The notes under the pieces were generated by a model, which saw nothing but the letters and a program-made list of their open reading frames with translations, had not been told where the DNA came from and did not search any database. A program made the position numbers and the translations under genes. Below are positions 1-64,000 of a DNA stretch of 64,000 nucleotides, in pieces. How positions within the stretch are numbered: the stretch's first letter is position 1; each line of letters starts with the position of its first letter. The stretch comes from Escherichia coli (lineage in GTDB: Bacteria > Pseudomonadota > Gammaproteobacteria > Enterobacterales > Enterobacteriaceae). The stretch lies in NCBI RefSeq assembly GCF_003334355.1, contig NZ_QOWP01000010.1; one strand, 5' to 3'.

Positions 1-761
1 TCCAGCGATTGCGCTTGCTGCCAACAGAGCTTTCTACCGGGATCATGGTTAACATTCCGGCCTATTCGCTGGTCTACTATCAGAACGGCAATCAGGTGCT
101 GGATTCGCGAGTCATTGTCGGTCGCCCCGATCGCAAAACGCCGATGATGAGCAGTGCCCTTAACAACGTAGTGGTAAACCCGCCGTGGAACGTACCTCCA
201 ACTCTGGCACGCAAAGATATTCTGCCAAAAGTGCGCAACGATCCGGGATATCTCGAAAGCCATGGCTATACGGTGATGCGCGGCTGGAACAGCAGAGAAG
301 CGATTGACCCATGGCAGGTTGACTGGTCTACAATCACGGCCTCGAATTTACCGTTCCGCTTCCAGCAGGCTCCAGGCCCACGGAACTCGCTGGGGCGCTA
401 TAAATTCAATATGCCGAGTTCAGAGGCCATTTATTTGCATGACACGCCGAACCACAATCTGTTCAAGCGTGATACACGCGCATTGAGCTCAGGCTGTGTA
501 CGAGTGAATAAAGCTTCCGATCTGGCGAATATGCTGTTGCAGGATGCAGGCTGGAATGACAAACGTATTTCTGATGCGCTGAAGCAGGGTGATACACGTT
601 ACGTCAATATTCGGCAGTCGATTCCGGTGAATCTCTACTACCTGACGGCCTTTGTTGGTGCAGATGGTCGTACCCAGTATCGTACAGATATTTACAATTA
701 TGATCTGCCTGCGCGATCCAGCTCGCAAATCGTATCGAAAGCGGAACAATTAATCAGGTAA
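1..761 (+). CDS. ldtD: L,D-transpeptidase LdtD (YcbB), C-terminal portion; 5' end lies upstream of the window
   Basis: ORF 9..761 is open to the window edge; translation contains the YkuD-type catalytic region (…[23 protein letters not shown]…); followed by mepK-gloC as in K-12. Confidence 0.88.
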
Positions 762-941
762 ATGAAGTAGTTCGGGGAAATCAGTTGTCGTAATAATTAG
801 CATGATTGGGGGCGATTCTCTGCAGCCCCCGTCACTGCTGGGGTTGAGTCATCTTGACGTCTGCTTTACGGGCGGTTAAGGTGCCTCTTGTGCGCCAGAA
901 GTGCATATAAACGATAACATTGACCTGTAGACTTGATTATC

Positions 942-1490
942 ATGGACAAATTCGACGCTAATCGCCGCAAATTGCTGGCGCTTGGTGGCGTTGCACTCGG
1001 TGCCGCCATCCTGCCGACCCCTGCGTTTGCAACACTCTCTACCCCACGCCCGCGCATTTTGACACTCAATAATCTTCATACCGGAGAGTCAATCAAAGCG
1101 GAGTTTTTCGATGGCAGAGGCTATATTCAGGAAGAATTGGCAAAACTTAACCATTTTTTCCGCGATTACCGCGCGAACAAAATAAAGTCCATCGACCCAG
1201 GATTATTCGACCAGTTGTATCGCCTGCAAGGGTTGTTAGGCACGCGCAAACCGGTGCAACTCATTTCCGGTTATCGTTCTATTGATACCAACAATGAACT
1301 ACGCGCCCGCAGCCGTGGAGTAGCGAAGAAAAGCTATCACACTAAAGGCCAGGCGATGGATTTCCATATTGAAGGTATCGCGTTAAGCAATATTCGCAAA
1401 GCCGCGTTATCTATGCGCGCAGGTGGTGTAGGATATTATCCACGTAGTAACTTTGTGCATATTGATACCGGGCCAGCACGGCACTGGTAG
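942..1490 (+). CDS. mepK: peptidoglycan L,D-endopeptidase MepK (YcbK), Tat-signal protein
   Basis: ORF 933..1490; recognised N-terminus MDKFDANRRKLLALGGVALGAA (twin-arginine signal) at ATG 942; 182 aa. Confidence 0.9.
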   Translation: MDKFDANRRKLLALGGVALGAAILPTPAFATLSTPRPRILTLNNLHTGESIKAEFFDGRGYIQEELAKLNHFFRDYRANKIKSIDPGLFDQLYRLQGLLGTRKPVQLISGYRSIDTNNELRARSRGVAKKSYHTKGQAMDFHIEGIALSNIRKAALSMRAGGVGYYPRSNFVHIDTGPARHW

Positions 1491-1516
1491 TAATTGCTTA
1501 ACGAAACAGGGGCAGT

Positions 1517-2164
1517 ATGAACTATCGTATTATTCCGGTCACCGCATTCTCCCAGAACTGTTCATTAATCTGGTGTGAACAAACCCGTCTGGCCGCACTG
1601 GTCGATCCTGGCGGCGATGCGGAAAAAATCAAACAGGAAGTTGATGACAGCGGCCTGACACTGATGCAGATCCTGCTGACTCATGGTCATCTGGACCACG
1701 TTGGCGCAGCGGCGGAACTGGCGCAACATTACGGCGTGCCGGTTTTCGGCCCGGAAAAAGAAGATGAGTTCTGGCTGCAAGGCTTGCCTGCGCAAAGTCG
1801 TATGTTTGGTCTGGAAGAGTGCCAGCCGCTGACGCCAGATCGTTGGCTGAACGAAGGCGATACCATCAGCATAGGGAATGTGACTTTACAGGTGTTACAT
1901 TGCCCTGGGCATACGCCGGGTCATGTCGTGTTTTTTGATGATCGGGCAAAGCTGCTGATTTCTGGCGATGTTATTTTCAAAGGCGGAGTAGGGCGCAGTG
2001 ACTTCCCGCGTGGCGATCATAATCAACTGATTTCTTCAATCAAAGATAAATTGCTGCCACTGGGGGATGACGTGATATTTATTCCGGGTCACGGACCATT
2101 ATCCACACTTGGTTATGAACGCCTGCATAATCCCTTCCTGCAAGACGAAATGCCCGTCTGGTAA
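1517..2164 (+). CDS. gloC: metallo-beta-lactamase fold hydroxyacylglutathione hydrolase GloC (YcbL)
   Basis: ORF 1517..2164, 215 aa; HxHxDH motif ([10 protein letters not shown]) typical of glyoxalase II family. Confidence 0.9.
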
Positions 2165-2170
2165 GGCACA

Positions 2171-2196
2171 TAAAAAAGCCCGCTTTTAATGCGGGC
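2171..2196 (-). terminator. hairpin gcccgc-ttttaat-gcgggc preceded by A6 on the plus strand (U-tract on the minus strand); candidate intrinsic terminator for aspC
   Basis: inverted repeat read directly; T-tract orientation implies minus-strand termination. Confidence 0.4.
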
Positions 2197-2214
2197 CTGG
2201 ATTTCTGGCAAAGT

Positions 2215-2335
2215 GCGCTTTGTTTATGCCGGATGCGGCACGAGCGCCTTATCCGGCCTACAAAATCGTGCAAATTCAAAATATTGCAGGGGACGCGTAG
2301 GCCTGATAAGCGTAGCGCATCAGGCAATGTTGCGT
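2215..2335. repeat. REP/BIME element cluster (two REP units in opposite orientation) between convergent gloC and aspC
   Basis: gccggatgcggcacgagcgccttatccggcctac and gtaggcctgataagcgtagcgcatcaggc match the E. coli REP consensus (GCCGGATGCGGCG…/GCCTGATGCG…). Confidence 0.8.
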
Positions 2336-2349
2336 TTGTCATCAGTCTC

Positions 2350-2385
2350 AGCCCGCTTTTCAGCGGGCTTCATTGTTTTTAATGC
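2350..2385 (+). terminator. hairpin agcccgc-ttttc-agcgggct followed by a T-rich run; candidate plus-strand terminator downstream of gloC
   Basis: inverted repeat plus tcattgttttt read directly. Confidence 0.35.
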
Positions 2386-3576
2386 TTACAGCACTGCCAC
2401 AATCGCTTCGCACAGCGGAGCCATGTTATCTGGTGTCATCCCGGCCACATTTACGCGACCAGAAGCAACCGCATATACGCCAAACTCTTCGCGCAGACGC
2501 AGCACTTGTTCTTTTGTCAGGCCACTGAAGGAGAACATGCCGTTCTGTTTGATGATAAAGCTGAAGTCGCGGTTTGCGCCTTTTTCCTGCAGCGTATTGA
2601 CGAACAACTGACGCATACGCTGAATACGCTGGCGCATATCAGTCAGCTCTTGTTCCCAAATCGCACGTAACGCATCGTTGCTCAGGATGGTGGCAACAAC
2701 AGAAGCGCCGTGTGCTGGTGGGTTAGAGTAGTTAGCGCGAATCGCCGCTTTCATTTGGCTGAATGCGCGATCAACGGTTTCACTGTCGGCAGCAACCAGA
2801 GTACAAGCGCCAACACGCTCGTTGTACAGGCCAAAGTTTTTAGAGTAGGAACTGGCAACAATCAGCTCTTTATGCATAGCCGCGAAAGCGCGCAGTCCTT
2901 CAGCATCTTCTTCCAGACCACGGGCAAAACCCTGGTAAGCGAAGTCAAACAGCGGTAACCAGCCTTTCTCAACGGAGAGTTGTGCCAGTGTTTGCCATTG
3001 TTCCAGCGTAGGGTCGATACCGGTTGGGTTATGGCAGCAGCCATGGAACAGCACTACGTCGCCAGCCTGAGCTTCATTCAGGCTGTTAATCAGTGCATCG
3101 AAGTCAAGAGTGTGATTTTCCGCATCATAATAAGCGTATTCACGAACTTCCAGACCTGCAGAGTTAAAGACGCTCTTATGGTTCGGCCAGCTTGGGTTGC
3201 TCACCCACACACGCTTAACGCTGGTATTTTTTGCCAGGAAATCGGCAGCCACGCGTAGTGCGCCAGTGCCCCCCGGAGTCTGTGCCGTGCGAGCACGTTT
3301 GTCATTGATCAGGGCGCTACCTTTACCAAACAGCAGTTCCTGAGTGCAGCGACCAAATTCAGGGATGCCGTCAATGCCGAGGTAATTTTTGGTGGTTTCA
3401 TTTTCGAGCAGATACTGTTCAGCCTTTTTCACGCTGGTCAGTACCGGGGTTTTGCCCGTCTCATCTTTATAGACACCAATCCCGAGGTTAATTTTGCCGG
3501 GACGTTCATCGGCACGAAACAGATCGGCCAGGCCCAGAATCGGGTCGGCAGGAGCGGCGGTAATGTTCTCAAACAT
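2386..3576 (-). CDS. aspC: aspartate aminotransferase AspC
   Basis: ORF 396 aa; N-terminus [46 protein letters not shown] recognised as AspC. Confidence 0.97.
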
Positions 3577-3760
3577 GACGAGGTTCCATTATGGTTACAG
3601 AAGGGAAGTCCGCTATCAGGGTAACGGGAGATTTACAAAATTCCAACTATTACTGATGAAAACTCAGGCTGTTTTTGCAAGACGTGAGATTGCTCTGGAA
3701 GGTATAAAAAAAACAGGACCAAAGTCCTGTTTTTTCGGCATTTAACAAAGAGGTGTGCTA

Positions 3761-4849
3761 TTAGAACTGGTAAACGATACCCACAGCAACGGTGTCGTCT
3801 GAACCTACGCCCAGTTTGTTGTCAGAATCGATCTGGTTGATGATGTAGTCAACATAGGTGGACATATTTTTGTTGAAGTAGTAGGTTGCGCCCACTTCAA
3901 AGTAGTTCACCAGATCAACATCACCGATACCTTCTACGTCTTTCGCTTTAGATTTGGTGTAAGCGATGGACGGACGCAGACCGAAATCGAACTGGTATTG
4001 CGCAACTAACAGAACGTCTTGCGTTTTGTTGGCGAAGCCGCTGGTGTTTGTAAATTTATTAGTAATCGGCGTAGCGTTACGGGTTTCACCGTAGTTCGCT
4101 GCCAGGTAGATGTTGTTCGCGTCGTACTTCAGACCAGTAGCCCACTGTTCAGCTTTTTTACCGTTGCCAAGAGGTTGAGCTTCTTGCAGGTTGGTACGGT
4201 CAGCTGCACCATAAGCACCAACGATACCAAAGCCTTCGTATTCGTAGCTGATAGAACCGCCAACACCGTCGCCGTTAGAGCGGCGTGCAGTGTCACGCTC
4301 GTTTTTACCCAGGTACTGAACAGCGAAGTTCAGGCCATCAACCAGACCAAAGAAGTTGGAGTTACGATAGGTAGCAACGCCGCCAACACGACCAACGAAG
4401 AAGTCATCGCTGTATGCAGTATCACCACCAAATTCTGGCAGCATATCGGTGTAACCCAGTGCATCATAAACCACACCGTAGTTACGGCCGTAATCGAAAG
4501 AACCAATGTCAGCGTATTTAAGACCCGCGAATGCCAGACGCGTTTTGTTACCAGTTTGAGCGTCAGCGCCTTCAGAGTTGTTACCCTGGAAGTTATATTC
4601 CCACTGACCATAACCGGTCAGATCGGAATTGATTTGTGTTTCCCCTTTAAAACCAAGACGGGCATAAGTTTTGTCGCCGTTTCCGCCGTAACTGTTTACA
4701 CCATTGTCTTTAGAAAAATAATGCAGACCGACAGCTTTACCGTACAGATCTACTTTGTTGCCATCTTTGTTATAGATTTCTGCAGCGTTTGCAGTACCTG
4801 CTACTAACAGAGCAGGGACGATCACTGCCAGAATATTGCGCTTCATCAT
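3761..4849 (-). CDS. ompF: outer membrane porin OmpF
   Basis: ORF 362 aa; signal peptide [22 protein letters not shown] followed by [16 protein letters not shown]; C-terminal …VGIVYQF. Confidence 0.98.
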
Positions 4850-5345
4850 TATTTATTACCCTCATGGTTTTTTTTATGACACCTGCCACTGCCGTCAATA
4901 AGTTCTGTCAATAAAAATTTACGGAGCTATTGATGAGAGTTTGGTGTCTTTATGTGTCTGCAGGCATCTTTCCATTCAAACTAACGTTTCGCTACCGTGA
5001 AAGTGCTACAAAGATAAAGATTTGGTTTCAAAAAGAAAAAATATGTAACCAAAAGTAAAATTTAAGGAACTTTGTGAACACCGTCATATTTCCATAGAAG
5101 CGTGATGATATTTACAGCAATTTTTATCTATTTATATGATTTCCTTATATTTAAATTAACTAAACGGAAATTTTGTTTCTGATGGAAACTTTATCGACCT
5201 GGCACTAAATCCTCGTTCAGACATCCAGAATGCCAAAAAATAGTATGAAAATTGTGCTATCAGCTAAGAAAAAACTAATCCGCAATAAGAATCCAGGTTA
5301 TTTTTTGTGCGTAAATGTTGCAATGTAATATTCCGTAACAGGATG
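4850..5345 (-). promoter_or_regulatory. extended ompF 5' UTR and upstream regulatory region (OmpR/IHF-controlled promoter; the 5' UTR is the MicF target)
   Basis: about 600-bp AT-rich non-coding gap upstream of ompF; contains a recognisable OmpR F1 site; extent approximate. Confidence 0.6.
5040..5059 (-). promoter_or_regulatory. OmpR binding site F1 of the ompF promoter
   Basis: minus-strand sequence TTTACTTTTGGTTACATATT (plus strand aatatgtaaccaaaagtaaa) matches the published F1 site. Confidence 0.6.
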
Positions 5346-5408
5346 ATCGTTATGGCGGGGTTGCAAATAGATTGCTTGACTTAACAAACAGATAACTTGA
5401 CAGAAAGG

Positions 5409-5440
5409 ATAAAAAAGAGCCAGCAGGCGCTGGCTCTTTG
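5409..5440 (-). terminator. intrinsic terminator of asnS
   Basis: hairpin agagccagc-aggcg-ctggctct with A6 upstream on the plus strand (U-tract on the minus strand), about 10 nt past the asnS stop. Confidence 0.6.
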
Positions 5441-5450
5441 AGGAAGAAAA

Positions 5451-6851
5451 TCAGAAGCTGGCGTTGCGCGGAGTACGTGGGAACGGAATCACATCACGCA
5501 CGTTTTGCACGCCAGTTACGTAAGCAATCAGGCGTTCAAAACCAAGACCGAAACCTGAATGCGGAACAGTACCGTAGCGACGCAGATCGCGATACCACCA
5601 GTAATCTTCTTTATTCAGGCCCATTTCCAGCATACGCTCGTCCAGAACGTCCAGACGTTCTTCACGCTGGGAGCCACCAATGATCTCACCGATGCCCGGA
5701 GCCAGAACGTCCATAGCCGCAACGGTTTTACCGTCTTCGTTGAGGCGCATATAGAACGCTTTAATATCTTTCGGATAGTTTTTAACCACTACCGGTGCTT
5801 TAAAGTGTTCTTCCGCCAGATAACGCTCATGCTCAGAAGAGAGATCGACGCCCCAGTAAACCGGGTTTTCAAACTTCCTGCCGCAGTTTTCGAGAATGGT
5901 CACTGCGTCGGTGTAATCCACCTGCGCGAAATCGGCCTCAATGAAGCGTTCCAGACGTGAAACGGCATCTTTATCTACGCGTTCAGCGAAGAATTTCATG
6001 TCGTCTGCGCGTTCTTCGAGAACCGCTTTGAAGACATATTTCAGCATGGCTTCAGCCAGACCCGCGATATCGTTCAGGTTAGCAAACGCCACTTCCGGCT
6101 CCAGCATCCAGAACTCCGCCAGGTGACGGCTGGTGTTGGAGTTTTCAGCACGGAAAGTCGGGCCGAAGGTATAAATTTTGGATAATGCGCAAGCGTAGGT
6201 TTCGCCGTTCAACTGGCCAGATACGGTCAGGAAAGACTCTTTACCAAAGAAGTCTTTGTCGAAATCCACTTTGCCCTGATCGTTACGCGGCAGATTTTCC
6301 AGATCCAGCGTAGAAACGCGGAACATTTCGCCAGCCCCTTCGGTATCAGACGCAGTAATCAGTGGCGTTGAAACCCAGAAGAATCCCTGCTCGTTAAAGA
6401 AGCGATGCAGCGCCTGCGCCAGCGTATGGCGAACGCGCGCGACGGCACCAATCAGGTTTGTGCGCGGACGCAGGTGAGCGACTTCACGCAGATACTCAAT
6501 GCTGTGGCGTTTTGCCGCCATCGGGTAAGTGTCTGGATCTTCAACCCAACCAGCAACTTCAACCTTGCTGGCCTGAATTTCAAATTGTTGCCCCTGGCCC
6601 GGCGACGCCACGACTTTACCCGTCACAATGACCGAGCAACCGGTGGTCAGACGCAGGACGTCTTCATTGTAATTGGGCAGAGAATTATTGATGACAGCCT
6701 GTACAGGATCAAAGCAGGAACCGTCATAAACGGCGAGGAAGGAGATGCCAGCTTTTGAATCTCGGCGGGTACGTACCCATCCGCGTACGGTGACTTCGCT
6801 GTCAACGGCTACGCGGCCCTGGAGTACGTCGGCTACAGGCACAACGCTCAT
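5451..6851 (-). CDS. asnS: asparagine--tRNA ligase AsnS
   Basis: ORF 5451..6896; recognised start [30 protein letters not shown] at the internal ATG (6851); class II aaRS motifs (…FRAE…GFGLGFERL…). Confidence 0.95.
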
Positions 6852-6981
6852 AATATTCTCTCTGTTAATAGTCGGAAAAAATAAACACTTGTCCACCCGT
6901 AAATGGGGGGATACCTATGTTACCTGGCATCTGCAATCAGACAAGCAGAATTCGCAAATGCAGCGAAAGATTTCGGAATTA

Positions 6982-7011
6982 AAGGTAAAAAAAGGGAGCC
7001 GATTAGCTCCC
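6982..7011 (-). terminator. candidate intrinsic terminator of pncB
   Basis: hairpin gggagcc-gatta-gctccc with an A-run upstream on the plus strand, immediately past the pncB stop. Confidence 0.45.
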
Positions 7012-7019
7012 TGATGATA

Positions 7020-8222
7020 TTAACTGGCTTTTTTAATATGCGGAAGGTCGAACGCTTTGCGCAGCGCCCGAACAAACGCTTTATCGTGGCAGATAGTTTT
7101 GCCAGGGCTGTCAGAAAGTTTCGCCACCGGTTTACCGTTACACTCTACCAACTTAATCACAATATTCAGGGGTTTTACCTGGGGGATATCGCAGGTCAGG
7201 CGAGTCCCAATACCAAAACTTAATTGCACGCGGGAAGAGAAGTGGCGGTATAGCTCAACCGCTTTGCGTAAATCCAGATTGTCAGAGAAAACCAGCGTTT
7301 TACTCTGTGGATCAATTCCCAGCTTTTCATAATGTGCAATGGCTTTTTCACCCCATTCAACCGGGTCGCCAGAGTCATGACGCAGGCCCTGATACCGACT
7401 AGCGAACTCGACACCGAAATCACGCAGGAAAGCATCCATAGTGATGCAGTCGGTTAATGCAATGCCAAGTTGGTCGGGATACTCTTCCAGCCAGGCAGCA
7501 AGTGCAGCTCGCTGGCTGTTGGCTAGATCCGGGCTGATTTGCTGATGTGCCTGGAACCATTCGTGTGCCTGTGTTCCCATCGGCGTGAGGGAAAGCCGAC
7601 GCGCCAGATCGTAGTTGCTGGTGCCCACAAACCAGGATTCCTGTTGCAGACGCTTAACGATGGTTTCTTGTACTTCGCGAGAAAAACGGCGACGGGTGCC
7701 AAAATCCATCAGATGGAAGCGCGACATATCAAGACCGGCGGTTAACGCCGAGAAGTCGACTAATTTGCTTTCCAGCGTGTCGAGGGCTTGCGCAACGTCG
7801 GCCTGCGGTGAGCGATAGCGATGTACCATTTCACTGATAACCGCCAGCAAAGGAACTTCCCAGAGGATGACTTCACGCCACGGGCCGCTTAAACGAATAT
7901 CCAGCTTGCCATTATCGTTGGACACGGTGACTTGTTCCGGGTTAAAGCGGAACTCGCGTAACCAGTTAAGATAGTCGGCCTTAAAGAAAGGCAGGGCAGA
8001 AAGCCACTGATATTCATCATCCTGCAGGCGCAGGTGCTGCATCGCCTGAACCTGTTCACGAATAGCATCGGCATAAATACCCAGCAGATCGTCACCTCGG
8101 CAACGAAACTCCGCCGCGACATGCACATCGTAATAGTGATGAAACACGGCTTGCTGCATATGCAACTTATAAGCATCTGTATCCAGCAACGAGTGCAGAA
8201 CAGGAGAAGCGAATTGTGTCAT
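7020..8222 (-). CDS. pncB: nicotinate phosphoribosyltransferase PncB
   Basis: ORF 7020..8270; recognised N-terminus [32 protein letters not shown] at ATG 8222; 400 aa. Confidence 0.95.
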
Positions 8223-8252
8223 AGGTGCGCAGTAGCGTCCTCGTACAGGAGC

Positions 8253-8269
8253 GTTTAGTACAATAAACA
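8253..8269. promoter_or_regulatory. possible NadR-type operator (GTTTA-N6-TAAACA) in the pncB/pepN divergent region
   Basis: near-palindrome gtttagtacaataaaca about 30 bp upstream of the pncB start; pncB is a NAD-salvage gene. Confidence 0.3.
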
Positions 8270-8487
8270 TCTTCAGGAACTGCTGGAGTATACCTTGTTT
8301 CGCAATTTATTGAACCCCGATCACACCATATGCCACCTTTCTGGTCGATGGCATTACGCGGTGTATGTTATAAAAATGTAGCAATAAAGGCGTTTGTACC
8401 TGAAAAGATGAAGATTCTGCATAGCGCGATTTACGCAACAGGAATAGACTGAACACCAGACTCTATAAAAGATGCTAAAGGTTATTT

Positions 8488-11100
8488 ATGACTCAACAGC
8501 CACAAGCCAAATACCGTCACGATTATCGTGCGCCGGATTACCAGATTACTGATATTGACTTGACCTTTGACCTCGACGCGCAAAAGACGGTCGTTACCGC
8601 GGTCAGCCAGGCTGTCCGTCATGGTGCATCAGATGCTCCCCTTCGTCTCAACGGCGAAGACCTCAAACTGGTTTCTGTTCATATTAATGATGAGCCGTGG
8701 ACCGCCTGGAAAGAAGAAGAGGGCGCACTGGTTATCAGTAATTTGCCGGAGCGTTTTACGCTTAAGATCATTAATGAAATAAGCCCGGCGGCGAATACCG
8801 CGCTGGAAGGGCTTTATCAGTCAGGCGATGCGCTTTGCACCCAGTGTGAAGCCGAAGGTTTCCGCCATATTACGTATTATCTCGACCGCCCGGACGTGCT
8901 GGCGCGTTTTACCACCAAAATTATTGCCGATAAAATCAAATATCCCTTCCTGCTTTCCAATGGTAACCGCGTTGCGCAAGGCGAACTGGAAAACGGACGC
9001 CATTGGGTACAGTGGCAGGACCCGTTCCCGAAACCGTGCTACCTGTTTGCGCTGGTGGCAGGCGACTTTGATGTACTGCGCGATACCTTTACCACGCGTT
9101 CTGGTCGCGAAGTAGCACTGGAGCTGTACGTCGATCGCGGCAACCTTGATCGCGCGCCGTGGGCGATGACCTCGCTGAAAAACTCCATGAAATGGGATGA
9201 AGAACGCTTTGGCCTGGAGTATGACCTCGACATCTATATGATCGTCGCGGTGGATTTCTTCAATATGGGCGCAATGGAGAATAAGGGGCTGAATATCTTT
9301 AACTCCAAATATGTGCTGGCCCGCACCGACACCGCCACCGACAAAGATTACCTCGATATTGAACGCGTTATCGGCCATGAATATTTCCATAACTGGACCG
9401 GTAACCGAGTGACCTGTCGCGACTGGTTCCAGCTCAGCCTGAAAGAAGGTTTAACCGTCTTCCGCGATCAGGAGTTCAGCTCTGACCTTGGTTCCCGCGC
9501 AGTTAACCGCATCAATAATGTACGCACCATGCGCGGATTGCAGTTTGCAGAAGACGCCAGCCCGATGGCGCACCCGATCCGCCCGGATATGGTCATTGAG
9601 ATGAACAACTTCTACACCCTGACCGTTTACGAGAAGGGCGCGGAAGTGATTCGCATGATCCACACCCTGCTTGGCGAAGAAAACTTCCAGAAAGGGATGC
9701 AGCTTTATTTCGAGCGTCATGATGGTAGTGCAGCGACCTGTGACGACTTTGTGCAGGCGATGGAAGATGCGTCGAATGTCGATCTCTCCCATTTCCGCCG
9801 TTGGTACAGCCAGTCCGGTACACCGATTGTGACCGTCAAAGACGACTACAATCCGGAAACCGAGCAGTACACCCTGACCATCAGCCAGCGCACGCCAGCC
9901 ACGCCGGATCAGGCAGAAAAACAGCCGCTGCATATTCCGTTTGCCATCGAACTGTATGATAACGAAGGCAAAGTGATCCCGTTGCAGAAAGGCGGTCATC
10001 CGGTGAATTCCGTGCTGAACGTCACTCAGGCGGAACAGACCTTTGTCTTTGATAATGTCTACTTCCAGCCGGTGCCTGCGCTGCTGTGCGAATTCTCTGC
10101 GCCAGTGAAACTGGAATATAAGTGGAGCGATCAGCAACTGACCTTCCTGATGCGTCATGCGCGTAATGATTTCTCCCGTTGGGATGCGGCGCAAAGTTTG
10201 CTGGCAACCTACATCAAGCTGAACGTCGCCCGTCATCAGCAAGGGCAGCCGCTGTCTCTGCCGGTGCATGTGGCCGACGCCTTCCGCGCGGTGCTGCTCG
10301 ATGAGAAGATTGACCCGGCACTGGCGGCAGAAATTCTGACTCTGCCATCCGTCAATGAAATGGCTGAACTGTTCGATATCATCGACCCGATTGCTATTGC
10401 CGAAGTACGCGAAGCACTCACTCGTACTCTGGCGACTGAACTGGCGGATGAGTTGCTGGCTATTTACAACGCGAATTACCAGAGCGAGTACCGCGTTGAG
10501 CATGAAGATATTGCAAAACGCACTCTGCGTAATGCCTGTCTGCGCTTCCTTGCTTTTGGTGAAACGCATCTGGCTGACGTGCTGGTGAGCAAGCAATACC
10601 ATGAAGCAAACAATATGACCGATGCGCTGGCAGCGCTTTCTGCGGCGGTTGCTGCACAGCTGCCATGCCGTGACGCGCTGATGCAGGAGTACGACGACAA
10701 GTGGCATCAGGACGGTCTGGTGATGGATAAATGGTTTATCCTGCAAGCCACCAGCCCGGCGGCGAATGTGCTGGAGACGGTGCGCGGCCTGTTGCAGCAT
10801 CGCTCATTTACCATGAGCAACCCGAACCGTATTCGTTCGTTGATTGGTGCGTTTGCGGGCAGCAACCCGGCAGCGTTCCATGCCGAAGATGGCAGCGGTT
10901 ACCAGTTCCTGGTGGAAATGCTTACCGACCTCAACAGCCGTAACCCGCAGGTGGCTTCGCGCCTGATTGAGCCGCTGATTCGCCTGAAACGTTATGATGC
11001 CAAACGTCAGGAGAAAATGCGCGCGGCGCTGGAACAGTTGAAAGGGCTGGAAAATCTCTCTGGCGATCTGTACGAGAAGATCACCAAAGCACTGGCTTAA
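8488..11100 (+). CDS. pepN: aminopeptidase N PepN (M1 family zinc metallopeptidase)
   Basis: ORF 870 aa; GAMEN and HEYFHNWTGN…E zinc-binding motifs visible in the translation. Confidence 0.97.
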   Translation: MTQQPQAKYRHDYRAPDYQITDIDLTFDLDAQKTVVTAVSQAVRHGASDAPLRLNGEDLKLVSVHINDEPWTAWKEEEGALVISNLPERFTLKIINEISPAANTALEGLYQSGDALCTQCEAEGFRHITYYLDRPDVLARFTTKIIADKIKYPFLLSNGNRVAQGELENGRHWVQWQDPFPKPCYLFALVAGDFDVLRDTFTTRSGREVALELYVDRGNLDRAPWAMTSLKNSMKWDEERFGLEYDLDIYMIVAVDFFNMGAMENKGLNIFNSKYVLARTDTATDKDYLDIERVIGHEYFHNWTGNRVTCRDWFQLSLKEGLTVFRDQEFSSDLGSRAVNRINNVRTMRGLQFAEDASPMAHPIRPDMVIEMNNFYTLTVYEKGAEVIRMIHTLLGEENFQKGMQLYFERHDGSAATCDDFVQAMEDASNVDLSHFRRWYSQSGTPIVTVKDDYNPETEQYTLTISQRTPATPDQAEKQPLHIPFAIELYDNEGKVIPLQKGGHPVNSVLNVTQAEQTFVFDNVYFQPVPALLCEFSAPVKLEYKWSDQQLTFLMRHARNDFSRWDAAQSLLATYIKLNVARHQQGQPLSLPVHVADAFRAVLLDEKIDPALAAEILTLPSVNEMAELFDIIDPIAIAEVREALTRTLATELADELLAIYNANYQSEYRVEHEDIAKRTLRNACLRFLAFGETHLADVLVSKQYHEANNMTDALAALSAAVAAQLPCRDALMQEYDDKWHQDGLVMDKWFILQATSPAANVLETVRGLLQHRSFTMSNPNRIRSLIGAFAGSNPAAFHAEDGSGYQFLVEMLTDLNSRNPQVASRLIEPLIRLKRYDAKRQEKMRAALEQLKGLENLSGDLYEKITKALA

Positions 11101-11104
11101 TAAA

Positions 11105-11145
11105 TAACCGAATGGCGGCAATAGCGCCGCCATTCGGGGATTTTA
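11105..11145. terminator. hairpin between convergent pepN and ssuB; likely bidirectional terminator
   Basis: ccgaatggcggc-aata-gcgccgccattcgg perfect 12-bp stem flanked by A/T-rich runs. Confidence 0.55.
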
Positions 11146-36803: not shown

Positions 36804-36832
36804 CTGACGAAAGTCAGTTCAATTTACTAAAG

Positions 36833-36866
36833 GCAAAAAAAACCCCGCAGCAGCGGGGTTTTTCTA
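36833..36866. terminator. bidirectional intrinsic terminator between convergent matP and ompA
   Basis: A8 run, hairpin ccccgc-agca-gcgggg, then ttttt. Confidence 0.7.
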
Positions 36867-36878
36867 CCAGACGAGAAC

Positions 36879-37919
36879 TTAAGCCTGCGGCTGAGTTACA
36901 ACGTCTTTGATACCTTTAACTTCGATCTCTACGCGACGATCCGGAGCCAGGCAGTCGATCAGTGCAGCACGCTGTTTCACGTTGTCACAGGTGTTGCCAG
37001 TAACCGGGTTGGATTCGCCCATACCACGTGCGGAGATCTTGTCTGCCGGGATACCTTTGGAGATCAGGTAATCAACAACAGACTGAGCACGGCGCTCGGA
37101 CAGACCCTGGTTGTAAGCGTCAGAACCGATGCGGTCGGTGTAACCCAGAACAACTACGGAACCGTCTTTCGGATCCAGGTTGCTCAGCTGGCTGTACAGC
37201 TGATCCAGAGCAGCCTGACCTTCCGGTTTCAGGGTTGCTTTGTTGAAGTTGAACAGAACGTCAGACTTCAGAGTGAAGTGCTTGGTCTGTACTTCCGGTG
37301 CCGGAGCTGGAGCCGGAGCAACTACTGGAGCTGCTTCGCCCTGACCGAAACGGTAGGAAACACCCAGGCTCAGCATGCCGTTGTCCGGACGAGTGCCGAT
37401 GGTGTGTGCGTCACCGATGTTGTTGGTCCACTGGTATTCCAGACGGGTAGCGATTTCAGGAGTGATCGCGTACTCAACACCGCCAGCGAAGACCGGAGAA
37501 ACGCCGGTGTCGTGGTTTTTACCATAAACGTTGGATTTAGTGTCTGCACGCCATACCATACCACCCAGACGAGTGTAGATGTCCAGGTCGTCAGTGATTG
37601 GGTAACCCAGTTTAGCGGTCAGTTGAACGCCCTGAGCTTTGTATGCACCGTTTTCAACGCTGCCTTTGTACGGCATACGACCTAACCAGTCGTAACCCAT
37701 TTCAAAGCCAACATACGGGTTAACCTGGTAACCACCAAAAGCACCAGCGCCCAGTTGGTTTTCATGGGTCGGGCCATTGTTGTTGATGAAACCAGTGTCA
37801 TGGTACTGGGACCAGCCCAGTTTAGCACCAGTGTACCAGGTGTTATCTTTCGGAGCGGCCTGCGCTACGGTAGCGAAACCAGCCAGTGCCACTGCAATCG
37901 CGATAGCTGTCTTTTTCAT
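36879..37919 (-). CDS. ompA: outer membrane protein A (OmpA)
   Basis: ORF 36879..37991 (starts at an upstream GTG); recognised start [36 protein letters not shown]; C-terminal OmpA-like domain; start set in frame with the ORF track. Confidence 0.96.
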
Positions 37920-38052
37920 TTTTTGCGCCTCGTTATCATCCAAAATACGCCATGAATATCTCCAACGAGATAACACGGTTAAATCCTTCACCGGGGGATC
38001 TGCTCAATATTAACTCTACCGATATCTTCGGCTTATGCCGAGCACCCCTGGC
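37920..38052 (-). promoter_or_regulatory. ompA long 5' untranslated leader (stabilising stem-loops; sRNA target region)
   Basis: minus-strand sequence beginning GCCAGGGGTGCTCGGCATAAGCCGAAGATATCGGTAGAG… matches the known roughly 133-nt ompA leader. Confidence 0.65.
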
Positions 38053-38275
38053 GATGTAAAGTCTACAACGTAGTTGAAAACTTACAAGTGTGAACTCCGT
38101 CAGGCATATGAAAAAAAAGTCTTGTATAAGGTATGTTTAATCTTTTTTGTCAGCGACAATTTACAGAAGAGAATCGCGGAAACCGCTTCAGACAAGCCTC
38201 CGCAAGGAAAATTAGTCACGACTGAAAGCATTGGCTGGGCGACAAAAAAAGTTCCAGGATTAATCCTAAATTTAC

Positions 38276-38785
38276 TTAATGATACAAATTAGAGTGAATT
38301 TTTAGCCCGGAAAGTTGTCTCGTGGCGTGAGAGGATGCGCTTACCGGACGCATAATAAACCCCATAGCGTTACCTTCATTTGCCGCATCAACAAGTTCAG
38401 CATGCTCTTCTTCAGTCAAATCATCTGCCAACCAACCGATCACCACACTGTAATTGCCCGTGCGTAAAGCGCGAACCATTGACTCCACAGTGTGGCAAGG
38501 GGAGAGCTGGCTAATCTGCATTACTTTCGTTAAGGGTAGCCCAGATGCCTGAACCCATTCCCGACTCAGTTTTTGTTGCGGTGTTAACCAGAGTTGCCAG
38601 CGCGATTGCTGACCGAGTTGCTGTAACAATGGCAACAGTAGAAGTTGCGTCATCATGGGCTGATCTTCGCGATAGACAACTTCACTGATAAGCCCGGCTG
38701 TAGTGTTTTCCGTAGAGACACGCGCAATTTTACTTGCTGCGGATGAGAACGACGAAGAACGATGTGCATAGCCTGAAGTGTACAT
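38276..38785 (-). CDS. sulA: SOS cell-division inhibitor SulA
   Basis: ORF 38276..38791; recognised start [38 protein letters not shown]; 169 aa. Confidence 0.95.
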
Positions 38786-38807
38786 AATCAATCCAGCCCC
38801 TGTGAGT

Positions 38808-38827
38808 TACTGTATGGATGTACAGTA
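38808..38827. promoter_or_regulatory. LexA (SOS) box of sulA
   Basis: tactgtatggatgtacagta = CTGT-N8-ACAG palindrome; reverse complement TACTGTACATCCATACAGTA is the published sulA operator; 23 bp upstream of the start codon. Confidence 0.85.
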
Positions 38828-39003
38828 CATCCAGTGACAACAAAGATCAACCCTATTTTCGGAAAGAGCCTCGCAAATTTTGTCGTTGGTGACGGGAAAA
38901 CATAAATTAATCTTGCCCCTTAAGAATAAGTTGCCTATTTTCGTAGTTAACGGATCCGTTAATGTGAATCATTCTTTTATGTTATGATTTTAAAAGGAAT
39001 TTT

Positions 39004-39633
39004 ATGAAAAGCCTCTCCTATAAGCGGATCTATAAATCACAAGAATACCTGGCAACGTTGGGCACAATTGAATACCGATCATTGTTTGGCAGTTACAGCC
39101 TGACCGTTGACGACACGGTGTTTGCGATGGTTTCTGATGGTGAGTTGTATCTTCGGGCTTGTGAGCAAAGTGCACAGTACTGTGTAAAACATCCGCCTGT
39201 CTGGCTGACATATAAAAAGTGTGGCCGATCCGTTACCCTCAATTACTATCGGGTTGATGAAAGTCTATGGCGAAATCAACTGAAGCTGGTGCGTCTGTCG
39301 AAATATTCTCTCGATGCAGCGCTGAAAGAGAAAAGCACGCGCAATACCCGGGAAAGACTGAAAGATTTGCCCAATATGTCTTTTCATCTGGAAGCGATTC
39401 TCGGGGAGGTGGGGATTAAGGATGTACGGGCGTTACGTATACTTGGGGCAAAAATGTGTTGGTTGCGACTGCGGCAGCAAAACAGTCTGGTGACAGAAAA
39501 GATTCTGTTTATGCTTGAAGGTGCCATTATCGGCATTCATGAAGCTGCGCTCCCGGTGGCACGCCGCCAGGAGCTTGCAGAATGGGCTGACTCTCTTACG
39601 CCGAAACAGGAGTTTCCTGCGGAACTTGAGTAA
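39004..39633 (+). CDS. sxy: competence regulator Sxy (TfoX)
   Basis: ORF 209 aa; N-terminus MKSLSYKRIYKSQEYLATLGTIEYRSLFGSYSL. Confidence 0.92.
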   Translation: MKSLSYKRIYKSQEYLATLGTIEYRSLFGSYSLTVDDTVFAMVSDGELYLRACEQSAQYCVKHPPVWLTYKKCGRSVTLNYYRVDESLWRNQLKLVRLSKYSLDAALKEKSTRNTRERLKDLPNMSFHLEAILGEVGIKDVRALRILGAKMCWLRLRQQNSLVTEKILFMLEGAIIGIHEAALPVARRQELAEWADSLTPKQEFPAELE

Positions 39634-41749
39634 TCTGGCGTTGCAGACGACCAATCTCAGGCAGTAATGCAATCAATAATCCAACTTGTTGTACGACCAG
39701 AGGTTCTTTGCTGTCTGCCCGTGGTTCAAGTTGCTGCATCCGCTGTTTCAGGCTAGCTAATGCCTCATTGACGCGTTCTTCATCAGCAGGTTGATGATGT
39801 AACGCGTCATCAACATAGCAAACTGCGTCATCAAGAAACGCCAGAATTTCAGGATTAGTTAACTGCTCCCGGTGAGCACCGAGGGCTGAGATATAGCTGG
39901 TAAACGTATGGTTAAGGCACAGCAACCGAAACGCGGCTTCGCGAATTTGCGGGGTAACGTTCGGCTCGCTGGACATATTTGATACCACCGACGCCAGCTC
40001 AGCATCACGGTTGTGTGCATCGCGGCGGGCAATACGATACGCCAGACGGTTATCACGCCCCTGATGGTATTGCTCCAGTATGGCATCGAGATACCGACAG
40101 TTGGCCTCTGTGGCGCGTTCGAGCATGCGCGGCAGATTGCGAAACTGCCAGTCAGGCCAGATGTAGCTCACTGCCGCCCACGCAATGGCACAACCAATCA
40201 GCGTATCGATTACGCGAGGTAACGCTACTTCAAAACCTTCACCCAGTAAGTTAAAACACAGTAGCACCAAAAGTGTGATGAACATCGTTGCATGAGCGTA
40301 TTGCACGTTACGGAAGGCAAAAAAGAGCACGCCGGTAATAACCAGCAGCACCAGCTGCCCTTCCAGTGATGGCACAAACCACAGCACAGGAATGCCAATG
40401 GCGATACCTACCAGCGTACCAATAATCCTTAACTTCAGGCGGTGGCGCGTGGCGTTATAGTTTGGCTGGCAGACAAACAAACTTGTCAGCAAGATCCAAT
40501 ACCCGTGATGCATTCCGGTTATCTGAATGATGGCGTAGCCGAAGCACAACACCAGCGACATTCTTACCGCATGACGGAAGAGGGCGGATTCCGGCGTGAA
40601 GTGACGGCTAAGACGCAGCCAGATATCACTCAACCCGTGCGGGCTGTCATCAGCGAGCTCATTTTCGTCATTATTATGGGGTAGTGCCTGGGCCTGTTCT
40701 GATTCAATTGTTGCCAGTTGGGCATCAATGGCGCGTAAATTGTTCAGCAAAAATCCCAGTGTTTTGAGTAAATCGGCGGGTGCGCCGTTATCGCGCATCC
40801 GCTCCAGCGCAGCATCAATATGCGTAAAAGCGCGCTCAAAATGCGGATCATGTTGATAAGGCTGACGCAACAAAATACAGCGTGACAGTTGCTGGCACGC
40901 CTGGCCCTGCATCGACATCAGCCGCTGAAAACGGAACAGCACGTCGCTGTGGCGAAAATGTTCACGCAATGTTTGATACTGAATATGAGAAGAGCTGGCA
41001 CGCTCGTGAATATCCTGTGCGACAAAGTAATAATGCAGCGTGCGACGCGTTCCCCGTTGACCACGATCGCCACGTAAGCGGGTCAGCAGCGAGAGTTTCG
41101 TCTGATTCAATGTCGCCATCAGCAGACCGTTGGCGAGAGCCAAATCGTACAGCGGTGCCTGGCTTTGATCTTCAATATCAGGATCAAACATGCGCGACTT
41201 GAGCTCAAGATAACGCGCCAGTTGTTCATAGCAACGCGCCAGGTTGTCCTGCAGCGGGCGGACCGGGAACAGCAGATGACCAATAAGTGTCAGGACGTTG
41301 TACCAGACGGCACCGGCCAGCAGATACATCGGCTGCTGATACCAGTGCTCATACAGTGATGTTCCCAACATAGTGTAAATGGCGATCAGCAATGCACCGA
41401 AGGCAATTGTTGCATAGCGTTGACCCAGACCGCCGAGCAAAATGAAGCCGCTGGTAGAGAGCGTTAAGCCAATCGCAAATAGCCAGGGCCAGGGAAACAG
41501 CAATTCTACTGAGGCCGAGGCGATAAAAAAGCAGAACAGCGTAATGATGAGGTTACGCAAACGTCCCGCCAGTCGGTCATCGAGATCGGTCAGCGCCGCT
41601 GCCACCATCCCCAGCGTTAGCGGAATCGTCAGTTTTACATCACCCAGCCACCACGGAAACGCTGTGGTTCCACAAAGCGCAATAAAAATACGCGCGTAAT
41701 ACAGCCAGGCGCTGTTCCAGGTATAGCGTTTGAGCAAAGGACTTAGCAT
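39596..41749 (-). CDS. yccS: inner membrane protein YccS (FUSC-like putative efflux family)
   Basis: ORF 39596..41758, 720 aa; two hydrophobic multi-span blocks separated by a large soluble region; start assigned at MLSPLLKRYTWNSAW (an in-frame ATG 9 nt upstream is also possible); 3' end overlaps sxy by 38 bp. Confidence 0.85.
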   Translation of the reverse strand: MLSPLLKRYTWNSAWLYYARIFIALCGTTAFPWWLGDVKLTIPLTLGMVAAALTDLDDRLAGRLRNLIITLFCFFIASASVELLFPWPWLFAIGLTLSTSGFILLGGLGQRYATIAFGALLIAIYTMLGTSLYEHWYQQPMYLLAGAVWYNVLTLIGHLLFPVRPLQDNLARCYEQLARYLELKSRMFDPDIEDQSQAPLYDLALANGLLMATLNQTKLSLLTRLRGDRGQRGTRRTLHYYFVAQDIHERASSSHIQYQTLREHFRHSDVLFRFQRLMSMQGQACQQLSRCILLRQPYQHDPHFERAFTHIDAALERMRDNGAPADLLKTLGFLLNNLRAIDAQLATIESEQAQALPHNNDENELADDSPHGLSDIWLRLSRHFTPESALFRHAVRMSLVLCFGYAIIQITGMHHGYWILLTSLFVCQPNYNATRHRLKLRIIGTLVGIAIGIPVLWFVPSLEGQLVLLVITGVLFFAFRNVQYAHATMFITLLVLLCFNLLGEGFEVALPRVIDTLIGCAIAWAAVSYIWPDWQFRNLPRMLERATEANCRYLDAILEQYHQGRDNRLAYRIARRDAHNRDAELASVVSNMSSEPNVTPQIREAAFRLLCLNHTFTSYISALGAHREQLTNPEILAFLDDAVCYVDDALHHQPADEERVNEALASLKQRMQQLEPRADSKEPLVVQQVGLLIALLPEIGRLQRQITQVPQETPVSA

Positions 41750-41767
41750 AAAGGCCATATTAGTGGA

Positions 41768-42214
41768 TTATTCAAAACGACGACGTGCATTGGCTTCACG
41801 CGCAGCTTGCGCTGTTTCTACCGATACCACGCGACGACCAACCGGCCATAGTGCAATAGCGGCAATTTTAAAGTTCGCAATGCCGACAGGAATGCCAATG
41901 ATTGAAATACATTGTGCGATGCCCGTTGCAATGTGCATCAGGCATAACCACCAGCCAAAGAAAATCAGCCAGAAAATATTCAATACCGTACCGCCAGTAT
42001 TCAGCAGCACATTTTTGCCAGCCGGGTTCAGTTCATCGACATGAATAGCTTCATTGCCATAAGGCACCAGAGACAGTTTAGTGATCTCCCAGCAGGATCG
42101 TGTCAGCGGTAAGGTAAAAATCAGCACAATACTGACCAGAGTCGCCAACAGCCAGCCCAGAGTGGTGGCAAATCCGCCAAGCACAAAGTTCAGAATGTTC
42201 AAAACGGTACGCAT
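41768..42214 (-). CDS. yccF: inner membrane protein YccF
   Basis: ORF 148 aa; small hydrophobic protein immediately upstream of yccS on the same strand. Confidence 0.88.
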   Translation of the reverse strand: MRTVLNILNFVLGGFATTLGWLLATLVSIVLIFTLPLTRSCWEITKLSLVPYGNEAIHVDELNPAGKNVLLNTGGTVLNIFWLIFFGWWLCLMHIATGIAQCISIIGIPVGIANFKIAAIALWPVGRRVVSVETAQAAREANARRRFE

Positions 42215-42336
42215 AAAACCTCGCTTTACTGTGGTTTTCAGTAATGGGCGGCAATTGTAACGTTTTTTTGGGCTGGAGCACGTTTTCTCTGACGGTTACA
42301 CTGATAAGAAATAATTTCGTGTGGATCTACAGAGTC

Positions 42337-44391
42337 ATGGAACTGAAAGCGACAACGCTTGGAAAACGTCTGGCACAGCACCCTTACGATCGGGCGGTGA
42401 TCCTCAATGCCGGGATTAAAGTCTCCGGCGATCGCCACGAATACCTTATTCCTTTCAATCAATTACTGGCGATTCACTGTAAGCGCGGTCTGGTATGGGG
42501 CGAGCTGGAATTTGTACTGCCGGACGAAAAAGTGGTGCGTCTGCACGGCACCGAATGGGGCGAGACGCAGCGTTTTTACCATCATCTTGATGCTCACTGG
42601 CGGCGGTGGAGTGGCGAGATGAGCGAAATTGCGTCTGGTGTTTTACGCCAGCAACTGGATTTGATTGCCACGCGCACTGGAGAAAATAAATGGCTGACGC
42701 GTGAGCAAACCTCTGGCGTTCAGCAACAAATCCGCCAGGCTTTGTCGGCGTTGCCGTTGCCGGTTAACCGACTGGAAGAATTCGATAACTGCCGTGAGGC
42801 GTGGCGTAAATGTCAGGCCTGGTTGAAAGATATTGAAAGCGCTCGGTTGCAGCATAACCAGGCGTATACCGAAGCCATGCTTACCGAGTATGCGGATTTT
42901 TTCCGCCAGGTCGAGTCTTCACCGCTGAATCCGGCGCAGGCCCGGGCAGTCGTTAATGGCGAGCATTCTCTGTTAGTGCTGGCAGGTGCAGGAAGCGGAA
43001 AAACGTCGGTGCTGGTGGCCCGTGCAGGCTGGTTGCTGGCGCGTGGTGAAGCGTCCCCTGAGCAAATTTTATTGCTGGCGTTTGGTCGCAAAGCCGCTGA
43101 AGAGATGGACGAGCGGATTCGCGAACGGCTACATACCGAAGACATTACCGCACGCACGTTTCATGCGCTGGCGCTGCATATTATTCAGCAGGGCAGCAAA
43201 AAAGTTCCGATAGTCAGCAAACTGGAAAATGATACCGCTGCCCGTCATGAACTCTTTATTGCTGAGTGGCGCAAGCAATGCAGCGAAAAGAAAGCGCAGG
43301 CGAAGGGCTGGCGGCAATGGCTGACGGAAGAAATGCAGTGGTCAGTGCCAGAAGGTAACTTCTGGGATGATGAAAAATTACAGCGTCGCCTTGCCTCTCG
43401 CCTCGATCGCTGGGTAAGTCTGATGCGGATGCACGGTGGTGCACAGGCAGAAATGATTGCCAGTGCACCCGAAGAGATTCGCGATCTGTTCAGTAAACGT
43501 ATCAAGTTGATGGCCCCGTTATTAAAAGCCTGGAAAGGTGCGCTGAAGGCAGAAAACGCTGTCGATTTTTCGGGCCTTATTCATCAGGCGATTGTGATTC
43601 TGGAGAAAGGTCGCTTTATCAGCCCGTGGAAGCATATTCTGGTTGATGAATTTCAGGATATCTCGCCGCAGCGGGCAGCGTTGTTAGCGGCATTACGCAA
43701 GCAAAACAGTCAGACGACGTTGTTCGCTGTTGGTGATGACTGGCAGGCGATTTACCGATTCAGCGGTGCGCAAATGTCGCTCACCACCGCTTTCCATGAA
43801 AACTTTGGTGAAGGCGAACGCTGTGATTTAGACACGACTTACCGTTTTAACAGTCGTATCGGTGAGGTGGCAAACCGGTTTATTCAGCAGAACCCAGGCC
43901 AGCTGAAAAAGCCGCTAAACAGCTTAACCAATGGAGACAAAAAAGCCGTCACGTTATTGGATGAGAGTCAACTTGACGCTTTGCTGGATAAGCTCTCTGG
44001 TTATGCCAAACCGGAAGAGCGCATTCTGATCCTGGCGCGTTACCATCACATGAGGCCTGCCAGCCTGGAAAAAGCGGCAACACGCTGGCCGAAGTTGCAA
44101 ATCGACTTTATGACCATTCATGCCAGCAAAGGGCAACAGGCGGATTACGTCATCATCGTTGGCTTGCAGGAGGGAAGTGATGGTTTTCCGGCTGCGGCGC
44201 GGGAGTCGATTATGGAAGAGGCGCTACTGCCACCGGTTGAGGATTTCCCGAACGCTGAAGAACGGCGGTTAATGTACGTGGCGCTGACCCGGGCACGCCA
44301 TCGGGTATGGGCACTGTTTAACAAAGAGAATCCCTCTCCCTTTGTGGAAATACTGAAAAATCTGGATGTGCCGGTGGCGAGAAAACCGTAA
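42337..44391 (+). CDS. helD: DNA helicase IV HelD
   Basis: ORF 42244..44391; recognised start MELKATTLGKRLAQHPYDRAVILNAG at ATG 42337; UvrD-like Walker A VLAGAGSGKTS. Confidence 0.94.
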   Translation: MELKATTLGKRLAQHPYDRAVILNAGIKVSGDRHEYLIPFNQLLAIHCKRGLVWGELEFVLPDEKVVRLHGTEWGETQRFYHHLDAHWRRWSGEMSEIASGVLRQQLDLIATRTGENKWLTREQTSGVQQQIRQALSALPLPVNRLEEFDNCREAWRKCQAWLKDIESARLQHNQAYTEAMLTEYADFFRQVESSPLNPAQARAVVNGEHSLLVLAGAGSGKTSVLVARAGWLLARGEASPEQILLLAFGRKAAEEMDERIRERLHTEDITARTFHALALHIIQQGSKKVPIVSKLENDTAARHELFIAEWRKQCSEKKAQAKGWRQWLTEEMQWSVPEGNFWDDEKLQRRLASRLDRWVSLMRMHGGAQAEMIASAPEEIRDLFSKRIKLMAPLLKAWKGALKAENAVDFSGLIHQAIVILEKGRFISPWKHILVDEFQDISPQRAALLAALRKQNSQTTLFAVGDDWQAIYRFSGAQMSLTTAFHENFGEGERCDLDTTYRFNSRIGEVANRFIQQNPGQLKKPLNSLTNGDKKAVTLLDESQLDALLDKLSGYAKPEERILILARYHHMRPASLEKAATRWPKLQIDFMTIHASKGQQADYVIIVGLQEGSDGFPAAARESIMEEALLPPVEDFPNAEERRLMYVALTRARHRVWALFNKENPSPFVEILKNLDVPVARKP

Positions 44392-44422
44392 GAAACAGGT
44401 GGCGTTTGCCACCTGTGCAATA

Positions 44423-44881
44423 TTACTTCAGACGGTCCGCGAGATAACGCTGATAATCGGGGATCAGAATATCGACCGCGTCGTTGAAATGCGGCGACTG
44501 GATTATGAAGTCTGCCGTTGCCACGTTGGTGGCGACCGGAATGTTCCATACCGTCGCCAGACGCAGCAAGGCTTTCACGTCAGGATCGTGCGGCACGGCA
44601 TTTAGTGGATCCCAGAAGAAAATCAATACATCAATTTTCCCTTCTGAGATCAATGCGCCAACCTGCTGGTCACCCCCCATTGGGCCACTCAACATCGCGT
44701 TGACGTTCATGCCGGTCGCGCGGGAAATTAAGTTACCGGTAGTGCCTGTTGCATACAGTACGTGTTGTTCCAGTAACGGTTGATGCCGTTCCACCCAGCT
44801 CATCAGCATTTGTTTGCAGTGATCGTGTGCCACCAGCGCAATATGTTTCCGCGCAGGTAAAGTGCGAGTCGTCAGTTCCAT
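44423..44881 (-). CDS. mgsA: methylglyoxal synthase MgsA
   Basis: ORF 44423..44890; recognised start [27 protein letters not shown]; 152 aa. Confidence 0.95.
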
Positions 44882-44976
44882 AATGTACATCCGTAGTTAA
44901 CTTTCCTACAGATTACTGTAAGCACTTATCGCTGCAAGATAAAGACCGAAAAAGCCTGCGCACAGGCACAAAAATC

Positions 44977-45639
44977 TCAGGAAGATGGTTGTTTTTCCGC
45001 CCACTGCAGGAAAGTATTTCGCGTTTGTGGGTCAGCCAGTTTAAACCAATACTTCAGCCGTTGTTCTGTGAGCACCTGAGACTGCGGTGGAATAGCATCC
45101 AGCTCGGAAACACCCGAAAGCAGCGTACTGTCATCTGCCATCATCGTGGCAAATTGCGGTAGTGAAGCGCGTTTCGCGGATTTGTTATAGCGTTCAACCT
45201 CGACCTCATAATCAATCGTTTTTGCCGTTGAGGTAATGGCGAGAATATCCAGCTTTACCGGAATCGGCGTCGCATCGCCATCCAACAATTCAAGGCGCGG
45301 CGCGGCATCAAAATGGTTAGCTTCCCGCTCATTCTCCAGGCGAGGCAGGCGAAAATTGACCTGGTTGATGAGCTGGGTATTAAAACTGACCACCAGCGGT
45401 GGGGAGATATACAGCCGTTCTTCACTATTGGAAAGATGAATCGTCTTCTCAACGCGAAACACTAACTGATGCGGTCCATTATCCAGTTCAATGCTGTCCG
45501 CACCGCGCAGCAGAGAGCTGGAAACCTTCTTGCCGTCGAGTACCAGAAGATCGACATCGGTTGAAAGCCGCAGCGTGGTGGCAAAAACGGATACCGGCAA
45601 ACATAATGCAATCAAGGTGGTCACGATGCCGGTTTTCAT
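44977..45639 (-). CDS. yccT: secreted protein YccT (UPF0319/DUF2057 family)
   Basis: ORF 220 aa with signal peptide [20 protein letters not shown]. Confidence 0.88.
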
Positions 45640-45811
45640 AGGTAGCTCCTGTCAAAAGACCGCCCGAATAATAATGTGTCAAAATTTTTCTTTAATCATA
45701 CTTACTAACATATAGACATATTTCCCGCTTTTGCTCTCATTCATTCGTATTAGCTGCATGGTTGGCATGTCGGCTTTGTCGTACACTTTGTTAAACAGTC
45801 TGGAGGAAATA

Positions 45812-46225
45812 ATGAAAGAAACCGATATTGCAGGCATTTTAACGTCCACTCACACCATTGCGCTGGTGGGGGCAAGCGACAAACCCGATCGTCCCAGCTA
45901 TCGCGTGATGAAATATCTACTCGACCAGGGGTATCACGTCATTCCGGTTTCGCCAAAAGTTGCCGGCAAAACGCTGCTGGGCCAGAAGGGGTATGGCACG
46001 CTGGCAGACGTTCCGGAAAAAGTCGATATGGTCGATGTTTTCCGTAATTCAGAAGCGGCGTGGGGCGTGGCACAGGAAGCTATTGCCATTGGCGCGAAAA
46101 CCCTCTGGATGCAACTGGGGGTGATTAATGAGCAAGCGGCAGTACTGGCACGGGATGCCGGGTTAAATGTGGTGATGGATCGCTGCCCGGCTATTGAGAT
46201 CCCTCGCCTGGGCCTGGCCAAATAA
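45812..46225 (+). CDS. yccU: CoA-binding domain protein YccU
   Basis: ORF 45731..46225; recognised start [30 protein letters not shown] (Rossmann-like CoA-binding signature); 137 aa. Confidence 0.88.
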
Positions 46226-46262
46226 AAAATCCCCGGAAGGCAAAAACCTTCCGGGGATTTGT
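46222..46262. terminator. bidirectional intrinsic terminator between convergent yccU and hspQ
   Basis: A6, hairpin tccccggaagg-caaaaa-ccttccgggga, then ttt. Confidence 0.7.
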
Positions 46263-46269
46263 TCAGGGA

Positions 46270-46644
<375 letters not shown>

Positions 46645-47835
46645 TTACATGACGCGACAGGCAAACCCTTTCAGATATAGCCCTTCCGGATAGGTAGCGA
46701 TCACCGGATGATCGGCTGCCTGACGGAACTGCTCTATAAATTGTACATCACGACCGGCATCAATTGCGGCATCCGCGATGATTTTCTGAAATAAATCGCT
46801 GGTCATCAGACCGGAACAGGAGAAAGTCAGGAGAATACCGCCTTCATTCAGCAGCTGAATCGCCAGCATGTTGATGTCTTTATAACCACGACACGCGCCC
46901 ATCAACTGGCTTTTATTCTCAACAAACTTCGGCGGGTCCATCACGATAACGTCAAATTTTTCACCGCGATCGCGATAAGTACGCAGCAATTTAAAGACAT
47001 CATCACGGACAAACTCAGCCTTGCTCAGATCCAGTTTGTTCAGCTCAACGTTCTGCCGTGCAATATCCAGCGCTTCCTGGGAGGTATCAACGCTGACAAC
47101 CTGGCTGCAACCGCCCATCAGTGCCGATACGGCGAAACCACCGGTATAGGAGAAACAGTTCAGCACACGTTTATTTTCAACGTAGCGGCGGGTAGCCAGG
47201 CGGCTATCACGCTGGTCCAGGTAGTAGCCCGTTTTGTGTCCGTGCTGAATATCCACCAGCAGTTTCATTCCGTGTTCTTCAATCGGCAGCAGGGCAGGTG
47301 GCAACTCGCCGGTGACGGGGCCCTGGGTCAGCTCCATTCCTTCTTTTTTACGTACCGCGACGTCGCTGCGATCGTAAATCGAACATTCCGGGTACAGCGT
47401 TTGCAGGGCACTAATTAATGCCGCGCGCTGATATTCTGCCCCAGCACTCAGCAGTTGCAGCACCAGAAAATTACCGAAACGATCGATAGTAATACCCGGC
47501 AGGCCATCAGATTCTCCGGCGATTAAACGATAGCTGTCGAGGCCATCTTTTTGCGCCAGCCAGTCACGCCATTTTTGTGCTTGTTGCAAACGGCGGGAAA
47601 AAAAAGCAATGTCGATAGACTCAGACGGGTCAAACGTCCAGACGCGCGCCCGGATTTGCGAAGCTGGCGAATAAGCGCCGCGTGCTAACCATTTTCCCTG
47701 ATGATCAACAATATCGATGGTTTCACCGAGGCTGGCTTTACCTTCCATGCGGGCAACGGCCCCGGAAAAGACCCACGGATGGCGACGAAGTAATGATTTT
47801 TCGCGCCCTTTGGCTAACACTAAACGTACACTCAT
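46645..47835 (-). CDS. rlmI: 23S rRNA m5C1962 methyltransferase RlmI (YccW)
   Basis: ORF 396 aa; N-terminus [26 protein letters not shown]; SAM-methyltransferase region (…[10 protein letters not shown]…). Confidence 0.93.
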
Positions 47836-47929
47836 AATTTACTTTTCTGTCGATGCAAAGAAATGGGCGTCATTGTCCGGAGTTTTCCATGGATTTGCAA
47901 CGCGTCCATTAAGGATAAGGAGAGCAGCA

Positions 47930-48208
47930 ATGTCGAAAGTCTGCATAATTGCCTGGGTTTACGGGCGAGTTCAGGGCGTAGGATTTCGCTACACCACACA
48001 GTACGAAGCGAAAAGACTGGGTTTAACCGGGTACGCCAAAAATCTTGACGATGGCAGCGTGGAAGTGGTTGCTTGCGGTGAAGAAGGGCAGGTGGAAAAA
48101 TTAATGCAGTGGTTAAAGAGTGGCGGCCCGCGTTCTGCGCGTGTAGAACGGGTGCTCAGCGAGCCGCATCATCCCTCGGGGGAATTAACCGATTTTCGTA
48201 TCCGTTAA
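47930..48208 (+). CDS. acyP: acylphosphatase AcyP (YccX)
   Basis: ORF 47717..48208; recognised start [38 protein letters not shown] (acylphosphatase signature) at ATG 47930. Confidence 0.9.

Positions 48209-64000: not shown

Follow-up and report, generated by a model that had tools for sequence, protein, structure and literature searches.

The gloC (ycbL) and aspC genes of Escherichia coli converge on an intergenic gap of 221 bp (positions 2165-2385 of the 64-kb window, by which the whole stretch of DNA that was analysed is meant). Bases 1500-3600 of the window show 100% identity to many complete E. coli genomes and are colinear with K-12 MG1655, in whose record each coordinate equals the window position plus 982,133. 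The two genes are each 100% identical to their counterparts in annotated E. coli genomes. The gap contains, in order from gloC, a first hairpin (hairpin 1), a 152-bp BIME-1/RIP element and a second hairpin (hairpin 2), the positions of which are given in Table 1. These features are real and stand far above chance. The initial annotation had placed a REP/BIME cluster between the two convergent genes, and such a cluster is indeed present, made up of a Y REP and a Z1 REP that are inverted relative to each other. It had also placed the T-tracts of the hairpins on opposite strands, and the terminator scan agrees, the gloC-proximal hairpin being oriented for the aspC strand and the aspC-proximal hairpin for the gloC strand. 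Two open reading frames, 2079-2342 on the minus strand and 2189-2611 on the plus strand, were rejected as genes; they are unannotated in all of the 5,426 genomes. Both the BIME-1 element and the K-12 locus are already known, and the locus as such is an ordinary one.

Table 1. Features of the gloC-aspC gap and of the two genes that flank it, in window coordinates
Feature	Position	Strand	Basis
gloC (ycbL) coding sequence, stop codon 2162-2164	1517-2164	+	ORF list; RefSeq annotation of identical genomes and of K-12
A-tract of the + strand; in the aspC direction, U-tract UUUUUUAU following hairpin 1	2168-2176	-	Found 5' of the single hairpin in short alleles
Hairpin 1, AGCCCGCTTTTAATGCGGGCC, probably the left copy of the terminator hairpin after its duplication, in part decayed	2177-2197		Direct repeat D3, spacing 173
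BIME-1 (RIP/RIB) unit of 152 bp, probable inserted element	2198-2349		Short alleles lack it as a block, along with one copy of the hairpin
Left terminal motif, imperfect terminal inverted repeat, family consensus CAGATTGTTGACAAAGTGCGCTTTGTT	2198-2227		Alignment of 13 copies and the Dryocola relative
Y-type REP (palindromic unit), CTAC at its end	2228-2261		Partial naRNA4/REP match; folding (-19.5 kcal/mol, z -3.4); alignment
L linker, IHF-consensus-like ATTCAAAATATTG at 2274-2286	2262-2296		Rfam ES036 match; consensus scan
Z1-type REP, GTAG at its start	2297-2325		Inverted-repeat pairs; folding; alignment
Right terminal motif GCGTTTGTCATCAGTCTC, directly abutting the foot of hairpin 2	2326-2349		Alignment
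Dominant aspC mRNA 3' end (K-12 984479), 4 nt beyond hairpin 2, without U-tract	2346	-	Term-seq; SMRT-Cappable-seq
Hairpin 2, right copy, same as the single hairpin of the O157 short allele	2350-2369		Terminator scan; folding; K-12 3' ends
T-rich stretch TCATTGTTTTT that follows hairpin 2 in the gloC direction	2370-2380	+	Terminator scan; gloC 3' end within it, at 2373
aspC coding sequence	2386-3576	-	ORF list; RefSeq annotation of identical genomes and of K-12

BIME-1 elements, also called RIP or RIB, are described as single-copy units made of one Y and one Z1 REP joined by a conserved long L linker, which often carries an IHF site (PMC3333891). The element in the gap has this composition. 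Its Y and Z1 REPs are inverted relative to each other (inverted-repeat pairs I2 and I3) and agree column by column with those of 12 other BIME-1 copies in the alignment. Its long L linker carries an IHF consensus site, a putative one that the consensus scan places one mismatch from the consensus WATCAANNNNTTR, and it stands in the gap as a single unit, without a tandem array. The unit is conserved end to end at least at about 12 other loci, and at most of these it measures 150-152 bp. Paralogues were collected from other genomes and one metagenome scan, giving at least 13 distinct loci, and the 64-kb window holds only one BIME-1. The 151-bp core of the element (2199-2349) occurs at a median of 21 places per genome among the 5,426 E. 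coli genomes, and K-12 has about 70-80 BIME-1 copies. The ends of the element form imperfect terminal inverted repeats, CAGATTGTTGACAAA on the left and TTTGTCATCAGTCTC on the right; a manual count on the family consensus gives 12 matching positions out of 15 between the left end and the reverse-complemented right end, GAGACTGATGACAAA. A few percent of E. coli genomes carry an IS621 inside the element, inserted in O103 and O104:H4 strains at about 2300/2301, within the Z1 REP.

Positions 2262-2304 match the Rfam model of the ES036 (CssrF) sRNA (RF02751) over its full length, 43 of 43 positions, with 53 bits compared to a gathering score of 37.6 (E 2.7e-10), and this is the sole ES036 match in the window. 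The model also matches the BIME-1 copies at satP-mog, yvcK-uvrB and fepA-entD. Because it is common to these other copies, ES036 represents the L linker and the start of the Z1 REP of BIME-1, and not a unique sRNA gene. A discrete sRNA gene at this position is not supported in K-12 either, where Term-seq called no 3' end inside the element; multi-mapping reads were dropped from these data, and ends inside REPs could be under-called (PMC7815308). A literature search for ES036/CssrF returned nothing relevant. The partial matches to naRNA4/CssrE (at most 29.7 bits compared to 59.5) reflect REP similarity only.

The terminator scan of 2.1 kb found 7 sites where 2.4 were expected, and the two top-ranked sites are hairpin 2 on the plus strand and hairpin 1 on the minus strand. 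The former has an 8-bp stem (2350-2369) followed by the tail TCATTGTTTT, and the latter an 8-bp stem (2198-2176) followed by the tail TTTTTTAT. Hairpin 2 folds with -15.6 kcal/mol on the plus strand (z -4.6) and with -16.5 kcal/mol on the minus strand (z -5.6). On the plus strand it is an intrinsic terminator, in which the 8-bp stem is followed by UCAUUGUUUUU and by a mapped gloC end; on the minus strand a 3' end is mapped just past the stem and the U-tract is lacking. Hairpin 1 (-14.1 kcal/mol on the minus strand, z -2.0) is a canonical intrinsic terminator on the minus strand only, with an 8-bp stem and the U-tract given in Table 1, and on the plus strand it has a 6-bp stem and the tail CUGGAUUUCUGG, which is not a U-tract. 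The two hairpins are direct repeats of each other: AGCCCGCTTTT is found at 2177 and again at 2350, and 2177-2187 is identical to 2350-2360. When the hairpin of the O157 empty site is taken as the reference, hairpin 2 is identical to it and hairpin 1 has three changes. The K-12 allele of hairpin 1 carries a stem-breaking mutation, 2193 G>T, which is absent from the window and reduces the folding energy from -14.1 to -8.6 kcal/mol. Matches to Trp_leader (25.8 bits compared to 41) and Leu_leader over hairpin 1 are sub-threshold and were set aside as terminator look-alikes.

The origin of this arrangement can be followed by comparing alleles. The intact long allele is present in only 2,811 of the 5,426 complete E. 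coli genomes. In roughly 38-40% of them, as judged from an evenly spaced sample of the ranking, the gap is about 172 bp shorter and reads CATAAAAA-AGCCCGCTTTTCAGCGGGCT-TCATTGTTTTT, that is, left flank, hairpin 2 and right flank. The short allele has a single hairpin, flanked by the A-tract and the T-tract, and this makes it one intrinsic terminator for both directions. Among 77 other Enterobacterales in which the two genes likewise converge, 62 have gaps of at most 100 bp, and 59 of these 62 gaps hold a single perfect GC hairpin framed by an A-tract and a T-tract. The sequence of the stem varies by genus and the structure is kept. Since both the short E. coli alleles and the short gaps of the relatives carry one hairpin, the single hairpin is most probably the ancestral state, and the A-tract at 2168-2176 appears to be inherited from the ancestral bidirectional terminator. 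The long allele is equivalent to the single-hairpin site plus the 152-bp element plus a second 20-bp copy of the hairpin, with the A-tract next to the left copy and the T-tract next to the right copy.

By combining these observations, it is possible to describe how the gap was formed. Very probably, a BIME-1 was inserted into the terminator shared by gloC and aspC and the hairpin was duplicated, hairpin 2 still serving both genes in K-12. The 152-bp element would have entered the single bidirectional intrinsic terminator common to the two genes, and the insertion would have duplicated the whole 20-bp hairpin, leaving one copy on each side of the element. As the ancestral A-tract would have stayed with hairpin 1 and the ancestral T-tract with hairpin 2, the two terminators acquired their criss-crossed look. 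On this reading, the crossed geometry arose as a side effect when the insertion made two terminators out of one bidirectional terminator, and it did not evolve for antisense control.

The comparison of alleles could also be read in the opposite direction, with the long allele being ancestral within E. coli and the short alleles being precise deletions caused by recombination between the 20-bp hairpin copies. The O157 short allele consists of exactly the left flank, hairpin 2 and the right flank, as a repeat-mediated deletion gives, and at the fdnI-yddM locus one hairpin copy can be seen to have been lost secondarily. Bachellier et al. are said to have described 'excisions of a whole BIME-1' in 1997, which counts for such a process. 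Furthermore, the insertion is old, because it is shared with a divergent Escherichia contig, in which it has diverged by about 5%, and some of the E. coli short alleles could therefore be secondary excisions. However, excision leaves the origin of the two hairpins unexplained, the outgroups having one. The short alleles are 4-7% divergent from the window in the flanking gene ends, whereas the long alleles are at least 97.5% identical, which points to an old linked polymorphism and not to frequent recent excision, and the hairpin loops of the short alleles differ among lineages. Taken together, these data make a general origin of the short alleles by excision unlikely.

The use of the two hairpins can be judged from published transcript ends, all of which come from K-12, where the hairpin 1 allele, unlike that of the window, is broken at 2193. 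The sole curated Term-seq 3' end in the gap is 984479(-), which was labelled "primary aspC" and found in two conditions (PMC7815308). In agreement with this, the aspC unit of SMRT-Cappable-seq extends from 985744 to 984479, and its gloC unit extends from 983574 to 984506(+) (PMC6131387). The gloC end corresponds to window position 2373, 4 nt beyond hairpin 2. Of 28 gloC reads, 14 end there and 1 passes (SMRT-Cappable-seq, PMC6131387), which upholds the proposal of the initial annotation that gloC uses the far hairpin. In K-12, gloC transcription crosses hairpin 1 and the whole BIME before it ends, and the gloC 3' UTR is 209 nt long, REPs included. The proposal that hairpin 1 is the terminator of aspC did not hold in K-12: the dominant aspC end lies at the near hairpin, hairpin 2, in both data sets, and neither Term-seq nor SMRT-Cappable-seq called an end at the U-tract of hairpin 1 (984301-984305) in K-12, the allele with the 2193 G>T stem mutation. 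A dominant aspC end at the proximal hairpin belongs to the outcome that the initial annotation itself had named as refuting its reading. In the strain of the window, hairpin 1 may stop more aspC transcripts than it does in K-12.

The 3' ends at 2346(-) and 2373(+) bracket the stem of hairpin 2, and the main gloC and aspC transcripts overlap by 28 nt across it, as expected of an overlapping bidirectional terminator. Both ends lie 4 nt beyond the stem, as exonuclease trimming would leave them, and they need not be the points of termination. Longer transcripts are found as well: 12 of 53 aspC reads end at 2346, and 23 of the 53 continue for a median of 130 nt more, thereby entering the BIME in the direction of hairpin 1. 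Rho-dependent termination regions have been mapped antisense to both genes, in gloC at 984273(-) and in aspC at 984537(+) (PMC7815308); as these regions are located in the opposite genes, some transcripts must cross the whole gap on both strands. The suggested overlap of the two 3' UTRs across the REPs is thus real for a minority of the transcripts, represented by the 23 aspC reads, and the overlap of the main transcripts is confined to the 28 nt of hairpin 2.

Under the insertion model, hairpin 2 would be the working two-way terminator of gloC and aspC in K-12. Because it has lost its U-tract on the aspC strand, many aspC polymerases would continue into the BIME. There, Rho or REP-associated attenuation might halt these polymerases; an intact hairpin 1 might stop them too, as might Rho within antisense gloC, and the read-through transcripts would then be trimmed back to hairpin 2. 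The insertion would thus have given gloC its 209-nt REP-containing 3' UTR and made aspC leakier, with hairpin 1 persisting as a decaying backstop.

The same transcript data bear on the possibility that two separate terminators evolved in a crossed arrangement and that the gloC and aspC 3' UTRs overlap at the REPs as an antisense pair or as mutual stabilisers. The T-tracts are oriented as such an arrangement supposes, gloC does end at the far hairpin, almost half of the aspC primary transcripts (the 23 of 53) run past hairpin 2, and the Rho-dependent regions imply some transcripts of the whole gap. In addition, the full gap folds on either strand into one long imperfect palindrome (z -3.8 and -4.9). 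Against this, the two hairpins appear to be copies of one ancestral hairpin made by the insertion, the arrangement is missing from about 40% of E. coli genomes and from almost every relative, and the main 3' end of aspC falls at the near hairpin. Hairpin 1, moreover, is decaying, as seen from its three changes relative to the empty-site hairpin and from the stem-breaking SNP in K-12. An evolved crossed pair is accordingly quite improbable, and the interpretation given in the initial annotation is supported only in part, the insertion of a BIME-1 into a shared terminator accounting for the crossed look.

The duplication of a terminator hairpin is not limited to the E. coli gloC-aspC locus. At satP-mog, where the element is present in 467 genomes and the remainder are empty, the duplication measures 20 bp. 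At fdnI-yddM it measures 28 bp, and three states are found: sites without the element, filled sites in which both hairpin copies are kept, and filled sites from which the left copy was later deleted. A 24-bp duplication at mgtA-ridA is deduced from the duplicated hairpin, no empty allele being present among the matches listed. The gloC-aspC gap itself has been entered independently in two other genera. In Pseudocitrobacter faecalis, compared with a congeneric empty site, the element is in the opposite orientation and is flanked by an 18-bp duplication; in Dryocola, an element with the same termini, a perfect IHF core and different inner palindromes is flanked by a duplication of about 23 bp. 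Altogether, seven filled sites are flanked by a duplicated terminator hairpin of locus-specific sequence, four of them with an empty site and five of them independent. Among 14 loci, the direct-repeat scores of the flanks reach 13-19 in five, the maximum among 180 mismatched flank pairs being 9, and in nine of the 14 a hairpin starts or ends at most one base from the junction. The association is not universal. At gcd-cueO the element is positioned at the 5' foot of a hairpin without duplication, and at fepA-entD neither a hairpin at the element nor a duplication is found. For two further loci, whose flanks are rare or absent in E. coli, no empty sites were retrieved.

That unrelated terminator-like hairpins came to lie beside a REP cluster by chance, all such features accumulating at gene 3' ends and REPs and terminators both being concentrated between convergent genes (10.64898/2026.03.23.713779), has a very small probability. 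The hairpins have the same stem and agree, in register, at 11 identical bases, whereas a single copy stands in the empty site; the pattern recurs at five further insertions with locus-specific hairpin sequences, and none of the 180 mismatched flank pairs scores as high. The comparisons of filled and empty sites already contradict a chance origin.

Because whole-hairpin duplications flank related elements at several loci, these comparisons suggest that BIME-1 and its relatives target terminator hairpins. A possible route of insertion would be that staggered cuts are made at both feet of an extruded hairpin or cruciform and that the gaps are then filled in. The question of how REP/BIME elements move is forty years old, and recent papers still call the mechanism of their insertion unresolved. 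A duplicated terminator hairpin provides a concrete and testable signature of insertion and, if the targeting is true, it would be the first such signature for enterobacterial REP/BIME elements. Each insertion would then split a bidirectional terminator into two one-directional halves. In the literature covered, hairpin duplication at BIME-1 flanks is not described; it may already have been noticed in the BIME papers of the 1990s, and priority is uncertain. For the gloC-aspC locus the result is mostly a clarifying one: the crossed terminators represent the scar of a repeat insertion, and from the published maps it can be seen which of the two copies is at work in K-12. The local effects are modest, consisting of the REP-containing 3' UTR of gloC and, for aspC, of a nearest hairpin without a U-tract and more read-through. 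About half of E. coli strains differ from the remainder at this site.

Compared with known systems, the element in the gap fits the description of BIME-1/RIP/RIB (Gilson 1991; Oppenheim 1993; Boccard & Prentki 1993) given in PMC3333891 point by point, with no difference. The BIME-1 literature covered does not mention the constant length of 152 bp, the terminal inverted repeats or the duplicate hairpins at the flanks. The gloC/aspC ends also resemble the overlapping bidirectional terminators found by SEnd-seq (Ju et al. 2019, summarised in bioRxiv 10.1101/2022.10.23.513370), in which the ends of convergent transcripts overlap on one hairpin, as they do here over 28 nt. The absence of a U-tract is reported for the class as well, and is true of hairpin 2 on the aspC strand. 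In contrast to that class, hairpin 2 appears to be half of a canonical terminator that was duplicated; its counterpart, with the matching U-tract, is found 173 bp further on and could serve as a backstop.

The element is similar to REPINs mobilised by RAYTs (Bertels & Rainey 2011; Nunvar 2010; Ton-Hoang 2012) in that two inverted REPs with a spacer form the presumed mobile unit and in that the unit is polymorphic for presence and absence among strains. However, transposition of the IS200/IS605 Y1 type leaves no target duplication (PMC3333891), whereas the insertions described here have duplications of 18-28 bp equal to the whole target hairpin.

The likeness to MITEs such as Correia/NEMIS and ERIC is considerable, as these elements are likewise about 150 bp long and non-coding, with imperfect terminal inverted repeats and flanking direct repeats. 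An internal IHF site, as in Correia elements and putative here, and a long stem-loop formed upon folding as RNA are further common traits. MITEs duplicate a short target of constant length (2-9 bp), whereas the duplication at BIME-1 varies with the target palindrome. The terminal inverted repeats of BIME-1 are those of a MITE, and its duplications, 18-28 bp long and absent at gcd-cueO and fepA-entD, are not. REPs have been said to lack MITE signatures (PMC3184786). We tentatively propose, as a reading with slightly less than an even chance of being correct, that BIME-1/RIP, with its length of 152 bp in E. coli, and its relatives with the same termini in other genera make up a MITE-like family, which integrates at the feet of terminator hairpins and often duplicates the hairpin, the length of the duplication, 18-28 bp, being set by the palindrome.

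The insertion between gloC and aspC is old, because the same insertion event is found, at about 5% divergence, in the gloC-aspC gap of a divergent Escherichia (metagenome contig L182). The quirks that L182 has in common with the window include CTGGAYTTCTGGCA and TTCAAAATATTGCAGGG; the loops of their hairpins differ.

The fdnI-yddM gap has three alleles (L195, L215 and L214): empty, filled with both copies of the terminator hairpin, and filled with the left copy removed by a deletion of 34 bp. One-hairpin copies of BIME-1 can therefore descend from two-hairpin copies. In the filled and empty pair from the gcd-cueO gap, BIME-1 adjoins the hairpin's 5' foot without duplication, and at its left junction CCATA is replaced by eight bases, GACTTGCT.

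The gloC-aspC element has itself been a target. Its Z1 REP is interrupted by IS621 in O103 and O104:H4 strains, with the junctions GACGCGTAG/ATACTG and ATAATAGAA/GGCCTGATAAGCG. IS621 belongs to the IS110 family, i.e. the bridge-RNA recombinase family, and is known to prefer REP sequences as targets; its position inside the Z1 REP fits this preference.

Hairpin 1, the copy near gloC, has G at window position 2193, whereas K-12 MG1655 has T, which disrupts the stem and changes its folding energy on the aspC strand from -14.1 to -8.6 kcal/mol. As the K-12 base breaks the stem, the published 3'-end maps all probe a defective hairpin 1. Term-seq also reports a very strong 'orphan' 3' end (score 334,046) at K-12 985841 (-), i.e. 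window about 3708 (PMC7815308). This end falls in the ompF-aspC intergenic region at a canonical hairpin followed by T8, and is presumably the ompF terminator; the start of aspC is 132 nt downstream of it. In the Rfam scan of the 64-kb window, only a PyrD leader and a tRNA exceed the gathering score besides ES036, the family matching the BIME-1 linker.

Features located in the window and in related sequences
Feature	Coordinates	Strand	Remarks
IS621, E. coli O103 RM8385	L085:3242-4519		inserted at window about 2300/2301, from junction sequences
gcd-cueO gap, filled	L087:470-720
gcd-cueO gap, empty	L216:130-225
gloC-aspC gap, Dryocola boscaweniae	L059:4192-4395		contains element of about 140 bp
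gloC-aspC gap, Enterobacteriaceae bacterium MGYG-HGUT-00110	L026:4192-4665		474 bp
PyrD leader	window 22566-22639	+	Rfam, 97.9 bits
tRNA	window 49494-49578	-	Rfam

The Dryocola boscaweniae element shares its terminal motifs with E. coli BIME-1 and carries a perfect IHF core (AATCAATAAATTG), but its inner palindromes are non-REP; a duplicated terminator hairpin flanks it. This suggests that it and BIME-1 belong to a wider family defined by termini rather than by REPs. In MGYG-HGUT-00110, one terminator hairpin is followed by a BIME-2-like array in which about four REP-pair units stand in tandem; the hairpin is single, in contrast to BIME-1-type insertions, where it is duplicated.

Follow-up and report, generated by a model that had tools for sequence, protein, structure and literature searches.

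The 601-bp asnS-ompF gap of a non-K-12 Escherichia coli chromosome read as the cis-regulatory region of ompF and compared across Enterobacterales

Results

The window (i.e., the whole stretch of DNA that was analysed, 64,000 nucleotides) is a segment of a non-K-12 E. coli chromosome that aligns collinearly with an annotated chromosome of E. coli (identity 99.7-99.9%) and is 99.0% identical to the K-12 MG1655 interval 984000-990500. The genes around the gap described here are aspC, ompF, asnS and pncB, all four on the minus strand, and the order aspC-ompF-asnS-pncB holds in annotated genomes. Boundaries of coding sequences were taken over from RefSeq, namely from the annotations of K-12 and of a genome 99.9% identical to the window. 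The OmpF protein of the window is identical to K-12 OmpF at 358 of 362 residues, with 4 residues different, and the asnS stop codon is TGA in the window versus TAA in K-12. With these two genes as its flanks, the gap is the upstream region of ompF, as an earlier note on this DNA had proposed.

The same note had described a strongly AT-rich gap of approximately 600 bp, unusually long and among the longest non-coding stretches of the window. The interval between ompF and asnS (4850-5450) measured 601 bp, compared with 602 bp for its K-12 counterpart, and in fact exceeded every other intergenic gap of the window, the runners-up being 426, 356 and 355 bp. The GC content of the gap was 34.3% versus 50.9% for the window, and it dropped to 26.5% at 5000-5199. 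Of 5,426 complete E. coli genomes, 5,425 had the gap, in one copy each and at 95-100% identity. Features assigned to the gap and its flanks are listed in Table 1.

Table 1. Coordinates in the window of the two flanking genes and of the features assigned to the asnS-ompF gap, with the basis of each assignment
Feature	Position	Strand	Basis
asnS CDS, asparagine--tRNA ligase (upstream neighbour)	5451..6851	-	ORF and RefSeq annotation of collinear genomes
asnS intrinsic terminator (hairpin 5439-5414, then T run)	5404..5439	-	terminator scan
Enterobacteriaceae-specific distal module, approximately 260 bp, carries F4	5157..5413	.	profile searches
OmpR box F4, GTTACGGAATATTACATTGC (weak distal site, repression at high osmolarity)	5339-5320	-	exact published 20-mer; matrix rank 21
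Block A, candidate conserved upstream element, ATAAGnAAnTCATATAnATAG (about -191..-168)	5127..5150	-	conservation
CRP-like box, block GAAaTTTGA-N6-TCACAAAGTTCC	5066..5092	-	cross-species conservation and literature position
OmpR box F1, TTTACTTTTGGTTACATATT (high-affinity site)	5059-5040	-	exact published 20-mer; matrix rank 1
OmpR box F2, TTTTCTTTTTGAAACCAAAT	5039-5020	-	exact published 20-mer; matrix rank 93
OmpR box F3, CTTTATCTTTGTAGCACTTT	5019-5000	-	exact published 20-mer; matrix rank 18
Core sigma-70 promoter (-35 TAGCGA 4994-4989, 17-bp spacer, -10 AAAGAT 4971-4966)	4966..4994	-	read from sequence
ompF mRNA leader, 110 nt (predicted +1 at 4959)	4850..4959	-	K-12 match except 4926 C/T
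MicF sRNA target over Shine-Dalgarno and AUG	4839..4866	-	duplex prediction and published pairing site
ompF CDS, porin OmpF (regulated gene)	3761..4849	-	ORF and RefSeq annotation of collinear genomes

Published sequences of OmpR boxes were taken from Additional file 3 of Gao et al. (2011), in which the ompF sites are those of Yoshida (2006). The minus-strand sequence that the earlier note had recognised as F1 is the published F1 box, and the further sites that it had expected (F2, F3 and a distal F4) were all present as exact matches at the published spacing. Each of the four boxes had a single exact occurrence in the window. F1, F2 and F3 form contiguous 20-mers that abut the -35 region, and the distance from F4 to F1 is exactly 260 bp, which matches the literature value; it was on finding F2-F4 at their expected spacing that the note had let its reading depend. 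Against a chance expectation of approximately 1e-7 for an exact 20-mer in 128 kb of two-strand sequence, the exact boxes are in the window because of descent, the gap being shared with nearly all complete E. coli genomes.

The matrix scan suggested in the note was performed with an OmpR matrix built from the 17 boxes of the Gao table that are not from ompF (boxes of ompC included), so that circularity was avoided. When applied to both strands of the 64-kb window (127,962 positions), this independent matrix recovered all four boxes at the ranks given in Table 1, with scores that extended from 20.3 bits for F1 down to a weak 6.6 bits for F2.

The hexamers TAGCGA and AAAGAT, the -35 and -10 elements of ompF in its established promoter numbering, belong to a core promoter that is identical to that of K-12 and has a conservation of 0.76-0.95 within the family. 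The weak -35 fits dependence on an activator. The start of transcription probably lies at 4959, as judged from the numbering of the F sites with F3 ending at -41. The leader that would follow contains the Shine-Dalgarno sequence GAGGG (4863-4859) and had a mean identity of 0.75-1.0 in 38 Enterobacteriaceae. Its long-range stem, in which GACACC (4948-4943) pairs with GGTGTC (4883-4878), was kept in 18-21 of 21 diverse Enterobacterales, and compensatory changes were noted in the inner helix of the leader alignment. Both the leader and the stem of the window agree with a conserved ompF leader of approximately 111 nt and its stem-loop that have been published (PMC1489923).

Predictions of the duplex with full-length MicF were noisy and gave better scores to other tiles of the window, so the 5' 33 nt of K-12 micF were used instead. 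With this 5' end, the predicted duplex at 4866-4839 (-27.1 kcal/mol) was the best of 3,196 tiles (mean -10.6, sd 3.5) and coincided with the Shine-Dalgarno/AUG region that is the published target of MicF pairing (PMC1489923 and another paper). At the far end of the gap, where the earlier note had seen a terminator hairpin of asnS, the terminator scan placed a hairpin with an 11-bp stem, 6 G-C pairs and a 4-nt loop. The stem (GCCAGC...GCTGGC) has a conservation of 0.6-0.7 within the family and is similar to the terminators of families with short gaps.

The CRP-like box has its core, TATGA-N6-TCACA, at 5088-5073, centred at about -121.5, with 1 mismatch to TGTGA-N6-TCACA. Conservation of the block was 0.8-0.9 in 38 species, TCACAAAGTT being invariant or nearly so, and the block was present in the short-gap families as well. 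Matches to the CRP consensus in the window were at chance level (4 versus 2.2 expected); the box is supported by its conservation and by published work. A CRP site footprinted with DNase I in Yersinia pestis ompF occupies -131..-109, the same promoter-relative position as the CRP-like box. According to a paper of 2007, direct control of E. coli ompF by CRP had not been reported up to then; by 2011, E. coli ompF appeared in a list of known CRP targets that genomic SELEX had recovered.

Comparison of the gap with that of K-12 revealed 23 small differences, all of them outside the mapped sites. Two segments were identical to K-12, one at 5099-4927 with the CRP-like box, F1-F3, the promoter and the start of the leader, and the other at 5406-5309 with F4 and its flank. 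The differences were in the spacer (5308-5293, 5261, 5215-5206, 5125 and 5100-5099), at leader position 4926, and at the terminator (loop and flank). Among the 5,426 E. coli genomes, identity of at least 99% to the window was seen in 10% for the spacer 5160-5292, which was the most variable part of the gap within the species, in 40% for the core 4960-5092 and in 61% for the F4 segment. The K-12-type 60-mer of F1-F3 was exact in only 1,652 of the E. coli genomes. Variation of the core among six E. coli strains was confined to the 3' half of F1, with F2, F3, the CRP-like box and the -35 and -10 elements invariant. The F1 of the window is the K-12-type allele, from which other E. coli lineages differ by 1-4 changes in this half; for example, F1 of an O25:H4 (ST131) strain reads TTTACTTTTTGTCACACATT. 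It was also observed that IS1 can split the ompF control region in a clinical isolate.

The gap was followed across the order in species-representative genomes, which were scanned with a plain pattern in the OmpF signal-peptide codons to avoid a bias toward conserved promoters. The scan yielded 120 loci, and asnS was directly upstream of ompF in 109 of them. Gap length was sharply bimodal by family. The median in 45 species of Enterobacteriaceae was 605 bp (most gaps 587-618 bp), as opposed to approximately 300 bp in Yersiniaceae (296-303 bp), Erwiniaceae (261-310 bp), Pectobacteriaceae (291-314 bp) and Hafniaceae (301-327 bp); other values were 528-557 bp in Providencia, 650 bp in Moellerella and 306 bp in Arsenophonus. 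The gap is therefore unusually long in this window, as the earlier note had said, but not among Enterobacteriaceae, for which approximately 600 bp is the norm. A gap of this length is a trait of the family Enterobacteriaceae and not of the order.

A profile built from the short-gap families aligned to positions 5156-4853 of the window only. In E. coli, the proximal half is thus the counterpart of what makes up the whole gap in the sister families, and what is left up to the terminator is a distal module that carries F4. Profile searches with the distal module revealed no homolog outside Enterobacteriaceae and none within the proximal half, and similar searches for a shared origin of the module and the long gaps of Providencia and Moellerella gave no match. 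The restriction of the module to one family is in agreement with, and extends, the published absence from Y. pestis of both F4 and repression at high osmolarity.

These observations raise the possibility that the gap owes its length to its history and not to dense regulation, i.e., that the proximal 300 bp or so are the ancestral and fully functional control region, and that the distal 260 bp or so are an old insertion in the ancestor of Enterobacteriaceae, mostly spacer, in which F4 arose secondarily in some lineages. The division of gap lengths by family and the limits of the short-gap profile point this way, as do the low conservation of the distal module (0.23-0.5 over 5250-5160, the least conserved part of the gap), its variability within the species, and the finding that F4 is of full quality in just 12 of 39 species. 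Other features of the module argue against mere spacer. Its length is tightly held in most species, and it contains conserved blocks, namely TGTTAC of F4 and three smaller ones at 5310-5300, 5290-5281 and 5260-5251 (conservation 0.76-0.81); moreover, F4 has a published function in vivo in E. coli. Taken by itself as the explanation of the gap, an old insertion is possible, if on balance unlikely; it appears to be partly true and to complement a reading of the gap as the ompF control region more than it replaces it. When compared by eye with the Mar-box consensus, the blocks 5260-5251 and 5310-5300 were poor matches.

An origin of the distal module by tandem duplication, in which a second copy of the proximal promoter decayed after loss of a duplicated porin and F4 is a relic of an F1-F3 array, was also considered. 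Tandem ompF-like genes do occur between ompF and asnS in Photorhabdus and Dickeya undicola, and the length of the distal interval 5413-5157 (257 bp) is near that of the proximal stretch that runs from the CRP box down to the ATG, 243 bp in all. In addition, the asnS terminator of the window resembles those of short gaps, and the conserved block A (Table 1) lies upstream of the terminator in Erwiniaceae, implying rearrangement. Profile searches performed in both directions nevertheless revealed the terminator as the sole similarity between distal and proximal sequences (secondary matches at E > 0.009 and, in the reverse direction, none at E <= 1), and F4 would be offset by 5-6 bp from the boxes that a duplication predicts. 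An origin by duplication is thus unsupported by the negative searches, and we regard it as very improbable.

Conservation of the OmpR boxes differed between the two parts of the gap. The leader, the core promoter and F1-F3 were strongly conserved in 38 species of Enterobacteriaceae, the core GTAGCAC of F3 being near-invariant, and F1-F3 were also conserved in five other families. Conservation of F4 in the same 38 species was only moderate (0.56-0.65). Its 5' half, TGTTAC, was nearly universal, and its 3' half, ATTAC, was seen only in the sequence of the window, in E. albertii and in one Citrobacter. The 12 species counted above are those in which a full-quality OmpR box at the position of F4 stood above the local background. 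With a full-quality F4 in no more than about one third of the Enterobacteriaceae species, repression by a loop may be limited to certain lineages.

That the gap hides an unannotated gene for a small protein or small RNA was suggested by an old annotation of E. coli CFT073, in which a hypothetical gene of 61 aa was placed here (PMC1489923, Figure 1 legend), and by one sigma-70-like match on the plus strand at 5111-5140. The number of such promoter-like matches (1 versus 2.2 expected) and the location of the -35 of this match in a poorly conserved stretch speak against a hidden gene, and current RefSeq annotates nothing at this place in either K-12 or the close relative. No Rfam family was found at E <= 1 in positions 3500-7100, and the longest ORF of the gap (42 aa, TTG start) is antisense over F1-F3, the rest being 32 aa or less. 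With the Rfam and ORF results failing to support it, a hidden gene is hardly credible.

Block A had a conservation of 0.81-0.86 in 38 species of Enterobacteriaceae. In nearly all Enterobacteriaceae and Erwiniaceae, its spacing to TCACAAAG was 62 +/- 1 bp, irrespective of what lay inside: in Erwiniaceae the hairpin of the asnS terminator, in Enterobacteriaceae a sequence that is not conserved. In Erwiniaceae and Pectobacteriaceae, the block followed the asnS stop codon and preceded the terminator.

In the classical model of ompF, IHF sites lie between F4 and F1. An IHF site at ompF was reportedly described by Ramani et al. in 1992 and presumably lies roughly at block A, which may be such a site. 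Compared with the IHF consensus, block A was a poor match with 2 mismatches. A scan with this consensus revealed no discriminating match in 5060-5319 and no enrichment in the window (52 matches versus 54 expected); the sole match in the gap with at most 1 mismatch overlaps F2/F3. No usable coordinates of IHF sites at ompF were obtained from the literature. When compared by eye with consensus sequences for Fur, ArcA and Lrp, block A matched poorly in each case.

The presence of block A in families without F4 means that the block would predate the repression loop of F4. Block A could accordingly be an under-described cis element of ompF that precedes the CRP-like box by 62 +/- 1 bp, or about six turns of the helix, and acts, through IHF or another bending protein, in an ancestral role independent of the loop, the distal module having been added outside it later for osmotic repression. 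We offer this scheme, which is drawn from conservation and spacing, as a rather doubtful one.

Discussion

The 601-bp gap is almost certainly the complete cis-regulatory region of ompF, a classical EnvZ/OmpR promoter on the minus strand, together with the terminator of asnS. The elements of this region were found with exact sequence and spacing and with the conservation noted above. The promoter region itself is already known and is among the most studied of bacterial promoters. In the published model, OmpR at F1-F3 activates transcription and F4 represses it by means of a loop.

Applied to the window, this model would operate as follows. At low osmolarity, modest amounts of OmpR-P would fill the contiguous boxes F1, F2 and F3 (-100 to -41) and bring RNA polymerase to a promoter whose -35 is poor, so that ompF is transcribed from approximately 4959. 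With the larger amounts of OmpR-P present at high osmolarity, the weak F4 site, 260 bp further upstream, would be filled in addition, and OmpR bound at F4 and at F1-F3 would interact, so that the AT-rich and presumably bendable DNA between them loops and the promoter is turned off. An input from the carbon source would be added by the CRP-type box that lies immediately upstream of F1. The stem-loop of the leader and pairing of MicF over the ribosome-binding site would provide a second, post-transcriptional off-switch. We infer occupancy, looping, the start of transcription and the direction of each effect from the K-12 literature.

Compared with known systems, the region is closest to ompF of E. 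coli K-12, which has the same locus and flanks, boxes F1-F3 at -100..-41, F4 at about -380..-361 and a leader targeted by MicF. Y. pestis ompF resembles the window in its tandem OmpR boxes (F1-F2-F3) near the promoter, in a box of CRP type, in its conserved leader and in the position of asnS immediately upstream but, unlike the window, has a gap of approximately 300 bp without the distal module or F4; in that species, high osmolarity induces rather than represses ompF. The ompC/micF promoter of E. coli is likewise controlled by OmpR through three contiguous 20-bp boxes (C1-C2-C3) with half-sites xTTAC / GAAAC. In contrast with ompF, it is without a distal repressing box, shows the opposite osmotic response and is at another chromosomal locus.

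Coordinates are now fixed for eleven regulatory features in the window, which can be used for annotation. The comparative side results (i.e., the distal module, the lineage-limited F4, the phased block and the F1 alleles) are put forward as leads, not as claims. As by-products of modest value for porin regulation and antibiotic permeability, they present the long gap and F4 as family traits, add a polymorphism in F1 and a control region split by IS1, and point to blocks phased at 62 bp. Judged from its intact K-12-type allele, the strain should osmoregulate OmpF normally.

Variation of the ompF control region among E. coli strains

Polymorphism among E. coli strains was evident in F1, the OmpR box at 5040-5059 (loci L127, L128 and L129 of the comparison), and the K-12-type 60-mer that spans F1-F3 was found as an exact match in only 1,652 of 5,426 complete E. 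coli genomes. In the O25:H4 (ST131) strain compared, F1 read TTTACTTTTTGTCACACATT, which includes three changes, all in the 3' half of the box. All six E. coli strains compared had identical F2, F3, CRP-like box and -35/-10 elements. The distal box F4 (5320-5339) was found to vary at position 5323 in its 3' half: of the five other E. coli strains in the comparison, three carried a T>C substitution that converts ATTACATTGC to ATTACACTGC. The exact F4 40-mer was present in 3,752 E. coli genomes.

Differences from K-12 were also noted on either side of these boxes. Position 4926 of the ompF leader, on the loop side of the conserved stem-loop, is C in the window as opposed to T in K-12 and four other E. 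coli strains compared. At the other end of the gap, in region 5440-5453, the asnS stop codon is TGA rather than the TAA of K-12 and small indels distinguish the two sequences in the 11 bp between this codon and the terminator; the terminator loop differs at 5425 (T in the window, C in K-12). The OmpF protein encoded at 3761-4849 differs from that of K-12 at four residues (G48D, E51V, M60K and V115I), three of which are grouped within a short stretch close to the N-terminus.

Conservation and gap length in other genera

Conservation of three blocks of the distal module (Table) was in the 0.76-0.81 range among 38 Enterobacteriaceae species. Much longer asnS-ompF gaps were seen in some members of this family (loci L098, L008, L059, L052, L076 and L039), and these extra-long gaps presumably contain insertions. 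In Dickeya undicola (L067), a tandem pair of ompF-like gene starts was located 3' of asnS, at 970-992 and 2603-2625, a porin duplication that resembles plu1752 of Photorhabdus.

Table. Positions and lengths of conserved blocks, asnS-ompF gaps and elf pseudogenes
Feature	Genome	Position	Strand	Sequence, length or basis
Conserved distal block	Window	5310-5300	minus	GCACAAAAAAT
Conserved distal block	Window	5290-5281	minus	TCTTATTGCG
Conserved distal block	Window	5260-5251	minus	ATAGCACAAT
asnS-ompF gap	Salmonella enterica subsp. arizonae			1,214 bp
asnS-ompF gap	Superficieibacter electus			786 bp
asnS-ompF gap	Citrobacter youngae ATCC 29220			761 bp
asnS-ompF gap	Cedecea			724-758 bp
asnS-ompF gap	Shimwellia			721 bp
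elfG/elfC pseudogenes	L004	12096-15755 (about window 17080-20740)		L004 annotation

Observations elsewhere in the window and in the reference genome L004

The second-ranked match to the OmpR matrix in the entire window, TTTACTTAATGATACAAATT at 38271-38290 on the plus strand (16.5 bits), was located at the 3' end of sulA, where this gene borders the intergenic gap to ompA, and may have arisen by chance. The annotation of the near-identical reference genome L004 lists both elfG and elfC as pseudogenes, with an internal stop and a frameshift.

IS1 insertion in a clinical isolate

An IS1 element was noted inside the ompF control region of E. coli CAVP773, a blood isolate (L003, NZ_CM176349.1). This element, flanked by an 8-bp target duplication that matches window positions 5118-5125, separates the CRP-like box from the conserved block at 5150-5127, and increases the distance from F4 to F1-F3 by approximately 0.77 kb. 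Porin expression in this isolate may be altered by the insertion.

Follow-up and report, generated by a model that had tools for sequence, protein, structure and literature searches.

In Escherichia coli, sulA and sxy are read away from each other out of one short gap, and the locus raises the question of whether the SOS-induced cell division inhibitor and the coactivator of the CRP-S regulon are governed there by a shared control element or by two promoters that lie back to back. The window analysed here is a stretch of E. coli DNA of 64,000 nucleotides, and positions are window positions unless a genome record is named. The gap covers 38786-39003 (218 bp, 36% GC) and is bounded by the two start codons, the sulA ATG occupying 38785-38783 on the minus strand and the sxy ATG beginning at 39004 on the plus strand. 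The flanking genes are the following.

38276-38785, minus strand: sulA coding sequence, an open reading frame of 169 aa for the SOS-induced cell division inhibitor; RefSeq annotation, 100% identity
39004-39633, plus strand: sxy (tfoX) coding sequence, an open reading frame of 209 aa for the CRP-S regulon coactivator; RefSeq annotation, 100% identity

SulA scored 275 bits against the NCBIfam equivalog NF007892, where the cutoff is 162, and a search of Sxy against NCBIfam returned no matching model. The gene neighbourhood is ompA-sulA-sxy-yccS of E. coli, and a 401-bp query spanning the gap was present in all 5426 of 5426 complete E. coli genomes, many strains being 100% identical, with 'SOS-induced cell division inhibitor SulA' and 'CRP-S regulon transcriptional coactivator Sxy' as the annotation at the matched loci. 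Four of the 5429 sulA-sxy matches in the E. coli genome collection were on plasmid-labelled records, which may be mis-assigned chromosomal contigs. Compared with MG1655, the 218-bp gap is identical and the surrounding 4 kb contain one base difference, at 37560 in a third codon position of ompA (A in the window, G in MG1655). As this is the sole difference in 4 kb, the window strain is very close to, although not identical with, MG1655. A window position p corresponds to p + 982134 in NC_000913.3, and an NC_000913.2 coordinate minus 981357 gives the window position, which was verified by the gene coordinates in the table of Kim et al. 2012.

Several features of the neighbourhood were recorded alongside. 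The sxy (plus) and yccS (minus) genes are convergent, and their 3' coding ends overlap by 38 bp at 39596-39633. A gene for a Lon-like AAA ATPase, ycbZ, lies three genes from sulA (about 34000-39633: ycbZ, matP, ompA, sulA, sxy). SulA is a classic Lon substrate and Sxy has been published to be degraded by Lon as well; the proximity of ycbZ to the genes of two Lon substrates is probably a coincidence. In addition, Cappable-seq places plus-strand starts at 38070, 38168, 38329, 38343 and 38364, of which that at 38070 is fairly strong (relative read score, RRS, 39) and lies 18 bp from the ompA start on the opposite strand (38052). Transcripts from these starts would be antisense to sulA, entering the gene at its 3' end and continuing into its body. 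No gene is annotated around them, and the 72-codon TTG open reading frame at 38074-38292 is a mechanical call only.

For comparison across genera, loci were collected by a scan with the Sxy protein, taking one genome per species. This gave 20 usable loci and thus an alignment of 21 sequences from at least five genera, with Escherichia, Citrobacter, Intestinirhabdus, an Enterobacter MAG, Lelliottia and a Raoultella-labelled MAG among the loci sampled. In all 20 of the 20 loci sulA lies divergently upstream of sxy across a gap of about 217 bp, and the divergent pair is also kept in Klebsiella. One Bacillales assembly (Alkalicoccobacillus porphyridii) includes a contig of 276 bp, NZ_VLXZ01000190.1, with a coverage of about 1x, that is 99% identical to E. 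coli sxy and is almost certainly E. coli contamination.

On the sulA side, the elements below account for the promoter and its operator.

38808-38827, minus strand: LexA operator (SOS box), TACTGTACATCCATACAGTA on the sulA strand and TACTGTATGGATGTACAGTA on the plus strand, covering -12 to +8 of PsulA
38822-38827, minus strand: sulA -10 hexamer TACTGT from a weighted scan, forming the opening six bases of the LexA box and placed 7 nt ahead of the start at 38815
38845-38850, minus strand: sulA -35 hexamer TTGATC from the weighted scan, with a 17-bp spacer to TACTGT and inside the 67-bp functional PsulA fragment
38786-38815, minus strand: sulA 5' UTR of 30 nt, with the start at 38815 being NC_000913.2 1020172(-) in Kim et al. 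2012

The sulA operator is a textbook SOS box and PsulA is a standard SOS reporter; Cole 1983 and Mizusawa et al. 1983 are said to be the classic LexA footprinting papers. The earlier note had described a perfect SOS box, a palindrome identical to the known sulA LexA operator and 23 bp upstream of the gene. Letter for letter, the 20-mer at 38808-38827 is the sulA LexA box published in a UV-response tiling-array study, in which sulA was strongly UV-induced (PMC3009722), so that the identity holds, and the 22 nt that we count as separating the box from the first base of the sulA start codon make the stated distance correct within counting convention. Perfection is found in the arms, TACTGTA and TACAGTA, which are fully complementary, but not in the whole 20-mer: the central 6 bp are unpaired, 14/20 positions are palindromic and 17/20 match the consensus TACTG(TA)5CAGTA. 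A synthesised 67-bp PsulA fragment ('-1 to -67', window 38786-38852) within which the box is located suffices for an SOS-inducible PsulA-gfp reporter (PMC529313). A single box is present at Salmonella sulA too, where it lies 21 bp from the ATG; its heterology index of 1.49 is the lowest among the rows compared from the published Table 1.

A motif scan found the CTGT-N8-ACAG core exactly once in the 64-kb window. By itself this bare core is weak evidence, because 0.58 occurrences are expected by chance per window and the motif appeared in 44 of 100 shuffles, and it is on this expectation that one could take the palindrome for a chance match without function. With up to three mismatches to the consensus allowed, however, the full 20-mer is expected only 0.01 times; moreover, it is identical to a characterised operator, it overlaps the sulA -10 and start, and its arms are kept across genera, with 7/7 invariant positions in the left arm and 6/7 in the right among the 21 sequences, next to a 17-bp spacer with only 4 invariant positions. 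The chance reading is refuted by published work on this very sequence, and we consider it vanishingly unlikely. Based on sequence identity, 38808-38827 is confirmed as the sulA LexA operator, overlapping the -10 and the start.

The LexA box spans the entire sulA -10 hexamer plus the start point, the layout classically associated with repression by occlusion. Going by what is established for LexA, a LexA dimer on the box (-12 to +8) would block RNA polymerase at PsulA, and DNA damage, through RecA-stimulated self-cleavage of LexA, would free the promoter so that SulA is made. The start at 38815 is taken solely from Kim et al. 2012, where it is the only start listed for sulA; the Cappable-seq data covered plus-strand starts here. 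A promoter scan of 38600-39200 at a 9-of-12 threshold returned no promoter, since this threshold is stricter than either real promoter, and a weighted scan for sigma-70 hexamers recovered both PsulA and Psxy. In the weighted scan, the top-scoring minus-strand hexamer pair in the gap was not the real sulA promoter, but TTAACT/16/TATTCT (38923-38950), which would fire towards sulA from inside the sxy promoter. A second palindrome, TGGATGTAC-A-GTACATCCA (38815-38833), is perfect in the window and overlaps the upstream half of the LexA box as well as the sulA -10. We rejected it as a functional element. It is broken in other Escherichia lineages and in the other genera sampled (GAATATAC or GGATATAC), and therefore it probably arose by lineage-specific chance.

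On the sxy side, the start and the elements around it are as follows.

38913-38918, plus strand: sxy -35-like hexamer TTGCCC from the weighted scan, within the invariant block ATCTTGCC
38936-38941, plus strand: sxy -10 hexamer TATTTT from the weighted scan, after a 17-bp spacer and 8 nt upstream of the mapped start
38949-39003, plus strand: sxy 5' leader of 55 nt, with the main start at A38949 in two genome-wide maps
38995, plus strand: minor sxy start at an A, Cappable-seq 1020352(+), RRS 3.4, with the extended -10-like TGTTATGAT at 38980-38988
38994-38998, plus strand: Shine-Dalgarno-like AAGGA of sxy, read from the sequence, 5 nt upstream of the ATG

The expectation that the gap must also hold the sxy promoter agrees with both maps, which are independent of each other: NC_000913.2 1020306(+), equal to 38949, has an RRS of 58.6 in Cappable-seq and 124 reads with a 55-nt 5' UTR in Kim et al. 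2012, and the hexamers and the CRP-S site described below also lie inside the gap. The maps come from glucose minimal medium, where Sxy is presumably low, and 38949 is therefore a presumed start for the Sxy-activated transcript. TTGCCC/17/TATTTT is the best plus-strand sigma-70 pair in the gap and stands directly upstream of 38949, and its -10 is invariant at 5/6 positions in the 21 sequences. Another plus-strand pair, TTGTCG/17/TAAATT (38880-38908), was rejected, as no mapped start follows it and its -35 lacks conservation. For the minor start, the weighted scan gave the hexamer TATGAT; the ATGATTT around it is invariant across genera and the TG of the extended element is not. A transcript from 38995 would begin inside the ribosome-binding region of sxy and would lack most of the Shine-Dalgarno sequence. 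We also discarded a seven-codon upstream open reading frame that begins with the ATG at 38984 and whose stop overlaps the sxy ATG, because a 1-nt deletion destroys it in Citrobacter.

The regulatory site that serves this start can be placed exactly.

38857-38878, unstranded: CRP-S site, a 22-mer with the core CGGAA-AGAGCC-TCGCA at 38860-38875, from the text and primers of PMC6728893

The sxy promoter has been reported to bear a Sxy-dependent CRP-S site and to be positively autoregulated, and the CRP-Sxy complex is curated in RegulonDB. CRP-S sites of E. coli are 22-bp CRP-like sites defined by a TGCGA half, with C at position 6, and by a second, weaker half similar to TTCCA, and in the sxy site the conserved half TGCGA is promoter-proximal and the weak half TTCCG distal (PMC6728893). 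This published layout fits exactly one place in the gap, 38860-38875, which reads TGCGA-GGCTCT-TTCCG on the minus strand (38875-38860). The supplementary primers DDsxy, PPsxy and PDsxy, which mutate exactly these pentamers (PMC6728893), match the window base for base. With two non-conserved halves the sxy promoter loses induction by Sxy, and with two TGCGA halves it becomes Sxy-independent (PMC6728893). Measured against the symmetric CRP-S consensus the site scores 7/10, a score expected about 0.7 times in the gap and thus not above chance alone. In the 21 sequences, TCGCA is invariant at 5/5 positions, CGGAA at 4/5 and the spacer at 1/6.

The premise of the earlier note that sxy is CRP-dependent is therefore upheld through published mutagenesis of a non-canonical, Sxy-dependent site and not through a canonical CRP site. 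A scan of the gap for CRP half-sites located the CRP-S halves at 38860-38875, but for the canonical site TGTGA-N6-TCACA the best match in the gap was 7/10 at 38980-38995, downstream of the sxy start, and the rest reached at most 6/10. The 'strong CRP binding site' mentioned in PMC3330819 was not reproduced by the canonical scan of the gap.

The CRP-S centre, 38867.5, corresponds to -81.5 relative to the sxy start and to -52.5 relative to the sulA start. Class I activation by CRP takes place from positions near -82.5, so the site is 1 bp off the textbook position, and its placement at -81.5 fits class I-type activation from the start at 38949. Sxy-dependent activation needs activating region 1 of CRP but can dispense with region 2, which points to a mechanism of the class I kind. 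Considering what is established for class I activation, Psxy would work by recruitment: the promoter (TTGCCC/17/TATTTT, start 38949) would be weak unaided, and cAMP-CRP together with Sxy at the asymmetric CRP-S site (-81.5) would boost it, giving positive autoregulation of sxy. In E. coli NH-21 (NZ_CP148034.1), and in this one strain, a 768-bp IS1 at 1733-2500 lies inside the CRP-S spacer (window-equivalent 38863-38870), with an 8-bp target duplication, AAAGAGCC, and splits the CGGAA half from the TCGCA half. Judged from its position, the insertion should uncouple sxy from autoregulation.

The start itself is overlapped by one further element.

38947-38962, unstranded: perfect 16-bp palindrome TTAACGGATCCGTTAA, from -2 to +14 relative to the sxy start, with a GATC/BamHI centre

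The left part of this palindrome, TAACGGATC (38948-38956), is invariant in the 21 sequences, and the right arm drifts with 6-8 of the 8 arm positions still complementary. TTAACGGATCCGTTAA may serve as the operator of an unknown repressor, may form a hairpin at the 5' end, or may simply be a conserved initial transcribed sequence. The natural inducer of E. coli sxy is called an open question in the literature, and this conserved block with its palindrome over the start, together with a conflicting published start, are loose ends for the question of sxy induction.

The distribution of conserved positions follows the elements of the two promoters. In the gap alignment of the 21 sequences, 46% of positions are invariant, and they are clustered in blocks. 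On the sulA side these are the leader, the LexA arms (13/14) and the -35 (6/6), followed by the CRP-S halves; on the sxy side they are ATCTTGCC, which holds the -35, TAAGTTGCCTATTTTC, which holds the -10, TAACGGATC, ATGATTT and the ribosome-binding region. The segments between blocks at 38828-38844 and 38879-38912 are 24% invariant and contain zero indels, and the whole region from the LexA box to the sxy -10 is without indels in the 21 sequences. Variable segments that are free of indels fit spacing constraints within each promoter.

With these elements in place, the two starts, 38815 and 38949, are on opposite strands and 134 bp apart, their transcripts do not overlap, and the centres of the LexA box and the CRP-S site are separated by 50 bp. 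The sequences, both starts, the identities of the operators, their conservation and their fixed spacing are all either observed here or published. Very likely, sulA and sxy have a sigma-70 promoter and an operator each, and the two promoters, placed back to back, are independent. Three other readings bear on this arrangement, and one of them concerns the sxy start on which the distances depend. Sinha and Redfield 2012 stated that sxy is transcribed from a G 115 bp upstream of the ATG, which corresponds to 38889, and described a stem-loop in the sxy leader that resembles those of Haemophilus and Vibrio (PMC3330819). Taken together, this would make G38889 the functional start of a 115-nt leader, with the main control exerted by a leader stem-loop that masks the ribosome-binding site. 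In the minimum-energy fold, GGAUCCGUU (38952-38960) does pair with AGCGGAUCU (39023-39031) and encloses the Shine-Dalgarno sequence and the AUG, but the folding energies are no better than those of shuffles (z-scores of -0.01 and -0.8) and compensatory changes do not preserve the stem in other genera. The one hit of an Rfam search was a spurious match to a snoRNA (21.6 bits; gathering threshold 36). With no family, a fold no better than shuffles and no covariation, a structured RNA leader of either kind, an Rfam family or a sxy-type stem-loop, was rejected. The abstract of Jaskolska and Gerdes 2015 reportedly finds no evidence of translational control of sxy in E. coli. The start at 38889 also disagrees with both genome-wide maps: Cappable-seq has no plus-strand start between 1019721 and 1020306 (window 38364 and 38949), and Kim et al. 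2012 lists only 38949 for sxy. Furthermore, the area of 38889 is the least conserved part of the gap, and a start there would bring the CRP-S site to -21.5, from where it could not activate. We regard control from G38889 through a leader stem-loop as unlikely.

The remaining two readings concern coupling between the promoters, as the earlier note had spoken of a compact divergent region shared by the two genes. Back-to-back promoters do occupy one gap, but no shared operator is evident, and in the test for divergent promoters sharing one operator neither site was positioned to act on both starts. If the LexA box also repressed sxy, the competence coactivator would belong to the SOS regulon, a reading that draws on the presence of the box in the same 218-bp gap and on starts that are only 134 bp apart. 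The centre of the box at 38817.5, however, is at -131.5 from the sxy start, too distant for occlusion, and the variant Psxy reporters of PMC6728893, which begin at 38827 and keep only the last base of the box, show normal Sxy-dependent control. The UV tiling-array paper, as a weak negative, lists sulA as induced and never mentions sxy (PMC3009722). Repression of sxy by LexA is thus highly improbable. Closer in distance is the opposite direction, in which CRP-Sxy bound to its site would affect PsulA, or polymerase at the derepressed sulA promoter would interfere with the binding of CRP-Sxy. The CRP-S 22-mer is 7 bp from the sulA -35, its centre at -52.5 of PsulA falls within the usual contact zone of the polymerase alpha subunit, and the spacing of box, -35 and CRP-S is free of indels in the 21 sequences. 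Against such cross-talk, -52.5 is in phase with neither the class I (-61.5) nor the class II (-41.5) position, a reporter is functional with the 67-bp PsulA fragment, which stops at 38852 and excludes the CRP-S site (PMC529313), none of the papers retrieved connects Sxy with sulA expression, and the fixed spacing is already explained by the constraints of each promoter. We consider it quite unlikely. Were it true, cross-talk would make the two promoters sterically interdependent, with CRP-Sxy dampening or boosting sulA or competing with polymerase at PsulA, and would couple division arrest to the competence programme, so that DNA damage and competence gate each other here, and this mutual gating would add to the shared fate of SulA and Sxy as Lon substrates. 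As each promoter is functional on fragments without the operator of the other (PMC6728893, PMC529313), independent back-to-back promoters, and not a shared control element, are the reading that we retain.

Every element of the region is already in the literature, namely the sulA SOS box and promoter, the sxy CRP-S site, the autoregulation and both starts. The locus therefore carries little weight as a discovery, and what the analysis yields is a base-accurate map of starts, operators and conserved blocks. In comparison with known systems, the sulA half does not differ from the E. coli K-12 sulA (sfiA) promoter-operator, having the same box, -35 TTGATC, -10 TACTGT and 30-nt leader. The tfoX/sxy promoters of Vibrio and Haemophilus serve the same regulator family and are likewise cAMP-CRP-dependent, but Vibrio tfoX has canonical CRP-N sites, whereas the site of E. 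coli sxy is an asymmetric CRP-S site. Translation is also controlled by a leader stem-loop in Haemophilus and Vibrio, in contrast with E. coli, in which the stem finds no thermodynamic or covariation support. Unlike divergent pairs of a regulator gene and its target operon that share one operator, nothing shows either site of this gap serving both genes; the region instead resembles back-to-back divergent promoters with separate operators, as there is likewise one regulator site per promoter. Finally, compared with the published sxy CRP-S site and autoregulated promoter (Jaskolska and Gerdes 2015; Sondberg et al. 2019), the half-sites and flanks are identical, and what is added here is the position of the site centre, at -81.5 from the start found in two genome-wide maps.

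Follow-up and report, generated by a model that had tools for sequence, protein, structure and literature searches.

The plant ALMT/QUAC channels (AtALMT1, AtALMT9 and GmALMT12; PDB 7vq3, 8hiw and 7w6k) have the same fold unit as the Escherichia coli membrane protein YccS, with six transmembrane helices preceding a helical domain in the cytoplasm. Both belong to a common Pfam clan (FUSC), with a weak direct match of YccS to ALMT. The plant channels are homodimers of one such unit, whereas a single YccS chain contains two units that have diverged, and YccS can be regarded as a pseudo-heterodimer. The sequence identity between ALMTs and YccS is 12–16%, and channel activity of YccS is a prediction from the fold.

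The superfamily (Pfam FUSC) and the duplicated two-repeat design are also found in AaeB, MdtO and FusC. The genes of these proteins adjoin those of membrane-fusion-protein partners, and the proteins act together with an outer-membrane channel, whereas yccS has no such neighbour. Within E. coli the paralogue YhfK (TIGR01667) has the family and the architecture of YccS at an identity of 24%. Its gene follows crp at a distance of 50 bp in the same orientation and, unlike yccS, is not found beside yccF or sxy.

With regard to transcription, the convergent genes sxy and yccS are explicitly included in the convergent excludons and overlapping convergent operons described for E. coli (Conway 2014; ExcludonFinder 2025). 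In well-studied excludons the two units have been shown to repress each other, whereas the sxy-yccS pair is known from transcript overlap alone.

We analyzed the locus in a window of 64,000 nucleotides from an E. coli contig (NZ_QOWP01000010.1). The reading we favor, with a probability of about 0.78, is that of an ordinary core-genome locus in which yccF and yccS form a weak operon, YccS is an ALMT-like single chain, the overlap between sxy and yccS results from drift, and the overlap of their transcripts is already catalogued. Genes, operon, overlap and overlapping transcription are already covered by public annotation or by published catalogues of transcriptomes. The initial annotation had conceded that established knowledge could render the gene pair unremarkable, and this is largely the case. 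The finding as it stands matters little, with two modest points to be made about the description of YccS and a possible damping of Sxy.

Gene order and conservation of the locus

According to the list of open reading frames and the sequence itself, sxy (tfoX; 209 aa), which codes for the co-activator of the CRP-S regulon, occupies positions 39004–39633 on the plus strand, and yccF (148 aa) positions 41768–42214 on the minus strand. The gene yccS is located between them on the minus strand, with its stop codon at 39596–39598 and two possible start codons: the first ATG at 41758 leads to a protein of 720 aa, the second at 41749 to one of 717 aa. These coordinates match the lengths (148 and about 717 aa) and the shared strand initially given for yccF and yccS, and the coding overlap of 38 bp ascribed to sxy and yccS is exact (39596–39633, both strands; coordinates and RefSeq annotation). 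The identities of the three genes are backed by RefSeq annotation, Pfam and NCBIfam. In the RefSeq annotation the neighbors of yccFS are helD, sxy and sulA, and none of the 5426 complete E. coli genomes covered lacks the sxy/yccS/yccF locus. It is ordinary, already annotated DNA from the core genome of E. coli K-12.

A search for known RNA families in 38000–43000 found none. CRP consensus sites with at most two mismatches were absent from 38700–42400, and their count across the whole window was below that expected by chance. Models of anti-phage defence matched neither YccS nor YccF.

The yccF-yccS operon

The yccF stop is separated from the yccS start by 18 bp in the 717-aa form (spacer at 41750–41767, minus strand), compared to 9 bp for the 720-aa start given by RefSeq/PGAP. 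A comparison of 73 orthologous loci places the ATG of the conserved MLSPLL start 17–21 nt past the yccF stop across Enterobacteriaceae, and the upstream ATG of the 720-aa form is limited to Escherichia and some Citrobacter. This comparison of orthologous starts favors the 717-aa form over the RefSeq start, and the 18-bp distance proposed initially is right for it. The coding sequence of yccS would then extend over 39596–41749 (to 41758 in RefSeq). A strong Shine-Dalgarno sequence was not seen in the E. coli spacer.

In 73 of 80 Enterobacterales loci yccF immediately precedes yccS in the same orientation, usually at a distance of 6–33 bp. A yccFS operon that converges on sxy has been delimited by strand-specific RNA-seq (Conway 2014, PMC4161252). 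Together with the shared strand, the short spacer of either length and the conserved adjacency, this is in agreement with the single operon suggested by the initial annotation. A lacZ fusion of the yccF promoter gave 175–210 units over a background of 30–45 (approximately 5-fold), with a marginal effect of FNR (PMC1802558). The promoter is presumed to lie in the divergent intergenic region between yccF and helD (42215–42336), in which a consensus sigma-70 scan detected no promoter-like site. The two genes probably form a weakly expressed operon whose transcription would start from this region.

The sxy/yccS junction

The overlap in E. coli comprises the last approximately 12 codons and the stop codon of both yccS and sxy. 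In a comparison of 77 Enterobacterales species the two coding sequences are at most 139 bp apart and overlap by at most about 60 bp, except for a single outlier at 120 bp; the median is an overlap of 4 bp, and nearly all loci fall within about −62 to +62 bp. The genes overlap at 50 of the 77 loci (16 of these by 4 bp) and are separated by gaps at the remaining 27. In Sxy a variable C-terminal tail (residues about 195–209) follows the conserved core, which ends in ELAEW. Past the conserved cores the tails of both Sxy and YccS are hypervariable, differing in length as well as sequence already between E. coli and E. albertii, and the YccS tail (residues 711–720 in 720-aa numbering; 39599–39628, minus strand) has a pLDDT of 61 in the AF2 model, falling below 50 for residues 718–720.

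Because the junction lies in hypervariable C-terminal tails, of which that of YccS is modelled with low confidence, the overlap appears to be a product of drift between two closely packed convergent genes. The two genes would stand tail to tail throughout Enterobacterales while their stop codons drift in unconstrained tails, and in E. coli both tails would happen to be long, leading to the overlap of 38 bp. Overlapping coding sequences occur in three of the ten convergent pairs of the window.

A consensus scan near 39596–39633 found no intrinsic terminator, and the fold z-scores at the junction (−1.4 and −1.95 for the two strands) are unremarkable. None of the three genes yccF, yccS and sxy is listed in the Term-seq supplement of Adams 2021. 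The initial claim that no room is left for independent terminators is borne out by the length of the overlap, the scan and the folding. As the junction has no intrinsic terminator, the sxy and yccS transcripts necessarily run antisense into each other. They are presumably stopped by Rho; the single pointer to this is a C-rich segment at about 39350–39500 on the strand sense for yccS.

Overlapping transcription and Sxy

Sxy is the limiting regulator of the E. coli competence genes and is kept at very low levels through several mechanisms; its partner in turning on the CRP-S competence regulon is CRP. If yccFS antisense transcription damped Sxy, this would represent one more layer on a poorly understood competence switch. 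The low level of Sxy would suit an overlap that acts as a selected device, that is, as a functional excludon. Sxy would then be lowered by yccFS transcription that extends across the 3' end of sxy, and yccFS by sxy transcription, through collision of RNA polymerases or cleavage of the duplex RNA by RNase III, with the effect that competence induction and YccFS are mutually exclusive. The junction lacking an intrinsic terminator is an argument for such an arrangement, as is the coding overlap, which makes overlapping antisense transcripts unavoidable if both genes are expressed and guarantees complementary 3' ends if both are fully transcribed. The pair is one of the 165 convergent excludons catalogued for MG1655, with the excludon being called in at least 50% of 58 transcriptomes of this strain (ExcludonFinder, NAR 2025, PMC12288877, Table 1).

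However, ExcludonFinder flags every convergent pair of the window with overlapping coding sequences (tusE/yccX, ycbX/zapC and sxy/yccS), so that the listing of sxy-yccS is close to automatic. Neither the length nor the sequence of the overlap is conserved, and the tails in which it falls are variable. Both points speak against selection of the overlap itself as a means of regulation; some of the gaps found in its place contain terminator-like hairpins, as in Yersinia nurmii and Photorhabdus. Both transcription units are weakly expressed, as seen with the yccF promoter fusion, and collisions should be rare. A literature search for regulation of Sxy by yccS, or for interference between both transcription units, found no paper. 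What does persist in the 77 species is the tail-to-tail packing with little or no spacer, and such packing, conserved over the whole order, is also expected of a selected antisense relationship. In our view the comparative data make a selected role of the overlap unlikely, and the regulatory consequence of the transcript overlap for Sxy is probably small and is unproven.

Domain organization of YccS

Within the FUSC/ArAE/ALMT superfamily YccS falls into the YccS/YhfK branch. It matches the NCBIfam model TIGR01666 with 1262.4 bits (cutoff 470.75), covering profile positions 1–705 of 705, and the YccS/YhfK subfamily model TIGR01667 with 1165 bits. Pfam matches were obtained for FUSC-like (PF12805, E 2.5e-113, residues 66–345), FUSC_2 (PF13515, E 8.5e-29, residues 405–525) and FUSC (PF04632, E 9.4e-10).

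In the AF2 model (pLDDT 94.5, pTM 0.93) a unit of six-helix membrane domain and cytoplasmic helical bundle is duplicated in tandem within the chain. In the 720-aa numbering and on the minus strand, repeat 1 consists of a membrane block of six helices (residues 16–163; 41270–41713) and a soluble helical-bundle domain (residues 167–354; 40697–41260). Repeat 2 is made up of a second membrane block (residues 392–532; 40163–40585), also indicated by Pfam FUSC_2 and hhalign, and a second soluble helical domain (residues 538–710; 39629–40147). The N-terminal half aligns with the C-terminal half in hhalign over 190 columns with a probability of 94.9% and an E-value of 4.2e-8. Residues R399, W421, T437, R444, G447, G451 and R515 in the membrane block of repeat 2 are invariant within the family.

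YccS thus has the six-helix membrane domain with adjoining cytoplasmic helical domain by which the ALMT-type fold is recognized. The two units that build a pore in the FUSC/ArAE/ALMT superfamily are provided by the internal duplication, as detected by hhalign. The tandem duplication therefore lets a single chain reproduce the homodimer of the plant ALMT anion channels. The initial annotation had described an uncharacterized protein with two membrane blocks around a large soluble region. The two blocks are confirmed, but the single soluble region between them is not, as the AF2 model places a second soluble domain after the second block. The term "uncharacterized" is right in so far as we found no paper assigning a function, and overstated with respect to the TIGR01666/FUSC clan assignment and the ALMT-like fold, which are clear.

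YccF and its linkage to yccS

YccF is a small, strongly conserved membrane protein consisting of two YccF repeats (PF03733, E 3.4e-18 and 5.3e-09). It matches NF008739 with 298.3 bits (cutoff 213), and its mean column identity across Enterobacterales is 82%. The AF2 model of YccF is poor (pLDDT 64.7), and a search of solved structures with its sequence gave no match.

The linkage of yccF and yccS is confined to Enterobacterales, the only order returned by a genome scan for yccS loci with an alignment of 13 closer sequences, and it is lost in some genera. An ancient yccF-yccS module was considered and rejected: six more distant representatives of the YccS family have unrelated neighbors and are linked neither to yccF nor to sxy.

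Possible function of YccS

Judged from the model and by analogy to the ALMTs, YccS would most likely be an anion or organic-acid channel or exporter. The anion, probably an organic acid, would pass between the two membrane repeats, and YccS would act alone without a periplasmic adaptor, with YccF as a possible accessory partner. Such an anion-channel mechanism is derived from fold homology at the low identity given above. A search of solved structures with the YccS sequence returned a marginal match to ALMT12 alone (E 0.14). Describing YccS as the bacterial counterpart, in a single chain, of the dimeric ALMT anion channel provides a testable functional hypothesis for a y-gene.

Alternatively, YccS could resemble its FUSC-family relatives AaeB and MdtO and act as the inner-membrane pump in tripartite, TolC-dependent efflux, with YccF as its dedicated small subunit. 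The matches to Pfam FUSC families, the duplicated architecture known from FUSC-family efflux proteins, a weak NCBIfam match to MdtO (E 2e-5) and the tight coupling of yccF upstream of yccS are consistent with this, but the MdtO score amounts to 23 bits against a cutoff of 821. Furthermore, no gene for a membrane-fusion (HlyD-type) partner adjoins yccS in the E. coli locus or in the 80 Enterobacterales loci, and no outer-membrane-factor gene is found beside it, the neighbors being yccF, helD and sxy. The confident solved-structure matches of YccS are all stand-alone ALMT channels. As for the dedicated subunit, yccF is absent from Photorhabdus, Xenorhabdus and Superficieibacter, which keep yccS, and it is not adjacent to the YccS-family genes of the six more distant lineages. 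Because some genera have lost yccF and kept yccS, YccS is not strictly dependent on YccF. We regard the efflux pump as very unlikely.

It is hardly credible that the adjacency of yccS to sxy and of yhfK to crp is non-random, with single-chain ALMT-like channels moving an anion tied to the CRP-S circuit (e.g. cAMP or a nucleotide-derived acid) and the antisense overlap coupling channel and regulator.

Our literature search for a function of YccS, YccF or YhfK yielded no functional assignment and incidental mentions alone. Among these are an entry for yccS in a Keio screen, the appearance of YccF in a screen for YidC dependence, and the listing of yccF as an SOS candidate, which was not induced.

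Gene organization of the locus

The segment is E. coli K-12 chromosome and the locus is already known, with an annotated K-12 gene order of ompA, sulA, sxy, yccS, yccF, helD, mgsA. A 3.4-kb query covering sxy-yccS-yccF was matched in 5426 out of 5426 complete E. coli genomes, mostly at an identity of at least 99%, and the features under these matches are annotated as sxy, yccS and yccF. According to the ORF list and the raw sequence, sxy occupies 39004-39633 on the plus strand (209 aa) and yccF 41768-42214 on the minus strand (148 aa). The yccS gene, also on the minus strand, extends from 39596 either to 41758 (first ATG, 720 aa, RefSeq) or to 41749 (second ATG, 717 aa, as in the older K-12 annotation), and its coding region shares exactly 38 bp with that of sxy (39596-39633). 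The spacer between yccF and yccS measures 18 bp to the 717-aa start and 9 bp to the 720-aa start. All numbers of the initial annotation (the 38-bp overlap, the 18-bp spacer and the lengths of 148 and 717 aa) match these data, and it was right to regard yccF and yccS as one operon.

To decide between the two start codons, 73 orthologous loci were compared. All across the Enterobacteriaceae the methionine of MLSPLL(R/K)RY lies 17-21 nt past the yccF stop. The first ATG, 9 nt past that stop, is restricted to Escherichia and some Citrobacter; two Citrobacter species carry AAG or AAA at its position. Because the second ATG alone is conserved across Enterobacterales, the RefSeq/PGAP start at 41758 is doubted: it is probably three codons too long, and the comparison favors the 717-aa start of the initial annotation.

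The overlap between sxy and yccS

The yccS locus was taken from 80 Enterobacterales species, and yccF, sxy, helD and sulA were placed in each by tblastn. The gene order helD / yccF-yccS / sxy / sulA is kept across the whole order, and sxy is convergent with yccS in 77 loci. At these 77 junctions the widest gap measures 139 bp (Yersinia nurmii) and the overlaps extend to about 60 bp, apart from one outlier of 120 bp that is probably a frameshifted gene end. The genes overlap in 50 loci and are separated by a gap in 27, the median being a 4-bp overlap; 16 out of the 50 overlapping loci show the minimal 4-bp overlap of interlocked stop codons. Longer overlaps differ by taxon (38 bp in E. coli, 41 in E. 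albertii, 23 in most Citrobacter, 44 in Enterobacter). The conserved feature of the junction is the very tight tail-to-tail packing of both genes.

The conserved cores of both proteins stop well short of the stop codons, YccS at ...LLPE(I/L)xxLxxQ(I/V) and Sxy at ...ELxEW, and past these cores the tails are of variable length and sequence, those of E. coli already differing from those of E. albertii. The last helix of the YccS model reaches residue 710, while the final ten residues have a mean pLDDT of 61 and the last three fall below 50. Since the tails vary and the YccS end is of low confidence, the overlap is placed in unconstrained protein tails, with its length drifting. We argue from this sequence comparison that the coding overlap is a by-product of stop-codon drift in the dispensable tails of a tightly packed convergent pair.

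Transcription and termination

That the overlap has a real regulatory effect on Sxy is the alternative. The sxy-yccS pair is among the 165 convergent excludons detected in 50% or more of 58 MG1655 transcriptomes (ExcludonFinder, NAR 2025, PMC12288877), and the region serves as a figure example in the strand-specific, single-nucleotide RNA-seq operon maps of Conway et al. 2014 (PMC4161252). According to the same paper, transcription runs into the opposite operon for 276 out of 370 convergent operons of E. coli, over a mean length of 286 nt, so that such read-through is the rule and not the exception. Within the 64-kb window 3 out of 10 convergent CDS pairs overlap, namely tusE/yccX (48205-48208) and ycbX/zapC (24357-24360) by 4 bp each and sxy/yccS by 38 bp, and these are consecutive entries of the ExcludonFinder MG1655 list (PMC12288877). 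As all three carry it, the excludon label is near-automatic for CDS overlaps. A literature search returned no paper tying yccS to Sxy regulation, and we consider such an effect improbable. The mutual transcriptional interference between sxy and yccFS raised by the initial annotation is a legitimate, if unproven, suggestion that is already implicit in the two published catalogues.

The initial annotation also saw no space for separate terminators, which holds as far as intrinsic terminators at the junction are concerned. A consensus scan found no terminator-like hairpin at or near 39596-39633, and each strand folds across it with ordinary energies (z-scores of -1.4 and -1.95). Rfam gave no match within 38000-43000. 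Among the relatives' sxy-yccS spacers, terminator-like hairpins occur in Yersinia nurmii (sxy strand) and Photorhabdus (yccS strand); the Hafnia spacer has none. Because an intrinsic terminator is missing at the E. coli junction, both transcripts must each enter the opposite gene. The yccS-sense (minus) strand is C-rich and G-poor at about 39350-39500 (plus-strand GC skew +0.39 to +0.42), 100-250 nt beyond the yccS stop and within antisense sxy. This stretch is a plausible candidate for a Rho loading site that could end the yccFS transcript.

In an FNR ChIP-chip study the cloned yccF promoter region was weakly active (175-210 units vs 30-45 for the empty vector), with a marginal effect of fnr on it and likewise on the helD promoter (PMC1802558). 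The published FNR ChIP site of yccF/helD (AGTAATTGATTGAAAGGAATAAGG) is located at 42444-42467, within the helD coding sequence and not intergenic, with the yccF start codon about 230-250 bp downstream of it. A CRP ChIP-seq peak without motif has been reported within yccS of ETEC (PMC4287617).

Domain organization of YccS and YccF

YccS scores 1262 bits on TIGR01666 (cutoff 471), contains the Pfam domains FUSC-like, FUSC_2 and FUSC, and has 5539 relatives in a library-wide search. An AlphaFold2 model built from an alignment of 88 of these is all-helical and of very high confidence (pLDDT 94.5, pTM 0.93). It begins with a membrane block of six helices (residues 16-163) followed by a soluble helical domain (167-354); the second half repeats this order, with a membrane block at 392-532 and a helical domain at 538-710. 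The N- and C-terminal halves are homologous (hhalign probability 94.9%, E 4e-8). As the ALMT anion channels of plants are homodimers, YccS is a single-chain pseudo-dimer of ALMT design. The family-invariant R399, R444 and R515 in the relatives' alignment all fall within the second membrane block and are candidate residues of an anion path.

In contrast to the tripartite pumps AaeAB and MdtNOP, the K-12 annotation has no membrane-fusion-protein gene beside yccS, which argues against a resemblance, and the score on the MdtO model is far below the cutoff. Our best guess is that YccS works on its own in the inner membrane, as a channel or exporter of anions or organic acids; we hold this to be about as likely as not. 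A literature search for YccS, YccF and E. coli YhfK yielded no paper giving a function to any of them. The sole yccS phenotype found concerns the membrane-potential dye diS-C3(5): the knockout is listed among the Keio strains that most alter its steady-state accumulation (PMC6704527, Table 1).

YccF comprises two PF03733 repeats (Pfam) and is strikingly conserved, with a mean column identity of 82% across Enterobacterales; its model, from a shallow orthologue set only, is poor (pLDDT 64.7). YccF-GFP has been described as mislocalised upon YidC depletion, and yccF was listed among SOS candidate genes, with no induction.

Photorhabdus, Xenorhabdus and Superficieibacter (S. electus) have lost the yccF gene from its position between helD and yccS, with yccS intact in all (fetched loci L029, L070, L072 and L078-L081, around 5800-6000). 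Around the YccS-family genes of six more distant lineages the neighbourhood is unrelated and contains no gene with a YccF, TfoX or CRP domain, which rules out an ancient yccF-yccS two-component module. The loss in three genera together with this missing linkage indicates that the pairing is a lineage-specific operon. Neither sxy nor sulA is near yccS in the two Xenorhabdus loci, and in Superficieibacter electus an insertion of about 2.3 kb separates yccS from sxy.

Sxy and CRP act as partners in switching on the CRP-S competence regulon. The paralogue YhfK is 24% identical to YccS, and yhfK follows crp on the same strand after 50 bp (E. coli K-12 crp-yhfK locus L089, 8482-11255). The placement may be a coincidence, given the unrelated neighbours of the six more distant family members; each of the two E. 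coli paralogues is located directly 3' of one CRP-S partner, yhfK of crp and yccS of sxy (39004-41758).

Follow-up and report, generated by a model that had tools for sequence, protein, structure and literature searches.

The closest described counterpart of the first of the two genes studied here is csgI of Escherichia coli K-12 (NCBIfam NF047712; DUF2057, UPF0319), which was characterized under the name yccT and renamed by Sano et al. in 2023 (PMC10002515). yccT is induced by CsgD, an activation stated both in that study and in a published regulator table. YccT-FLAG was recovered in the periplasmic fraction, and loss of the first 20 residues abolished its effect (PMC10002515). Deletion of yccT lifted the paradoxical block in curli formation that is due to CsgD overproduction, and purified YccT inhibited CsgA polymerization in vitro (PMC10002515). 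When overproduced, YccT repressed transcription of csgD and csgBA; this effect required the signal peptide and EnvZ, went along with an increase in phosphorylated OmpR, and involved neither Cpx nor Rcs (PMC10002515). Most of the CsgI phenotypes were obtained with plasmid overexpression of CsgD or YccT (PMC10002515). CsgC, encoded in csgBAC, is likewise small, CsgD induced, and periplasmic, and it blocks CsgA polymerization as well. For Salmonella YccT, in which cleavage is predicted between residues 20 and 21, a different role has been reported, in peroxide stress and with cytoplasmic interaction partners. On the transcriptional side, Conway et al. [quoted passage not shown]

For the second gene, yccU, the closest described system is Qad of Salmonella Typhimurium. 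Yeom and Groisman (2019; PMC6719616) gave the name qad to a gene (STM14_1223) that adjoins hspQ in convergent orientation. Purified Qad strongly raised the Pat- and acetyl-CoA-dependent acetylation of HspQ and left that of PhoP unaffected (PMC6719616). Acetylation of Lys96 shields HspQ from Lon and ends Lon activation; HspQ accumulates, and ClpS is inhibited (PMC6719616). The effects of qad on Hha and Oat in Salmonella require hspQ, lon, and clpS (PMC6719616). This function has been shown in Salmonella only: the RefSeq product of yccU in E. coli MG1655 reads "putative HspQ acetyl donor," and a paper from 2024 still labels the E. coli protein uncharacterized. More distantly, YccU shares the fold family PF13380 with the single-domain proteins PH1109 of Pyrococcus and TT1466 of Thermus and with the N-terminal domains of NDP-forming acyl-CoA synthetases and of Pat/PatZ. 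The PDB titles of PH1109 and TT1466 read "hypothetical protein" and give no physiological role. HspQ, to our knowledge, is not to be expected in Pyrococcus and Thermus.

Results and discussion

Two known genes back to back in a conserved neighborhood

We analyzed a stretch of 64,000 nucleotides of E. coli DNA (here called the window). The yccT (csgI) coding sequence (44977 to 45639, minus strand) specifies a protein of 220 amino acids, and that of yccU (45812 to 46225, plus strand) one of 137; an earlier note on this DNA had given the same outer limits and protein lengths, in agreement with the open reading frames. The same note had them diverging from a region of 170 bp. The divergence is correct, and the regulatory spacer between them (45640 to 45811) counts 172 bp, with a GC content of 38% versus 51% for the window. 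yccU starts with an ATG located six bases 3' of a GGAGG (45802 to 45806). A 164-codon frame opening with TTG at 45731, which would make yccU longer, was rejected as a mechanical ORF call: conservation collapses 5' of the ATG, the GGAGG precedes that ATG, and the solved protein 2DUW aligns from residue 1.

The segment has the order helD-mgsA-yccT-yccU-hspQ-rlmI-yccX of a K-12-type E. coli chromosome and differs from MG1655 by substitutions at 4 of the 6001 positions compared. The encoded CsgI, signal peptide included, is 100% identical to that of MG1655, and its gene has the K-12 surroundings and promoter region; beyond these 4 substitutions in 6 kb, no difference from the K-12 system was found. 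To compare neighborhoods, we collected loci with a 9-sequence alignment, an alignment of 72 sequences being too diverse, and kept 80, all from Enterobacteriaceae. A search of 5426 complete E. coli genomes found the yccT-yccU stretch in every one of them, and the gene order around it was the same in 80 of the 80 enterobacterial species loci; both are therefore real genes and no chance reading frames.

The earlier note had also held that neither gene has an established role. This is outdated, as yccT was described as CsgI in 2023 and yccU is the ortholog of the Salmonella qad gene described in 2019; published or database functions thus exist for yccT and, largely, for yccU. Both genes are already described in the literature and in RefSeq, and the finding itself is ordinary. 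Behind the CsgI assignment and behind the Qad assignment stands the work of one laboratory each.

Treating yccT and yccU as a pair, as had been proposed, is misleading, the partners mgsA and hspQ lying on the outer sides. We think it quite probable that the two genes are halves of two separate known modules, csgI-mgsA and yccU/hspQ, which merely have a divergent promoter region in common. In the first module, csgI and mgsA would be transcribed from a stationary-phase promoter with a start near 45701, which CsgD would activate through a box at 45719 to 45732 and OmpR would repress by binding over the core promoter (45680 to 45732). CsgI, exported by the Sec pathway, would block amyloid polymerization of CsgA in the periplasm. 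Once abundant, it would also raise phosphorylated OmpR through EnvZ and switch csgD off, and CsgI would in this way feed back negatively on curli formation. In the second module, cytoplasmic YccU would bind acetyl-CoA and make Pat/PatZ act efficiently and specifically on HspQ Lys96. The acetylated HspQ would escape Lon, cease to activate it, and inhibit ClpS, and proteolysis would thereby be tied to carbon status.

Several observations were counted against the interpretation as two separate modules. On the csgI side these were the overexpression-based phenotypes, the peroxide role in Salmonella, the weak OmpR peak, the CsgD box confined to Escherichia, and the occurrence of DUF2057 genes beside mgsA or a porin gene far beyond the Enterobacteriaceae; on the yccU side they were Q or R at residue 96 of HspQ in 31 of 79 species that retain a highly conserved YccU and the close structural homologues of YccU in Pyrococcus and Thermus.

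YccU and its convergent neighbor hspQ

The CoA-binding fold that had been attributed to YccU was borne out by a match to Pfam CoA_binding_2 (PF13380) at 2.3e-41 over residues 14 to 130 and by 93% identity to 2DUW, a solved Klebsiella protein. Among single-domain proteins in the PDB, YccU matched PH1109 (2D59) at 2.3e-27 and TT1466 (1IUK) at 7.5e-25. Unlike the NDP-forming acyl-CoA synthetases and Pat/PatZ, it lacks ATP-grasp, ligase, and GNAT domains. YccU also aligned with residues 14 to 96 of PatZ, the N-terminal CoA-binding domain (34% over 85 residues; E = 4e-10), an alignment which suggests that Qad might bind to Pat or imitate a portion of it. The patZ gene lies outside the window and is present in MG1655.

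The functional partner of yccU, hspQ, occupies 46270 to 46587 on the minus strand; its Lys96 codon (46300 to 46302) shows that the residue acetylated in Salmonella is present in the HspQ of the window. The two convergent genes have in common a bidirectional terminator with a 15-bp stem (46227 to 46260), to which sub-threshold Rfam matches to NsiR1 and His_leader were confined. hspQ adjoined yccU convergently in 79 of the 80 loci. Qad of Salmonella Typhimurium has the same single CoA-binding domain and the same position as convergent neighbor of hspQ, and YccU of Salmonella enterica diarizonae and arizonae was 90.5 to 92% identical to the protein of the window. By transfer from Salmonella, we infer that E. 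coli YccU would carry the Qad role.

Residue 96 of HspQ varied among the enterobacteria. Of 79 species, 48 had K at this position, 18 had Q, and 13 had R; the surrounding sequence (from TIR) was nearly constant in a gap-free alignment. In the species with Q96 or R96, which include members of Buttiauxella, Phytobacter, and Silvania as well as Lelliottia sp. WAP21, YccU was still 86 to 97% identical; overall its median identity of 93% equaled that of RlmI and exceeded those of MgsA, HelD, and CsgI. Because YccU conservation extends to the species that have Q or R in place of Lys96, acetylation of HspQ Lys96 is, judging from these alignments, not likely to be the only function for which YccU has been selected. 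Further leads concern Cys125 of YccU (the cysteine of an RC pair), which is kept in Pyrococcus PH1109, and a report that a Cys-directed cross-linker trapped YccU on thioredoxin 1 in living E. coli cells. Conservation in the Q and R species, retention of Cys125 as far as the archaea, and the thioredoxin capture together suggest a second role of YccU beyond HspQ Lys96, one tied to CoA or thiol chemistry.

Taken further, these observations would fit a YccU that is mainly a general CoA-linked protein, serving in CoA or acyl-CoA buffering, in delivery to several enzymes, or in cysteine redox chemistry, with HspQ Lys96 acetylation as one lineage-restricted use. We consider this possible, though with odds clearly against it. 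The K/Q/R variation alongside a well-conserved YccU, a conservation on a par with that of RlmI, the solved single-domain homologues from Pyrococcus and Thermus, Cys125, the thioredoxin capture, and the prediction of SdaB as a YccU partner in a co-evolution analysis all point in this direction. The Salmonella experiments point away from it: the effects of qad on Hha and Oat vanish once hspQ, lon, or clpS is missing, and PhoP acetylation is independent of Qad (PMC6719616). So does the presence of hspQ as neighbor in 79 of 80 species, and in the species with Q or R other lysines of HspQ could be acetylated. We keep the yccU/hspQ module as the preferred interpretation, with the reservation that neither published role, that of CsgI or that of YccU, is likely to be complete.

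The distribution of K, Q, and R at HspQ residue 96 is new in this analysis. It mirrors in nature the acetyl-mimicking and nonacetylatable mutants made experimentally, and, combined with a conserved YccU, it offers a ready comparative test for other clients of Qad.

CsgI, mgsA, and the reach of the curli function

In RefSeq, yccT bears the name csgI, with the product "curli synthesis inhibitor" in MG1655. The protein matched Pfam DUF2057 over profile positions 1 to 192 of 192 (1.7e-48), the NCBIfam equivalog NF047712 (curli synthesis inhibitor) with 384.1 bits (cutoff 300), and NF002967 with 404.8 bits (cutoff 189). Residues 1 to 20 (45580 to 45639, minus strand) form a Sec signal peptide with cleavage before TTLRL. 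The N terminus is Sec-like, with Lys2, a hydrophobic core, and V-F-A ahead of the cleavage site, and Ala20 was almost invariant among 72 aligned homologues. Together with the full-length DUF2057 match, these features confirmed the earlier description of a secreted protein of a DUF-only family. Assignment as a lipoprotein was rejected, as IALC is no lipobox. An AlphaFold model (pLDDT, 88; pTM, 0.71) comprised a beta-rich domain (residues 21 to 132), a disordered linker (residues ∼160 to 185), and a conserved C-terminal helical hairpin bearing the motif YWF..AD..TR..FL.WA. In the comparison of enterobacterial species, CsgI was the fastest evolving among six neighbor genes (median identity, 76%).

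mgsA, coding for methylglyoxal synthase, follows at 44423 to 44881 on the minus strand (RefSeq coordinates) and is co-transcribed with csgI in stationary phase. Directly 3' of the csgI stop codon lies a weak hairpin followed by a T-run (44954 to 44972, minus strand), probably a leaky terminator. The order rlmI-hspQ-yccU<>csgI-mgsA-helD was retained in 77 of the 80 species loci, the other three lacking outer-end genes only, and in 80 of 80 mgsA was the next gene after the DUF2057 gene on the same strand. More distant DUF2057 contexts were sampled singly; two of the contigs, L085 and L088, end before the next gene becomes visible. The adjacency of DUF2057 gene and mgsA recurred in sampled homologues of 42, 36, 34, 33, and 28% identity, some of them without yccU. 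In two homologues of 25 to 27% identity, the DUF2057 gene was followed by a Porin_4 gene, and in one distant homologue it was followed by an Impact_N gene. In more distant genomes lacking yccU, hspQ or a transporter operon stood directly before the DUF2057 gene. The linkage between DUF2057 genes and mgsA down to 28% identity is new in this analysis; that of csgI and mgsA points to a possible link of methylglyoxal metabolism with a periplasmic protein that counters amyloid formation.

DUF2057 proteins have also been reported from Vibrio, Haemophilus, and Aggregatibacter. The family is small, with 424 representatives at 50% clustering in a search of 1.84 billion proteins. Curli, as far as we know, are absent at least from Pasteurellaceae. 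Given the mgsA linkage at low identity and the presence of the family in the curli-lacking Pasteurellaceae, a curli-specific function is unlikely to have been the ancestral role of DUF2057, and the family as a whole is probably not curli specific. We tentatively put forward, as a view that has a real if minor chance of being right, that an hspQ-(yccU)-DUF2057-mgsA arrangement is older than the link to curli and that both published names describe lineage-specific facets. DUF2057 would then have an envelope function tied to methylglyoxal or overflow metabolism, and YccU would have a second role in CoA or thiol chemistry that is free of HspQ Lys96. The envelope and methylglyoxal part of this proposal follows from the mgsA linkage down to 28% identity and from the porin gene found in more distant marine gammaproteobacteria.

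A related possibility is that the main role of CsgI itself is a general one in the envelope, as a periplasmic holdase or by modulating EnvZ/OmpR and the composition of the outer membrane, and that curli inhibition is a side effect which shows up for the most part when the protein is overproduced. The dependence of the phenotypes on overexpression would agree with this, as would the 40% lower growth under osmotic stress when yccT is overexpressed (Seo et al. 2017), the induction of Salmonella yccT by H2O2 and the peroxide sensitivity of the mutant, and the detection of YccT beside DegP in the Aggregatibacter exoproteome. The family, moreover, is small (the 424 representatives given above) yet reaches taxa in which the gene stands before mgsA or Porin_4. 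Nevertheless, we find this account improbable. Deletion of yccT specifically lifts the curli block that CsgD overproduction causes, the purified protein inhibits CsgA polymerization in vitro, neither Cpx nor Rcs takes part, and the promoter is under CsgD control. In addition, a transposon screen in uropathogenic E. coli yielded Tn5 insertions in the yccT-yccU spacer that gave white, curli-negative colonies, which would be explained by de-repression of csgI or by its expression through read-in. We retain the published assignment of CsgI as a curli inhibitor within a csgI-mgsA module.

The leads on csgI-mgsA and on HspQ residue 96 are modest and should concern mainly those who study bacterial proteolysis or the regulation of curli and biofilms.

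The divergent spacer and the csgI promoter

Seo et al. (2017) found that OmpR binds the yccT promoter and that the yccT transcript is ∼2.9-fold up in an ompR knockout. Their ChIP-exo peak P8 for the yccT transcription unit (U00096.2, 1027037 to 1027089; distance to the transcription start site [TSS], −5; mode, Rep) was transferred to the window by adding 777 (to U00096.3) and then subtracting 982134, which places the repressing footprint at 45680 to 45732. The peak is weak, with a signal-to-noise ratio of 3.07.

The strongest phylogenetic footprints of the spacer lie beneath the OmpR footprint. In an alignment of 69 distinct spacers, the best-conserved block, TGTCTATATGTTAGTAAGT / TGTCTATATGTTAGTAA (45700 to 45718, minus strand), showed at least 95% identity, and we regard it as the probable −10 region and start of the stationary-phase csgI-mgsA promoter. 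The TSS distance of −5 given for the ChIP-exo peak implies that csgI transcription would start at ∼45701. From this position, TCTATATG may be read as a sigma-S-like −10 element of the csgI promoter. An OmpR molecule placed across the core promoter, that is, repression by occlusion, would fit the repression of csgI. A second conserved block, GAAAAATTTTGACACATTA / GAAAAATTTTGAYACATT (45672 to 45690, minus strand), belongs to the csgI 5' leader and lies partly within the OmpR footprint.

The CsgD-box consensus reportedly put forward by Ogasawara in 2011 is AAAAGNG(N2)AAAWW. At the upstream edge of the OmpR footprint, AAAAGCGGGAAATA (45719 to 45732, minus strand; approximately −31 to −18 relative to the csgI start site) matches it exactly. 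This was the single exact match to the consensus when both strands of the window were scanned, and shuffled sequences gave a mean of 0.31 per window. Among the 69 aligned spacers, the box was exact only in Escherichia. As a predicted site, the match carries low to moderate weight as evidence. A position of −31 to −18 is unusual for an activator. That the conserved blocks of the spacer coincide with the OmpR footprint and the CsgD-box match is new in this analysis.

A yccT-yccU functional pair co-regulated from the common spacer is very improbable: the divergent layout and the spacer length (149 to 190 bp; mode, 172 bp) recur in all 80 enterobacterial species compared, and the two genes had figured among listed CsgD targets and been examined side by side (PMC10002515), but deletion of yccU, unlike that of yccT, left the CsgD-induced curli block in place (PMC10002515), distant genomes without yccU have hspQ or a transporter operon directly before the DUF2057 gene, CsgI is periplasmic and YccU cytoplasmic, and the documented partner of each gene (mgsA or hspQ) is on its outer side.

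A sigma-70 scan found no promoter in the spacer; its two matches both fell within the yccT coding sequence, a count equal to the shuffle expectation. An Rfam scan of 44300 to 46700 (E ≤ 1) placed no RNA family on the spacer. Toward yccU, a conserved block, CGTACACTTTG / AAAGTGTAC (45780 to 45790, plus strand), lies ∼20 to 30 nucleotides 5' of the ATG; no good −35 was seen at a spacing of 16 to 18 bp from the TACACT within it, which might serve as a yccU −10 element. Upstream of the CsgD box, finally, a conserved block of the form (CC)ATAC-N5-ATGAGRGCA (45733 to 45750, minus strand) contains in most genera an inverted repeat, CATAC-N4-GTATG, that is degenerate in E. coli, and this CATAC/GTATG block is a candidate operator.

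YccU and HspQ

Comparison with MG1655 patZ (locus L082, 3954-6611) showed that YccU (window 45812-46225) and the CoA-binding domain at the PatZ N terminus are homologues, with 34% identity across an 85-residue alignment (E = 4e-10). PatZ is the acetyltransferase that YccU is proposed to assist. At HspQ residue 96 (codon at window 46300-46302), 79 enterobacterial species (loci L001-L080) exhibited natural variation, with lysine in 48, glutamine in 18, and arginine in 13, while the flanking residues were nearly invariant across the same species. Glutamine and arginine are exactly the experimental acetyl-mimic and non-acetylatable substitutions, respectively. In Salmonella HspQ, residue 96 is a regulatory acetyl-lysine (PMC6719616).

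Comparison of a 6-kb stretch between the window and MG1655 revealed four single-base differences (42681, 42720, 44251, and 46102), and therefore the window derives from a close relative of K-12 MG1655, not from MG1655 itself. The YccT, YccU, MgsA, and HspQ proteins did not differ between the two.

Context of csgI

Among the sampled loci, a methylglyoxal synthase gene lay directly downstream of the DUF2057 gene (the family of CsgI, or YccT) in homologues with identities as low as 28% (L083, L084, L086, L087, L089, and L093), and a porin gene (Porin_4) was located downstream in the most distant homologues (L090 and L091). The former arrangement pairs a periplasmic protein with a cytoplasmic enzyme of a glycolytic bypass.

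Immediately upstream of the csgI promoter, most Enterobacteriaceae carried a CATAC-N4-GTATG inverted repeat (block compared in L005-L080), which may act as an operator for some regulator. In the E. coli counterpart (window 45733-45750), one arm of the repeat was altered by a T-to-A change (GAATG).

In several E. coli genomes, the region aligned as two pieces, spanning ∼233 additional bases, and a second, truncated "methylglyoxal synthase" open reading frame of 45 amino acids was located in the gap between csgI and mgsA (e.g., locus L094, 878-1015, of strain AH21, NZ_CP081711.1; corresponding window region, 44423-44976). The extra bases appear to be a tandemly duplicated copy of the csgI-mgsA junction together with the 5' end of mgsA.
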